A stretch of 64,000 bases of DNA from Nostoc sp. DedSLP01 (GTDB taxonomy: Bacteria; Cyanobacteriota; Cyanobacteriia; Cyanobacteriales; Nostocaceae), in the NCBI GenBank assembly GCA_034530875.2, contig JAVRCJ020000011.1, forward strand, positions 128,001-192,000. The letters run 5' to 3'. The notes beneath the pieces are model-generated. The model did not search any database. It was given only the letters and a program-made list of their open reading frames with translations, and was not told the DNA's origin. The stretch's first letter is position 1; every line of letters begins with the position of its first letter. Shown here in pieces: positions 1-64,000 of the stretch. The position numbers were made by a program, and so were the translations under genes.

Positions 1-1608
1 TTCAGAAGGAACGAAGGGTTCTTTGTCTCCCTTTTCCAAATCTTCTTTAATAAAATAACTTTGGGGAGATTGGTAATACTCCTCAAGATTGAATTGTTTC
101 GGGTTACCTGATTTATCTACTAAATTGGGTAACTTATAAAAATATTTCAGGGGTTCTCGTTGGATATTAACGTAAAGAGTGCCATCTTTTTCCCGTCCGG
201 TTCGATTGGCATTTCCCCCAATAATCAAAACACGAGCATCCGGTAATAAAACTGCCCCATTATGATAAAGTCTGGGCAATTTAGCAGGATTCATCGGTTT
301 AGTAATGTAACCCCCTATAGCTCTGGAATCGGGAGTCATTAACAAAGGTTCATAGACTGGCTTGTATTCTGGAAATTGACCGCCATTGACTACCAAAAGT
401 TCTTTAGTTGGCAGAATTACTGCTTGCAAGTTAGCTCTTGGCTTATCAAGAAAGTTATTCACAATTTCCCACTTGCCATTCTTTTCTCCACTCTTACGCG
501 GGGATGTCCAATGCTGTAGGCTAGTAGAAACTCTCGACCAGTTGGGAAAACCTGCTGTATTACCTCCTCGTCCATAATTGATGTCGTTGGTGCCGATGAT
601 ACCTCCGAGTAATAATACATCTTCAGAATTAGGAACTTGCACGGCAGTTCCATAAGCTTTAGATGGCTCTCCCCGGTCAGCTACTACTTCAAAACTGACG
701 GATAATTCACCTTCTGCGCTCTCACGAACAGACATTAAATAGCTTTTTTTACTGGACTGTGTGACTAAGACGCCACCGATTCCTGCGTCATCTCCAGTTA
801 TCAAAAGTTTGCCATCAGCAGTAGGAAAAACGCGAGGATAGAGGTCTATAGTATCGTAGGCATTAACATCTGTGAGTTTGGTATTGAAAGGACTGTTCTC
901 TACAGTTGTCAGGTCAATATAGTGGATTTTTTTGGTTTTAGGATCGTAGATTTCTAGACTGGGATTAACTTGGTTGGGAGACTCGTATTTTAGACCAGAA
1001 AATATAACTATTTTCCCATCGGCTAGTGAAACTAAAGTGGGATACCAACGTCCTTCTTTGAGTTGTCCGACAGCTGACCATTTACCTGTTTTCCAATCAT
1101 AAAGGTTGACCTGTCTAGAACCTGTAAAAGCTCCTCCAGGGTAGTATCTTCCAGTACCACCAACAAAAAGAACATTGCCATCGGCTAGTTGTAAATGACC
1201 GGAGCAAAATAAATCGTTGATTTCTCCATATTGCTGGACTGGTGGTGAAGCAATGCGTTCAAATTTTCCAGTTTCAGGATCTAAAAGACCGCTATTGTTG
1301 ATGACATTATAATCTGTGACATTGACTCCTTCTATAAAACTGGTTTCTTTATCGTTAAAAACTATGGTATTGCGAAAACTACTACCATTGACGCTCAAAA
1401 TTTTGCCATTGGGAAGGACTACAGTATGAACAGACTGCATCACATTTTCTTTAGGTGGAAGAGGGATAGTTTCCCATGCGCCCATTTCTTCTTCAGGACC
1501 GACTATTGTCTGGGCGATCGCCTGTTCCCAACCACATATACTAATAGCTAGAGCCAAAATAAAAGCCAAAAAAACTGATAGCAGCCGATGTTTATTAACT
1601 AGCATCAT
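1..1608 (-). CDS. Secreted copper-radical oxidase (galactose/glyoxal oxidase, AA5-like Kelch propeller); 3' end lies beyond the window edge
   Basis: Not in the ORF track because it has no stop in the window. Manual translation from ATG 1608 gives MMLVNKHRLLSVFLAFILALAISICGWEQAIAQ (signal peptide), DLFCSGH, GRWYPTLVSLADGK and LPRLYHNGAVLLPDARV, which carry the Cys-Tyr cofactor and Tyr-His Cu ligand motifs. Confidence 0.85.
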   Translation of the reverse strand, partial: MMLVNKHRLLSVFLAFILALAISICGWEQAIAQTIVGPEEEMGAWETIPLPPKENVMQSVHTVVLPNGKILSVNGSSFRNTIVFNDKETSFIEGVNVTDYNVINNSGLLDPETGKFERIASPPVQQYGEINDLFCSGHLQLADGNVLFVGGTGRYYPGGAFTGSRQVNLYDWKTGKWSAVGQLKEGRWYPTLVSLADGKIVIFSGLKYESPNQVNPSLEIYDPKTKKIHYIDLTTVENSPFNTKLTDVNAYDTIDLYPRVFPTADGKLLITGDDAGIGGVLVTQSSKKSYLMSVRESAEGELSVSFEVVADRGEPSKAYGTAVQVPNSEDVLLLGGIIGTNDINYGRGGNTAGFPNWSRVSTSLQHWTSPRKSGEKNGKWEIVNNFLDKPRANLQAVILPTKELLVVNGGQFPEYKPVYEPLLMTPDSRAIGGYITKPMNPAKLPRLYHNGAVLLPDARVLIIGGNANRTGREKDGTLYVNIQREPLKYFYKLPNLVDKSGNPKQFNLEEYYQSPQSYFIKEDLEKGDKEPFVPSE

Positions 1609-1743
1609 AATCGAAAAATTTGAAGCGCCTCTGGAAAATGAATTACACAAAATAGAAAAAGAGGTAAAGATAAAAAAATATTTTATTTTACCTCTTATGT
1701 TCCATGTACATGCCAAGGAGAGAGGAAAAGCGATCGCAGTTAT

Positions 1744-1860
1744 TAGACTTCTTGCAGAAGTAGGGAAAAGGGTAAGGGGGAAAGGGGAAAGGGATAAGAA
1801 AAAACCTTTTAATTTTTACCTTTGCCCCAAGAGTGCGAAAAGAGTTTTGCAAGAGGTCTA
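1744..1860. repeat. MITE-like element of about 117 bp with terminal inverted repeats
   Basis: TAGACTTCTTGCAGAA ... TTTTGCAAGAGGTCTA (14/16 inverted match), TA at both ends, internal purine/pyrimidine heptamer-like tracts. Confidence 0.6.
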
Positions 1861-1922
1861 CTGTCTAAATACTTGATAATTGCTCAATCGAGATAATTTT
1901 CTGCGATAATTAGATTAATTAC

Positions 1923-2930
1923 TTAACAGTAATATTTGATTTTTTCAATTTCTGTTTGAGTAATTTTGATGGCTTTGTCAGCAATATCGTAGGCACTCGG
2001 ATATTGATTTGGAGTATCTTCGCCAGGAATCCAAAACTTACGCCGAGTCAAACGCAGCGAGTTAATAAAAGCAGGAATGGCATTAAAAATTTCTACTGCG
2101 ATCGGGCCATTATAGACCTGTAAAATGGGTTCTAAAAATGATTGCCAATTAATCCAACTAGTATGAAGTGCGCCGCGATCGGGAGGAGAGACTTGTACGT
2201 AATGAAGCCTTTGCTGTTTGGCGAGAGATGACACTTGTCCTTTAAAAATCTCAGGGCCATCACCATCGAGATGTTCGTGAGCGCTATCAATTACTACTCC
2301 TACTTGTCTGCTCTCAACTCCATCCAAAAACTCAATTAATTGTGATAACTTATTAGGGCCAGGAGTTTCCCAATGAGTAATTGGTTCAATTGCTAATTTG
2401 ACATTTTGTTGTTCTGCGTATTGCCCTACCTCATTAAATATTTTTTGAGCATCACAATAACGAATTGCTAAATGTTCCTGAAGTTTATCGCTCCAAATTG
2501 GCTCATTAAAGTCAGTAGTAGGAAATACACTATAAGGAATGACAATCGGCCCCATGAGAATTTCACCCCTGAGTGCAGCTGTGATGTCAATCCGTGATTT
2601 GAGGTACTCTAGTGCTTCTTGTCTTTGTTCGGGATAGGGAGAACTTAAATCGAAGGTACGGGTAGTCCCAACATTAGTAGCAATTTTTACGTTTTCTAAG
2701 CCTTCAGAGTCTAGAAAATATCGTAAACTCGCATAATCTTCAACGTGTTTTTCGTAATTTTTGTCAAAATTAGCTGCGATCGGAAATTCAAAGCCCGTGT
2801 AACCAAACTTTTGCAGTTCTTTTATATGTGTTAGAACTGTTTGCCGAGATTCTGAATCAGTAGGGTTCAGATTAGTGGTAAACAAAAAGAAGCTAATGTA
2901 TATATCAGGCACAGATGATGAGTTGCTCAT
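1923..2930 (-). CDS. Sugar phosphate isomerase/epimerase (xylose-isomerase-like TIM barrel, D-tagatose 3-epimerase-like)
   Basis: LAIEPITHWE, IDSAHE, DRG and AVEIF motifs at the family metal/catalytic positions. Confidence 0.75.
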   Translation of the reverse strand: MSNSSSVPDIYISFFLFTTNLNPTDSESRQTVLTHIKELQKFGYTGFEFPIAANFDKNYEKHVEDYASLRYFLDSEGLENVKIATNVGTTRTFDLSSPYPEQRQEALEYLKSRIDITAALRGEILMGPIVIPYSVFPTTDFNEPIWSDKLQEHLAIRYCDAQKIFNEVGQYAEQQNVKLAIEPITHWETPGPNKLSQLIEFLDGVESRQVGVVIDSAHEHLDGDGPEIFKGQVSSLAKQQRLHYVQVSPPDRGALHTSWINWQSFLEPILQVYNGPIAVEIFNAIPAFINSLRLTRRKFWIPGEDTPNQYPSAYDIADKAIKITQTEIEKIKYYC

Positions 2931-3013
2931 ATTAAAATTTGTTTTGATTGCTGGTTAAATTCAAAAAGTACGAAGTTTAATTGATATATTCAAGAATTTG
3001 TAATCATTTAGTT

Positions 3014-3412
3014 TTACAAGGGTTTATTATTCCAAATTTGCCGACTAATTTTCCAGTCATGGTGTTCTTTTTTCATTAACCATAATGCTCGAAACTTGAC
3101 TTGCTTTGATGGACTACCATCTTTTGGGTGAACTGTGGCAACAGAAATTCCCATGACATAACCAAAATCGCCCATAACTTCGATTTCTTCAGCAGTGAAA
3201 ACTGGATCTATTTTGCTATTAGCAATCTGTTCGCTAAACCCTTCAATAATGTCAGGAATCCCAACGCGATCGCTGACATTCGGTGCCATCCATAGAGCAT
3301 CTTCTGTATACATCTCGCCGTAACCACACAAATCTTCAGATTTAACGTTAGCGGCATATACTTCTTCAAAGACAATTCTGATTTTTTCTTTATCGCTATC
3401 AATGTGCTTCAT
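3014..3412 (-). CDS. SnoaL/NTF2-like (DUF4440/YybH) protein
   Basis: 132 aa; YTEDALWMAP...G..DI and WKISRQIWN pattern typical of the fold. Confidence 0.75.
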   Translation of the reverse strand: MKHIDSDKEKIRIVFEEVYAANVKSEDLCGYGEMYTEDALWMAPNVSDRVGIPDIIEGFSEQIANSKIDPVFTAEEIEVMGDFGYVMGISVATVHPKDGSPSKQVKFRALWLMKKEHHDWKISRQIWNNKPL

Positions 3413-3483
3413 TGCTATTCTCCTTTAAAATAGTATTTATTTTTCTTCTTTTTCAATCACAATTACTCAGAAGAAATAAGCAG

Positions 3484-3609
3484 GTAGGTCAATTCAAAAT
3501 TCACAATTTCTAGCAACATTTAAGGTAGTTAGGACACTAACACAATGATAAAAAATACTTTTTTTTCCAGTCCCCAGTCCCTTGCTAGATGAATTTTGAA
3601 TTGACTTAC
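3484..3609. repeat. Intergenic inverted repeat / MITE-like element of about 126 bp
   Basis: GTAGGTCAATTCAAAATTCA (3484-3503) versus TGAATTTTGAATTGACTTAC (3590-3609), 19/20 inverted match. Confidence 0.65.
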
Positions 3610-3628
3610 TAATACTTGCTTAAATAGC

Positions 3629-4729
3629 TTATAAACCAGTCACATCGCGTAAATAAGTACGAGCTAAGAGCGCATTTTTCAAAGGATTGGTTTTGTTAGG
3701 ATCTTGTTCTGCTTCTACCATCAGCCATCCTTCATATTTGGCATTAGCAAGCTCATTTAAAATCGGTTTAAAATCAATTGCGCCTTCTTGAAAGTCACCT
3801 GGAACAGTAAAGATACCTTTTTTGATGGAATCTAAAAAGCTCCAACCATTTTTGACGGACTCATCTAAAATAGGCTGGCGAATGTTTTTGAGGTGAACGT
3901 GCTTGATGCGATCGCTATATTTCTTGGTCACTTCCAGAGGATCGACTCCTGCGTAGTACAAATGACCAGTATCCAGCAGCAAATTGACATATTCGCGATT
4001 GGTAGTTTTCATTAAGCGATCGATATCAGCCAAGTTTTCTACTCCTGTACCAATATGGGGATGATAGGAGATTTGGAAACCTTGCTCTTTTGCTAGGGAG
4101 CCAAGTTTATTTAATCCAGCTGCTAGATCCTCCCATTGCTTATCAGTAAACTTTGGTCTGTTAGGCAAAGGAGCAACTGGCTTTTGATGAACTGCACCAC
4201 CCAATTCGGCTACCACAATACTTTTGCTACCACCGATTTGTTTCATGAATTTCAACTGTTTGTTGAATTCTGCTAAAGTTTCATCATTCTTTCCTAGAGT
4301 GAATTCAGTTCCTACCCAAGGTTCCGAAATAGTCAATCTACGAAGTTTTAACTCTTTTTTCAAAACATCGATATCTTGCGGAAACTTAGGTGAGGTTTGC
4401 GAACCTTTGAAGCCAGATAGCGCCATTTCACTCATAATCTGCTCGTAACGGATAGGAGGATTGAGATCGATGCTAGTATCGTCACTATTGCTCCAACCCG
4501 TGGGTGTAATGCCCAAATAAACTTTGTCTGGATTGAATATAGGTTTTGTTGATAGAGGTGGAACCAAAGACACTAAAAATGAGTCTCGAGCCGATGAAGT
4601 TTTGTCGCTATTTGTAGCAGCAGTAGCGGGATAAATCAAGTAAGTCATCCCGAAAAATACTAATGCTACTAAGACAATGAATAAGCGACCAATAGATTTG
4701 AATTGCTGACGAATTGTAGATTTACTCAT
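3629..4729 (-). CDS. Myo-inosose-2 dehydratase (IolE)-like TIM barrel with N-terminal signal peptide
   Basis: GITPTGWSNSD, YHPHIGT, LLLDTGH, HVHLKN, GIFTVPGD and VEAEQDP motifs; hydrophobic N-terminus ending PATA-A. Confidence 0.8.
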   Translation of the reverse strand: MSKSTIRQQFKSIGRLFIVLVALVFFGMTYLIYPATAATNSDKTSSARDSFLVSLVPPLSTKPIFNPDKVYLGITPTGWSNSDDTSIDLNPPIRYEQIMSEMALSGFKGSQTSPKFPQDIDVLKKELKLRRLTISEPWVGTEFTLGKNDETLAEFNKQLKFMKQIGGSKSIVVAELGGAVHQKPVAPLPNRPKFTDKQWEDLAAGLNKLGSLAKEQGFQISYHPHIGTGVENLADIDRLMKTTNREYVNLLLDTGHLYYAGVDPLEVTKKYSDRIKHVHLKNIRQPILDESVKNGWSFLDSIKKGIFTVPGDFQEGAIDFKPILNELANAKYEGWLMVEAEQDPNKTNPLKNALLARTYLRDVTGL

Positions 4730-5249
4730 CTTACGTTTACCTTGTTGTTTTAACAGAAGCTTGCTTATGCCGAGCTATGTGAATCTGTTGGAGTTTTCTT
4801 AGGTTAATCTTGTGTTTCCAATGAGGAGTAATCAACTAAAAAAATCAAAGTTGATTCTCGCTCGTTCAAGTGAAGGAAACTATTCACTAGCGAATGATTT
4901 TGAGAAAACTTTCATTTTGCAGATTGAACTAATACTGCTGAAGTTACTAAAATTATCTAAACGTTTAGAATAACTTTAATTCCTCTTTTTGTCATCACTT
5001 AATACTTTAAGAAAAATTTCAGATCGTTTAAATCTAATTACTAATTTTCAAAATTTCAGTATTTAGTAAAAAGGAATAAATATATCTGAAAATAGTTTCT
5101 CTAACTAACCTTTTTGACCATTCAAAACATATCTTAAAATTATAATTTAGATAGAGATTTGGTTTCAATTTTTCAGAATATACGTTCTTGAGGGAAAAGT
5201 TGTAGGACAATTTTGGCGATGCCTAAACCTGCCCGATATGAATCTTTGC

Positions 5250-5362
5250 TAGGGCTGAGTATAGGGGTGTGGAGTGTAGGGAAAGACAGTTAATTTGTAA
5301 ATATTATTTCGTTTTTATTTCTTCCCTTACACCCTTACACCCAAATATACTAACTCACCCTA
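5250..5362. repeat. Imperfect inverted repeat built from GGGTGTA/TACACCC-type units
   Basis: GGGGTGTGGAGTGTAGGGAAAG ... CTTCCCTTACACCCTTACACCC, with TAGGG/CCCTA ends. Confidence 0.5.
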
Positions 5363-5414
5363 AATTTATTTGAATTTTCAGCTTTTCAAGTCACACAAAA
5401 GCAACATTCAGGTC

Positions 5415-6083
5415 TTACTGCAAAGCACCAAATTTACTAACATCTCCATTATAGGTAGTCCCATCAGGCATCAAAGCATTAAACAAATCTGCCCCAGATA
5501 GCTGAGTTCCTTTAAGAGTGGCTTGTGATAACTTTGTATTTCTCATATAGCTATTGGAAAAATCTGCTCCGGATAGAATAGCTCGAGAGAAAATTGCTGA
5601 CCTGAGCTTGGCATTTTTCCCGATCGCATTAGACAAATCTGCATCGGAGATAATGGCCTCTGTTAAATCTGCATCGCTTAAATCCGCGTTTAACAGCTTT
5701 GTATTACTCAAAAGAGCATTATATAAATCTGCACCAGCAAGTTTAGCCCCAGTTAAGTTAGCATTCGACCAGTCGGTTCCCATCGAGATAGCTCCCGATA
5801 GATTAGCTCCTGTTAGATTAGCTCCTTTGAATTTTGCGTCATTGAGCAGGGTGTTAGAGAGGTTGGCATTTGATAGATTAGCTCCATCGAGGGCGCTGCC
5901 ATATAAATCCTTATTTGACAGATCGGCTCCCGAAAGATCGCAACTAACACAAGCGTTTGTTGAAAGTAACTTTTCCAGATTCGCCCCAACGAAAGCGTGA
6001 GCGGGCAAACTAAAGATCGTTAAGCTAAGGAGAATCGCGAGGACAATAGTAGAGAGCCTACGAAATAAAGAAGTAATGCTCAT
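5415..6083 (-). CDS. Exported pentapeptide repeat protein
   Basis: A(D/N)LSG-type repeats, CVSCDL motif and signal peptide ending PAHA. Start moved to ATG 6083 because the longer ORF overlaps the upstream gene. Confidence 0.9.
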   Translation of the reverse strand: MSITSLFRRLSTIVLAILLSLTIFSLPAHAFVGANLEKLLSTNACVSCDLSGADLSNKDLYGSALDGANLSNANLSNTLLNDAKFKGANLTGANLSGAISMGTDWSNANLTGAKLAGADLYNALLSNTKLLNADLSDADLTEAIISDADLSNAIGKNAKLRSAIFSRAILSGADFSNSYMRNTKLSQATLKGTQLSGADLFNALMPDGTTYNGDVSKFGALQ

Positions 6084-6178
6084 GTTTGGCCTTAAAACTA
6101 GGAATTTTTGCAATTTTCTCAGAATCAAAAATGGGTGTTGTTTTAGAGATTGAGTGAGGCGATACCCAACAAGAGATA

Positions 6179-6661
6179 TTAGCCTTGAGCAAGGGTGACT
6201 AAAGGAGGTTCGCTCCAAGTTCCGTATCCTTGGCCTTTAGCACCGGGTGGGTTAACACCAATCGCAGTCCATAGAAGTCCTTCTGGATAGGCTTGCGGAC
6301 TGATAATAAAGGTGCCATCTTTCTCTTTGGTTCCATAAACATCCCGCCAGGCTTGTGGCAGTGTATACCAAGTAGCTACATACCAAACCTTGATGATATT
6401 GCGGGCGATGGGGCCAAATTTTTGAGATGCTAGGATTTGTGCGATCGCGTCGCGATCGTTTTCTTTTTTTTCAACTTCCAACTGATGAAAAGCTGTTAAC
6501 AGTTCTCCAAATATCTCTCCGCCAATAACGTCCCGAATGGTTTCAAAATAAAGATTAGCAAGACCTGTTCCTTGCAAGTTAAATTTGGAAAAGCCTGTCA
6601 GGACTACTGAAAGATTGAGGAAATAGTCCAAAAACTCAGGTGAATTAATATTAATAGCCAT
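6179..6661 (-). CDS. Small (gamma-like) subunit of an FAD-dependent sugar dehydrogenase (sorbitol/gluconate dehydrogenase small-subunit-like)
   Basis: FLNLSVVLTG, ARNIIKVWY and YPEGLLW...PPG..GYGTWSEPP motifs; sits in the GMC operon. Confidence 0.6.
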   Translation of the reverse strand: MAININSPEFLDYFLNLSVVLTGFSKFNLQGTGLANLYFETIRDVIGGEIFGELLTAFHQLEVEKKENDRDAIAQILASQKFGPIARNIIKVWYVATWYTLPQAWRDVYGTKEKDGTFIISPQAYPEGLLWTAIGVNPPGAKGQGYGTWSEPPLVTLAQG

Positions 6662-6714
6662 CAGTGATTTACCTCCACAAAAAGTTTAGATCCCCAAGTC
6701 AAAGTTAGCTAAGG

Positions 6715-7809
6715 CTAGTCCAACCGGAAAAGGGGAGCTGCATTAACCCCTGGGCTACCTGGAATGGGGTTACGCATTAAACTATTAGCCTGTTCTTTCA
6801 GGCGGAACATTCCCCCAACTGCGGGAATCAAATGCTCGGGATGTCCGTCAAAAGCATGTTGAATCTGCTTTAAGAAGTCACTATAGGCAGAGTGAAACTC
6901 TATGGCTGCTGTACGGACTTCTGAGCCTTCGGGATAATCGCTCAGTTTGGCATTTTCCTTAATTGGATAAACTGCGTTCCAATCTACCGTAAACTTTTTA
7001 CCTGTAGGCTCATTGGGGCGATCGGATTTTGCCGGATCGTCCTTGTCGATCGCATAATATTGCCCTAACAGTATTTGTTGAAAACGATAGTCATGGGCTA
7101 GTTCTCGTTCTGCATCATAAATGGTTTCGGTTCTCGATCCCTCACCCTGTTCTTGAATCACTTTTAAGGCTTTTATGGCTGAACGCAGATCGGTTACTGG
7201 GATGATATCTCCACCACCGTTATAGTAGTATGCAGGTGTAATTTGTCGCTGAGGATCGCCACAAAATAGAGCATTACCCTTCTCTTTATAGAGTGCATTC
7301 AGACCGCGAATGATCTCTGCATAAAATAAGCCAATGCTGTAGAAAGCCTTGGTCGGATCGTAGCCTATAACTTCCAACAAATATTCTTCAAGGCTTCGAG
7401 ATCCAACTAATGCTTGACCTTCTTCAACGTGTTCAGACCGTTCAATCTTACGAAAAGTCTCTACAGTCTCTTGGGAAAACTTGCCTAAACCTACTTTAAA
7501 ATCTGTAGAGCCTGTAGGTAAATAGCTAGGATATTTAGGAACAAAATCAGGTGCCGTCAGAACAGGTGAATCAAACGTTCCTCCCACTGCGTTATAAACA
7601 TTAGCCACCAGAGTTAGGTGTAGCATTTCTTCTATAGCAACCGCCCGGATTATATGGAAAGCTTCTAAATTATGTCCGGGTTTAATGGAGTACAGCGCCG
7701 TCATGTAGGGCGGAATAGTTGCATGTTCTATCCTCATAGCTTGTATGAGATAGTACTTCAAGCGATCGACCGTTGTAATCAAATTTAATCTATCGGAGAC
7801 TGTAGTCAT
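6715..7809 (-). CDS. Ferritin-like domain protein (VioB/RebD C-terminal type)
   Basis: AMRIEHATIPPYMTALYSIK, EEMLHL, IQEQGEG and ELAHDYRF motifs. Start ATG 7809 is preceded by a GGGAG SD. Confidence 0.8.
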   Translation of the reverse strand: MTTVSDRLNLITTVDRLKYYLIQAMRIEHATIPPYMTALYSIKPGHNLEAFHIIRAVAIEEMLHLTLVANVYNAVGGTFDSPVLTAPDFVPKYPSYLPTGSTDFKVGLGKFSQETVETFRKIERSEHVEEGQALVGSRSLEEYLLEVIGYDPTKAFYSIGLFYAEIIRGLNALYKEKGNALFCGDPQRQITPAYYYNGGGDIIPVTDLRSAIKALKVIQEQGEGSRTETIYDAERELAHDYRFQQILLGQYYAIDKDDPAKSDRPNEPTGKKFTVDWNAVYPIKENAKLSDYPEGSEVRTAAIEFHSAYSDFLKQIQHAFDGHPEHLIPAVGGMFRLKEQANSLMRNPIPGSPGVNAAPLFRLD

Positions 7810-7978
7810 AATGTCTACTCCCAATGTTTTTTCAACTGTGTAATAGGTACTAGGACTTATCATCAAATAGCCGTATAACCCTATCTAGGGCTGAAATTCA
7901 GCCCTAATAAAGTTTTGGATTAAAACCGCGCCCAAAGCCTTTTCCTTGATGGAGCGTCATCTTAATTGATGACACGCT

Positions 7979-9841
7979 CTAAATGGCTTGCAAATTAGTT
8001 GTTTGCAGATTAGTTGTTTGCAAATTATAAGAATTTAATTCTCTAAGCATTTCCTCAGCAGCCCTAAAGCTCAGGGCAGCAATGGTCAATGTTGTATTTG
8101 AACTGCCTATGGTTGGCATACTTCCTGCACCAACGAGGAAAAGATTTTGATGCTCCCAACAACGTAGATAACTATCAACAACTGAAGTGGATGGGGTAGC
8201 TCCCATGATATGAGTTCCCGAAAAGTGGTTCCCACCTTTGTATACGTAACCTTCACCTTCAAACTCAAAGTAGGCGGGGTCTTGAGGATCGTAGTGGGTA
8301 AAATCTTCTGCTCCTAAACGTTGGAAGATGACACGAGAGACTTTTCTGGTGTAGGCAAGGGTTCTGCGGCTGTAGTCGGGTAGGTTGAAGTTAATGACGG
8401 GGCGATAATTATCGAGTTTATCTTTGTACCTTGGATCGATGGTTACTCGGTTACCGTATTCGGGGAGTAATTCACACATGAAAGCCAATAGCAGTTGGCG
8501 GGAAATCCGACTAATCAATGTCTGGCGGAGTTCTTGACCGTATTTGTTTTTGTTGTCGATCGCATCTTCGACTTCACCCTTGGGCGATCCTGTTGCCCAT
8601 CCCCAACCATCATTGTGAATATCTACGGCGAAGGCAGATTGTTTTGCACGAAAATCGCCTTTACGGAATGTTCCGATACCTGATGTCACCAGAGGCCCCC
8701 GCATAGTACCGGTCACTTCCGGCATCAAAGCCCAAGCTAAGGTAAAAGGGTGATCCATTAAATGTCGCCCTATCATTGTGCTGGTATTAGGTAACTCAGA
8801 ACCGAGCAATAGCCGAGCGTTTTCGACTGCATTAGTCCCTAAGACAAATAATGTTCCTCTAGCGATTCCTGTAGTGTACTTACTAGAATCGGGGCTTTCA
8901 TAACGCTTAAAGTGAATTCCAGTGACCTGACCATTTTCGCGATTATATTCCACCCGATAAGCAACCGCTTGATAGAGTACATGAACCCGACCGGTTGCAA
9001 AGGCTTTACCTAAAGTTCTGCGCGCATCATATTTTGCTTGAACCGGACAGATAGGAACACAGTTAGCGTTTCCTTGGCAACGTTCTCCATACTGAACCGA
9101 AGGAACACTGGTTACTCCATCAGGAACGAAGCGGTTACCATCATCGTATTTAGGATTGGGTACTCCATTACGAGCTTGAGGAAAAGTAGAGAAGTTGATT
9201 GTATGGGTCTTCCCATATAGTTCAACTGTAGTCCCTTCAACTTTCTCAATCACTTTCTGGTCTAAGTAAGAGGGAGGCAGTTTTTCCATCGGGAAAACAT
9301 AACCATCTGGAAATTCGATGCCTAATTTTTTTTGCTCTTCAACGTCCCCACAAACCCCCAATTCGTGTTCGGCTTTGCGGTAGTAAGGCTCAAGGTCTTT
9401 ATATTCAATCGGCCAATCCAGACCTTGGCCGTAGTTACTTAATAACTTAAAATCTTCCGGTAACATCCGTGGGGTTTTTGCTTCCCAGTGCATCGTTGTG
9501 CCGCCCAGAACCCTTGTATAGGAACCGGAAAGAGGCATGGGGCCTAGCTCTATAAAATAGTCTTTAAAATCGGTAGGGCTTTGAACGTTGGGGTTAGCAG
9601 GATAGGGTGAGTTAGGATTTTTCTCTACTGCTTTGTAGAAGGTCTCGACATAACTTTGAAAGCCGGCAAGGGTAAAATCTTTTTCTACCGTAGCTTCCAG
9701 AATTAAAACCCTCTTGCCCTGTTGACTTAATTCTTTGGCAACAATGGCTCCAGCTACCCCCGTTCCTACAATGACGGCATCATACAAATTTTTAGAGGCA
9801 GTCTCAGAATCGACACTTACAATTGTGTGATTTAGGCTCAT
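7979..9841 (-). CDS. GMC-family FAD oxidoreductase (sugar dehydrogenase catalytic subunit)
   Basis: GTGVAG Rossmann motif, LGGTTMHW, Cys cluster RCQGNANCVPICP, HFSGTHIMG and SNTTLT; AGGAG SD. Confidence 0.92.
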   Translation of the reverse strand: MSLNHTIVSVDSETASKNLYDAVIVGTGVAGAIVAKELSQQGKRVLILEATVEKDFTLAGFQSYVETFYKAVEKNPNSPYPANPNVQSPTDFKDYFIELGPMPLSGSYTRVLGGTTMHWEAKTPRMLPEDFKLLSNYGQGLDWPIEYKDLEPYYRKAEHELGVCGDVEEQKKLGIEFPDGYVFPMEKLPPSYLDQKVIEKVEGTTVELYGKTHTINFSTFPQARNGVPNPKYDDGNRFVPDGVTSVPSVQYGERCQGNANCVPICPVQAKYDARRTLGKAFATGRVHVLYQAVAYRVEYNRENGQVTGIHFKRYESPDSSKYTTGIARGTLFVLGTNAVENARLLLGSELPNTSTMIGRHLMDHPFTLAWALMPEVTGTMRGPLVTSGIGTFRKGDFRAKQSAFAVDIHNDGWGWATGSPKGEVEDAIDNKNKYGQELRQTLISRISRQLLLAFMCELLPEYGNRVTIDPRYKDKLDNYRPVINFNLPDYSRRTLAYTRKVSRVIFQRLGAEDFTHYDPQDPAYFEFEGEGYVYKGGNHFSGTHIMGATPSTSVVDSYLRCWEHQNLFLVGAGSMPTIGSSNTTLTIAALSFRAAEEMLRELNSYNLQTTNLQTTNLQAI

Positions 9842-10716
9842 CGATTACTCCTTAAAAGTTACTCTTTGACGCGAATCTATTTGGTTAAATGTATCTCTAG
9901 ATAGGGAGAGGAGTTTTGCTTGAGCAATATCATTATTTAAAGCTGGCTCGATCGCGGATCTACACTGACGAACTTCTTTTAGCGCTGCAAGCAACTTCTT
10001 GAATAAAAGTCCGTAAGTCTATACTTGTCATAAAGTTTAGTAAGACTCTCGCGTACTAACTCTAATTCCACTAAATAGGAAGATAGCAGAGCAAATTTAT
10101 CTTGCCAAAATGAAGATGATTTTAGTAGTCAAGTTCTGGATTTGTAGATGAATTGTGTCTTTTGTTTACAAACTTTGTAATTTATGTCTTTGAAAACGAC
10201 ATTTATTATCATCACCGTAAATATCCGGTTGTCCATCAGTAATTCTACGTAAATAGGCGTGGAATATACGCATAGCTGCCGTGTCTTTCTTTGTTAATGC
10301 TTTTCAGACAAAGGTTAACGCTATTGTTAATTTTTCCTTAGGATATAAAAGTCTAAGTTTAGATAAATTCTTATAAAATTTATAACTTTTACTTGTAATC
10401 AGCCTCTAACACTGGTAGTAAACGAATTTTTACATAAGTGTTTTTTTAAATAAATTTGTCTTAGCATATCCGAGATTAGCTTTAGGTAATCTTTATATTA
10501 AGTCTGGTTAAATAGCGTTGAAGAAAAAAAGAAATGTGCATCGATCGCTATGACTTAGCAATACCGAAACTTGTAAAAGACGTGTCTGAAATATTAAATT
10601 ATTACAAAAAAAATCGGTAAAAGCTTAATTATGTGTGTGGCGTTTTTCTATATATTTTGATTATTGCGATCGCTACTAGCATCCTAACTTATCTGGGGAT
10701 CGCTATAAAATCTAAG

Positions 10717-11265
10717 TTAATTGGCTTGCCTCCATTCACGCTCAAGAATTGCATATAGCCAAGAGTCTCTCCATTCTCCTTTAATGCAATGGTGTTCTCG
10801 TAAATATCCTTCTTGTTGCATTCCAACTTTTTGCATTACTCTTGCTGAAGCAATGTTTGCTGGGTGACAAGTTGCAAAGATGCGATGTAAGCCTAATTCC
10901 TGAAACCCAAAGCATATAATCTCTCTGACGGCTTCAGTTGCATATCCTTGCCCCCAAAATTGCTTTGCCAAACAATAGCCAATGGAGGCTGTTTTGTTAA
11001 CAGTGTCTAAAGTCGAAATTCGACAAATACCGATTAATTGCTTTTGAGCTTTTAAAGTCACTGCCAAAGCAAAATGCTGACGGGTTTCCTGTCTTTGTAA
11101 TGAAATCTCTCTTTGCAAAAAATTCCTCGTATCTGCTTCGCTATTAGGCCCAAAAGTCAAATAACGTACAACCTCAGCATCGCCAGCGTATTCATGAACC
11201 GCCAGCCAATCTGATTCTACGAAGTCTCGCAGTATCAAACGTTCGGTTTGTAAGGGTAACTTCAT
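10717..11265 (-). CDS. GNAT N-acetyltransferase (RimJ/RimL family)
   Basis: TERLILR, IGYCL..FWGQGYATEA and NIASARVMQKVGM motifs; ATGA overlap with murF. Confidence 0.9.
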   Translation of the reverse strand: MKLPLQTERLILRDFVESDWLAVHEYAGDAEVVRYLTFGPNSEADTRNFLQREISLQRQETRQHFALAVTLKAQKQLIGICRISTLDTVNKTASIGYCLAKQFWGQGYATEAVREIICFGFQELGLHRIFATCHPANIASARVMQKVGMQQEGYLREHHCIKGEWRDSWLYAILEREWRQAN

Positions 11266-12617
11266 TTGGCATATTCTGCACGTAAGTGATTCACAACCCG
11301 ATCTAATCCTACTGAATGGGCGGCTTTGAACAGTAAGCGATCGCCTGTTTGCATAAATGTCTTTAACCTGGACGTTAATTCCTCATGAGTTGCAAAGCAC
11401 TCCGATGGAATACCTGCGGCACTTTTAGCAATGGCTTCGGCGTCTTCTCCATCTACTAATACTAACAAGCCGTCTAAGTTCAACTTTCGCACTGTTTCTC
11501 CGACTCGCTGGTGCAACTGCTGCGATCGCTCTCCTAATTCTTTCATTGCACCCAACACGGCAATTTTCCGCTTTCCTGGCGTATCTGCCAATAATTGCAA
11601 TGCTGCTAACATCGCTTCTGGTGCAGCATTATATGTCTCATCTAAAATTACCACATCATTGGGTAAATTAAATCGCTGCGATCGCCCTTTAGGCATATCC
11701 ACTTCCACACCTGCTTGCAGGCTGGCCCAATCTATTCCCAAGACTTTTGCTACTGCTAAAGCCGCTAAGAAATTAGTCGCATTGTGACGGCCGGGTAACG
11801 GTAATGGCAGCCGCATTCCGGCAACTTCTACAGTTTCGTTATCAATCAAATTTCCTGAGATATCGCCGCCAGAAAAGCCGTAAGTCAGAACTTCTCCCGT
11901 CCAAACTTTCGCCGCCGTCGCCATTAATAGCGGATTGTCATGATTGAGAACCGCCACACTATCAGTAGGCATTTCGGCTAATAACTCACATTTTGCCTCG
12001 GCAATGGCTTCTTCGGAACCGAGTAATTCAATATGTGCGGTTCCCACATTGGTAATTACCCCGACAGTAGGACGCACTATTTGTGTCAGTTCGGCAATTT
12101 GTCCCCTACCCCGCATTGCCATTTCAATTACAGCGTAGTCATGTTCTGTACCTAGTTCGAGGAGAGTTTTCGGAACGCCGATTTCGTTATTAAAATTGCC
12201 ATAAGTTTTGTGAACCGATCCTTTTGTCCGTAAAACTGCGGCAATTAATTCTTTAGTAGTAGTTTTACCTACGGAACCTGTGACGCCAATTACAGGAATA
12301 TCAAAGCGATCGCGCCACCAGCGGCCAATTTGCTGATATGCTTTGAGAGTATCTTTTACTTGCAATACCGGAAATCCCGGATTTTCATACTCAAAATCTA
12401 CAATTGCGGCGATCGCACCCTTAGAGATAGCTGTTGGCACAAATTCATGTCCATCAAATTTATCGCCTCGTAAAGCCACAAATACTTCACCCGGCTTGAG
12501 AATACGAGTATCTGTTTGTATACCGCTACTTACTTGTGTTAAATCAGTGTTACCTAAGTTTACGGCACGAGCCAAAAGAACTTTAATTAGTTGAGTAAGG
12601 GTGGCAGAACAAGGCAT
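11262..12617 (-). CDS. murF: UDP-N-acetylmuramoyl-tripeptide--D-Ala-D-Ala ligase
   Basis: GVTGSVGKTTTKE, GNFNNEIGVP, ETYNAAPE and LGAMKELG motifs; likely start ATG 12617. Confidence 0.95.
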   Translation of the reverse strand: MPCSATLTQLIKVLLARAVNLGNTDLTQVSSGIQTDTRILKPGEVFVALRGDKFDGHEFVPTAISKGAIAAIVDFEYENPGFPVLQVKDTLKAYQQIGRWWRDRFDIPVIGVTGSVGKTTTKELIAAVLRTKGSVHKTYGNFNNEIGVPKTLLELGTEHDYAVIEMAMRGRGQIAELTQIVRPTVGVITNVGTAHIELLGSEEAIAEAKCELLAEMPTDSVAVLNHDNPLLMATAAKVWTGEVLTYGFSGGDISGNLIDNETVEVAGMRLPLPLPGRHNATNFLAALAVAKVLGIDWASLQAGVEVDMPKGRSQRFNLPNDVVILDETYNAAPEAMLAALQLLADTPGKRKIAVLGAMKELGERSQQLHQRVGETVRKLNLDGLLVLVDGEDAEAIAKSAAGIPSECFATHEELTSRLKTFMQTGDRLLFKAAHSVGLDRVVNHLRAEYAK

Positions 12618-12743
12618 AAATACAGAGTTCAAAATTATAAAATCGAATTATGACACAATCCAGTTAATACCGCTTCTGGTTTACAGTAATTTTCAGCTAA
12701 GCTGTTGACGGTTGACAGTCAACATTTATATGTGAGGATAAAA

Positions 12744-13223
12744 ATGGCTGAAGATATTAGTCAAACAACAGCTTTAACACAACAGTGGTTGGCAGAAATT
12801 CAGACACTCAAACAGCAGATAGTGGAACTTCAACAAGAACGCGATGCTGGTTGGGAAAGTGCCCAAAAATGGCGTCAGCTATATAATACAGAAGCAGAAC
12901 AACGACGCACAGATGCTCAATTATCCCAACAAGCGATCGCATCTCTCAAGGCCGATTTGCATAAACTCCAAGGTCTAGAGACAGAAACCTTGGCTGTCGC
13001 ACCAGCCACAGCCATCCAAGAAGAAATAGAACAATTACAATCTGTCGAAGAATTGCAAGCCAAATTAATCGCTGCTATCAAAGAACGCGATCGCCTTTTG
13101 CAAGCCTTAAAAACCGAACAAGACAACCACGCTCAAACCCGTAAAAGCCTTACTACTGCCTTAGGTGATGCGATCGATAGCTTAACACAGGAACGAGCAG
13201 CCAGAGCAGGGGAGACAAAGTAG
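12744..13223 (+). CDS. Coiled-coil hypothetical protein
   Basis: Q/E/L-rich heptads; ATG 12744 with a GAGG SD. Confidence 0.75.
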   Translation: MAEDISQTTALTQQWLAEIQTLKQQIVELQQERDAGWESAQKWRQLYNTEAEQRRTDAQLSQQAIASLKADLHKLQGLETETLAVAPATAIQEEIEQLQSVEELQAKLIAAIKERDRLLQALKTEQDNHAQTRKSLTTALGDAIDSLTQERAARAGETK

Positions 13224-13349
13224 CATAACTAATACATACAATAAGACTTCTATTTATTTAGACCACATACTCATATTCCTCTCTGCGACTCTGCGCCTCT
13301 GCGCGAGCAAAAACTGCCCGAATATCGGGTATTTTGGAGTCGGAAATAT

Positions 13350-14471
13350 TTAGCTTAACTGACTGCGAAACTTATTAATACTAATAGTTAATAAAACAAC
13401 AGCAAAGGCAACTAACGCCAAAACATTCATCCAAAGTACATCTAAGCCGACACCTTTGAGCAAAATACCGCGAACGATCGCAATATAGTGGCGTAGGGGA
13501 TTGAGTAAGGAAAGAACTTGAAACAAAGGAGGCATAGCTTCAATGGGTGCGATCGCTCCAGAAGTTTGTACCATTGGTAAATTAATAAAGAAGGATGTCA
13601 GGACTACCTGTTGTTGCGAACTACTCACTGTCGCTAACATAATACCCAAGCTAATCCCGACAAATACATACATACTTGATAGGGTCAAAAATAGTAGAAA
13701 ACTACCCCGAAATGGTACGTGAAATACTACTGTTGCTAATGTAATAGCTAGTAAGACATCTCCCATTAATAAAAATGTTAAAGGAAGAATTTTTGATAAT
13801 AATATCTGCCAGTTAGCAGCCGGAGTCATTAATAATTGTTCTAAAGTACCCGTATCTTTTTCCCTAACAACGGTAATTGCTGATACTAACGTGCCAATTA
13901 ATGTTAAAACTAAACCCATAACTCCCGGTACAAAAAACCAACTACTAGTTAATCCGGGGTTGTAAAGAAACACAACTTCCGGCAACACTGGCGGATTTGT
14001 TTGACCTTGGGTTAATTGCAGATTATATTTTTGGATAATTTGATTCATATAATTGCTTGCAATTCCCGCTGTATTAGCATTTACAGCATCGATAAATACT
14101 TGAATTTCTGCTGATTTTTGTGCTAATTGGCGGGGAAAATTAGGAGGAATAATCACTCCGACATCTAGCTTACCTTCTTCTACTTCACGGCTCAGTATTT
14201 CTTCACTATTTGGTACAGATTCTAAGGTAAAAATTCGATTTGATGTCATGGCTGAAACTAACTCCCGGCTTTCACTGACGTTGGCATAGTCAATCACGCC
14301 TAATCTCAAGTTATGTACATCAGGATTGAGGATAAAGCCATACAATAATAATTGAACTGTCGGCGGTACAATTAATAAAACGATTAGTTGTTTGTTACGC
14401 AAAATTTGATTAATTTCTTTCCGTACTAATGCCCAAAATGGACTGTCAAATAATCGCTGAATGAGTTTCAT
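13350..14471 (-). CDS. ABC-2 exporter permease (YbhR-like)
   Basis: VREKDTGTLEQLLMTP, YNPGL and NPLRHYI motifs. Confidence 0.9.
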   Translation of the reverse strand: MKLIQRLFDSPFWALVRKEINQILRNKQLIVLLIVPPTVQLLLYGFILNPDVHNLRLGVIDYANVSESRELVSAMTSNRIFTLESVPNSEEILSREVEEGKLDVGVIIPPNFPRQLAQKSAEIQVFIDAVNANTAGIASNYMNQIIQKYNLQLTQGQTNPPVLPEVVFLYNPGLTSSWFFVPGVMGLVLTLIGTLVSAITVVREKDTGTLEQLLMTPAANWQILLSKILPLTFLLMGDVLLAITLATVVFHVPFRGSFLLFLTLSSMYVFVGISLGIMLATVSSSQQQVVLTSFFINLPMVQTSGAIAPIEAMPPLFQVLSLLNPLRHYIAIVRGILLKGVGLDVLWMNVLALVAFAVVLLTISINKFRSQLS

Positions 14472-14488
14472 AAATGAAAATTGAAGAT

Positions 14489-15595
14489 TTAATTAGGTAA
14501 TTGCATTCGGCTTAAGACTCGACGCGATACATTGAAAAAGAATAATCCCAAAACTGTCAGCATAATTAAATCAAACCAAACTCCTGCAAATCCTGTACCG
14601 CGTACAAAGGCATCACGAGTAATATCAATGTAATAACGCGCTGGAACTACGTTAGGCGCTAGCGATAGGGGAAAAGGAATATTGTTAAGGGGATAAATAA
14701 AACCTGAGAGTAATAATGATGTGATAAAACCTACGAGAGAAACACCTTGTACGGCTGCATTTTGGTTACTGCTACGAACTCCTAATAATAATCCGAAGAA
14801 AATGCTGTCTGCCAAAAATAGTAAAGTACCAAGTAGTAATGTTATAGGATTGCCGGCTATACCAACTTGGAAAATAATTGAGCCTAATCCCATAACTATT
14901 AAAGTCTCGGCAATGCCAATTAATAAATATGCCAATCCTTTTCCAAGCAGTAGTTCGGTAGCACTAATACTAGAAGCATAAACTTGTAAAATTGTACCTT
15001 TTTCTTTTTCTCGCACCATTGCGATCGCCGCTAATAATGAAGGAAAAATCCACAGTACAACCCCATACACTCCCGGCACAATATACAGCGATTCTAATCT
15101 CCCAGGATTGAACCATAAACGCATTCGTGCTGTAATTATATTCGTAGTAGGTAAGAGTCCATGCTCTTGCATGAAAAAATTTGTGACTCTTTGAATACTA
15201 TTTCTAATTACCCGAGCATTGTTAACATCAGTGGCATCGATTAATACTTGAACTTTTGTACTTCTACCTGCTTGAATGTCGCGGCTAAATTCTGTGGGAA
15301 TAATGACGGCAGCTTTGGCAATTCCCTTATCTATGGCATCGCGTGCGGGATTGATGCCAGACCATTGTTGAGGTAAAAACTGATTTGTGGCATACAATCT
15401 TTCGATGTAGCTATAACTTAAGTTTGTGCGATTAAAATCTTGGACTACGAGGGTAATATCTTTACTCTCTAATCTAATAGCAAAACCAAAGACGATGAGA
15501 GTGATAAACGGCAAGATAAATGCTAAGGCTAAGGTGAGGCGATCGCGGCGAAATTGGGCTATTTCTTTAATACATTGGCTCAAAATTCTTTTCAT
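14489..15595 (-). CDS. ABC-2 exporter permease (YbhS-like)
   Basis: RDRLTL, WFNPG, REKEKGT and LLSGFIYP motifs. Confidence 0.9.
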   Translation of the reverse strand: MKRILSQCIKEIAQFRRDRLTLALAFILPFITLIVFGFAIRLESKDITLVVQDFNRTNLSYSYIERLYATNQFLPQQWSGINPARDAIDKGIAKAAVIIPTEFSRDIQAGRSTKVQVLIDATDVNNARVIRNSIQRVTNFFMQEHGLLPTTNIITARMRLWFNPGRLESLYIVPGVYGVVLWIFPSLLAAIAMVREKEKGTILQVYASSISATELLLGKGLAYLLIGIAETLIVMGLGSIIFQVGIAGNPITLLLGTLLFLADSIFFGLLLGVRSSNQNAAVQGVSLVGFITSLLLSGFIYPLNNIPFPLSLAPNVVPARYYIDITRDAFVRGTGFAGVWFDLIMLTVLGLFFFNVSRRVLSRMQLPN

Positions 15596-15666
15596 ATATG
15601 CTAATTTTTAAACGCAAAGTAACGCGGAGGTTGGCGCAGAGTAACGCGGAGGAGATTGGAGGATTA

Positions 15667-17640
15667 TTAGTGATTTACAAGATTGTTATCTGTTTGCGAT
15701 CGCTGTACTATACCAATAAAAGAATCTTCTAAAGAAAAGGGAATAGAACGTAGAGAATTGATGGTAATTTGATTGGCTGCTAAAATTTGAGTTAGTTGAT
15801 TGATTTCTAGTTCGGGATTATCTAGAACAATGTGTAAACTATCAGCAAAAATCGAGACGCGCCACGATTCAAAGTGTTGTTTGAGTATTTTAGAAGCAGC
15901 TTGATTTTGGTTGACGATAACTTCTATTAGTTTCCCTGGTTGTGAGGCTTTGATAGAACTTGGGGAACCTTCAGCGACGGTTTCCCCTGCAACCATGAAA
16001 CTCATACGGTTACACTGTTCGGCTTCTTCTAGATAGTGCGTTGTCACTAAAATAGCTGTACCGTTACGGGCGAAGTCATTAATCAGTTTCCAAAACTGGC
16101 GACGGGCTAAGGGATCTACCCCTGATGTTGGTTCATCTAAAAATAAAATATCTGGTTCGTGCATGACTGAAGCACCAAAGGCAACTCGTTGTTTCCAACC
16201 TCCGGGTAGCTGTCCGGCGACGGTATTTTCTTGTCCTTCTAAGCCACAGGTAGCAATTACCCAATTAATCTTTTCTCGTCGGAGTTTGCGAGGTACGCCG
16301 TAAACTCCGCTATAAAATTCTAAGTTTTGCAAAATGCTTAAATCGTCGTAGAGGGTGAATTTTTGACTCATGTAACCTATGCGCCGCCGTAAGTCTGCAC
16401 TCCGCAAATTCCCAGTTTCACCACCCAAAGAAATTTCCCCGCCGCTTGCTTCTAACAACCCGCATAACATCTTAATTGTGGTAGTTTTTCCCGCACCGTT
16501 AGCGCCTAATAACCCAAAAATTTCGCCATAACGCACTTCGACGTTAACATTTTTCACAGCTTGAAACTTGCCAAAAATACGGCTAAGGTTACAAGCCGAT
16601 ATCGCTAATGAAGATGTATCTATTCCCCCTTCCCAGCGTCCCCTCTTGCGAGAACGAGGAAATGGAAAAAATTGCGGTGCGGAACCCTGTTGTCGTAGGC
16701 GCGTGACAAAGACGTTTTCTAATGTAGGTTCGCCATGCTCGATACTAGGGGAGGATAAATTATTTTGTTGCAGTAATTTGCGGACTGCGGTTTCGCCGGA
16801 GTTGAAATCTGGAACCAGAACATCCAAGCGATCGCCAAAAGTTTGCACATCTACTATATTTGTCTGGTTAACCTGGGAAAGTATTTGTTCTGTGGTTTCT
16901 AAGTTTGCCGTTCGCACTTCTAAACGATGCAAGCCTAAGTTAGTCCGTAAGTCTGCTGGCGTACCGATTTCATGAATTTGGCCGCTGTACATTAAAGCCA
17001 CGCGATGACAGCGTTCGGCTTCGTCTAGGTATGGTGTGGCGACTACAATTGTCATGCCCTCGGCTGATAGTTCCGCTAGCACATCCCAAAATTCCCGCCG
17101 GGAAACAGGATCGACACCAGTGGTAGGTTCATCTAGTAACAATACTTCTGGTTGAGAAACTAACGCACAACACAGCGCCAGTTTTTGTTTCATCCCACCA
17201 GAAAGTTGTCCCGCTAAGCGATCGCCAAATCGCTCTAAATTCATTAATTTTAAATATTTCTGGCGGCGTTGCTGTAACAAATTTTCTGGTACTTGCCGTA
17301 AACCTGATGCATAACGCAAGTTTTCATCAATACTCAAATCCAAGTACAGCGAAAACTGCTGAGTGAGATATCCAGTCATTAATCGCGCATCTCGTGCGGG
17401 TCGATCGAAAATTTTCACTTCTCCCGCCGTTGCTTCCATCACACCACTCAAAATGTGAAAGGTACTAGTTTTCCCTGCACCATCAGGGCCAATTAATCCA
17501 AACAATTCGCCTTTGCGGACAGTGAAATCAATTCCCCTGACAGCAGCTAATTTCCCATAGTGCTTATGCAAACCGCGAACTTGAATTGCTGTGGTGGAAG
17601 TTGGGGATAAGTTTGCAGAGATTGTGAGTGGCTGTTTCAT
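15667..17640 (-). CDS. ABC exporter ATPase with two nucleotide-binding domains (YbhF-like)
   Basis: GPDGAGKT and GANGAGKT Walker A motifs, LSGGMKQK, two LDEPT motifs. Confidence 0.93.
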   Translation of the reverse strand: MKQPLTISANLSPTSTTAIQVRGLHKHYGKLAAVRGIDFTVRKGELFGLIGPDGAGKTSTFHILSGVMEATAGEVKIFDRPARDARLMTGYLTQQFSLYLDLSIDENLRYASGLRQVPENLLQQRRQKYLKLMNLERFGDRLAGQLSGGMKQKLALCCALVSQPEVLLLDEPTTGVDPVSRREFWDVLAELSAEGMTIVVATPYLDEAERCHRVALMYSGQIHEIGTPADLRTNLGLHRLEVRTANLETTEQILSQVNQTNIVDVQTFGDRLDVLVPDFNSGETAVRKLLQQNNLSSPSIEHGEPTLENVFVTRLRQQGSAPQFFPFPRSRKRGRWEGGIDTSSLAISACNLSRIFGKFQAVKNVNVEVRYGEIFGLLGANGAGKTTTIKMLCGLLEASGGEISLGGETGNLRSADLRRRIGYMSQKFTLYDDLSILQNLEFYSGVYGVPRKLRREKINWVIATCGLEGQENTVAGQLPGGWKQRVAFGASVMHEPDILFLDEPTSGVDPLARRQFWKLINDFARNGTAILVTTHYLEEAEQCNRMSFMVAGETVAEGSPSSIKASQPGKLIEVIVNQNQAASKILKQHFESWRVSIFADSLHIVLDNPELEINQLTQILAANQITINSLRSIPFSLEDSFIGIVQRSQTDNNLVNH

Positions 17641-17688
17641 ATCTGAAAATTCTCACGTAGAGACGCACAAAGGTAAGAGTTTGACGAA

Positions 17689-19077
17689 TTATTTCCTTCC
17701 TACTTCCTGGACTTTGCCTTGAGCCTTCAAATGAATTTCGGCATCTGCTGGCATTCCCATTTTGGCGCAGGGTAAATCTGATTCAGTATAGGGATTTTCG
17801 GGGTTCAAGCAGCTATCAGGATTTTGAATTTGGATGCGAATTCCTACTACTTGTCTGACTCTATCTTTTTGGAAGTAAATATTTTCTGGTGTAAATGAAG
17901 CTTGAGGATCGATCGCAATTACTTTTCCTGCTAGTGGTTTGTCTGGCGCAGAGTCAATGAAGATGTTCGCTGTTTGTCCTAAACGCACTTTGCCAATATC
18001 GCCTTCGGGAACGAAACCTCTAAAATAAACTGTCTTGGGGTCAACAATTGTCAAAATATTAGTCTGGCTGTTAACTACTGCACCCGGTTCGACGCTACGG
18101 GCAGTTACTACGCCATCTAACGGACTAACTACATTTAAATCTTTTTTGGAGTCTGCAATCTGGGTGAGGAATTGTTGCTTTGTTGCTTGGGCATCTTTGA
18201 CTTTGGCGCGTGCAGATTTAACTTTTGCCTGGGCGGATTTAAGTTGAGCGTAACTTTGCTGCTGCTTTGTGACTAATGCTGTTAGTTGAGCGTTACGAAT
18301 GTCAGGATTGAAACCTGTGGTTTTAGCTTGAGTTAATGCCCCTTGAACTGCACTTAACTGTTGGCGTGCGGCATTCACTGCTGCTTCACGTGCTTCTAGG
18401 GTGGCTGTTGCTGTGTCAAAAGTTGTTTGTGCTTGGTCGAATTGTTGCCTATCGACCGCCCCTTCTTGGACTAATTGAGCGTAGCGATCGCGGTTGATTT
18501 TTGCTAAATTAACTTCTGCTGCTGCCTGTTTAACTTCGGCTTGTGCTTGTACTAATGTAGCTTTAGCTGCCGCTACATTTGATTTTGCTTGCTCAATTCT
18601 GCCTGCGGTATCTCCTTGGGACTGCTGCAAATTCAGTTTAGCTTCGTTAATTTGGCTATTAATTTCTTGAATTTCTTTGGCAACTCGCTCCATATCTGAA
18701 ATTGCCTGTTGTTCGTCATATTCGGCAGATGTCACTCTTGCTTGAGCGCCGCGCAGTTGGTCTTGCAGTAATTGTTCGTCTATACTGTCTAACTCAATTA
18801 ACTTTTGCCCTTTTTTCACTGCTGCGCCTTCTCGCACAGCAATTGACTCAATTCGGCCAGAACGCTTCACCCCAATTTCGGTTTCATAGCCTTCAATTCG
18901 ACCGCTAACTTGCACTACATTCAGCGATTCTTGCGGTTGACTGCGCCACCAAGCATAACCAATACCACCTACCAACAGCAATCCTGCTATTAACAAAGGT
19001 ATCGGTTTTCCGTGACGCTGCTTGGTTAGCGATCGATCCTGAAGATTTTCCGAGGATGGGGGGACAGCCTGAGTCAT
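17689..19077 (-). CDS. HlyD/YbhG-family membrane fusion protein
   Basis: N-terminal TM segment, VSGRIEG, long coiled coil, SPLDGVV and ASFTPEN motifs. Confidence 0.9.
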   Translation of the reverse strand: MTQAVPPSSENLQDRSLTKQRHGKPIPLLIAGLLLVGGIGYAWWRSQPQESLNVVQVSGRIEGYETEIGVKRSGRIESIAVREGAAVKKGQKLIELDSIDEQLLQDQLRGAQARVTSAEYDEQQAISDMERVAKEIQEINSQINEAKLNLQQSQGDTAGRIEQAKSNVAAAKATLVQAQAEVKQAAAEVNLAKINRDRYAQLVQEGAVDRQQFDQAQTTFDTATATLEAREAAVNAARQQLSAVQGALTQAKTTGFNPDIRNAQLTALVTKQQQSYAQLKSAQAKVKSARAKVKDAQATKQQFLTQIADSKKDLNVVSPLDGVVTARSVEPGAVVNSQTNILTIVDPKTVYFRGFVPEGDIGKVRLGQTANIFIDSAPDKPLAGKVIAIDPQASFTPENIYFQKDRVRQVVGIRIQIQNPDSCLNPENPYTESDLPCAKMGMPADAEIHLKAQGKVQEVGRK

Positions 19078-19104
19078 TGTAGCACCCTGGATTGTATATT
19101 TGTC

Positions 19105-19129
19105 ATCATACTAGACTGTCTAGTATGAT
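19105..19129. promoter_or_regulatory. Probable TetR operator between the divergent genes
   Basis: Perfect 12-1-12 palindrome ATCATACTAGAC-T-GTCTAGTATGAT. Confidence 0.75.
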
Positions 19130-19163
19130 CAAACAACGTTACGTACCAAAAAATTTACTTTTC

Positions 19164-19790
19164 ATGTCCCCTAATCTTACTTCTCAACTAGAAAATTCCT
19201 TACCTGCCATAACTCAAAAGCAGGAGCAAATCTTGGAGGGAGCGACAAGAATATTTTTGCAGGAGGGTTACGCTAGAACAAGTATGGATCGCGTAAGTGC
19301 GGAAGCTGGGGTATCAAAGCAAACAATATACAGTCACTTTCGAGATAAAGAAGGTCTGTTTAAGGCTTTGATAGAAAGGTTGACACTCGCTTGTTTGCAA
19401 AGCATTTTTTTTACAGAAGAATTGCACCAAGACAAACCAGCGATTTTGTTACGTCAAGTTGCTGAAACTTATTTAACCAAAGTCGCCGATAATCCCGATT
19501 ATTTAGCCTTGTTGCGCTTGATTATTACCGAGTCAAAGAACTTTCCCGAACTAGCCAAACTTTATAGCCAAACCGTTGTGCAGCGCGGTCAGCAAATACT
19601 CGCCCAATATTTTGCATCCCATCCAGAATTAAAAATCACCGATCCAGAAGCAATGGCTCATATTTTTTTTGGTTCGCTGGTATCCTACGTAATCGTCCAA
19701 GAAATTTTACATGGAAAAGAACTAATGTTTTTATCCCGCGAACGTTTGTTAGACAGCTTAATTAACATGTTCTCATTCCAAAAGCTTTGA
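19164..19790 (+). CDS. TetR/AcrR family transcriptional regulator
   Basis: HTH FLQEGYARTSMDRVSAEAGVSKQTIYSHFRDKEGLF; likely start ATG 19164. Confidence 0.92.
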   Translation: MSPNLTSQLENSLPAITQKQEQILEGATRIFLQEGYARTSMDRVSAEAGVSKQTIYSHFRDKEGLFKALIERLTLACLQSIFFTEELHQDKPAILLRQVAETYLTKVADNPDYLALLRLIITESKNFPELAKLYSQTVVQRGQQILAQYFASHPELKITDPEAMAHIFFGSLVSYVIVQEILHGKELMFLSRERLLDSLINMFSFQKL

Positions 19791-19795
19791 TGGAA

Positions 19796-19935
19796 GAAAG
19801 GCAGGAGGCAGGAGGCAGGAGGCAGAAGGAGATGGGGAAGTGTGGGGAGTGTGGGGAGAAAGAGAATTTATACCCCTCTCTCTTCCCATACTTCCCACAC
19901 CTCCCACACCTCCTAATGCCCAATGCCCCATACCC
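19796..19935. repeat. STRR-type short tandem and inverted repeats between convergent genes
   Basis: (GGCAGGA)n, GTGTGGGGA / TCCCACAC and ATGCCCA units. Confidence 0.7.
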
Positions 19936-19945
19936 TTCCTCAGTC

Positions 19946-21037
19946 CTAAAATCCCATTGCTTCGGCTACTGCTTTGAGTTCCGCTGCGATGCCTTGTTTA
20001 AATTGACTGTGATTGTGCTTAATGGCTGTATCTGGATCTTTTAAACCATTGCCAGTAAGGACGCAAACTACTGTAGCTCCTGTGGGAATTTGGTCTTTCA
20101 CCTGTAGCAAGCCAGCTACAGAAGCAGCACTAGCAGGTTCGCAGAAGATACCTTCTGATGATGCCAAAAGTCGATAAGCGTCCAAAATCTCGTCATCGGT
20201 AACGGCGTGAAACTTTCCTTCACTGGCAGATTGTGCTGCGATCGCCAATTGCCAACTAGCAGGGTTACCGATGCGAATTGCTGTGGCGATGGTGTCGGGA
20301 TGGGGTACTGGTTCACCGCGTACTAAAGGCGCTGCACCTGCGGCTTGGAATCCCATCATCTTCGGTAAGCGATCGCATTTTCCGGCTTGATGATATTGGC
20401 AAAATCCCATCCAATATGCTGATATGTTTCCCGCATTCCCTACAGGGATACATAGCCAGTCTGGGGCATCACCCAAGGCATCGACGATTTCAAAGGCTGC
20501 TGTTTTTTGTCCTTCCAGACGATAGGGATTGACCGAATTCACCAAAGTGATGGGGTAATGTTCAGCCATCTCGCGGACAATTTCGAGGGCTTGGTCAAAA
20601 TTTCCTTTAATTGCTAATACTTCTGCCCCGTAAACTAACGCTTGAGCTAACTTACCCAATGCCACATAACCGTCGGGAATCAGCACAAAAGCACTCATTC
20701 CGCCACGCCTAGCATAAGCAGCCGCCGCAGCTGAAGTATTACCCGTACTGGCACAAATTACCGCTTTTGCCCCTTCTTCCTTGGCTTTGGAAATTGCCAT
20801 CGTCATCCCTCGGTCTTTGAAGCTGCCGGTGGGATTGAGACCGTCGTATTTGACAAAAACACGTACTTGTCTGCCAATACGTTCTGCGATCGCTGGCACT
20901 GGTATCAGGGGTGTGTTCCCCTCCAAAAGAGTGACAACCGGGGTTATTTCGCTGACAGGCAAGAATTCGCGATAGGCTTCTATCAGTCCGGGCCAAGGTT
21001 GGCGATGAGATTTAGCAGCAGACAGGCTCAAAGTCAC
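19946..21037 (-). CDS. thrC: Threonine synthase
   Basis: [10 protein letters not shown] (PLP Lys), [21 protein letters not shown] and LTGNGLKD motifs; GTG start. Confidence 0.93.
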
Positions 21038-21043
21038 GGGATT

Positions 21044-21342
21044 TTAATTAGGGATTAGGGATTAGGGATTGGGAACTGGGGATTGGTTATTCCCTTAGTA
21101 TTCATTATCTGAATTCCAAGAGAATATTATTCAGAATATTATTTTTTGTGCTGCAAGGCGTCTTAAACTTGCGATTTTTATTTATTGAGAATGTCAGTCT
21201 ATCATAACGAGTGGCTATTGGGCATGGGACAAGCAGGGAGTGTGGGAGGTGTGGGAGGAGAGGGGGCATAAATTCTCTTTCTCCCCACACTTCCCCATCC
21301 CCCCAGTCCCCAGTCACCAGTCCTCAGTCCCCAGTCTCCCAG
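21044..21342. repeat. STRR clusters (ATTAGGG)n and (CCCCAGT)n
   Basis: Tandem heptamers at about 21047-21085 and 21299-21341 (STRR1 type). Confidence 0.75.
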
Positions 21343-21499
21343 ATTTGGAACAGAACCCTTCTTATCGCAGTCTCTTATAAGTGAATCTAAAACTTATTAA
21401 ACTAAATGATGGAAAATACACAATAATTTAACAAACCTTAAAATAGGCTTATTATAATATTTCTATTGGTGTGAGTTTAATTTGCGGATTTAATTAAAG

Positions 21500-21697
21500 A
21501 TGCCTACTTGTCTACCCAGTGTTTCAGATCGCCAGTCCCAAGCTAACTTGGCCGAAAAGTTAACCAAGGCTTATTATCAAGACGATCAGCAAGCTAAATT
21601 TATGCATTTACAAGCAGAGATAGATTCTCTGTTGGAGCAGTTGGAAAACCTCAAGAACCAACGTTTAGCTGCGACTAGCCAAGAAGAACTAAGCTAA
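21500..21697 (+). CDS. Small coiled-coil hypothetical protein
   Basis: 65 aa ATG ORF in an otherwise empty interval; KFMHLQAEIDSLLEQL. Confidence 0.55.
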   Translation: MPTCLPSVSDRQSQANLAEKLTKAYYQDDQQAKFMHLQAEIDSLLEQLENLKNQRLAATSQEELS

Positions 21698-21709
21698 TTT
21701 TCTGAAATA

Positions 21710-21738
21710 GCGATGTCTGCGACGGGCTACGCCAACGC
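21710..21738 (+). mobile_element. SDR5-type 21-nt element inserted in a HIP1 site
   Basis: GCGAT-[GTCTGCGACGGGCTACGCCAA]-CGC. Confidence 0.8.
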
Positions 21739-21774
21739 CACCACTTCTTTGGGGCATGTTTTGGTAAGTGCTTG

Positions 21775-24123
21775 CTATTCAATGCGTTGGTTTTTCTCTG
21801 ACCAGCGCTCAACACTATACTTGTCAGCATTTTCTACCAGTAAAGCTAAGGATTGTACGCCTGAAAGCTTGGCGATCGCAGACAATCTCTGAGAGGAATT
21901 TTTTTCAAAATCTGTGTAAATTACTCGCTGGCTATCAGACAAAATTATCGTGCGGTCATGAGAGCGATTTGTCTTTCCTTCGGCAGTTTCAGCTTCAGTC
22001 TGATTTAAAGATGCGATCGTTGCTGCTGAAATCGTGAGTACTATTTCCGGCTTGCCATTATTTGTTAAATCGATGGTTTGAACGGGCCAATCGCCTAATT
22101 TGTCCTGCATCTGGTCAAAGCTAGGAATAGCACCAGGCGGAACCTCTCCAGATTTTTGTAAAGATTCCCACAGACTCGCGAGTATTGCCTTGACTCCTGA
22201 CGGATTTTGTGTATTCAGTTCTCGGAGAGTGATGGGAAATGGTTGCACCCATTCCAGTGCTGTATTTGTCAGGGCTAAGGGTTTCGGTTGGAAATCGCTT
22301 TGATTTTGGGGAATTTTGGGCCCTGCAACTAATAAGCGCAAAACATTATCCCGTAATTGCACAGCTTTGATAGCGACTATAGAAATTCTTTGTTCTCCGT
22401 TTGGTAGCCATATCACTATCTGAATTTCTGGGTCAGAATTAATTCCCAAAGTTGCCCAGAGAAATTTTGCGGAGGAAGTTTCCGGCAGGTTCAAATTTTC
22501 AAAAGGAAAATTTAGCCAGCGTTTGCCGTCAAAAAATGCACTCACCTGCACTTGATACCAAACTTGGTTATCTGGAAGTTTTAACTCTGCTGTAGAATTT
22601 GGTTGTAGCCACTCGCTGGTAGTAACTTGCGCGATCGGTTGCACTGTCCCAACAATTTGGCTGGGGTGGGATGTTTGCAACTTTATAGTCTCACCATCGA
22701 GTTTTGCTAACAGACTTTGAATATAAGCCAAACTATCTTTTGTAATTTGTGGTTGCGTCTTTAACCAAGAATTTGCAGCCTCTTGACCTTGTTGAACTGC
22801 TAAAATCAAGGCGAACCAAGCTTGTACCTCTTGTCTATTTGGGTTTACTCGCAACGCTGCGACTGCACGATTCCACAAGCGTCTTTCATCAGCTTTCAGT
22901 AGGGTAGTAATTTCTTGGACATTATGCGGCGACGCTTCAAATACCTGTAAAGCTTTCCCCCAGCGCCCATCAATTAAATCTGCAAGTACTTGTTCGCTAG
23001 GGCTGGCCCAACTTTTGTTGGCTTGGGCTTTAGTAAGTTGGGAATGCAAACGAATGACATCCATTTGGGCTTGCGCCGGCTGTGGTAATGCCTTACGCTG
23101 TTTTTTGATAAATTTCAACCATTCCAAAGCTGGCGTCCACAGTCCGTTACGGGCAATTGACAAGGCATTTTGGTATGCAGGATCTTTGAGTGTTGCCGAT
23201 TTCAGGCTTATTGCCTCTAATTGAATTGGTTTGAGAAATAATTTTAGAGGCTTGACTTGGTAAACCTCGAAGTAAGGTTCTAAACCTACTGTTCGATCTA
23301 CAATTAACTCTTTTGTCGCATCGCCAGTTACCTGCTGCCATTTGGGTGATTGACCTTTGGGGCTTTTCCAGGACAACATCTGTTGTAAATTGCTGCGTTC
23401 TGGATTGTAGTATATGATGTAGCCGTAAGTTACAGTACCAGTTCCTTGTTGCCGTTCGCCGCGCAAATTAAACCAAACCCCTGGTGATGGTGGGTTGTCA
23501 TCCAAGCGTTGTACCTTAGTTAAAGGTAGGGGAATACTGATATCCTGGGGTTCTAAGGCTGCATCAGCTAAGGAAGACATGACAAAGGATTCTTCTGGCC
23601 CAGTTATTGCTAATTGAGCATCTAAATAATAATAGTCTTCTGGCTCAGACTTAAACTCTAACTCTTGCGATCGCTGATAAACTCTGATTTCCACAAGTTG
23701 TTGACAATCAGATTCACAATTAGGACGCTGCTGAAAAACAGGCATTAAAAATGAGTTTTTCGTACCTTGATATAAAGGCAAAGTTTCCCCAATTATGAGC
23801 TTTTTGCTACTCAAATCGAGTTCAATCTTTTTGAGAGTTTGGGGACGTTCGTATTTACCAAGGGGAATTTGCGCCCACGCAGGTAAAATTTTATTTACCC
23901 AGCTTACTTGGTCTGGATTAAAGATGAAGAGAGCGCTAATCCAGGCAAAACCCACAATTAAAGTACCACTACCCAACAGAATTGCGATCGCTAACGTTGA
24001 CAACAACCAACTTCCTCGTTTTGGTTTTTGCAGCGGTTTTTTAACAACACGTTTCATCGCACCAGCACGAGGTTGATTTAGTTTAGAAGTTTTTGGCGTC
24101 AACTTGCGCGATCGTTTTGCCAT
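21775..24123 (-). CDS. Membrane-anchored hypothetical protein (about 780 aa)
   Basis: Long ORF; true start likely ATG 24123 (MAKRSRK) because the upstream extension is translated STRR; single N-terminal TM segment. Confidence 0.8.
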   Translation of the reverse strand: MAKRSRKLTPKTSKLNQPRAGAMKRVVKKPLQKPKRGSWLLSTLAIAILLGSGTLIVGFAWISALFIFNPDQVSWVNKILPAWAQIPLGKYERPQTLKKIELDLSSKKLIIGETLPLYQGTKNSFLMPVFQQRPNCESDCQQLVEIRVYQRSQELEFKSEPEDYYYLDAQLAITGPEESFVMSSLADAALEPQDISIPLPLTKVQRLDDNPPSPGVWFNLRGERQQGTGTVTYGYIIYYNPERSNLQQMLSWKSPKGQSPKWQQVTGDATKELIVDRTVGLEPYFEVYQVKPLKLFLKPIQLEAISLKSATLKDPAYQNALSIARNGLWTPALEWLKFIKKQRKALPQPAQAQMDVIRLHSQLTKAQANKSWASPSEQVLADLIDGRWGKALQVFEASPHNVQEITTLLKADERRLWNRAVAALRVNPNRQEVQAWFALILAVQQGQEAANSWLKTQPQITKDSLAYIQSLLAKLDGETIKLQTSHPSQIVGTVQPIAQVTTSEWLQPNSTAELKLPDNQVWYQVQVSAFFDGKRWLNFPFENLNLPETSSAKFLWATLGINSDPEIQIVIWLPNGEQRISIVAIKAVQLRDNVLRLLVAGPKIPQNQSDFQPKPLALTNTALEWVQPFPITLRELNTQNPSGVKAILASLWESLQKSGEVPPGAIPSFDQMQDKLGDWPVQTIDLTNNGKPEIVLTISAATIASLNQTEAETAEGKTNRSHDRTIILSDSQRVIYTDFEKNSSQRLSAIAKLSGVQSLALLVENADKYSVERWSEKNQRIE

Positions 24124-24129
24124 TGGTGG

Positions 24130-24295
24130 GTATTGGGGAGTAGGGAGTAGGGAATAGGGAGTGAGGGAAGAAATGACGATGGAGGAGCAAGGGAAGTAGG
24201 GGAAGTAGGGGAAGTAAAGGAAGAAACAGAATTTATGCTTCCCACACCTCCCACACCTCCCCATCTCCCCATCTCCCCACTCCCCACTCCCTATT
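24130..24295. repeat. STRR inverted clusters (GGGAGTA)n / (CTCCCCA)n
   Basis: Tandem 7-9-mers in opposite orientation. Confidence 0.7.
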
Positions 24296-24439
24296 GCCTA
24301 ATAGTTATACTCGCCCTTTGTAGAGTTGCCCAGAAGGATGATGTCTAATTTTGTACAAAATCCGTAAATTTACTCATGTTAGTGCGAAACAATCGGGAAT
24401 ACACTCTTCACTTAAGTATGCGAGCAGAGTATAAAAAAA

Positions 24440-26134
24440 TTGAAAGGTAAACTTATTAGCGGCAAACATCACACAATCTTGATGCTCGTATGGTTACTAA
24501 TTGCGGGAATCAATTTAGTTGTAGAAAAAGCGATCGCTATTCCAACCAACACGGAAACTACTGAGAATTCAGAAATTAAGAGCGATATTATACCCTCACC
24601 CACTTCAGGAGATCCGATGGCACAAGTCACATCGGTTTCTCAACTTAACGACGTACAACCTAATGATTGGGCTTTCGCAGCATTGCAGTCTCTAGTAGAA
24701 CGTTATGGTTGTATATCTGGTTATCCAAATAGCAGCTATCGGGGTAATCGTGCCTTAACTCGATATGAATTTGCTGCCGGTGTCAATGCTTGTTTAGATA
24801 GAATTAACGAGTTAATCGCTACAGCCACCGGTGATTTAGTTAAGCGGGAAGATTTAACAGTATTACAAAAATTGCAGGAAGAATTTGCTGCTGAATTAGC
24901 GACTTTAAAGGGTCGTGTTGATAGTTTAGAAGCTAGAAGTGCCGAACTTGAAGCCAACCAATTCTCAACAACAACTAAACTCAGCGGACTGCTGATAGTC
25001 GGGGTTCAAGGACGAACCGATAATCGTGGTGATGTTAATTTTAGAGATGGTCAAAAAGATACAGATGATGGTGGAACAAACATTAATGTTATTTCCTTGT
25101 CGCAACTGTATTTAACTAGTCAAATTACTCCCCGAAGTTACTTGTTCACAGGTTTGCTAGCTGGTAAAGGTACTACCGCACCAAGATTTACCAATAGCGT
25201 TTCTCGGAACGATGTTTTACTTGGCTACGAATTTCCTACAGATAGTTTGATTGTTAGCGACCTCAATTTCCATTGGTTGGTGACAAATAAATTAGCAGTG
25301 ATGGTGGGAACAGAAGGCGTAAGTATACCAACTGCTTTCCGAGGGCCAAATCGAGTAGAAAGTGCAGCAACAGGGCCGCTGTCTTATTTTGCCCAAAGAA
25401 ACCCAATTTTAAATACGGGATACGGCCATGGTGGTATAGCAATTGATTGGCAATTTGCTAAACGCGCTAGTTTGCAGGCAATTTATACTAGCTATCAACC
25501 AGGAAATCCCGGTCAAGGTAGCGGTTTATTTGATGGCAACACTACTACAGGCGTGCAGTTGTTACTGACACCAACTGATTCTGTAGATTTAAGTTTGTAT
25601 TACGTAAATAATTATTCTTCGGATGGTTGTTTGCTAACCTTTGTTGGCGATGAATGCTTAACTGCTGTTAACAGCGCCACTGGAAAATCAGCCCCGTTGC
25701 AAACCAACGCCGTAGGTGCGACTGTAACTTGGCAAATTTCAAAGAGTATCAGTGCAGGTGCATGGGGCGGTTATACTAAGTCTTATATTCCTGGACAATC
25801 GGGAAATGTCCAAACAACCAATTATATGGTGTTTTTGAATTTCCCTGATTTATTTGCTAAAGGTAATTTAGGCGGTATTTATGTCGGACAACCGCCAAAA
25901 ATTACCAGTAGCAATCTACCTGTAGGAAATAATGTCCCTGATTTCATTAATACTGGTTTAGGACGTGCAGGAGGTCAGCCGGGAACAACTACTCAAATTG
26001 AAGCATTTTATCGTTTTCAGATAAACAATAACATTAGCATTACACCAGGCATTATTCATATTTTAGAACCCGGCCATACACCAGATAGTGACTCAGTTAC
26101 TATCGGCATACTGCGAAGTACTTTTACTTTTTAG
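24440..26134 (+). CDS. Cyanobacterial SLH-domain outer-membrane porin (OprB / iron-uptake porin family)
   Basis: MAQVTSVSQLNDVQP.DWAFAALQSLVERYGC, ALTRYEFAAG, NQFSTTTKL and C-terminal LRSTFTF. Start codon uncertain (TTG 24440 or ATG 24482). Confidence 0.92.
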   Translation: MKGKLISGKHHTILMLVWLLIAGINLVVEKAIAIPTNTETTENSEIKSDIIPSPTSGDPMAQVTSVSQLNDVQPNDWAFAALQSLVERYGCISGYPNSSYRGNRALTRYEFAAGVNACLDRINELIATATGDLVKREDLTVLQKLQEEFAAELATLKGRVDSLEARSAELEANQFSTTTKLSGLLIVGVQGRTDNRGDVNFRDGQKDTDDGGTNINVISLSQLYLTSQITPRSYLFTGLLAGKGTTAPRFTNSVSRNDVLLGYEFPTDSLIVSDLNFHWLVTNKLAVMVGTEGVSIPTAFRGPNRVESAATGPLSYFAQRNPILNTGYGHGGIAIDWQFAKRASLQAIYTSYQPGNPGQGSGLFDGNTTTGVQLLLTPTDSVDLSLYYVNNYSSDGCLLTFVGDECLTAVNSATGKSAPLQTNAVGATVTWQISKSISAGAWGGYTKSYIPGQSGNVQTTNYMVFLNFPDLFAKGNLGGIYVGQPPKITSSNLPVGNNVPDFINTGLGRAGGQPGTTTQIEAFYRFQINNNISITPGIIHILEPGHTPDSDSVTIGILRSTFTF

Positions 26135-26812
26135 TGTAAAAATCCGAAATCCTGAATTATTAGCCCTTTGGTAACCAAACTTAATAATTTCAGTTTATCT
26201 CTTTCGGCATGTATAAAAATTCTAGATAATTCAATTCCCATATCTCTTTCAATGACCAATGCCCTATGCCCCATTCCCCATTTTCGAGAGATATAAAAAA
26301 GGTTTGGTGGTGAGCCAAACCTTAATATAAATCCAGTGCATAACAACATCCCGCATTAATTTACTCATTATTAGATTTATAGGCCATCTTCCTATAGGAA
26401 GTGTGCAAATATCTTCAAAGCTGATAAAGGGCTTGTTTAGTATAAGTGAATACTTAAAATAAAAATTATTCTGTCATAGCTTTTATGCTAAGCAGAAAAA
26501 TTTAGATACTAAAAAATATGTAAGATAGTTTGGAATAACCTATTTTTGAACAATATTCAAAAATAGCGATCGCACTTGATAAATCTGAAATTTACGAAAA
26601 TATAATTGACTAATTGAAAAATAAGATACGAATAAAAATAAGCCTGCCATCACTAACAAGCCTATATGTATATATGACATTCAAGTTGATGGAGTTCACA
26701 AGGATTCGTCTGGTAGCTAAGTAGAAATTGTTTTACCTTGCTAGGGTAGACGATTGTATATTATGAATACAGTAATTATGCTGTATTCCCTAAAATTTAG
26801 GTTTTCTCAGTA

Positions 26813-27088
26813 TTAACCACCAGCGACAGCAGGGACAATACTTACTTCATCGCCGTCGTTAAGGCGTGTATCTGCGCCTTTTAAAAAGCGAATATCTTCG
26901 TCGTTGAGGTAAAAATTCACAAACCGTCTTAGCTTTCCTTCTTCATCACACAATCGTGATTTAAAACCAGGAAAGCTTGCTTCTAATGAATCCACAAGTT
27001 CAGCAATGGTGTTGCCGCTAGATTCTACGGTAGCTTGGTTATTGGTAAATTGTTGAAGAGCTGTAGGAACTAAGACTGTTACGGACAT
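26813..27088 (-). CDS. MoaD/ThiS (CysO-like) ubiquitin-like sulfur carrier
   Basis: 91 aa beta-grasp pattern ending VPAVAGG. Confidence 0.92.
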
Positions 27089-27130
27089 AGAAGTAGAAAG
27101 TTAAAAATGAAAAGTGAGGAGTCAGGAGCG

Positions 27131-27282
27131 AGGAGTGAAAAGTTAGGAGTGAGGAGTTAGGAATAAAAAACTCATAACTCATAACTCATAACTCCTAAGC
27201 CAGGAGTGAAAAGTTAGGAGTGAGGAATTAGGAATAAAAACTCATAACTCATAACTCATAACTCCTAACTCATAACTCATAA
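27131..27282. repeat. Direct duplication of a unit of about 68 bp made of inverted heptamers (AGGAGTG/AGGAGTT versus AACTCAT)
   Basis: AGGAGTGAAAAGTTAGGAGTGAGGA(G/A)TTAGGAATAAAAA(A)CTCATAACTCATAACTCATAACTCCTAA at 27131 and 27202. Confidence 0.85.
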
Positions 27283-28590
27283 TTAAACGAGGACTTGTTG
27301 CCATTCCAAGCGATCTAGAGTACGCGATCGCTCTAGGGCACGTTCAAAACTATCGAGTTTGGCATCAATAGTCAAGGGTTCGCCAATATAGCCTTGTACT
27401 GCTTCTTGGGTTTTCAAACCATTACCAGTGATGTAAACCACGGTAGTTTCATCTGGATCTATCTTGCCAGCTTCTACCAATTTTTTCAGCACAGCTACGG
27501 TTGTACCGCCTGCTGTTTCTGTGAAGATGCCTTCGGTTTCTGCTAGCAGCTTGATGCCTTCGATAATTTCTCCATCGTTGACTGATTCAATGTTACCACC
27601 AGTCTTCTGAGCTATATCCACAGCATAAATGCCGTCTGCTGGGTTACCGATCGCAATTGATTTGGCAATTGTATTTGGTTTTACTGGTTTAATAAAGTCG
27701 CGCCCTTCTTTAAATGCTTGGGCGATGGGCGAACAACCTTCAGCTTGAGCGCCGCTGAAACGAACCTTCTTACCTGCTACCAAACCAACTTCGACAAATT
27801 CTTGGAAGCCCTTATAAATTTTGCTAAATAGAGAGCCAGAAGCTAAAGGAGCAACAATATGGTCGGGTAATTCCCAGCCTAATTGTTCTGCAACTTCAAA
27901 GCCCAGCGTTTTAGAACCTTCAGAGTAGTAGGGACGCAAATTAATATTGACAAATCCCCAACCGTATGTATTTGCAACTTCCGAACACAAACGATTGACT
28001 TGATCGTAGTTGCCCTTTACAGCCATCAGGGTGGGACTGTAAATCAAACTGCCGAGAATTTTACCAGCTTCCAAATCAGCGGGGATGAATACACAGCAAT
28101 CTAAACCGGCGTGAGCTGCGATCGCCGCTGTAGAATTTGCCAAGTTACCAGTACTGGCGCAGGAAACTGTGGAAAAACCCAACTCTCTTGCCCTGGAGAG
28201 GGCGACTGATACCACCCGATCCTTAAAGCTGAGGGTGGGCATATTCACAGCATCATTTTTAATATAAAGCTTGTTTAGACCCAGGCGGCGGGCAAGACGA
28301 TGGGAACGAACCAAGGGGGTCATACCAGTTCCCACATCTATAACGTTGTCAGTTGCGACAGGTAAAAAGGGACGGTAGCGCCAAATTGAATTAGGGCCGG
28401 CTTTAATTGTTTCCCGAGTGACGGTTTGACGCAGAGCGCTGTAGTCATACATGACTTCCAAAGGCCCAAAGCATAACTCACAAACATTGCTGGCTTTGGG
28501 TTCGTATTCCGCGCCACATTCCTTACACTTCAAGGCTTTAAAAAATGTAGCATTACCGACTTGGGATTGGGTTGTGATTGCCTGAGTCAT
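27283..28590 (-). CDS. Threonine synthase-like PLP enzyme (second paralog) with N-terminal Zn ribbon
   Basis: CKECG...CELCFGPL, PTLSFKDR, CASTGNLA and ITGNGLKT motifs. Confidence 0.88.
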   Translation of the reverse strand: MTQAITTQSQVGNATFFKALKCKECGAEYEPKASNVCELCFGPLEVMYDYSALRQTVTRETIKAGPNSIWRYRPFLPVATDNVIDVGTGMTPLVRSHRLARRLGLNKLYIKNDAVNMPTLSFKDRVVSVALSRARELGFSTVSCASTGNLANSTAAIAAHAGLDCCVFIPADLEAGKILGSLIYSPTLMAVKGNYDQVNRLCSEVANTYGWGFVNINLRPYYSEGSKTLGFEVAEQLGWELPDHIVAPLASGSLFSKIYKGFQEFVEVGLVAGKKVRFSGAQAEGCSPIAQAFKEGRDFIKPVKPNTIAKSIAIGNPADGIYAVDIAQKTGGNIESVNDGEIIEGIKLLAETEGIFTETAGGTTVAVLKKLVEAGKIDPDETTVVYITGNGLKTQEAVQGYIGEPLTIDAKLDSFERALERSRTLDRLEWQQVLV

Positions 28591-28628
28591 AAACTAGCTT
28601 TCCCTGTCTGTCCATCAACTGTCGCCTG

Positions 28629-28657
28629 ATAGTAACACGAGTAAAAATACCAGTCAA
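28629..28657 (-). promoter_or_regulatory. Sigma70-type promoter of the thrC-like/moaD operon
   Basis: Minus strand TTGACT (28657-28652), N17, TACTAT (28634-28629). Confidence 0.7.
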
Positions 28658-28659
28658 AC

Positions 28660-28684
28660 ATACCCGACAAATTTTGTCGGGTAT
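28660..28684. promoter_or_regulatory. Rrf2 (IscR/CymR)-like operator
   Basis: Perfect 12-1-12 palindrome ATACCCGACAAA-T-TTTGTCGGGTAT, resembling the IscR type-1 consensus ATASYYGACTRwwwYAGTCRRSTAT. Confidence 0.65.
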
Positions 28685-29508
28685 TTTGGGTAGTCACAGT
28701 AATAATTTTTGTAACATTCGGTTACTAATAAATTTTTGCATTTAGTATTTACACTTAGTAATTTTTGGTTATAAAAAAATCGCAGCTTGAGTTATTCCGT
28801 CTTAATACTGTTGGTAGTTAGAATTAAATTGCATTTTGGGTACGATCGATTTGCATATATCTAAAAGATCGCCAGTTTTTAGCGATCTAAATCGCTTTTT
28901 GAATTTATTCCACGACTCGCTCGAGTAAAGTGAATATATAACAGTAAAGAATCAAAAGTATTTCCAGATATAGATTTTAGTATTTTTGCTCTGGGATTGA
29001 AGATTCAAGTTGCTATTGATATTCCAACAATGAATTTGAATTTCAATTTTTATACACTCATTCACTGCTAGAGAAGTTACTTATTTATACGGTGGACTTT
29101 TCTTGCAGCAAAAGTTACATTTCTACTTGCATAAACAATTCAGCAGTACGCAACAGTAAGTTTCCCATAGTTGTGGTTACCAGCCTTGATTATCAACGGC
29201 GATCGCAAATTTAGATCGGCGAATTATTTGCAGGTATTGCATGAATATATATTCGTGAGGAGTGTCAATAACTGATAGCAGATTTCAAGAAGAGAGAAAA
29301 TATACAAATGAGGTTTCAAAGCTTGGCTTTAAACGTGCTTTACTACTGAATCTGATTCGCAGAATTCAGTAATTTTGGTTTAACTCCTCAAATCTGCATT
29401 CTCAAAAAATTAACGTTTTAGGCAAATATCATCGGTAATTCTTAAAAAATTGCCGAACTTTATCCTCTTTAAAATTCAGGACACAAGTTCAGCAAACAAA
29501 CAACACCT

Positions 29509-32043
29509 ATGGTAAAACAAAATAAATTTGTCAACAGGCAGCATCACCGCTATCAATCCTTAATAGCAACAGCATTATTAACTGGTAGCTTTTTCCAATT
29601 TGTTGCACCTGTATTAGCTGACGGAACTACTGCGGGTACGTCTATCAGTAATACAGCCACAGCAACCTACGAAGATCCCAACAGTCCAGGGACGACAATC
29701 AACGCCACTTCCAACACTGTGGTTGTCACCGTTGCAGAAGTTGCTGGTATCACCGTCAGTGCATCTGGTGTCACAGATACCACTGCTAGTCCTAGCAATA
29801 CAACAGTCCAAGCTGGCGATTTACTTATCTACACCTACACCTTGACCAACGTAGGTAACGACCCAACCAAATTCCACATTCCTAACCAAGCTACAACAAC
29901 CGGGCCAGGTACAGTTTCTGGTACATTACCAAATGGTGGTACAGCTAATAGCTTGCAATATAGTATCGACGGCGGTCAAAATTGGATAAACGTTCCCCAA
30001 GGCGGCATAGATACACCATCAGTTCCAGTTGGTGGCACTGTATTGGTGCGCGTACCAATTACTGTACAACCTGGTGCCCAAACCAATGATGTCATTACTG
30101 TTACCCTTGGTAATACTCCTGGTGACGCTCAAAACCAACTGCGGAGTCCTGATGGTGGCGACGTATTTACTGTAGATAATCCTGATGGTAGTCCTGGTGA
30201 GGTACCTGGCGCACCAGTTAACGGTACTCGGGAAGCTAGCGCCACCCAGCAAATTAAGGTTGGTTTAACGGTAAAGACCTACACGTTAGCCACCGTTCTC
30301 AAGATTCGCAGTGGTTATAACAATGCTGGCACGCCTGCAATTACAGACGATAAGCTGACTTACGATTTGAGTTTGCGAGTTGAGTCCAACGATCCCACAG
30401 GACAGGGAATCACACCAGCAGCTTTGACTGGCACCAATGTTCCTGGTCTTGCTGGTACTCATATTTTGGTTTCTGATGCCATTCCCGCAGGTACAGATTT
30501 GGCAGTAGCACCAACTCCGCCTCCTGGTTGGCAAACTGTTTATACCACTGACCCAGTTACAACTAATGCTAATGCAGCTACTTGGACTACAACACCACCA
30601 TCAGTCTTGGCTTCAGTAACTCGCGTTGGTTTTATCAATAATCCAGCAACAATTACTTCCATCGCTCCTGGTACGACGGTGACTGGCTTTTCGATTCAAG
30701 TCGCCGTTGAATTAAGTGCCACTTCACCTTTAACTATTGCTAATATTGCCCAATTATTTGGTCAAACACCAAGCAGCAATCTACCAGTATACGACGAATC
30801 GGGCGACCAAAATCCTAGCAACTACAACGGGCCTCCAGGTAGTATGATACCTCCCGCTGGTACAGATAGCAACAGCGATGGTGTTCCCGATACTCTACCA
30901 ACCGGCAGCGTTGATGATGGCTATATTAATACTCCAACAACTCCGGAAACTGGAACTGACGCAGGCAATAACAATAGTGGTGATGGTTCGCAAGGAGGTG
31001 AGGCGAACGTCATCACACTGCAAACACCTGTAGCTTCAGCAATACTCAACGGCCCGCAAAATGCACCGGATGCAACTGGGCCGTCAGGTGGAACCAACGA
31101 TGACTTCACGAATAAATCTTCTCTCGTTCCTCCTAATACTGCACCTGGTAGTACGCTCGATCCTCAGTCAGTTGGCTTCACAAACACAGTTAAGAATACT
31201 GGTACTGAGTCAGGGGTTTTGAAGATAGAGCCAACGCTACCAGGAGTTGCAGGAGATTTACCGAATAATACGAAGATAACGATTACCTATAATAGCCAGT
31301 CTGCTGTTTATACTTACAATAATGGAGTATTTACAACACCTGGGGCACCAATTACAATCCCTAACTTTGCTCCTAATGCAACTATCAACTATGGTGTAGA
31401 AGTTGATTTACCCGCAGGTACGCAGTTATCTACTGATATTAATAAAGGCTTCCCAGTACCCGTAACTGCTTCTATTGATAACTACACGACGGATAGTAAC
31501 GGAGATGGAATCAAGGATACTGGGAACGATAATGCCTTTGATTCATCCAACATCACCATCGATCGCGTCTACACTGGCTACCTGAAACTGTTGAAAATGT
31601 CACGAGTTCTACAAGGAACCGGGCCTGTAGTTCAAGGAAATGATGGCATCTTCAGTACTGACCCGAAAAAGCCTGCACCAGGAAACATTATTGAGTACCA
31701 AATTCAGTACAGCAATATTTCCGAGCCTCAATCTGGAACTGGTAACGTGATTTTGAATGCTAGCAAAGTTGTGATTATTGAAGATGGTACGCAAGGCTCC
31801 AACAACTGGGCAAAAGACAATGATGCCAGCGGTCAAATTGATACTAGCAACATTGTTGGTTCCGCCAAAGATTCTGGCAGTGCAACCATTCAATTCTTCA
31901 GCGGAAATCCAGCTACTAGCTCTGGTATCGACCAAACTGGAACTACGGTAAATACTGATGTCACCAAGTATGTTGATACTGTAACTGGTATCATCGCGCC
32001 GGGTGTTCAAAGAACATTTACCTTCCAACGTAAGGTCAACTAA
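29509..32043 (+). CDS. Secreted T/G/N/P-rich multi-Ig (DUF11-like) protein; putative major filament subunit
   Basis: Signal peptide ending PVLA; AGDLLIYTYTLTNVGN and PGNIIEYQIQYSN DUF11-type motifs; DxNxDG Ca-binding motifs. Confidence 0.75.
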   Translation: MVKQNKFVNRQHHRYQSLIATALLTGSFFQFVAPVLADGTTAGTSISNTATATYEDPNSPGTTINATSNTVVVTVAEVAGITVSASGVTDTTASPSNTTVQAGDLLIYTYTLTNVGNDPTKFHIPNQATTTGPGTVSGTLPNGGTANSLQYSIDGGQNWINVPQGGIDTPSVPVGGTVLVRVPITVQPGAQTNDVITVTLGNTPGDAQNQLRSPDGGDVFTVDNPDGSPGEVPGAPVNGTREASATQQIKVGLTVKTYTLATVLKIRSGYNNAGTPAITDDKLTYDLSLRVESNDPTGQGITPAALTGTNVPGLAGTHILVSDAIPAGTDLAVAPTPPPGWQTVYTTDPVTTNANAATWTTTPPSVLASVTRVGFINNPATITSIAPGTTVTGFSIQVAVELSATSPLTIANIAQLFGQTPSSNLPVYDESGDQNPSNYNGPPGSMIPPAGTDSNSDGVPDTLPTGSVDDGYINTPTTPETGTDAGNNNSGDGSQGGEANVITLQTPVASAILNGPQNAPDATGPSGGTNDDFTNKSSLVPPNTAPGSTLDPQSVGFTNTVKNTGTESGVLKIEPTLPGVAGDLPNNTKITITYNSQSAVYTYNNGVFTTPGAPITIPNFAPNATINYGVEVDLPAGTQLSTDINKGFPVPVTASIDNYTTDSNGDGIKDTGNDNAFDSSNITIDRVYTGYLKLLKMSRVLQGTGPVVQGNDGIFSTDPKKPAPGNIIEYQIQYSNISEPQSGTGNVILNASKVVIIEDGTQGSNNWAKDNDASGQIDTSNIVGSAKDSGSATIQFFSGNPATSSGIDQTGTTVNTDVTKYVDTVTGIIAPGVQRTFTFQRKVN

Positions 32044-32213
32044 TTTGTTGGGAGTGAGGGAGACAAGAGGACAAGGTAAATAACTCTTAAGTGAGTACTC
32101 CCAATGCCTAAAACCAGTTGACTTCACTCCTACAAAGCTCAAGCCAAGTGATTATTTATTAGCAAAAGCAGGGAAAAATAAGTCAATAATCAAAATTCTG
32201 GAAGTTATTTATT

Positions 32214-32777
32214 ATGAAGGGTGCTTATCTTAGAGGTTTCGGTGCGTTTGCACTAATAGCTACAGTTACATTTTTGGCTGAATTTCCCAGATTTACAAAT
32301 ATCTCGCATTCAGGAATTGCCTACGCTCAAAATACTAAAACTCAAGGGCAAATTCAATTGCGCTTAGAAGCCGAAAAGCTAGTCATAGCTCAAGATCGGC
32401 AGGGCAAACAAAGCCAGAAATGGGAACTTTTAAAAGGTCAAGCTGTAGTCCGACCGGGAGATGTATTGAGGTATACTTTGAGTGGCGAAAATCAAAGCGA
32501 TCGCCCAGTCAAAAATTTGATTCTCAATCAACCCATTCCCCGGGGGATGGTCTACGTACTGAAATCTGCAAATATAACTAATAATGGAAAAATTACTTAT
32601 AGCATTGATGGTGGGCGTAACTTCGTCGAAAACCCCACCGTTAAAGTTACTCTTTCTAACGGCAAAGTGGAAACTAAACCAGCGCCAGCCATTGCTTATA
32701 CCCACATCCGCATACAGATTCCGTCAGTTGCAGCAAAGACGGCAGTCAAAGCGACTTATCAAACGCAAGTGCGTTGA
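32214..32777 (+). CDS. Secreted single DUF11-domain protein
   Basis: Signal peptide ending AYA; RPGDVLRYTLSGEN, PIPRGMVYV and YSIDGG motifs. Confidence 0.8.
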   Translation: MKGAYLRGFGAFALIATVTFLAEFPRFTNISHSGIAYAQNTKTQGQIQLRLEAEKLVIAQDRQGKQSQKWELLKGQAVVRPGDVLRYTLSGENQSDRPVKNLILNQPIPRGMVYVLKSANITNNGKITYSIDGGRNFVENPTVKVTLSNGKVETKPAPAIAYTHIRIQIPSVAAKTAVKATYQTQVR

Positions 32778-32785
32778 TTGAAAGA

Positions 32786-32919
32786 AGAATTCAGGATTCA
32801 GAATTCAGAAGCAACAGCACTGGTAACAGTTATTCAGAGTTCATAACCTCGTTCCTGCTGCGTTATTTAACAGTTGTACATAATTCATTCTGAATTCTGA
32901 ATTCTGACTCCTGAATTCT
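32786..32919. repeat. Inverted heptamer (AGAATTC/TTCTGAA) repeat element inside the operon
   Basis: AGAATTCAGGATTCAGAATTCAGAA ... TTCTGAATTCTGAATTCTGACTCCTGAATTCT. Confidence 0.75.
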
Positions 32920-32950
32920 GTTTTTATAATTTTTTTATTAACAACAAGCT

Positions 32951-34513
32951 TTGCATCCAGAGGTGATGTGTTCGGTGAGCCGTCCTCAAAAACAAAAGCG
33001 AATTAATTCTAGTAGTATCTGGCATCAAAAATTAACAGCAATTCTTTTGCTAGGTAGTTTTTTACATAGTACTTTATCTCTATCTGTAAGAGCGCAACAA
33101 AATAACAATCTAGTTGCATCTGTGCCAATTACAAATCAAGCTAATTACACTTATACAGACCCAGCCAGTAATTATCAATATCAGGGAAATTCTAGTCAGC
33201 TTGACGTTACCCCCGATCCATTAGTTGACCCATTAGGGCGGATTTTAGGTTGTGCTGGAACGCTGTTACCAGACTATACAGGATTTTCAGTAGGGGTATA
33301 CGAACCTAATCCTAACGACCCCACGGGTACAGAATTAGGCAGTTTAGTTGCTTTAACTAGAACAGAGTTACCTGATATTCCTAATAACAATGTGCCTGGT
33401 GGAAAATCGCCAAATATTGAAAATAGTAATCCATATTTCATTACAAATAACCCTGCGGGCGTTTATAACTTTTTACTAGATCCAAACAAAGGGCAAACCG
33501 ATCCAGGTAGAATCTACATTTTTGTAGTTAATCCACCGCCGAATTCTATCTATACACAACGGCGAGTCAAGATTGAAATCCTTAATAGCGTTGGTTCGCA
33601 AGGTAACGATGTCGTGCGGTATCTTGCTACTTCTTTAGATGGTCAACCAATAAGTCTTACAGGTGAGACTAGGGTAGAACAAACAGTTGTTTTAGTTCCC
33701 AATGCAGAAGTAGTGGGGCTGGATTTATTAGCCTTTGAATTCACGACAAATTTGTGTCAAGCCAATCAATTGCAGATTATCAAAACAGGCGATCGCGCGA
33801 CTGCTGAACCTGGAGATACGGTTATCTACCGCCTATCGGTAAAAAATCTCTCTGATGCTGGTTTGAACAATGTAGTTATTACTGACAACCTACCTTTAGG
33901 ATTCCAGTTCTTGCCGAAATCTGTGCGGGGAGAGATGGATGGCGCAGCGGTTGCGATCGTATCAGAACGGAATGGCAACACGGTGATATTCCGAACAAGT
34001 ATGGCGGTTCCCGTAGGGAAAGTCTTGAATATTGCCTACGCTGCTCAATTAACGGGCGATGCTTTGCGTGGTACTGGCCGCAACAGTGCGATCGCTACTG
34101 CCCAACGAAGCGATAACGGTTTTAGCACTAAGGATGGCCCGGCAACTCACCAACTGAAAATTCGCCCTGGAATCGTTTCTGATTGTGGCACGATTATCGG
34201 CCGGGTGTTTGTCGATAAAAACTTTGATGGCGAACAACAGCGCGGCGAGCCTGGAATACCCAATGCAGTGGTTTTTCTAGAAGATGGTAACCGCATCACT
34301 ACAGATCCCAATGGTTTGTTCTCCTTAGCTAACGTTTTACCTGGGTATCACACAGGCGTACTCGACCTCAGCAGTGTAGCTGGTTATGCGTTAGCTCCCA
34401 ATAAAAAATTCCGCGAACGCAATAGCCAATCTCGCCTAGTGCATTTAGAACCGGGTGGCTTAGTACGCATGAACTTTGGTGTCACCCCATTTCAGGAGCC
34501 AGTCAAGAAATGA
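32951..34513 (+). CDS. Secreted DUF11 plus SdrD-B-like domain protein (putative adaptor)
   Basis: IIKTGDRATAEPGDTVIYRLSVKN...TDNLPLGF...GRNSAIA and GRVFVDKNFDGEQQRGEPGIPN motifs; start codon uncertain. Confidence 0.8.
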   Translation: MHPEVMCSVSRPQKQKRINSSSIWHQKLTAILLLGSFLHSTLSLSVRAQQNNNLVASVPITNQANYTYTDPASNYQYQGNSSQLDVTPDPLVDPLGRILGCAGTLLPDYTGFSVGVYEPNPNDPTGTELGSLVALTRTELPDIPNNNVPGGKSPNIENSNPYFITNNPAGVYNFLLDPNKGQTDPGRIYIFVVNPPPNSIYTQRRVKIEILNSVGSQGNDVVRYLATSLDGQPISLTGETRVEQTVVLVPNAEVVGLDLLAFEFTTNLCQANQLQIIKTGDRATAEPGDTVIYRLSVKNLSDAGLNNVVITDNLPLGFQFLPKSVRGEMDGAAVAIVSERNGNTVIFRTSMAVPVGKVLNIAYAAQLTGDALRGTGRNSAIATAQRSDNGFSTKDGPATHQLKIRPGIVSDCGTIIGRVFVDKNFDGEQQRGEPGIPNAVVFLEDGNRITTDPNGLFSLANVLPGYHTGVLDLSSVAGYALAPNKKFRERNSQSRLVHLEPGGLVRMNFGVTPFQEPVKK

Positions 34514-37500
34514 AACCTAGATTGCACTGTGCGACTATTTTCAACTTGAGGTCGATGGGGCTAATGCCGATAGCTCTCAGCCTCGTTTTGTATCCGGCCA
34601 TAGTTAAAGCAGAAGTCAGCCATGAAAAATTGCTTTTACAGGCAGAGAAGGGTGTCGAAGATCGAGCTGTTGAAAATAAAGTGGTTGAAAAAACTATGGG
34701 TGTGAATTCTGGGGTTGGTGATGCAGGAGATCGAAAGTTCGTGCAAATAAGCAAAGGCGCAAAGATTAAGAGAAGAATTCAGCAACGGGTAAATTCTTAT
34801 CGTTTGTTGGGAAGTTCTAGACAAGAGGTTAAACCTGTTGAATTGCGGCCATTTTCTTTAGCATCAGCTAGCGTTAGTTCAATTTCAGATGTCCAGGCAA
34901 TACAACCATTTCAACCAGCAAGTTCTGTGGAATTGCCTAAAGGGTTACGGAAAATTGCAGGAATTGAGGATAAGAAAGACCAATCTCCAAAGGAAATACA
35001 ACCATTTCAACCAGCAAGTTCTGTAGGTTTGCCCAAAGGGTTACGCAAAATTGCTAATGGGGACGTGGTGACAACGGGACAAGGGGAGGCTAAGGCAGAG
35101 GGACAAGGAGACAAGGAGACAACAGGACAAGAGGAGGCTAAGGCAGAGGGACAAGGAGACAAGGGGACAACAGGACAAGGGGAGGCTAAGGCAGAGGGAC
35201 AAGGAGACAAGGAGACAACAGGACAAGGGGAGGCTAAAGCACAAGGACAAGGTTTGAATGAGAATATGCCTGTGTCTTCACCTCCAGGGATTTCTACAGG
35301 AATCAAAATTCTGACTCCGACGGCTGACAGTGTTGTAGATGTACAAGCTACTACGGTGATTGTGCAGTTTCCTGCTGGTACTCAGGTGGAATTGCGAGTA
35401 AATGGGGTTTTGGTAGATGCTTCTTTGGTGGGGCGGACGGAAAGCGATGCGAGTACTAACTTAGTAACGCAGACATGGTATGGTGTTTCGTTACAAGAAG
35501 GCCAAAATACTATCTCAGCAAATGTTGTTGGCGGCAAGGAACCGCCTGTAACAGTGCAGGTGGCAGTTCGAGGAGCGCCGCAGCAACTAACTTTAGAAAC
35601 TGTTGAGTCTCGTATCCCGGCTGATGGACGTTCTACGGCTACAATCCAGGGTCAACTGCTCGATGCCAGTGGTAATCGCTCTAATTATGATGCTGTTGTG
35701 ACTTTGATACCTACTGCTGGGGACTTCGTGGAGAAAGATTTTCAACCCGATGAACCTGGATTTCAAGTGCAGGCGAAAGGAGGACAATTTAGAGCAACAT
35801 TGCGATCGCAATTGAAGGCGGAAACTGTCACAATCCGCGCCATCACTAATAATTTAGAAGCCTATACCCAACTGCAATTTGAAACGGCCTTACGTCCGAG
35901 TTTGCTGACTGGGGTCATAGATTTACGTTTGGGTGCAAGAGGTACAAATTATTATGGCAGTTTCCGCGATTTCATTCCTCCTGACAAAGACAATAGAACG
36001 CAATTAGATTTCCATTCAGCGATATTTGCCACCGGTACGATTGGAGAGTGGTTGTTTACGGGAGCATATAACAGTTCTCGGAATCTGAATGAAGATTGTA
36101 ACTGCGATAATCGCTTGTTTAGAACTTATCAATTTAGCGAGCAAAACTATCCTGTTTACGGTGATAGCTCGAAAGTTGATGCGGTCGCTCCTTCCATTGA
36201 CAGCGTATTTCTGCGTTTTGAGCGTTCAACCGGTATAGCTGGATCTGCTCCTGATTTTGCTATGTGGGGTGACTATAACACAGAAGAATTTGCGCGGCGA
36301 TCGCAGCAATTTACTTCTATAACTCGTCAGCTCCACGGTTTTAAAGCTAATTACAATTTAGGAAATTTACAAATTACAGGTTTTTACGGCAATAACTTAG
36401 AAGGATTCCAACGAGACACGATTGCTCCCGATGGTACTAGTGGTTATTATTTCCTTTCTCGCAGGCTCCTACAACCAGGTAGTGAAAATGTTTTTATCGA
36501 GTTAGAAGAACTCAATCGTCCTGGGACTGTATTGGAACGCAAACAGCTAAACCGAGGCCCAGACTACGAAATTGACTACGATCGCGGTACTTTATTATTC
36601 CGCGAACCGATTCTTCGTACCGATATTGATGAAAACGGACAAGTCTTGGTACGTCGGATTGTTGTTAGCTATCAATACGAAAGTGAAGACTCTGATAGCA
36701 ATATCTTTGCCGGTCGTTTGCAATATAATCTTTCCCGCGAACTGAATCGGGAAAGTTGGATTGGAGCAACTTACGTCCAAGAAAATCAAGGTGCGCGTGA
36801 TTTTCAACTCTACGGCGCGGACGCACTGATAGCTTTGGGTGACAAGGGTAAGCTAATCGCAGAATACGCTCATTCGAGTAATGATTCTGATGTTCTAGGA
36901 AGGGTTAGGGGTGATGCGTATCGCTTGGAAGCTGAGGGACAAATTACTAATGGCATTCAAGGACGTGCTTATTATCGGTTTGCCGATACAGGTTTTGCTA
37001 ACAATGCCACGATCAGCTTTGTACCAGGGCAAACTCGTTATGGGGCGCAGGTTATAGCTAAACTAAGTTCAACTACCACTGCCAGAGTCCAATACGATCA
37101 CGAAGACAATTTTGGTATTGCTCCCCAACCGCTAGATACTTTTGAAGAATTATTTGCACCCCGTAATGATGCCATACCAGGAAGTAAGGTTGATAATTCT
37201 CTGACGACAATTAGTGCTGGGATTCAACAACGTTTAGGTAGTGCCATCTTCGATCTAGATTGGATTCATAGGGATCGCCAAGACCGTATCTCACCCAACG
37301 CCTTGAGTGGTAATTCCGATCAATTGCGATCGCGTTTTACAGTTCCTATCGCTAAAAACTTGACTTTCCAAGCCCAAAACGAACTTAGTCTATCTTCCCA
37401 AAAAGATAGTGTTTATCCAGACCGTACTATCTTCGGGTTAAATTGGGCAGCAATTCCTGGCATCAATATTAGTCTGGCGCAACAGTTTTACAGTAGCGGT

Positions 37501-38616
37501 CAATTTTCTGGTAACTCCATCACCAGCTTGAGTGTCAACGGCGAACACAAACTCGGAAGGGATACCACAATAACAGGTCGTTACTCAATTTTGGGTGGTG
37601 CCAATGAACTGACTACACAAGGGGCAATTGGTCTAAATAACCGTTGGACTATTGCTCGTGGATTGCGGTTGAATTTAGCTTACGAACACGTATTTGGTAA
37701 CTTCTTCGGACGCACAGCAGCAGGTCAACAATATCCCCAACCTTACGCCTTCGGTCAAGCTGCATCATCAATTGGCTTTGATGGTGGCGATAGTTACAGT
37801 GTTGGTTTGGAATACAGCGATAACCCGGAATTTCAAGCCAGCGCCCGCTACGAACATCGCTCCTCTTCTGGTGGTACTAATACAGTAATTACCGCAGGTG
37901 CAGTGGGTAAAATTTCTCCATCGCTCACGGCTCTAGTACGTTATCAACAAGCAAACTCTTCCAATCAAAGACTTTCAGGATTGGCAGATACCGCTAATTT
38001 GAAAGTGGGTTTAGCTTACCGCGACCCCCACAGTGATAAATTTAATGCTTTGTTGCGTTATGAATATCGCCAAAATCCAGCGATTATTCCTGAGACTATT
38101 TTGTTAGGTAGCGGTACGGGTTCCCAAGACCATACTTTTGCTTTAGAAGCTATTTACGCCCCTAACTGGCAATGGGAATTCTACGGTAAGTATGCTTTGC
38201 GTAACAGTACTTCTTATTTGGCTAACGATTTAGTAGGTACGAGTACGGTGAATTTAGGACAATTACGGGCTACTTATCGTTTGGGATATAGCTGGGATTT
38301 AGTTGGTGAGGCTCGTTGGATTGGTCAATCTAGTTACAGTGAGACAGGCTTTGTTCTAGAAACAGGTTACTACCTGACTCCTAATTTGCGGCTTTCTGCT
38401 GGATATGTCTTCGGTAAAGTTGATGACAGGGATTTTTCCGGGACGCGATCGGCAGGAGGCCCATACTTGGGACTAACTGTCAAGCTAGATGACTTGTTTG
38501 ATGGTTTTGGACAGCAAAAACCGGTGCCACGTCAGCAACAGAAGCCAAATACAACAGAGGCGCAGATGAAAACAGAGACGCATCAAGCTGCGTCTCTAGA
38601 TGGGGCAAATTTGTAG
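34510..38616 (+). CDS. Large outer-membrane beta-barrel protein with N-terminal low-complexity linker and Ig/invasin-like domains
   Basis: Signal peptide ending VKA; PADGRSTATIQGQLLDASG (Big_1-like); about 800 aa of alternating amphipathic beta-strands; ATGA overlap with the upstream gene. Confidence 0.75.
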   Translation: MKPRLHCATIFNLRSMGLMPIALSLVLYPAIVKAEVSHEKLLLQAEKGVEDRAVENKVVEKTMGVNSGVGDAGDRKFVQISKGAKIKRRIQQRVNSYRLLGSSRQEVKPVELRPFSLASASVSSISDVQAIQPFQPASSVELPKGLRKIAGIEDKKDQSPKEIQPFQPASSVGLPKGLRKIANGDVVTTGQGEAKAEGQGDKETTGQEEAKAEGQGDKGTTGQGEAKAEGQGDKETTGQGEAKAQGQGLNENMPVSSPPGISTGIKILTPTADSVVDVQATTVIVQFPAGTQVELRVNGVLVDASLVGRTESDASTNLVTQTWYGVSLQEGQNTISANVVGGKEPPVTVQVAVRGAPQQLTLETVESRIPADGRSTATIQGQLLDASGNRSNYDAVVTLIPTAGDFVEKDFQPDEPGFQVQAKGGQFRATLRSQLKAETVTIRAITNNLEAYTQLQFETALRPSLLTGVIDLRLGARGTNYYGSFRDFIPPDKDNRTQLDFHSAIFATGTIGEWLFTGAYNSSRNLNEDCNCDNRLFRTYQFSEQNYPVYGDSSKVDAVAPSIDSVFLRFERSTGIAGSAPDFAMWGDYNTEEFARRSQQFTSITRQLHGFKANYNLGNLQITGFYGNNLEGFQRDTIAPDGTSGYYFLSRRLLQPGSENVFIELEELNRPGTVLERKQLNRGPDYEIDYDRGTLLFREPILRTDIDENGQVLVRRIVVSYQYESEDSDSNIFAGRLQYNLSRELNRESWIGATYVQENQGARDFQLYGADALIALGDKGKLIAEYAHSSNDSDVLGRVRGDAYRLEAEGQITNGIQGRAYYRFADTGFANNATISFVPGQTRYGAQVIAKLSSTTTARVQYDHEDNFGIAPQPLDTFEELFAPRNDAIPGSKVDNSLTTISAGIQQRLGSAIFDLDWIHRDRQDRISPNALSGNSDQLRSRFTVPIAKNLTFQAQNELSLSSQKDSVYPDRTIFGLNWAAIPGINISLAQQFYSSGQFSGNSITSLSVNGEHKLGRDTTITGRYSILGGANELTTQGAIGLNNRWTIARGLRLNLAYEHVFGNFFGRTAAGQQYPQPYAFGQAASSIGFDGGDSYSVGLEYSDNPEFQASARYEHRSSSGGTNTVITAGAVGKISPSLTALVRYQQANSSNQRLSGLADTANLKVGLAYRDPHSDKFNALLRYEYRQNPAIIPETILLGSGTGSQDHTFALEAIYAPNWQWEFYGKYALRNSTSYLANDLVGTSTVNLGQLRATYRLGYSWDLVGEARWIGQSSYSETGFVLETGYYLTPNLRLSAGYVFGKVDDRDFSGTRSAGGPYLGLTVKLDDLFDGFGQQKPVPRQQQKPNTTEAQMKTETHQAASLDGANL
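34899..35253 (+). repeat. Intragenic repeats: 2x about 60 bp (96-bp period) and about 3.8x 48 bp
   Basis: IQPFQPASSVxLPKGLRKIA twice; TTGQGEAKAEGQGDKE about four times. Confidence 0.9.
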
Positions 38617-38624
38617 TTGTAATT

Positions 38625-39212
38625 ATGACTAAACCCAAATTTCAGGGCAAATACCGAGTAGGATCTACTAGGTTGCCAACTCGTAATTACGCCGCTAATG
38701 GGTGGTATTTCATCACAATTTGCACAAGCGATCGCACTCATTTCTTAGGAAGTGTAATTACAGGAAATGTACAATTATCAAAAATTGGAGAAATAGCCCA
38801 ACAATTCTGGGCAGAAATTCCAAATCATTTTGCCTACACCTATACAGATGCTTATGTCGTCATGCCCAATCACGTACATGGGATTATTGCGATCGACCGT
38901 CCCCAAAATGTAGAGACGTTGCATTGCAACGTCTCTACACAACGTGATACCCCATGCAACATTGCACAAGAACAATTCATGTCTGACATATCTCCTAAAG
39001 CGGGTTCATTGGGAGCGATAGTGCGTTCGTACAAATCTGCTGTGACCCGTTGGTGTGGGAAAAACGGTTTTGAAAACTTTGCTTGGCAAGAGCGATTTTA
39101 CGAACACATCATTCGTGCTGATGGTTCTTTAGATCGAATTCGAGAATATATCATTAATAATCCTACTAAATGGGAGAATGACAAAAACAATCCTATAAAT
39201 TTATGGATGTGA
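38625..39212 (+). mobile_element. REP-associated tyrosine transposase (RAYT, Y1 HUH, IS200-like)
   Basis: YFITICT, VVMPNHVHGII (HUH), IVRSYKS, WQERFYEHIIR and YIINNP motifs; adjacent GTAG-type palindromes. Confidence 0.9.
38909..38939. repeat. REP palindrome inside the RAYT gene
   Basis: TGTAGAGACGTTGCA-T-TGCAACGTCTCTACA. Confidence 0.9.
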
Positions 39213-39230
39213 TGTTTATACCCCTAATTA

Positions 39231-39259
39231 TAGAGACGTTGCATTGCAACGTCTCTACA
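39231..39259. repeat. REP palindrome downstream of the RAYT gene
   Basis: TAGAGACGTTGCA-T-TGCAACGTCTCTACA, identical core to the intragenic copy. Confidence 0.9.
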
Positions 39260-39266
39260 AATCGTG

Positions 39267-40631
39267 TTAGACAGACAAGGGTTGTCTGGTTTCAACTGGT
39301 TCGCCAGTCAAGCTAAAAGCGCGAACTTCGGTAATTTTTACCTTTACTAATTGCCCTTTCAATTCTTTGATGTCGCCAGTAAAGAAGGTTAAACGATTAC
39401 CGCCTGTGCGTCCCATGACTTGAGTTTTATCTTTCGGGTTTTGGTCTTCGACTAGAACTTCTTCAATACGTCCGAAGTAACGTTGCGATCGCTCGCTTGC
39501 TTTGATGGCTACTAGATGGTTCAATCTTTGTAGGCGATCGCTTTTAACTTCTTCACTCAGTTGATTGTCCCACAAAGCGGCTGGCGTTCCTGGGCGTGGC
39601 GAATATGCGGCTGTATTCAACATATCAAAGCCGATATCTTCCACGAGTTTTAAGGTATTTTCAAACTGTTGTTCTGTTTCCCCAGGAAATCCCACAATTG
39701 CATCGGCACTAATTGACGCATCTGGCATATATTGCCGAATGGTATCGATGATTCGGCGATATTTTTCATGAGTATAACCCCGCGACATCGCCTTTAAAAC
39801 TTCATTATCCCCAGACTGAAAGGGAATGTGGAAGTGTTCGCAAACTTTGGGCAATTCAGCACAAGCCCGAATTAGTCTTTCAGTAAAATAGCGTGGATGG
39901 CTTGTAGCAAATCTTATTCTCTCAATTCCTGGCACATCATGGACGTAATATAGTAAATCTGTGAAGTTGTGCAGATGTCGTCCTTCTGGCGTGCTTCCTG
40001 GCAAATCTCTGCCGTAAGCGTCAATATTTTGTCCGAGTAAGGTAATTTCCTTGTAACCTTGTCGTCCTAATTCGGCCATTTCTTTCCGAATAGCTTCTGG
40101 CGTGCGAGATTGTTCGATACCGCGGACGTTAGGGACTACACAGTAAGTGCAGCGTTCGTTACAGCCGTAAATCACATTCACCCAAGCAGTGACTTTACTA
40201 TCTCGTCGCGGCTGGGTGATATCTTCGATAATGTGAACCGGCTCAGTTGCCACAACTTGGTTACCTTCAAACACTGATTCCAATAAATCTTTGAGGCGGT
40301 TGGCGTGTTGCGGCCCCATTACCAAGTCTAATTCTGGCACCCGCCGCAACAGCGCTTCGCCTTCTTGTTGGGCAACGCAACCAGCAACAATCAAAGTTAA
40401 ATCGGGCTGTTCGTGCTTGCGCTTTGCCTGCCTGCCAAGGTAGGAGTATACTTTTTGCTCGGCATTATCTCGAATTGTGCAGGTATTGTAGAGAATCACA
40501 TCTGCATTGTTTGGATCTTCCGACCACTCAAAGCCCATGTCTTCCAAAACGCCAGCCATGCGTTCTGAGTCAGCTTTATTCATCTGACAACCGAAAGTAG
40601 TGATGTGATAGTGGCGTTTAGAACTGGTCAT
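39267..40631 (-). CDS. miaB: tRNA-2-methylthio-N6-dimethylallyladenosine synthase
   Basis: [27 protein letters not shown] radical-SAM motif and TRAM domain. Confidence 0.97.
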
Positions 40632-40822
40632 GGGAAATTATGCTTAATGAGCTTAGTGTATATAAACTTTATTTCTATTTTATAACGCTCTTAACCAAGG
40701 TTAGGTAAGTCTGCCTCTACTTACTAAAGGAGGTGTAATCTATATAATGTTTGAGAATATAGTAAAGCAGCGATCGCAATTATTTGCGCTAGCGTATAAA
40801 TATAGACAAATTAGTATGCAGT

Positions 40823-41770
40823 ATGCCTAAAATTACTGTTTGTATTCCTACTTATAATCGTATTTCTCTGCTGCCTTATGCGATCGACAGCGTACTTAAC
40901 CAATCAGAGCAAGACTTTGAACTAATTGTTTGTGATGATGGTTCTACCGATGGTACGCCTGAGTTAATGTCAAACTACACAGACCAACGAATTAGATACA
41001 TTCGTCATCCGCAAAATATTGGTAAAAGTAATAATATGCGCTCTGGATTTGATGCTGCCAGAGGTGAATATTTTATTAAATTTGATGATGACGACCGATT
41101 AACACCTGATTTTCTTGCGAGTACGGCAGCTATTCTTGACCAAGACTCGAGTATTGATTTTGTTGGTACAGACCATTGGATAATTGATATTAACAATATC
41201 AGGGATGAGGCAAAAACTCAGGAAAATTCTGAAGACTGGGGGAGAAATAATTTAACCGCAGGTATTGTAGATAATTTGTTAGAAGTTGTATTTATCAATC
41301 AAAGCTTTCAAATTGGTTCGACATTATTTCGCTATCAAACATTGCAAGAATTAGGATTTCTATTGCCAAATCTGCAAAATTGCGAGGATAATGATTTATT
41401 TGTACGGCTGGCTTTGGCTGGAAAAAAGGGTTATTATTTACCAGAATTACTGATGGAATATCGATACCATGTAGAACAGCAAGGTATTGATAGAGCTATT
41501 CCTTATTTATTTGATAAAATTCAGTATTTAGAAAGTTATAAGTTTGAATCTGAGAAACTAGAAAAAGTTAGGCAGGAGCGTTTGATGGAAACGCAATTAT
41601 TATTAGGTTTGCGCTTAATTGAAAAAGGGGAAACGCAAAAAGGCAGAGAACTAGTTTTGGCAGGACAATCTTTTTCGACTCCTAAAGCTTGGACTGGTTT
41701 AGCATTATCGCTGTTACCAGTTGGGTTGCGAGGTAAGGCGTTTGATGCAGTGCGACAGATGCGGGGTTAA
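40823..41770 (+). CDS. Glycosyltransferase family 2
   Basis: IPTYNR, DDGSTDGT, FDDDD and CED motifs. Confidence 0.92.
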   Translation: MPKITVCIPTYNRISLLPYAIDSVLNQSEQDFELIVCDDGSTDGTPELMSNYTDQRIRYIRHPQNIGKSNNMRSGFDAARGEYFIKFDDDDRLTPDFLASTAAILDQDSSIDFVGTDHWIIDINNIRDEAKTQENSEDWGRNNLTAGIVDNLLEVVFINQSFQIGSTLFRYQTLQELGFLLPNLQNCEDNDLFVRLALAGKKGYYLPELLMEYRYHVEQQGIDRAIPYLFDKIQYLESYKFESEKLEKVRQERLMETQLLLGLRLIEKGETQKGRELVLAGQSFSTPKAWTGLALSLLPVGLRGKAFDAVRQMRG

Positions 41771-41855
41771 GCTGGCTTTAGCTGCGTATTCGGTTAATAA
41801 TGTCTCACGTGGAGACCCAGGATGCAAAGCACATTGCGTTAATCTATTTTTGTAA

Positions 41856-42584
41856 TTATTTCTCTGACCATCGATCTACTATTTCAAGCATTTTTTCACT
41901 ACTTATAGCTTTAATCATCTTTTTTCCATGCGGTATTTTAACCCTTTCTACCACATCATTTAATGATTTAAATTGTTTTTTCATACGTTCAGCCTCTACT
42001 ATTTCTGCTATCTGAGAAGCTTTCTTTTGACTAAAACCAGCATTTTGTAATTTAGAAATAATTTTAGTTAGATTAAGCGTTTTAAAAACTTCTATTGGTT
42101 CAGTTTTATCGAGTATCTGCTTTTTAAGCTCTTTGACTTCATTTTCTAATTTTGCATTAGCAGTTGCTTGTTCTAATATTTGCTTAGTTATCTTTTCAAA
42201 ACGTGATTCCAAATTGGTTAAAAACTGTCCCATATCTTTAAAATTAAAAGATGTTAGCTCTGAAGAATCAGTTTTTTGCTGTCTAAATATTTCAATCTGC
42301 TTTATTAAAGTCTCTTCATTTTCAGACTCGATGATAAATACTCCAATCATTTCCCCCTTACGAGGATCTATCTCTCTAGCTCTAGCAGCAGCATAATACT
42401 CAAAGTCTCCATCGACTACTTCGTATGATTGGAGACTTGTTCGGCGAACTATTATGGGATTAATAATGCCCTCAGAGTCTAAAATTAATCGAGCAGCTTG
42501 TTCTAGTTCATCTTCAGCAAAAATTGAACGAAATTTGCTTGAAGTAATTTTCTTGACAGCAACAAGAGATGCAGCTAATTTCAT
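41856..42584 (-). CDS. ParB/Srx-like N-terminal domain, coiled coil and HhH-like C-terminus
   Basis: GIINPIIVRR..YEVVDGDFEYYAA; C-terminal ..ERMKKQFKSLNDV; ATGA-coupled to the upstream ParA. Confidence 0.65.
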   Translation of the reverse strand: MKLAASLVAVKKITSSKFRSIFAEDELEQAARLILDSEGIINPIIVRRTSLQSYEVVDGDFEYYAAARAREIDPRKGEMIGVFIIESENEETLIKQIEIFRQQKTDSSELTSFNFKDMGQFLTNLESRFEKITKQILEQATANAKLENEVKELKKQILDKTEPIEVFKTLNLTKIISKLQNAGFSQKKASQIAEIVEAERMKKQFKSLNDVVERVKIPHGKKMIKAISSEKMLEIVDRWSEK

Positions 42585-43948
42585 TGAGTCATACCTATCT
42601 TTTGTAAAACTTCTATTGCTAATAATTCAAATTCATGTGCCGAATTTGAATCTGGTTTAAAATCTAGTACTGAAATTGGATCGACTATCTCAAGATCTCC
42701 AACAATCTGAATTCTCTCCGCGCATTTTGCCAAATCTTCTCTTTCATAAATTACAGTATCCATCACGTTGATATCATATCGAGTATAAATATTTTGTAAA
42801 CGATTTTTTAAAGTTGATTGCACAAATTTTGCATTTGTTGAGATTTTACAAGCTAAGACTCCTATTATTTCAATTGGTGGCTTTCTGATTTGTTTTCTAA
42901 ATCCATTAATAGCTTTTATAAATTCTTTAACATTAGTTAATCCTTGGTTAGCGAACGGTTTGAGATCGGATGGAATGATCAGAAAATCTGTAGCTATCAA
43001 AGCAATTTTTGCATATAGATTTAAAGAAGGTGGCGTGTCAATTAGCACGATATCATACTGGTTTTTGACTTCTTCAAGTTTTTCAATCAGTATTAGCCTG
43101 CTATAGTCAAGTGCATTCAGTTCTGTTTCTTGTCTTATTAAATCAATATGTGCAGGTACTACATAAATTTCTGGATTACTAAAATTAGATTTTCTGGCCA
43201 CCTCTGCAATAGAGTAAAAGTCTTCTGATTGCAATACATGAAAAATATTAGAATCTTTGATATCGTCAAACTCTTCGTCATCAAATTTGATCAAACCAGT
43301 AGCAAATGTAGTGTTTGCTTGACTATCTAAATCTATAACTAAAACTCTTTTGCCCTTTTTTCTAATAGCAGCGGCTAGATTAACTACAGTAGTTGTCTTG
43401 CCTACACCGCCTTTATTATGGTAAACTGCAATTGTTTTCATTGGATTTTGCCTCTTTGTTTCAAAATTGAATTTTTGTTTGGTTATCTCTACATGTGGCT
43501 TATTTATTAACTGGCTTTTTTTCAAATTATCTCTACCAATTAAATCTTTAATTTCATCTAATTTACTCTCAACTTCTTTGCCAGAACATTGGAATACTAG
43601 TTGAACATCATATTGCAATTTTTGATAAATTCTGATTTCTTTGCCATTAGTCAGCAAACCATACCTGACATTCAAACTTGTTAAATAATGCCTGAGTCGA
43701 GGGATATGATTATTTAAGTTTTGTTTGGGATGCTTTGCCTCCATAACGACACTCAGCGGGGAGTTGGCGTCTAAGACAAAGGGAATCACTTGTGCGGCAA
43801 ATGCTAAGAAATCTAAGCGAATGCTACCAACGGCAACTTCTTGATGCCAGGTGTCAGGAGTATAACCTAGCTGTGGTAGCAAATATTGCACTATGAGTTT
43901 GCTTTCAACTTCGCTTTCGTTACGGCACAGCTCGGGATTAAAGGGCAA
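42581..43948 (-). CDS. HsdR_N-like PD-(D/E)xK nuclease domain fused to a ParA/Soj ATPase
   Basis: N-terminus ESEVESK..LGY..QEV..LD..MEAK..YGLLTNG; C-terminus NKGGVGKTTT, IDLDSQAN and IDTPPS. Confidence 0.8.
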   Translation of the reverse strand: MPFNPELCRNESEVESKLIVQYLLPQLGYTPDTWHQEVAVGSIRLDFLAFAAQVIPFVLDANSPLSVVMEAKHPKQNLNNHIPRLRHYLTSLNVRYGLLTNGKEIRIYQKLQYDVQLVFQCSGKEVESKLDEIKDLIGRDNLKKSQLINKPHVEITKQKFNFETKRQNPMKTIAVYHNKGGVGKTTTVVNLAAAIRKKGKRVLVIDLDSQANTTFATGLIKFDDEEFDDIKDSNIFHVLQSEDFYSIAEVARKSNFSNPEIYVVPAHIDLIRQETELNALDYSRLILIEKLEEVKNQYDIVLIDTPPSLNLYAKIALIATDFLIIPSDLKPFANQGLTNVKEFIKAINGFRKQIRKPPIEIIGVLACKISTNAKFVQSTLKNRLQNIYTRYDINVMDTVIYEREDLAKCAERIQIVGDLEIVDPISVLDFKPDSNSAHEFELLAIEVLQKIGMTQ

Positions 43949-44210
43949 TATTTTTCTACCTCTAAAGAAATTAGAATCATGGATAAAACTTGATATTTGC
44001 TAGTTTATTTTATGGTTATTATTATCCTCAGTGATGAAAATCACCTACATCAATATAAATTTTCACTACAAAGTAGTATATTCACTGTTAAAATAAGTCT
44101 GCTTAAAGGCTAGCTATATTCAAAATTCACAACTTAAGCCTGTATTTTCCCATTGCCGCTGTAAATGGCTAAAATCAAATTGTCTACTTAGCGTATTTGC
44201 TCTGAAGGTT

Positions 44211-44582
44211 TTGACTACTATATCTTGTCCTCGTTGCCATCAATTGATTGATAGTCAAGCTATTAGTTGTCCTTACTGTCGGATAACACTTAAAGCTTAC
44301 GGACATCCCGGTATTCCATTGCACCGTGCGACTGGGGACGGGTATCTGTGTGACACCTGCACCTATCACGTTGATGATACTTGCAATTTTCCCCAGCGTC
44401 CCCACGCTAAAGACTGCACGCTTTACCAAAATATTGAACAGACAAAGTTAGATTTAGAACAGCAGCGATACTCTAAGAGTTTTGGGGTAAGTGTAAAAAC
44501 TTGGCTAAAACGGAATCAGGCTTTGCTACTACTATTGGCTTTATTGTTATTTTGTTTGCTATTCGTTATATCAACTTCTTGA
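44211..44582 (+). CDS. Cys-rich (zinc-ribbon) membrane-anchored hypothetical protein
   Basis: CPRC, CPYC and CDTC..C..C motifs; C-terminal TM segment. Confidence 0.7.
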   Translation: MTTISCPRCHQLIDSQAISCPYCRITLKAYGHPGIPLHRATGDGYLCDTCTYHVDDTCNFPQRPHAKDCTLYQNIEQTKLDLEQQRYSKSFGVSVKTWLKRNQALLLLLALLLFCLLFVISTS

Positions 44583-44700
44583 ATTTGTGTTTTTTGGTGA
44601 ATGGGGACTGGGGACTGGGGACTGGGAAAGAATTACTTTAATCCTAATTGCTAATATCTAATTTTTAGTTTCTAATTCCTAATCCTCAATCCCCAATCCC

Positions 44701-46641
44701 TCACACTGTGCTGATTTTTTGGGCTTCAGGCTCAACCTGTATTGCTGGTGTTTCTTCTTCAAATACGGCTAAGTCAAACCAAAAAGTTGTACCAACGCCA
44801 ACTTCGCTGACCAAATGGACTTTACTACGGTGTCTGTCCATGATGTTTCTGACTATAGATAAACCTAAACCTGTACCTTCTAGAGTGTGAACTCGGTTTT
44901 CTACGCGGAAAAAGCGTTCAAAAATTGAATGTTGATCTTCTGTGGCGATGCCAATTCCAGTATCAGAAATTTCAATTCGCACTGGTGGAGATTGGCTGTG
45001 ATTAGGCTTAGAATCTAGTTGGTAAGCGCGGATTGCTACTTTACCGCCAGCTTTTGTAAATTTGAGGGCGTTACCAATCAGATTTCCAAATACTTGCACT
45101 AACAAATCATAATTACCCAGTACCAAAGGCAAATTAGGAGCAACTTCTTGAATCAGTTCGACACATTTATCCTTAGCATTGAGTTGGTAAGTACGCAATG
45201 TTTGCTCGATCGCTTGGGTAACATCCACTCCATCAAAGCTATAGTTGCGACCAGATTCGAGTTTTGACAAATCTAAAACATCGTTAACTAAGCGAGTCAG
45301 GCGATCGGTTTCATGGTTCACTGTTTGCAGAAACTCTTGCCGTTCTTTTACCCCCAAGTCTTCGCCGTAGTCGTGCAGCGTTTCAATATAGGTTTTGATG
45401 TTAAATAAGGGCGTTCGCAGTTCGTGAGAAACGTTGCTGATAAATTGGCTTTTGGCTTCGTTTAATTCCACCTCGCGGGTGATATCTTGGATGGTAATGG
45501 CAATGCCTTTGATGCTTTCTCGTTGCAGGTTGAGTACTGTAGTTAACAGAATGCGGATTGTTCTGTGGATGGGTTGGTTGAGAAAAATCCGAAATTCGGC
45601 GCTTTCGCATTCGCCGGCGGCCATTTCGTACAAAGGATGAGTGATTTGCATTTGCACTGCTGGGGGTAAGTGATGCAGCACATTGCGCCCTACTACTTCA
45701 GAGGCTTCCCAACCAAAAATTCGCTGGGCTATGGGGTTGACTAAAATCACCTGCATGTTGTTATCTATCAACACAGCGCCATCAGCGATGGTAGAAACTA
45801 AGGTTTCTAGCTTGGCTTTTTCCGCGGTGAGTTCTTCGATATTTTGTTCTTCATAGCGCTCTAATCGCTCTGCCATTTCATTAAAGCTGAAAATTAACTC
45901 CCCCAGTTCGCCGCCTAAAGGTAAATCAATGCGCTGCTTGAAATTCCCCGCAGCAATTTGTTTTACCCCCACCAGCAATTCTTTAATTGGCTTGGTGATA
46001 GTCAAAGCGTTAATTACTCCTGCCAAAATCACCATTACCCAAATTGTGATAAATACTGCAATGGTGACATCGCGGGTAAAATTGGTGGAGATGACAGCAG
46101 TGGGATTGGGATTGATACCGATCGCCAATACACCCAGGTATTTTTTATCGACGATTAAGGGAATAAATACATCCGTGACTGTACCAGATGGGGTTGTATG
46201 CTGTCGCACCATCGGCTTATCCCCTTCACCAGGATAATCCTCTGGCAGTTGTATCCGCCGTTCAATGGTAAGGGAGTTTTCCACCTCCGGTTCCCAAAAA
46301 GGAATGCCAAAAAAGATTTTCCCAGTTTCATCGGCATACAGCATATAACGCACGCTAGAGGTACTGCTGTAGAAGCGTTGCGAAAATTGGGCAACCTCAG
46401 TCAGATTATTATCAGCCACTAGTGGGGCAACGTTGGCAGCAAGCAGCAGTCCCAAATCGCGCCCGAAACGGGTGTCATTCGTCCGTGCATCCTGTTGAAT
46501 GGTGTTTACAGCCCAGAAGGTCAAACCACTCATTACCAAGGAGACTACCATTGTCGCCACAGCCAACAGTTTGGTCTGGAGGGTGAACTCAGACCACCAA
46601 CTAGCGATCGCATCTCGAATTGTTTTTAACAGAGCTAGCAT
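44701..46641 (-). CDS. nblS: Sensor histidine kinase Hik33/NblS (TM-HAMP-PAS-HisKA-HATPase)
   Basis: WWSEFTLQTKLLA, NDTRFGRDLGLLLA, SHELRTPLFNIK and RVENRVHTLEGTGLGL motifs; next to purD. Confidence 0.9.
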   Translation of the reverse strand: MLALLKTIRDAIASWWSEFTLQTKLLAVATMVVSLVMSGLTFWAVNTIQQDARTNDTRFGRDLGLLLAANVAPLVADNNLTEVAQFSQRFYSSTSSVRYMLYADETGKIFFGIPFWEPEVENSLTIERRIQLPEDYPGEGDKPMVRQHTTPSGTVTDVFIPLIVDKKYLGVLAIGINPNPTAVISTNFTRDVTIAVFITIWVMVILAGVINALTITKPIKELLVGVKQIAAGNFKQRIDLPLGGELGELIFSFNEMAERLERYEEQNIEELTAEKAKLETLVSTIADGAVLIDNNMQVILVNPIAQRIFGWEASEVVGRNVLHHLPPAVQMQITHPLYEMAAGECESAEFRIFLNQPIHRTIRILLTTVLNLQRESIKGIAITIQDITREVELNEAKSQFISNVSHELRTPLFNIKTYIETLHDYGEDLGVKERQEFLQTVNHETDRLTRLVNDVLDLSKLESGRNYSFDGVDVTQAIEQTLRTYQLNAKDKCVELIQEVAPNLPLVLGNYDLLVQVFGNLIGNALKFTKAGGKVAIRAYQLDSKPNHSQSPPVRIEISDTGIGIATEDQHSIFERFFRVENRVHTLEGTGLGLSIVRNIMDRHRSKVHLVSEVGVGTTFWFDLAVFEEETPAIQVEPEAQKISTV

Positions 46642-46887
46642 CTTAAATAAAGTTGTTAGTAGTCCTTGTTATAAACCCCAACAACTTAAAAATTAACAGT
46701 TAATTTGACAAATATGTTAGCGATTGGGTATTGGGCATTGGGCATTAGTATAATTTCATCTCTCCTGGCTCTTGAGTCATGGCGTTTATCGGATGCCGGA
46801 GTCATAATCTTGAGCTACTGGAAAACTGACTCTATATTACCTCCCACAACAAGTTCCGCAGCATCGTATTGTCAGAGGAAGCGATCG

Positions 46888-47232
46888 CTAGGATGCTACT
46901 GCAAAATCTGTGTGCTGACGCATCTTCGGCTCATGGAATGCCAACACGATATCTTCTTTCGGAACGCCTGCACGAACTAGGTCATTTGCGATACCGTTTT
47001 CAGTCCAATCTTCCTCAATCCAGAATTTGCCATCTCGAATCCGGACGTAAACGGTCATACCAGTAATGCGTTCGCCATTTTGCCAACCAAGGTTCATCCA
47101 AATATTGTGACCCTTTGGCTCATCGATAATTAAGAATCTTTCGATGTCTCGGTTAGAACTACGATTAGATAGTTCCACGTACTCGTAGAGGATACGCTTA
47201 ATTATTTTAGGGTACTCAGTTAATTTATCCAT
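46888..47232 (-). CDS. xisI: XisI-family protein
   Basis: MDKLTEY, GW...R, DGKFWIEEDWTE.GIA..LV.AGVPKEDIVLAFH motifs. Confidence 0.88.
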   Translation of the reverse strand: MDKLTEYPKIIKRILYEYVELSNRSSNRDIERFLIIDEPKGHNIWMNLGWQNGERITGMTVYVRIRDGKFWIEEDWTENGIANDLVRAGVPKEDIVLAFHEPKMRQHTDFAVAS

Positions 47233-47313
47233 TGTTCATAGCTTAAGTATAAGTCAGGCTGGCTGACTAATAAAAATTAGGGCTAGCCTTAAAACTTATG
47301 GGGTTTGCTTCTC

Positions 47314-48597
47314 CTACTTCCTAGTCACCACTCTATGCCCGATATCTCTTCGGTAATATATCCCCTCAAATTGAATGTATTCTATCCCTGCATAAGCTTG
47401 GGCGATCGCTTGCTCAAAATCTGCTCCAATACCAGTGACATTTAACACTCGCCCCCCGTCTGTAACTATTTGATGTTGCTGGTTCAATTTCGTGCCTGCA
47501 TGAAACACAATTGCTCCAGCTTTTTCAGCTTCGCCAATGCCAGTAATTACTTTATTTTTCTCGTATTCTCCCGGATAACCGCCGGATGCAGCAACGACTG
47601 TAGCAGATGCTCCTGGTTTCCAAGCAAGTGGGGGCAGTTCGCCTAAGCGCTGCTGTGCGCAAGCTAAAAGTAACTCTTCTAGGGGTGTGTCTAATAGTGG
47701 CAGGATTACTTGGGTTTCGGGATCGCCAAAGCGACAGTTAAATTCCAAAACCTTGAAGTTGCCACCAGGCGCAATCATTAATCCAGCGTACAGTACGCCA
47801 CGGTAGTCAATGCCTTTGGATCTTAAAGAGGCGATCGCTTTTTCTAAAACTTCCGTTTGAATCCGTGCCATTAACTCTGGTGTCGCAATGGGTGTAGGTG
47901 CGTAGGCTCCCATACCGCCAGTATTTTCCCCCGTGTCCCCCTCACCAATCCGCTTATGATCTTGCGCTGGCAGTAAAGGTCTAATTGTTAAGCCATCGGT
48001 TAAAGCTAAAACTGATACCTCTTGCCCAATCAAACATTCTTCAATGACGACAAATTGATCGGCACTACCAAATTGCCCCTGAAAAATCGCGTCAATGGCA
48101 CTATGGGCTTGTTCAACTGTTTCAGCTACGATGACGCCCTTACCAGCCGCCAAACCATCAGCTTTGACAACAATTGGCGCTCCCTCAGATTTGGCGTAAG
48201 ATTTTGCTGCTGTTGCCTCCGTAAATACCGCAGCCTGTGCTGTCGGAATTCCGGCTTCTTGCATCAGCGCTTTTGCCCAAGCTTTGCTAGCTTCAATCTG
48301 CGCTCCTGCTCTGCTCGGGCCAAATACCAGCAGTCCTTTGTTTTGTAGATAGTCTGTAATTCCCTTAGCTAAGGGGACTTCTGGCCCGACTATCACCAAA
48401 GTTATACTTTGCTCTATTGCGTATCGGCTTATACCTTCAAAATCATCTACTGCTAGGGGCAAATTCTGGCAACGTTCCATGCTTGCTGTGCCGCCGTTTC
48501 CTGGTACGCAAACAACTTGCTGAATTTGCTCAGATTGCAGCAACTTCCATGCTAGAGCGTGTTCGCGCCCTCCATTCCCTACAACTAAAACTTTCAC
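47314..48597 (-). CDS. purD: Phosphoribosylamine--glycine ligase
   Basis: GNGGREHALAW, KADGLAAGKGV, QDHKR..GDTGENTGGMGAY and EFNCRFGDPETQ motifs. Confidence 0.97.
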   Translation of the reverse strand: MKVLVVGNGGREHALAWKLLQSEQIQQVVCVPGNGGTASMERCQNLPLAVDDFEGISRYAIEQSITLVIVGPEVPLAKGITDYLQNKGLLVFGPSRAGAQIEASKAWAKALMQEAGIPTAQAAVFTEATAAKSYAKSEGAPIVVKADGLAAGKGVIVAETVEQAHSAIDAIFQGQFGSADQFVVIEECLIGQEVSVLALTDGLTIRPLLPAQDHKRIGEGDTGENTGGMGAYAPTPIATPELMARIQTEVLEKAIASLRSKGIDYRGVLYAGLMIAPGGNFKVLEFNCRFGDPETQVILPLLDTPLEELLLACAQQRLGELPPLAWKPGASATVVAASGGYPGEYEKNKVITGIGEAEKAGAIVFHAGTKLNQQHQIVTDGGRVLNVTGIGADFEQAIAQAYAGIEYIQFEGIYYRRDIGHRVVTRK

Positions 48598-48698
48598 TGA
48601 TTTCCTCGTGCCTTCCTTGCGAAACGAGAATGCCTTAAGGCTACTCGCGGATCAATTTTTCCATTAACTCTCACACTGTGCAAGCCCCTGCATTCAAT

Positions 48699-48792
48699 GG
48701 GAAGATGGGGGGATGGGGAGGCAGGAGGCAGAAGGCAGGGGGCAGGAGGCAGGGGAAAACTAATGACTAATGACTAATGACTAATGACTAAT
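48699..48792. repeat. STRR clusters (GGCAGGA)n and (CTAATGA)4
   Basis: Tandem heptamers seen directly in the sequence. Confidence 0.75.
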
Positions 48793-48976
48793 TTATCAAT
48801 AAATACACTTAAATATTTTCAATACAATAATTATTTTAAGTATTTGTAATGACTTTTTTACGATTAAACCAATTAGCTAATTAGTACAAAAAATCCTTCT
48901 TAGGTAATGACGATTATTGGTTACAAGTATTAACCTGTGAGTGTAGAAATTAATTAAAATATCAAAAAATAGGCAA

Positions 48977-49927
48977 ATGAGTAAAGTTATCGTCACTGGA
49001 GTCGCTGGTTTTATTGGTTCTCATCTAACAGAAACATTGCTGCAACAAGGAAAAGAAGTCATTGGAATTGATGAATTCAATGATTATTACAATCCGATGT
49101 TAAAGCATAAAAATATTGCGCACTTAAATGGGTCACCGGGGTTTAAATTAATTGAAGGAGATATGCAGTTTTTAGATTGGCATCAACTCCTGAAAGATGT
49201 TGATGTGGTTTATCATCAAGCGGCACAAGCGGGTGTAAGGGCGAGTTGGGGTCAAGGTTTTAGAAGTTACACGGAACGAAATATTAATGCTACGCAAGTT
49301 TTGCTAGAAGCAGCCAAAGATGCTAAAAACCTCAAAAGGTTAGTGTTTGCTTCTTCATCGAGTGTATATGGTGATGCAGAAACTTTACCTACGCACGAGG
49401 GTATTTGTCCGCACCCAGTTTCTCCGTATGGAATTACGAAGCTAGCGGCTGAGTTTTTGTGTGGGCTATATTACAAAAACTTTGGCGTGCCATCTGTATC
49501 GTTGCGCTATTTCACAGTTTACGGCCCCAGACAGCGCCCAGATATGGCATTTCATAAGTTCTTTCAAGCGATTTTGCAGGATGAGGCAATTCCGATTTAC
49601 GGTGATGGACAACAAACGCGGGAGTTTACGTTTGTTAGTGATATTATCGCTGCTAATTTAGCAGCAGCGATCGCACCTGAAGCAGTGGGAGAAATCTTTA
49701 ATATCGGCGGCGGTAGTCGGGTAGTTTTAGCAGAAGTCTTGGAGACAATTGAACAAATCGTTGGCAAACCAATCAAAAGAAACTACAAAGAAAAAGCGAT
49801 GGGAGACGCCCGTCACACTGCTGCTGATATATCTAAAGCCGACAAAATTCTTGGATATCAGCCACAAGTCTCTCTAACAGAAGGCTTGACGCAGGAATGG
49901 CAATGGATTAAGTCTTTATATTCTTAA
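48977..49927 (+). CDS. NAD-dependent epimerase/dehydratase (UDP-glucuronate/UDP-glucose 4-epimerase-like)
   Basis: TGVAGFIG, AAQAGVR, SSSSVYG, YGITK and YGPRQRPDMA motifs. Confidence 0.9.
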   Translation: MSKVIVTGVAGFIGSHLTETLLQQGKEVIGIDEFNDYYNPMLKHKNIAHLNGSPGFKLIEGDMQFLDWHQLLKDVDVVYHQAAQAGVRASWGQGFRSYTERNINATQVLLEAAKDAKNLKRLVFASSSSVYGDAETLPTHEGICPHPVSPYGITKLAAEFLCGLYYKNFGVPSVSLRYFTVYGPRQRPDMAFHKFFQAILQDEAIPIYGDGQQTREFTFVSDIIAANLAAAIAPEAVGEIFNIGGGSRVVLAEVLETIEQIVGKPIKRNYKEKAMGDARHTAADISKADKILGYQPQVSLTEGLTQEWQWIKSLYS

Positions 49928-50200
49928 TACTATAGTAGGAGGCAGGAGGCAGGAGGCAGGAGGCAGGAAGCAAAAGTATTACTATTCCTGGCATTCAACC
50001 TTTCAAAATGTCCTAATCTATTTGGCTATCACTATATTTCACTAATTGGTTGAGGATACGGCATCATTTGAGATTTTCGGTGCGTTAGGACTAATACCGA
50101 TTTACAATGAAGAAATTCAGATTCTATTTAATTCTCCAGGTTTCAATTTGTTGCCGAATTTTAGAGAATTGGTATAACATCCATAACGCACCCTAGAAAA

Positions 50201-53200
50201 CTATTGCCACGTTCCCAATTCATCAATGGTATTACGAATTAGCGAAGTTATTTGAGCGCGACGGGTTTCAAAATTAGCGGCAATATAAATTAGCAAAATT
50301 CCAACTAACAAGCCGACAACCCATTTCAAAAAAGAGTACTGCAAGCTGAAAATTACTGATTGATAGATAGTAGTAATTAAAAAAGTAGCTGTACCAATGT
50401 ACAGAAAAGCCCGCACTCGCAAAGCTAATCCAGCAAAAATGGCGATGAGGCTAAAAATACCGGGTATCCACGGTGTATCTTGATGAAATAAAATTGCCCA
50501 GCCGCAAATTAAACCGCTACCCAGCAAACGCAGGGTATGGCGAACTGTTTTAGATTCTGGTAATCTCAGCTGGGTATCTACTTGAGCAATGTAAAGTAGC
50601 GATAATCCAAATGATGTTACATACCACAAAGCATCACGCAGATATAAGCCATAAAGCCAACGGTACAACGCCCAATTAATCAGCACCACACTGATATAGG
50701 TAAAACGGATGTTGCCACCCACTTTTGCTAAAAAGATGTAATATGCAGCGGTGAGTATCAAAGCGATCGGGTAAATTTGTAGTGCAGTTTGCCATATAAC
50801 GATTAGCGGTAAAACGTACGCAGCTTGTTGCCAAGGTCTTTTAGACCAACCCCAAGTTTCCCAAGGTAAGATATACAGAAAATAGGCGGCTACGCAGGCG
50901 ATCGCACCATCCCAAGGAAGCAATTGTGTAGTAAATAAACTAATTATTGGGATTTCCCGCGAATAAATACTGATGGCAATCGCCTCTAACAAACCCAGGT
51001 AAACCCAAAGTTCATCTATTGATATACCCCAGGCTGTTGCCAAAGATGCTTCGGGCGATCGCTTTCCTTGAAAAATTGCATACCGCACCAAAAATATCCC
51101 AGTTCCCAATCCCAGCAAACGGTTAAATCCAATGGGAACGGCTATAGCAGCGATTAATAAGCAGCTACTCCAAGCCCAGTGAATATCAGCTATGTTTTTG
51201 AGTTCTTGGCGAGTTAAGCGTAAGTAGCCCATTAACCAAGGTAACAGGATGCGATAGGCATACATGATACTCGCACCAAGGGCAGACATGGCAATCAATC
51301 CATCGCCTAATGTTCCGCCTGAAGCTTGGGACATTTGATAGAACAAAAGTTCGTAAGCAGAAATTGATATGCCAATGATTCCTAAATACAGCAGCGGTTT
51401 AAAGTCTTCCCGGCGTCGCCCTACACCAATAATTATTAAAGCTACACCCAAGGAACACAAACCCGTCCACTCGGTAAAGGTTTCTACACGCAAGAATACG
51501 CTGAATACACCATAAATTAATGGCAAAATGTGAAGGCTACTAGGCAGCCTTTGTAATTGATGTCGTCGTCGCCACCACTCTCCTACAAGCTGAGTAATTA
51601 AACCCAAGGCGATATTTGCGATCGCAATCCTAATAATGGATCTTTCCCCAAACCCTAAAACTTGGGCTGTCAACAATTCCAAACACCAACCAATGCTATA
51701 AAATGCCCAATTTGTTGGTTGCTGCCAACTGCGATAGATAATACCTCCTAAAATAATACCAGTGGCAATTAAGTACAAAAATCCAGAATTAGCTGCCCCT
51801 CGATAAATCAAGATTGAGTGCAGCGTTAAAGCAGAGAATTCATAACCACACAAAGCGATCGCCCATTTATCGCTGGCGGCTGCATAGATAGCTGCTAATT
51901 CGTTACTACGTTGTCTGAGTGCTGTGCGTATTAACCATAAACTGAAAGTGGCGATCGCTCCGACAACAAACCAACCAGCCACCGCTAAAGGAGGTAAACC
52001 AGGCACGCCCGTCCACAGCACTACGCCGATAAAACTTAAAACAAATCCTTCCGCAATCACCGCAGCTACTTGGTTTCGCAAATAGCGCGTATTTACGAAC
52101 ATGATTACCGCGCCCACAGCCAAGCCAATTAATCTAATTCCTGGTAGCTGTAAAGTAAGTAACTGGGCAATTCCCACAGTTAAAATACTTAAGTAACGGG
52201 TAATAGTACGATTTTCTAGATTTGCGCCATTGGCAACACCCGTAAGAGCTATGGGCGTAACCAGCCAAATAACTCCCCAATAAGCCCTGCTATCGGCGAC
52301 GCCATACCAAGATGATTCTGCATTCATCCACAACAGCAAAAAACTAACGGCGGCTAATCCTAAACCGATGTCCCATGCACTACGTCGCCATAATCCAGCC
52401 CCCATACTAAATATCCATTCTGCAACCATCACAGCCAATAAAATACTTGCCCAAACTTCTCTACTGAGTGTTGGCAAGAACCAATGAACCAGCGAACAAA
52501 ACGTCAGCACGCCGATGATATGAGTCAGGTATACCAGAGGAGGAGATGAGGAGGGGCGGCGTTTGCTGACAACAGCAAGGGCGATTGTAGAAAATAGCAG
52601 ATTTAGCGATCGCAACGCCGGATTGACTACAGCGATCGTTGTCAGAAAAGCTCCTAATAATAAAGCCAGTAGTTCCCCAAATTCAGCCAATTCTCGTTTT
52701 TGGGCGCGATAGAAATAATCTGTAAGCGCCACCATGAAAATTACGTAAGGAAATAAAACTACACCCAGCAATGCCCAAGGTTGATTTTGAGAATTTGTGA
52801 GTCCGGTAGCAGTAGCGATGGCCAATTCTTGTAAATTATGGGGTACTAACCGCCAAGCAAGCCAAATTGTCTGTAAACCAATAACGAAAATCGCCGCCAA
52901 GTCAATTTTTAAACTGTAGCGCTGCAAGCGATTTCCCACAAACCACAAACCCAAACCACTCACAGCTATAGCTTGCCAGGGATAATTAATTACTGAAACC
53001 AACCAACCCAGTAAGAGTAAAATCGCACCGAATCTTTCCCAAACTAAGGGAGATGACGGAGATATTACAGTTACTTCCTCATCTCCCCCTGCTCCCTGCC
53101 CCCTGCCCCCTGCCCCCCTGCCTTCCTCCTGTGCTAGCCAAGTCACCAACCAGCCGCAAATCCCAATCGCTAAACCTAGCTGTGTAACATTTACCCCAGC

Positions 53201-54121
53201 AATAAAAATCGCCCGTCCTAACAAGACTAGCAAAGCATAAATTATGACTGTAACGCGTAAATTAATACTGAAATTATGGCGATCGCTGGTGTTATCTGCG
53301 TAACGGCGATTGGCAACAGCAATTATAGTTGTGGCGATGGTTGCCAGATAAACAGCAATTAAAGGAAATCCTCTAAATTGCCAACCCCAATGTAGATAAC
53401 TCAACCCCAGAATATTGACTATAAGTAATTTATCGCTATTTATACGGGGAAAAATAGTCCGATTTTTAAAGATTAAAGCAGTAATAGCAGTGAGGGTAGG
53501 CAAGGCGATCGCAACTACAATCCAATCCAGCGGATTTTGCCATAAGCGAAAGCTATCCATCGCCCAAAAGTTCACTGGCACTAACAAAAGAGTGGCAATC
53601 AATAATGTCTGAGCTGTCAATCTCAAGTTATTTTGCCTAGTCGCCCAAAAGCTTAACCCCCAAAAACTCAAAGTATAAGCAAATAAAACTCCATACTGCC
53701 CGGAAGCAGGAAATTTTGCCCACTGACTAGCAGCCAGTACCCCAGAGGATACCACTACTAAAAATACCCCTAAAAAAAGCAGCCAACGGACGCTCAATTC
53801 TGCTCCTAATGACTGCAACATTGTGCTGAAAAAGTTGGGTTGAGCTGGTGTTTCTGTCGCTTGTTTGCTACTAGTAGCTTGTAAAGCTCCTACAGGCAAC
53901 TGTTGCACGGCATCGGAAGTTGCAAATTTTACCTGAGCTTCACTTTTAGCCTGGGGTTGTAACCTCACCGTACAAACCAGGAATTCTCGGGATATTTGCC
54001 TAACTTGGGAATCGGATATCAAACCTAAGCGCAGCCATATCTCAAGTCCCTCCAATAAATGGGGATGAGAAGATGGAAGCCTGATTTCAACTTTTAGCGG
54101 GCGCTCAAAAGGCGATGACAT
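50201..54121 (-). CDS. Large polytopic membrane protein (DUF2157-like)
   Basis: About 1300 aa with many hydrophobic segments; WLRLGLIS N-terminus. Confidence 0.75.
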   Translation of the reverse strand: MSSPFERPLKVEIRLPSSHPHLLEGLEIWLRLGLISDSQVRQISREFLVCTVRLQPQAKSEAQVKFATSDAVQQLPVGALQATSSKQATETPAQPNFFSTMLQSLGAELSVRWLLFLGVFLVVVSSGVLAASQWAKFPASGQYGVLFAYTLSFWGLSFWATRQNNLRLTAQTLLIATLLLVPVNFWAMDSFRLWQNPLDWIVVAIALPTLTAITALIFKNRTIFPRINSDKLLIVNILGLSYLHWGWQFRGFPLIAVYLATIATTIIAVANRRYADNTSDRHNFSINLRVTVIIYALLVLLGRAIFIAGVNVTQLGLAIGICGWLVTWLAQEEGRGAGGRGQGAGGDEEVTVISPSSPLVWERFGAILLLLGWLVSVINYPWQAIAVSGLGLWFVGNRLQRYSLKIDLAAIFVIGLQTIWLAWRLVPHNLQELAIATATGLTNSQNQPWALLGVVLFPYVIFMVALTDYFYRAQKRELAEFGELLALLLGAFLTTIAVVNPALRSLNLLFSTIALAVVSKRRPSSSPPLVYLTHIIGVLTFCSLVHWFLPTLSREVWASILLAVMVAEWIFSMGAGLWRRSAWDIGLGLAAVSFLLLWMNAESSWYGVADSRAYWGVIWLVTPIALTGVANGANLENRTITRYLSILTVGIAQLLTLQLPGIRLIGLAVGAVIMFVNTRYLRNQVAAVIAEGFVLSFIGVVLWTGVPGLPPLAVAGWFVVGAIATFSLWLIRTALRQRSNELAAIYAAASDKWAIALCGYEFSALTLHSILIYRGAANSGFLYLIATGIILGGIIYRSWQQPTNWAFYSIGWCLELLTAQVLGFGERSIIRIAIANIALGLITQLVGEWWRRRHQLQRLPSSLHILPLIYGVFSVFLRVETFTEWTGLCSLGVALIIIGVGRRREDFKPLLYLGIIGISISAYELLFYQMSQASGGTLGDGLIAMSALGASIMYAYRILLPWLMGYLRLTRQELKNIADIHWAWSSCLLIAAIAVPIGFNRLLGLGTGIFLVRYAIFQGKRSPEASLATAWGISIDELWVYLGLLEAIAISIYSREIPIISLFTTQLLPWDGAIACVAAYFLYILPWETWGWSKRPWQQAAYVLPLIVIWQTALQIYPIALILTAAYYIFLAKVGGNIRFTYISVVLINWALYRWLYGLYLRDALWYVTSFGLSLLYIAQVDTQLRLPESKTVRHTLRLLGSGLICGWAILFHQDTPWIPGIFSLIAIFAGLALRVRAFLYIGTATFLITTIYQSVIFSLQYSFLKWVVGLLVGILLIYIAANFETRRAQITSLIRNTIDELGTWQ

Positions 54122-54317
54122 AAGCCGCAATAATAGATGTATATACTTAAATCATGGATTTAAAGTATATTTTGGCTTTAATTATGGAATTTATCAGGCT
54201 AATTGATATTAATTTTTTGATCTAAGTACAAGGCACGAGGTAAAATCCTCAATAGTAAAAGGTTTCCCTTTCGTTACAAAAACGGCCTCCTGCCCCCTGC
54301 CCCCTGCCTTCGTTATC

Positions 54318-57300
54318 TCACCTTGGTAGTGTAATTATAAATTCTGCTCCTTGATTTAGTGCAGAATTAACTTCTAGAGTACCGCCGTGTTTTTCCACAA
54401 TAATTTGACGGGCGATCGCTAATCCTAAACCTGTACCTTTACCTACCATTTTCGTAGTATAAAGATGGTCAAATATTTTTTGCTTGACTTCTTGAGTCAT
54501 TCCCATACCATTATCTTTGATACTAATATTCACTTGTTTGGAGTCATCACTCAATTTAGTAGTAATAACGATTATGTTTGGGTTAGCTTGGATTTCAGCA
54601 AAACTCCGTCCAATGTTTGACTCTTCTAGCGCATCAATGGCATTAGCCAATAAATTCATAAACACCTGATTTAACTGTCCGGGGAAACACTCTATTTGGG
54701 GGAAATTGCCGTAATTTTTCACGATTTCAATTGCTGGATGGCTATCATTCGCTTTCAGGCGGTGTTTGAGAATTAAGATAGTGCTGTCTAAGCCATCGTG
54801 AATATTAAAAGGAACTTTGTAGTCAGAATCGGCACGAGAGAAGGTACGCAAGCTATTACTAATTTCCCGGATACGATGAACTCCTTCTTTCATAGAAGAA
54901 ATTAATTTTGGTAAATCACTGCGTAAGTATTCTAAATCAATATTCTCGATTTCTGCTTCAATTTCTTCCCCTGGTTGAGGAAATTTTTCTTGATAACAAT
55001 CGAGCAAATTAAATAAATCTTGGACGCCTTCGTATGCTGGTTGAATATTACCATTAATAAAGCCCACAGGGTTATTAATTTCGTGAGCGACACCTGCAAC
55101 CAAATTACCTAAAGCTGACATTTTTTCATTTTGGACAATTTGTAATTGTGCTTGTTGTAAGTTTTGCAGCGCTTGTTCTAGTTCTTGAGATTTTTGCTGT
55201 ACAATTGCTTCTGCTTGTTTGCGTTCGGTAATATCTAGAAGTACGCCATCCCATACAAGAGAGCCATCCTCTTGTGCTTCTGGTTGGGATACGGCTTGAA
55301 TCCATTTTAATTGGCCTGTTGGTGTAATAATGCGCCATTCATGTTGAAAAGTCGTGAGATTCTGCGCTGATTCCATTATTAGTTTCTCAACTTGAGCGCT
55401 ATCTTCAGGATGTTCTAAACCACGTAAGCTTTGATAGCTATTTTCAGACAAAAATTCCTCTGCTGGTATTCCGTAGAGTTGATAGCAGCCAGAACTGATA
55501 TATGGCATAGAAGCAACACCATCCTTACTGAGGCACAGTTGATAAATAACTCCAGGGATATTATTAGCAAGCTTGTGCAAGAGAGTTTTACTTGCTTGTA
55601 AATCGCAATAAAGTTGAGCGTTATCTAGAGAAATTCCGGCTTGGGTGCAGAGGAAATTTAAAATCAATCGGCGATCGCTGGTAAATACTCCTTGAGTTAA
55701 TTTATTTTCCAAATAAAGAATACCCACCAAATGCCCTTGATTCAAGATTGGCATACATAAAGCACTCTTGGGTTTTACCAATTGCATATATTCGCTCATC
55801 AATCCAGAAATATCACTTTGCAAGTTGTCGATCGCTACTGTTTCTTGCGTATTTTTAACGTAATAAATTAGTTGTTTCGGGATGTCTAAGCAAGTTTCTA
55901 TTGGTTGTGTTTCCAGGATAGTTTTGATTTCACACCCAGAATTTGCTTCGCGATCGATATATGTAATTGCTCTTACTTGCCAGCTATCTCCTTGTGGCAA
56001 AATTAATACAGTTTTTTTCGCACCAGAGTTTTCTAAAATGATGCGGGTAAGACTAACGATGAGGCGATCTAATTCGATGGAACTGGAAATCGCTTGAGCA
56101 GCTTTGAGGATGGAGGTAAAATCGAGAACATCAGAAATGTTGTTGGTACTGCTAGAAGTGCCGTTAGATGAAGAACTCCGAGTCAAGCCTATATTGGCAA
56201 TAGTTTCTAGAGGATTTAAGCTGAGTTTTCGCTGTAGGAGGATGGGTTGCAACAATTGGGGATAAAGTTTTTCTAAGTTATCGACTTTGGCTAATGCTCC
56301 CCACCGCGCATAACAGTAGTATGCTTCCTGCATATAGCCTGCGGCGACTTTATCTTTACCCCATTCCAGGTAAAACTTAGCAGCGAGTTCGTTAGCGATC
56401 GCTTCTTCTTGCAGATATTCATTGGCTTTGGCAAGTGCAATGGCGCGATCGTATAAATCTATGGCTTCAATACCCTTGCCAGAAATTTTTACTATTTCCG
56501 CAGATAGCAACAGATATCGATGTAAAAAGTTTTCTGGACAATTATCCGCTAATTTTTCAAGGATTTGCTGATGTTTTTCCAGAAGGTTACAATACTGCTG
56601 TTTTTCCTCTGGTGTTGCAGTGGCGTAGAGTGCCGTTAAACAGAGGGGATAATAGAAATGATATTGAGTCGTGGGAAAAAATCCTAAATTTGTAGCTTGC
56701 CTTTTCTCAACTTCTAGTATGATTTGTACGGCTTCATGATAATCAGCCTGGAGATACAATAATTGCAGCTTGAGAATGCAATACCAACTAATTCCAATGG
56801 CAAAATTATTTTTTTGGAAAATATCTATATAAGAGATATTCTCGTTATTTTCATAATCGAATGATTTTTTTGTCTCTGATAAATTCTCCAAACTCGCAAT
56901 GAATTTTCGCTGTAAGATAAAAGTGTACAGCATATTTGTATCATTTACCTGCTCGACATAGTTCAGGTATTTATCAGTTTCGAGATAGATGTCACTAAGG
57001 CGATCGCCTTTAATTAACATTGTCCAAATCGTAAATATAACTGCCCAAACTCCATAAAGCAAATTTCCAGTATCATAAGAAATTTGAAATGATTGCTGGT
57101 AAAGTGGCAAATTTGTTTTCAGGTGTCGAATATAAGGATTAATTGCATGGCCAAAATGATTGATATTTTTCGGTAAAATTTGCAGATTATTGAAGTGATG
57201 AGCAACTTTTAAGGACAATTCCCCAAATTCATAAGCTGTTTGATACTCTCCTCGATCGGCAAGATTAATACCATAGAGATCGTAGGCAACGCTAGAGGTT

Positions 57301-60194
57301 TCGCTATTACCATACTTCAAAGAAATATTCAGCATTAACAAGCTGATTAAATAAGCGAGGTCTTGATTTCCTGCCAAATAAGATGCCGACCATAAAACGG
57401 CTAAAAGCTTCATACAAGCCTTTTGAACTGGGTCTGTCATCTCAGGCAAGGCAAATAAATCTCTTGGATTCACATTTGCCAGATTTGTTTGTAGTTTCTC
57501 AAGTTCGGTGGCGGCTAATGCTTGTATTTCTTCAGGCGTATCAGGCAACTTTAATCCCAAGCTACTCAACCCTTTAATTCCAGCATCAACGCTGGCGTAA
57601 ATATTTTCTCCCTGAGTCATCCGCAATGCCATCAGTAGAACATAAATATCTGCGCGATCGAACACATCACGAGCAGAATTTAAAGCCAAATCAAAGCAAG
57701 CTTCTGATTCCCCAAAATTTCCCACTAAATATTCACATTCTGCTCGTTCTCGATACAAGTTAAAGGTGAGTTTATAGTCAGTTTCCCAACTATTATCTAG
57801 TAGCAATTTCATCCCGACAGTGAAATATTTCACGGCTGCTTTATAAGCGGTAGAAGCTTTAGCTTTCTTACCAGCAATCAGATTCAATTGAGCTAGTTCG
57901 CGTTTTTCTGATTGTTCGGTAATGATATCGATTCCTTGGTTCAACTGGCTGACGATATCAAATATACTGGTTTCTAAAGCTTCAGATAATGTGTTTTTTA
58001 AAATTAGTTTTCCAGTCTTTAAATGAGTTAGCTGTTTATCAGATTCAGGAATCAAAGCGTAAGCAGCTTGTTGAACGCGATCGTGGAGAAATTTATATGC
58101 AACAATCTCAGAACTTTCTTGCCTGACTGCATGATTTACTTCACCAATATAAAATTTATAAACATCACTTTGGGGTAAAATTAATCCTTCCTGCAAAGCG
58201 TTCCACAAATAAGTAGCAGTTTCTATTTCTGATTGTTCGGAAACAATAGCTAGTGTTTTTAAATCAAATTTATTACCAATACAAGCAGCCAGTTTGAGGA
58301 CATGTTGAGTTGATTGAGGCAGCTTGCGCAATTGAAATTCCATGAACTCTACGACATCATCTGTCAGCGCTTGCTGATTAATTTGTGTAATGTCACATTG
58401 CCAATATCCTTCTAATGAATTAAATTCAATTAAGCCATCTTGGTATAATGCTTTGAGAAACTGGGTAGCAAAAAATGGGTTACCTTGGGTTTTTTGATAA
58501 ATTAGTTGTGAAAGAGACCATGCTAACTCTTCTACACAACCCAATGTGTCAGCTACTAACTGATTGAGTTTTAAATAACTGAGGTTTTGCAAAATAATGG
58601 TATTAATTGTGGCATTTTTTTTAGTAATCTTTTCTAAAGTTAACATCAATGGATGTGCGGGTATAACTTCATTATCTCTATATGCACCAATTAATAACAA
58701 ATAACCATTATTATTATCATTCATTAATAACTCTATAAGTTTTAAAGAAGCAGAGTCAGCCCATTGTAAATCGTCTAAAAACATTACTAAGGGATGGTCT
58801 TTAGTAGTAAATATTTGGATAAATTTTTGTAGTAATAAGTTAAATCGATTTTCAGCAGCACTACCGGATAATTCTGGTACTGGCGGTTGCTGACCAATAA
58901 TCATTTCTAATTCAGGAATCACCTCAACAATTACTTGGGCATTTTCGCCTAAAGCGGTAATAATTTTAGTTTTCCAATGTTGAATTACTATGTCTGCTTC
59001 CGTTAACAATTGTTCCATTAAATTGCGGAATGCTTGGACAAATGCTGAGAAAGGAATATTACGATTGAATTGGTCAAATTTTCCTTTAATAAAGTAACCG
59101 CGTTGTTTGACTATTGGTTTATGTACTTCATTAACAACTGCGGTTTTACCAATTCCCGAAAATCCTGCTATTAGCATTAATTCTGATGCACCATTAGCAA
59201 CCCTTTCAAAAGCATCTAGTAATGTATGGACTTCTTGCTCCCGTCCATAGAGCTTTTCTGGAATTATAAAACGCTCTTGAATATCTCTTTTACCGATTTC
59301 AAAGACTGGGATTTCTCCTGTCTGTTGTAAGCTTTGCCAACAAGTTTCCAAATCATATTTTAATCCCAAAGCACTTTGATAGCGTTCTTCAGCATTTTTA
59401 GCCATTAGTTTGGCGATAATTTCTGAAATTATCAGTGGAATATCAGGATTGATTTGATGAGGTGGTGTTGCTTGTTTTGCTAGATGAGCGTGAACTAACT
59501 CTATTGGATCGTCTGATTGAAAGGGTAATTGTCCAGTCAAGATTTCATAAAAAGTCACACCAAGGGAGTACAAATCTGTCCGATAGTCAACTCCTCTGTT
59601 CATGCGTCCAGTTTGTTCGGGAGATAAATAAGCTAGAGTTCCTTCTAAAACATTAAAACTTTGGATTTCTTGTACTTCTCGCGGTAATAAAGAGGCGATA
59701 CTAAAATCTATGAGTTTTATTTGTTTTGTTTCTGGATTAATTAAAATATTTGCTGGTTTAATATCTTTATGAATGACGCGTAGGTGTAGCCCACCGCAGG
59801 TATCGCTATGCATTTGGTTTATGATATCTGCAATCGGAATGGCAACTTGGAGAAAATTTGCGATCGCTTGCGTATTTCTCTGCTCTATTCCCCATTCTTT
59901 CAAAGAGATTCCGCCAAAATCCTCCATAATTAGAGCGTAACCGTTATGGTAGGTTTCCAAGCTGTAAGGTGCGATCGCACCAGGTAGGTTGAGATTTTTG
60001 GCAATGACGTACTGGTTACGAAATTGTAAAAGTTCGTGAAAGCTAGGGTATTCCAAACGCATCAGCTTAATTGCTACGGGTTTTTGGTCTTGCTCCCTTA
60101 TCCCTCGGTAAACTAGCGTCCGCGTACCAGAATAAATTTGGTCTTTGATACTATAACCAGGGAGCTGAACCTCAAATATGCTGACCATAACCAC
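54318..60194 (-). CDS. HstK-family hybrid kinase (Ser/Thr kinase-AAA-GAF-PAS-His kinase)
   Basis: HKDIKPAN, PEQTGRMNR, GFSGIGKT, LDDLQWAD, GAF segment ILYLEN, AHEINNP and GTGLGL motifs. Confidence 0.93.
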   Translation of the reverse strand: MVMVSIFEVQLPGYSIKDQIYSGTRTLVYRGIREQDQKPVAIKLMRLEYPSFHELLQFRNQYVIAKNLNLPGAIAPYSLETYHNGYALIMEDFGGISLKEWGIEQRNTQAIANFLQVAIPIADIINQMHSDTCGGLHLRVIHKDIKPANILINPETKQIKLIDFSIASLLPREVQEIQSFNVLEGTLAYLSPEQTGRMNRGVDYRTDLYSLGVTFYEILTGQLPFQSDDPIELVHAHLAKQATPPHQINPDIPLIISEIIAKLMAKNAEERYQSALGLKYDLETCWQSLQQTGEIPVFEIGKRDIQERFIIPEKLYGREQEVHTLLDAFERVANGASELMLIAGFSGIGKTAVVNEVHKPIVKQRGYFIKGKFDQFNRNIPFSAFVQAFRNLMEQLLTEADIVIQHWKTKIITALGENAQVIVEVIPELEMIIGQQPPVPELSGSAAENRFNLLLQKFIQIFTTKDHPLVMFLDDLQWADSASLKLIELLMNDNNNGYLLLIGAYRDNEVIPAHPLMLTLEKITKKNATINTIILQNLSYLKLNQLVADTLGCVEELAWSLSQLIYQKTQGNPFFATQFLKALYQDGLIEFNSLEGYWQCDITQINQQALTDDVVEFMEFQLRKLPQSTQHVLKLAACIGNKFDLKTLAIVSEQSEIETATYLWNALQEGLILPQSDVYKFYIGEVNHAVRQESSEIVAYKFLHDRVQQAAYALIPESDKQLTHLKTGKLILKNTLSEALETSIFDIVSQLNQGIDIITEQSEKRELAQLNLIAGKKAKASTAYKAAVKYFTVGMKLLLDNSWETDYKLTFNLYRERAECEYLVGNFGESEACFDLALNSARDVFDRADIYVLLMALRMTQGENIYASVDAGIKGLSSLGLKLPDTPEEIQALAATELEKLQTNLANVNPRDLFALPEMTDPVQKACMKLLAVLWSASYLAGNQDLAYLISLLMLNISLKYGNSETSSVAYDLYGINLADRGEYQTAYEFGELSLKVAHHFNNLQILPKNINHFGHAINPYIRHLKTNLPLYQQSFQISYDTGNLLYGVWAVIFTIWTMLIKGDRLSDIYLETDKYLNYVEQVNDTNMLYTFILQRKFIASLENLSETKKSFDYENNENISYIDIFQKNNFAIGISWYCILKLQLLYLQADYHEAVQIILEVEKRQATNLGFFPTTQYHFYYPLCLTALYATATPEEKQQYCNLLEKHQQILEKLADNCPENFLHRYLLLSAEIVKISGKGIEAIDLYDRAIALAKANEYLQEEAIANELAAKFYLEWGKDKVAAGYMQEAYYCYARWGALAKVDNLEKLYPQLLQPILLQRKLSLNPLETIANIGLTRSSSSNGTSSSTNNISDVLDFTSILKAAQAISSSIELDRLIVSLTRIILENSGAKKTVLILPQGDSWQVRAITYIDREANSGCEIKTILETQPIETCLDIPKQLIYYVKNTQETVAIDNLQSDISGLMSEYMQLVKPKSALCMPILNQGHLVGILYLENKLTQGVFTSDRRLILNFLCTQAGISLDNAQLYCDLQASKTLLHKLANNIPGVIYQLCLSKDGVASMPYISSGCYQLYGIPAEEFLSENSYQSLRGLEHPEDSAQVEKLIMESAQNLTTFQHEWRIITPTGQLKWIQAVSQPEAQEDGSLVWDGVLLDITERKQAEAIVQQKSQELEQALQNLQQAQLQIVQNEKMSALGNLVAGVAHEINNPVGFINGNIQPAYEGVQDLFNLLDCYQEKFPQPGEEIEAEIENIDLEYLRSDLPKLISSMKEGVHRIREISNSLRTFSRADSDYKVPFNIHDGLDSTILILKHRLKANDSHPAIEIVKNYGNFPQIECFPGQLNQVFMNLLANAIDALEESNIGRSFAEIQANPNIIVITTKLSDDSKQVNISIKDNGMGMTQEVKQKIFDHLYTTKMVGKGTGLGLAIARQIIVEKHGGTLEVNSALNQGAEFIITLPR
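59778..59806 (-). mobile_element. SDR5-type 21-nt element in a HIP1 site, in frame within the kinase domain
   Basis: Minus strand GCGAT-[ACCTGCGGTGGGCTACACCTA]-CGC. Confidence 0.85.
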
Positions 60195-60315
60195 TATCTC
60201 TTACTAACCTGGAGTTAGTGTTCCCAGTCTGCATTGCAGATTTGCAACGTCGGTGAATGCTAGATTAAAAGGGGATTAGATTTTCTGATTTCCCCCTTAA
60301 ACGTAAATCAAATTC

Positions 60316-60888
60316 TTAGCTTTCGTTGCAAAGCTGTTGAATTACTCTGGAAAACTCTTGCGTCAGAACGTCTGAGCCACTTGCATTATAGATTTGCTGT
60401 AACTGTTGATAAAACCATAAAGTTCCTTCTTTGCCAGTTTTAAATTCTTTCCAAATACTGCTGCCATGTTGTCGGATGTCTGCCAACAATGACCTTGCAT
60501 TGTGCAGTTTATCCGCCAAAGATACGCGCCGGACTGAGGCTGAGGCATGACGCAGATTCTCCAAATACCTTTTCTTGCGTTCTGACCAAGGTGGTTTCGG
60601 GTAAGTGTCGGATTCAGTACAGCCATCAACTATTGCAACGACTGTCTCACCAAAGCGCTGGCGTATTTCCTCGCGAGTGGATTTGCCTCCTTGGTCTTCG
60701 ACTGCATCGTGCAATAGACCGGCGATCGCTTCTTCTTCAGTGCCGCCAGCTTCGAGTACAAGTGCTGCCACACTCAATAAGTGAGCGATGTAAGGAACGC
60801 CGCTAATCTTGCGCGTTTGATTGGTATGAAGACGAGTTGCATAGACCAAGGCTTCTTCAAATTTTGGTGTTAACTGTAGTCTATTCAT
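60316..60888 (-). CDS. HD-domain small alarmone hydrolase-like protein (SpoT-HD/Mesh1 type)
   Basis: H..QTRK..PYIAH, LLHDAVED and LADKLHN motifs; no synthetase domain. Confidence 0.85.
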   Translation of the reverse strand: MNRLQLTPKFEEALVYATRLHTNQTRKISGVPYIAHLLSVAALVLEAGGTEEEAIAGLLHDAVEDQGGKSTREEIRQRFGETVVAIVDGCTESDTYPKPPWSERKKRYLENLRHASASVRRVSLADKLHNARSLLADIRQHGSSIWKEFKTGKEGTLWFYQQLQQIYNASGSDVLTQEFSRVIQQLCNES

Positions 60889-61098
60889 AGGAAAAATCAG
60901 AAGTTTGATTGATGGTAAAGCTGAAATTCTTTGGCGACATCAGCGGCAATACTTTGTCTTAGTTCGTAAGGAAAGAGAACTTCACGAGTTATACCAAACA
61001 ATCTTTTCTTTAAATTTGCTGAAGATGCTGGCGATCGCGGGTAAGTGTCCAGATTTGACCATTGATTAGACCAAGCTTTTTTAGAATTTATTTAAACG

Positions 61099-63120
61099 CT
61101 AAATTCTGAGCCATTTCAGGACATGAGGATCTTTGTCATAGCGGTAGGTAAAGCCGTCTCTAGCGGCAATAGTCTCTCCTTTGCTTGCTTTACTCCTAAT
61201 AGTCTTAATAGTATAGGAAGTTAATTCGCTCATTTCCTTGTGAGAAAGACCTTCGATGAGAGTTTTTTCAATCGATGTTGCTGATTGATTTTGATATTCA
61301 TTATTAGGTAAGCTGTCTGTAGTAACGCTAGTAGTTTCAGTTGAGTTTTGGGCACTTATTTTTTGGTTTCGATAATCTTGAATGCTCAGAAGTTGCCAAC
61401 TAGAATCTTGTGAAAGTTCTAAAACCCATTGATGATAATCAAATAAGCTTTCTCTATGCCCTACACTAATAAATGTTGTTTTTGTTTCTTGTAATTGTTG
61501 ATATAAATTTCCTTCATTTCTCAAATCTAAGGCACTTGTTGCTTCATCTAATATGGTGAATCTGGGATGAGTCACTAACAAGCGTGCGAAAGCTAGACGT
61601 TGTTGTTCTCCTAGCGATAGTATGTTTTCCCAAGGAACTTCTGTATCAAAACCTTCAATTCGACTTAGTAAGTTTTGCAGGTTTACTTGTTGCAAAACAT
61701 TTTTCACTTCTGCGTCGGTCATTTGCCGATTTGTATTAGGATAAAGTAACTGTTCGCGCAGAGTTCCCAAAATGATGTAAGGACGTTGGGGTAAGAATAA
61801 GACTTCTTCTAAAGGAGGTCGCACTAAACGACCAGTCCCCGCATTCCATAAACCCGCGATCGCTCTTAATAATGAACTTTTACCTCGACCACTAGGCCCT
61901 ACAATTAATAAACCCTCTCCCGGCTGAACAGAAAGCGACAAATCTTCGACAATTACCTGTTCATAATCAGGTGTTTGTAAAGTAACATGCTCAAAAGCCA
62001 GTTGCCTTTCTTCTATTGTTTTAATCGTACTGACATTTTCAGGTTGTTTAGTTACTGCTTCTAGAGCATTCGACAGTTCAACTAAACGCTCAACATAACT
62101 AGAAAATCGTCCTGAAGTCGCAAATTCTCTGATTATTTCCGCCAGAGCTGTAGCAAATAGACTACAAGCTAAACTAGCTTGGGAAATTTCTCCAAATTGC
62201 ATTTCACCTTTAATCTGTAAAGGGCCAAATACTATATATGGAAATATTTGAATAATCGCTTGATACCCTCTGTTAAAAATATCTTGAGTTACTTCCCAAT
62301 TAATCTTGCGTTTAGCACTTTTAAGAATATTATTGAATTTTTGTAGTACTATATTTAATTCTTGTTTCTCTCCTCGAAAGAAAGCTATTGATTCAGCATG
62401 ATTACGAACATGATTTACGCTATAATTATAGTCGCCTTGATGTTCGAGTTCTTCTTGTTTAATTTTATTTAATTCTTGAGCTAAATAAACAGCAATGAAA
62501 TTCCCTATTACTGTATAAATAACTAATACAACTGCCACAAAATGAGAAAGCGACCAAAGAATTACTAAAAAAGTAATCATTTCCAGCACTTTTTCTAAGA
62601 AAGTAGCCGAAAAAGAGAGAGCATCTCTAGTCAAAGGTTCTATTTCTTGGGTTATTCTTTGATCTGGATTATCAATATCAGATTTAAAATTAATTTTATA
62701 ATAGGCACGATTACTCAAATATTTATCTACAATTCGATTGTTTAGCCATTGATACCAATTAAGAGCGATTTGTTTTCTAACAAATCTAGAAAATCCTAAT
62801 AATATCGTTACGCAGACAAGAGCAACACCATAAAGTATTAATGTCTGATTAAATTTCTGCAAATCTCGATCTTCAGTAATGATATCTAGCAAATAGCGGC
62901 TAACAAAGCTATTAAACGCAGTTACACCGACGAGCATTATTATTAATAATACCAGGAGAAAAAGCATTCCCCATGTACGAATTACATCTGAAAATGGTCT
63001 GGCGTTTGCCTCAGTAGGATACAAGAAAGGCCCGATAATCGCTCTGACATTCCCCCAAAAATCCTTACCAGGTGAAGAATCATTTTTTGACGATTTACCA
63101 ATAAAACTTGTAGCTTGCAT
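61099..63120 (-). CDS. ABCD/YddA-type fused permease-ATPase exporter (NosG/McyH/AptF-like)
   Basis: DNPDQRI, AESIAFFRGE (EAA-like), GPSGRGKSS, LSLGEQQR and LDEATSALD motifs. Confidence 0.88.
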   Translation of the reverse strand: MQATSFIGKSSKNDSSPGKDFWGNVRAIIGPFLYPTEANARPFSDVIRTWGMLFLLVLLIIMLVGVTAFNSFVSRYLLDIITEDRDLQKFNQTLILYGVALVCVTILLGFSRFVRKQIALNWYQWLNNRIVDKYLSNRAYYKINFKSDIDNPDQRITQEIEPLTRDALSFSATFLEKVLEMITFLVILWSLSHFVAVVLVIYTVIGNFIAVYLAQELNKIKQEELEHQGDYNYSVNHVRNHAESIAFFRGEKQELNIVLQKFNNILKSAKRKINWEVTQDIFNRGYQAIIQIFPYIVFGPLQIKGEMQFGEISQASLACSLFATALAEIIREFATSGRFSSYVERLVELSNALEAVTKQPENVSTIKTIEERQLAFEHVTLQTPDYEQVIVEDLSLSVQPGEGLLIVGPSGRGKSSLLRAIAGLWNAGTGRLVRPPLEEVLFLPQRPYIILGTLREQLLYPNTNRQMTDAEVKNVLQQVNLQNLLSRIEGFDTEVPWENILSLGEQQRLAFARLLVTHPRFTILDEATSALDLRNEGNLYQQLQETKTTFISVGHRESLFDYHQWVLELSQDSSWQLLSIQDYRNQKISAQNSTETTSVTTDSLPNNEYQNQSATSIEKTLIEGLSHKEMSELTSYTIKTIRSKASKGETIAARDGFTYRYDKDPHVLKWLRI

Positions 63121-63280
63121 ATCAAAAAAAATATTGTAATATCGTGATTCAGATGGCTAGTCAATAATTAAAGAATAGGAAAAACAAGTCATAATTAATT
63201 GTTATCGTTTATGAAATGATAAAATTTTCTCCTCAGTCTTTAATTTACTTGAATAGGAAATTGTAAATTTTCCTAATTTC

Positions 63281-64000
63281 CTATTCAAAGATACCATCCT
63301 CCCATAATTCTAAAACTTCTTGAGCAGTAAAATAACGTTCTTTTTCAGTAGCTAGCAATTTGATAACAGAACGCATCTTTTCATAGTGCTTTCTGGGTTG
63401 AGGATTGTGCAGTTGCTTTTCAAATAGATATTGAAAATTACTAACTCCACTCCATTTGCCAAATACAACATCTATCTTGTTATAAGGAAATATTGCATAA
63501 CTTTTGGGGTCACGCAACAAAGAATTGACATGAATACCTGATTCGTGGCGTTGTGCAGTTTGAGAGTAAGGAGGGGCGGGGCGAATCCCCATTTGCTCGA
63601 TGTAATTAGTTACTGCTGCGATCGCATCATAGTCGATCCCCTCTACTTCAATCCCGAAACGGACTCGCAAACCATTTAAAACTTGCTCGATCGCCACATT
63701 TCCGGCTCGTTCTCCCAAACCACAAAATGTCCCCGATACTAAAGTCGCCCCAGCCATGAGAGACTGGAGAGTATTTTCTAAAGCTAAGCCCATATCGTTG
63801 TGATAATGTACTCCCAATACGACCCCTGCGGTAGATTGGAGCAAGTCGTTAATCCAGATATAACTCTTTTCTGGAGTCAGAACCCCTACCGTATCACACA
63901 GTAGAAAGTGTTCGATATAAGGACTGCATGAGCGAATACATTGCACCAAATAGTCATAATCGGCTCTAGAAGCATCCTCAGCCGCAAAATCTACTCTCAA
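63281..64000 (-). CDS. Isopropylmalate/homocitrate synthase-family enzyme (possible benzylmalate synthase HphA/AptE); 5' part outside the window
   Basis: DTVG, HYHNDMG, GLGERAGN and HESGIH motifs; lacks the LeuA C-terminal regulatory domain. Confidence 0.8.
   Translation of the reverse strand: MRVDFAAEDASRADYDYLVQCIRSCSPYIEHFLLCDTVGVLTPEKSYIWINDLLQSTAGVVLGVHYHNDMGLALENTLQSLMAGATLVSGTFCGLGERAGNVAIEQVLNGLRVRFGIEVEGIDYDAIAAVTNYIEQMGIRPAPPYSQTAQRHESGIHVNSLLRDPKSYAIFPYNKIDVVFGKWSGVSNFQYLFEKQLHNPQPRKHYEKMRSVIKLLATEKERYFTAQEVLELWEDGIFE

Follow-up and report, generated by a model that had tools for sequence, protein, structure and literature searches.

A DUF11-type domain split between the two ends of a secreted Nostoc protein suggests a possible self-locking covalent fibre in diderm bacteria

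Results

An 844-residue protein with a hairpin and four Ig-like domains

The window analyzed here is a 64,000-nucleotide stretch of the Nostoc sp. DedSLP01 genome, and the genes considered are listed in Table 1. A reading frame on the forward strand (29509-32043) codes for a protein of 844 amino acids, here called the shaft because we interpret it as the probable major subunit of a fibre. Removal of the predicted signal peptide would leave a mature protein beginning at 29620 (DGTTAGTSISNTATATYEDP), and homolog matches begin at this same position. The C-terminal domain opens with LKLLK at 31582, continues through PAPGNIIEYQIQYSN and IIED, and ends with RTFTFQRKVN immediately before the stop codon, while the motifs DSNSDG and DSNGDG lie at residues 453 and 662. 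The initial annotation of this DNA had located the reading frame, the mature start and all of these motifs correctly. Among the matches listed, the closest named relatives are Nostoc proteins with at most 91% identity. For conservation counts we aligned 121 shafts, namely the mature protein together with 110 taken from 150 representatives listed at 50% identity and 10 taken from closer matches, picked by full-length match to both ends; these sequences are related and the counts are thus not independent.

Table 1. Features of the shaft gene and of the three genes downstream of it (positions in the window).
Feature	Positions	Strand	Basis
Sec-type signal peptide, residues 1-37	29509..29619	+	by eye: basic start, hydrophobic core, cleavage VLA/D
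N-terminal donor beta-hairpin (putative), residues 38-76	29620..29736	+	modelled strands mature 8-18 and 26-37, pLDDT 90-97
Asn48 codon of the donor hairpin	29650-29652	+	
Domain 1, complete Ig-like, without isopeptide triad	29737..30267	+	model; 7wrk_A Z 9.2, rmsd 3.1, 128 aligned
Domain 2, DUF7925 (PF25546), complete CnaA-like	30277..31023	+	Pfam E 3.2e-72 and fold search
Domain 3, complete Ig-like	31030..31578	+	model and fold search
Domain 4, DUF11/CLIPPER-type acceptor without last two strands	31579..32043	+	alignment, models, hhalign
Lys696 codon, domain 4	31594-31596	+	
Glu758 codon, domain 4	31780-31782	+	
187-aa secreted acceptor-only protein	32214..32777	+	TIGR01451 match; register vs domain 4
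520-aa donor-only adaptor/terminator (putative)	32951..34513	+	Pfam/NCBIfam, hhalign; true start may be a few codons later
1368-aa outer-membrane beta-barrel protein (putative)	34510..38616	+	4-nt overlap with adaptor gene; weak Invasin_D3/Big_1 matches

The AlphaFold2 single-chain model of the shaft (mean pLDDT 92.9, pTM 0.70) shows an N-terminal hairpin followed by four Ig-like domains. A sequence search of the PDB with the shaft gave no match at E up to 1, and Foldseek with the whole shaft returned generic Ig chains only, none of them above a query TM-score of 0.16. Domain 2 belongs to DUF7925, whose match at residues 260-439 reached 242.7 bits against a cut-off of 26.5, and it superimposes on the CLIPPER crystal structure 9ifr_A along its entire length (residues 19-139 of that structure) with Z 8.5 and rmsd 2.6 for 121 aligned positions. 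This domain is predicted to carry its own internal isopeptide bond, formed by Lys265, Asp323 and Asn412, a triad kept in 106 of the 121 aligned shafts; the same Lys/Asp/Asn triad is predicted for DUF7925 in Table 1 of PMC12617251.

DUF7925 was the only Pfam or NCBIfam family above its cut-off on the 844-residue protein, and PF01345 (DUF11) gave no match. Shafts from Thermus and Deinococcus ficus do pass the PF01345 cut-off, and there the C-terminal match stops at positions 89 and 92 of the 114 in the profile. Domain 4 is assigned to the DUF11 type because it aligns with the complete DUF11 domain of the 520-residue neighbour (hhalign probability 77%, E 2e-05) and because of its modelled strand order; in the profile comparison Glu758 falls on the catalytic Asp312 of that neighbour. 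The DUF11 fold put forward in the initial annotation is therefore retained, but its description as CnaB-like is not, as the DUF11 fold is reported to be CnaA-like in the accessible text of PMC12617251.

The two aspartate-rich motifs had also been read as calcium sites that stabilize a fibre. A Dx[DN]x[DN]G motif was found at the DSNSDG site in only 17 of the 121 shafts and at the DSNGDG site in 33, and anywhere in the chain in 84. The shaft may bind calcium, but these two sites are not a conserved feature of the family. Acidic residues that make better candidates for calcium binding are Asp429/Glu430/Asp433, Asp484, Glu498 and Asp532.

The last two strands of domain 4 are missing from the C-terminus

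In the strand list of the model, domain 2 runs from the Lys strand through a second strand, the acid strand and three more to the strand that bears Asn, after which one last strand closes the domain. Counterparts of the first six strands are present in domain 4, and those of the last two in the N-terminal hairpin. The shaft chain stops before the Asn strand, and among the 121 homologs it ends a median of 3 residues past Arg841, with a longest tail of 26 residues. The C-terminal domain is incomplete, as first suspected, but two strands rather than one are absent and the N-terminal element is a two-strand hairpin. There is no LPXTG motif or membrane anchor at the C-terminus of the shaft, which ends with FQRKVN.

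The residues expected of an isopeptide-forming domain are distributed in the same way. CnaA domains typically have Asp as the catalyst; position 758 of the shaft is Glu in 115 of 121 sequences, and Glu or Asp in all of them. Lys696 is likewise found in all 121 and Asn48 in 120, so that the triad (120/121) is kept more strictly than the internal one of domain 2. Lysine, acid and penultimate-strand asparagine thus stand in the CLIPPER/DUF11 register and are split over two chain ends, and only in the six fusion proteins described below do they lie within one contiguous domain. Analysis of covariation (MI-APC, 300 sequences, effective number 144) gave no signal between donor and domain 4 and was dominated by invariant columns. 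The alignment supports an isopeptide-type triad split across a joint between hairpin and domain 4, in agreement with the Lys/acid/Asn arrangement that the first reading had anticipated.

The hairpin docks into domain 4 in a two-chain model and is joined to it in natural fusions

Domain 4 (mature residues 645-807) and the hairpin with domain 1 (mature residues 1-216) were modelled together as separate chains. The complex scored 0.89 and the best of three controls 0.00; among reference cases, the mark used for this score passes only 2 of 215 mismatched pairs but 116 of 157 solved complexes. Runs agreed in at least 97% of contacts, and the partner had a pLDDT of 91. The hairpin forms nearly the whole interface with domain 4 through contacts centred on hairpin residues 7-21 and 29-41. 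In the modelled pairing, residues 14-17 lie along 717-720, adjoining Glu758 (mature 721), and residues 31-34 along 657-659 in the Lys strand. The strand insertion predicted in the initial annotation is present in this model, but the list of its 25 best-defined contacts, which gives no side-chain geometry, does not include a pairing of Lys696 with Asn48. Lys696 is listed beside Ser68, Asn69 and Val71, and Asn69 is also conserved (118/121). The two chains are halves of one split domain and the score may stem from likeness to solved CLIPPER/CnaA folds; the complementation that the model shows would look the same in cis or in trans.

Six of the 150 representatives join domain 4 to the hairpin within 1-6 residues in a single chain. 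These are adhesin-like proteins of 887-2877 residues with RTX, DUF4347, cadherin or T9SS domains; three contain all four domains in permuted order, and in the other three an incomplete set of domains flanks the joint. Since such fusions capture the proposed joint as one polypeptide, they give independent support for complementation between hairpin and domain 4. The lysine of domain 4 is found in 135 of 135 C-terminal copies versus 4 of the 6 that continue in-chain into the hairpin. Few as these six are, such a difference would arise if the lysine were most important where no peptide bond makes the joint.

The loss of lysine from two fused copies would also be consistent with a joint in which Lys, Glu and Asn play a structural part and the same head-to-tail complementation occurs with no bond across it. 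The contact list of the complex model, which does not contain the triad geometry, agrees with such a joint, and two precedents are on record, as some DUF11 domains have no bond (accessible text of PMC12617251) and BsaA oligomers resist SDS without one (accessible text of PMC11580942). We nevertheless consider a non-covalent joint unlikely. The triad consists of exactly the isopeptide residue types in the CLIPPER register, its conservation is stricter than that of the internal triad, and it is kept in the tips and shafts of other phyla while being absent from the small protein of the same operon.

Partners in the operon carry only a donor or only an acceptor

The gene order shaft, 187-residue protein, 520-residue protein and barrel was observed in 87 of 91 loci; the exceptions are two truncated loci, a locus arranged differently and a shaft gene standing alone. 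A scan for promoters and terminators returned fewer sites than in shuffled sequences. The initial annotation missed that the shaft is part of a system of five classes, in which a barrel, an adaptor, a tip and a putative chaperone accompany it.

In register with domain 4, the 187-residue protein has Ala at the position of the lysine and Gln at that of the catalytic acid. Across its family (n=89), Ala53 occurs in 83 members, Gln106 in 88 and Lys at the usual position in none, and 87 have a lysine two residues beyond it. A PDB search with this protein gave weak, unrelated matches only. Its sequence suggests a putative chaperone or a non-covalent cap. The 520-residue protein has an N-terminal donor hairpin (Asn62) that aligns with the shaft donor at an hhalign probability of 96%, a complete DUF11 domain (Lys278/Asp312/Asn378) and a C-terminal SdrD_B-like domain, and lacks an open acceptor. 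Asn62, Lys278, Asp312 and Asn378 are each present in 88 of 88 homologs.

The 1368-residue protein combines N-terminal low-complexity repeats with two Ig-like domains and a putative outer-membrane barrel, and may serve as an export or anchor platform. Its model (residues 262-1335; pLDDT 64.8, pTM 0.38) contains the two Ig domains and, at low confidence, 30 strands of at least 8 residues between model residues 469 and 1063, with partial fold matches to many outer-membrane barrels. No usher was found among the listed fold matches of this weak model, nor by Pfam or NCBIfam. In two loci a donor hairpin is fused to the barrel, which places the adaptor at the base of the fibre. All3289 of Anabaena PCC 7120 may be the ortholog of the barrel. 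All3289 is described as a protein of 1289 residues with a C-terminal membrane anchor in the accessible text of PMC9705863.

The tip class consists of proteins with a variable payload and no donor, whose C-terminal end is a truncated acceptor that retains Lys and Asp. Of the 81 loci in which 1500 bases or more are available beyond the barrel, 50 have a tip-like gene 3' of it, and no donor motif was found in the first 80 residues of these 50 tip-like proteins. In the Nostoc genome studied here, a REP-type transposase gene follows the barrel in place of the tip gene, and the tip ortholog is on another contig (C5). It is a protein of 980 residues with a lamin-tail domain and Lys797/Asp879, and it was retrieved with a wider profile, the shaft-only profile having retrieved none.

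Shaft, adaptor, tip and small protein thus form four polarity classes, and the existence of donor-only and acceptor-only partners gives the proposed fibre its polarity. The same partners bear on whether the hairpin of the shaft instead completes its own domain 4 to yield a ring-shaped, circularly permuted and self-crosslinked monomer. The single-chain model, in which the hairpin has high pLDDT and low-confidence hinges occur at mature 217-219 and 470-472, would fit a closed ring, and the three fusions with all four domains in permuted order would be expected from one. However, a protein with only a donor or only an acceptor has nothing with which to complete itself, both ends are retained in shafts whether they have two, three, four or more domains, and in the other three fusions the domain set around the joint is incomplete. 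Closure of this type is very improbable, and a linear chain is favoured because of the donor-only and acceptor-only partners and the varying number of shaft domains. Domain 4 is most likely completed in trans by the N-terminal hairpin of another shaft, as the initial annotation had proposed; the evidence for this in silico comes from the alignment, the complex model, the fusions and the partner classes.

The classes recur outside Nostoc

Among the 150 representatives, 110 shafts possess the full set of four domains, domain 2 is absent from 10, and one has neither domain 1 nor domain 2; a version of 333 residues also exists. In a sample of 151 genomes of the phylum, the barrel was found in 23, DUF7925 in 13 and matches to the tip acceptor query in 17. 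The same classes occur on pTT27 of Thermus thermophilus HB8 (TTH_RS10905 to RS10925, with TTH_RS10910 as the counterpart of the shaft), in Deinococcus sp. QL22 and D. ficus, and, with broken genes, in Novosphingobium THN1 and Acinetobacter haemolyticus. Outside oxygenic cyanobacteria (genome G076 included), the donor motif is present in 5/5 shafts and 6/6 adaptors and in 0/5 tips and 0/6 small proteins. Inspection by eye found Lys and Asp in those five shafts and five tips, and the small proteins without the acid.

Records from Roseovarius, Phyllobacterium, Vibrio, Eleftheria and Croceibacterium show barrel homologs beside single giant adhesins, and the stretches retrieved around these five proteobacterial homologs contain no shaft or small genes. 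The barrel would serve to export or anchor cargo that carries an SdrD_B-like end, and the pilin module would substitute polymerisation for a long repeat stalk. A barrel that can serve non-polymeric cargo would also suit a short, defined assembly of one adaptor, one or a few 844-residue spacers and one tip, with the small protein as a stopper. The shaft, however, has both a donor and a compatible acceptor and nothing in its sequence stops repeated addition, and we give a short assembly of this kind little probability.

Discussion

Our results suggest that the 844-residue protein is the shaft subunit of a self-locking covalent surface-fibre polymer in diderm bacteria, an interpretation drawn from sequences and models that we regard as probable. 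The more general proposition, that the hairpin and domain 4 complement each other in trans in some form, is very probably correct. After export of the shaft by the Sec pathway, the hairpin would insert into the truncated domain 4 of another subunit. Glu758 would then catalyse a spontaneous isopeptide bond between Lys696 and Asn48 across the joint, with loss of ammonia and no need for a sortase. The tip would come first and remain outermost, and each arriving shaft would place its hairpin in the acceptor left open by the subunit before it, until the donor-only 520-residue adaptor ended growth, its SdrD_B-like end tying the fibre to the 1368-residue barrel in the outer membrane. The 187-residue protein, which has neither the lysine nor the acid, would most likely sheathe donor hairpins reversibly in the periplasm until use. 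Such a fibre may be long, export by the barrel would deliver it to the surface, and an adhesive function may be supposed.

The system can be compared with several known ones. CLIPPER, DUF11 and DUF7925 domains (PDB 9IFR; accessible text of PMC12617251) share with it the CnaA-like fold, the first-strand lysine, the acid and the penultimate-strand asparagine, but their bonds are intramolecular and lie in stalk repeats, whereas here the domain is split and the bond would join chains. The word 'donor' does not occur in the main text of that article, whose Table S2 may list split domains. The closest chemical counterpart is BsaA of Clostridium perfringens, a member of the TasA family in which an N-terminal donor Asn meets an acceptor Lys and a catalytic Glu, and a spontaneous intermolecular bond forms by donor-strand 'exchange and lock' with no sortase (accessible text of PMC11580942). 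The shaft splits the same N-E-K triad between donor and acceptor as Asn48, Glu758 and Lys696. BsaA differs in being a matrix protein of a Gram-positive bacterium that has one short donor and is accompanied by the SipW peptidase (PMC11580942, same text), in contrast to the four-domain subunit, two-strand donor, CLIPPER fold and putative outer-membrane barrel described here. Neither the TasA family nor SipW was matched by Pfam or NCBIfam in any of the four proteins of the operon or in the gene that follows.

In polarity, the parallel is with chaperone-usher pili of the Fim/Pap type, which also have a donorless tip, a shaft with donor and groove, a terminator, a periplasmic helper and a barrel (accessible text of PMC13721041). 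As in these pili, an incomplete Ig fold is completed by an N-terminal extension, here in the model only. Their joints are non-covalent and single-stranded, their chaperone donates a strand and their usher has 24 strands (PMC13721041, same text), whereas in our case the helper seems to mimic an acceptor, the donor has two strands and the barrel about 30, the latter from a low-confidence model. No PapD-like chaperone was matched by Pfam or NCBIfam in the operon, and the sole candidate for that role is the single DUF11-like acceptor domain of the 187-residue protein.

The initial annotation had cited the Sulfolobus thread as a precedent for donor-strand complementation with isopeptide bonds. The thread protein Saci_0406 is similar in its head-to-tail donor-strand complementation, proposed covalent link and cap protein, but the bond proposed for it joins Asn57 to the N-terminal amine of Asp24 in subunit n+2, and the filament is archaeal, glycosylated and made by cells with no outer membrane (accessible text of PMC9715654). 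The first mature residue of the shaft is variable and is Asp in only 22 of 121 sequences. The system that matches the proposed chemistry is BsaA (PMC11580942). Sortase pili such as BcpA, SpaD and RrgB are also covalent chains of multi-domain CnaA/CnaB pilins, and they are the top fold matches of domain 2. The shaft differs from them in having no LPXTG or C-terminal anchor, and its link would be autocatalytic, from side chain to side chain. By analogy, the system appears to resemble a chaperone-usher pilus in polarity and BsaA in chemistry, as a member of neither, with the thread as a looser parallel.

Two further candidates for relatives were set aside. HesF/Alr0267 has no DUF11 link and no signal peptide described in the accessible texts of PMC4390845 and 10.64898/2026.06.08.730779, in which the cloned fragment with promoter, of 2075 bp, is too short for an 844-codon gene. 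CryoSeek TLP-1 is a single-domain n/n+4 donor-strand tubule according to the accessible text of PMC11494351. Our literature search, outside which most subscription papers lie, found no published account of the operon or of a split-DUF11 pilus.

A broader reading would make the system a separate class of diderm pilus in Cyanobacteria, Deinococcota and Proteobacteria, with multi-domain subunits, two-strand hairpin exchange, self-catalysed Lys-Asn locks, an inverse chaperone that covers donors, and an unclassified exporter barrel of about 30 strands that serves single giant adhesins elsewhere. We offer this combination tentatively, as its chances fall somewhat below even.

Covalently linked pili are a textbook trait of Gram-positive sortase systems, and the strand-exchange pili of diderms have been described as non-covalent. 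We regard the system as a variant among strand-exchange pili, one that could reasonably prove to be a class of its own. If the proposed mechanism is true, a covalent fibre made without sortase and equipped with an outer-membrane platform would be an additional class of pilus and probably bring an additional secretion route, and the split domain could serve as a natural, possibly thermostable, protein ligation pair. A function would also be assigned to the operon that is conserved in mat-forming and symbiotic Nostocales and found in Thermus thermophilus HB8.

Results and discussion

The 980-aa orphan secreted protein of Nostoc sp. DedSLP01 (genome G000) ends in a truncated acceptor domain with Lys797 and Asp879, and its relatives lie directly after the barrel gene in many loci. 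It is likely that this orphan is a displaced tip gene. The place that the tip gene takes in relatives is occupied here by a transposase-like gene, which begins 8 nt past the barrel stop and is associated with two copies of a palindromic repeat.

Coordinates of the features discussed (C, contig; L, locus)
Feature	Location	Details
Orphan 980-aa secreted protein	G000:C5:264797-267739 (L124:6798-9740)	lamin-tail, FlgD-Ig domains
REP-associated tyrosine transposase-like gene	window 38625-39269	NF047646 match below cut-off
49-nt palindromic repeat	window 38901; 39221	within transposase-like gene; directly behind it
Lys55, 187-aa protein	window 32376-32378	conserved 87/89
Lone shaft gene	L106:9890-12289	divergent (46%)
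1831-aa protein	G000:C53:9681-15176	two internal DUF11 domains
48-nt tandem repeats, barrel protein	window 35059-35250	G/E/Q/K-rich
Duplicated 64-nt motif, barrel protein	window 34895-35054	IQPFQP

In the 187-aa acceptor-only protein, Lys55 lies two residues beyond the canonical isopeptide position, and Gln replaces the acid of the triad. Both barrel protein repeats fall in its variable N-terminal part.

The small, adaptor and barrel genes were not found within 10 kb of the lone shaft gene, which may depend on an operon elsewhere in the same genome. In Nostoc sp. DedSLP01, the 1831-aa protein is encoded away from the shaft operon.

Shaft blocks occur, with their order permuted across the subunit joint, in six large RTX, DUF4347 or T9SS adhesin-like proteins (P0124, P0128, P0132, P0147, P0162 and P0206), of which one is T9SS-tailed and one is named from Arsenicibacter; such proteins represent the capture of domains across secretion systems. 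In Roseovarius, Phyllobacterium, Vibrio, Eleftheria and Croceibacterium (L110-L114), barrel homologs, which frequently carry the annotation 'TonB-dependent receptor', each adjoin one giant adhesin of the DUF11/SdrD_B type, in some cases exceeding 3000 aa, and these pairs possibly represent an unrecognised adhesin export route. Some cyanobacterial genomes carry two or three barrel loci (G144, with L018 and L025; G038; G080), which suggests several parallel fibre systems.
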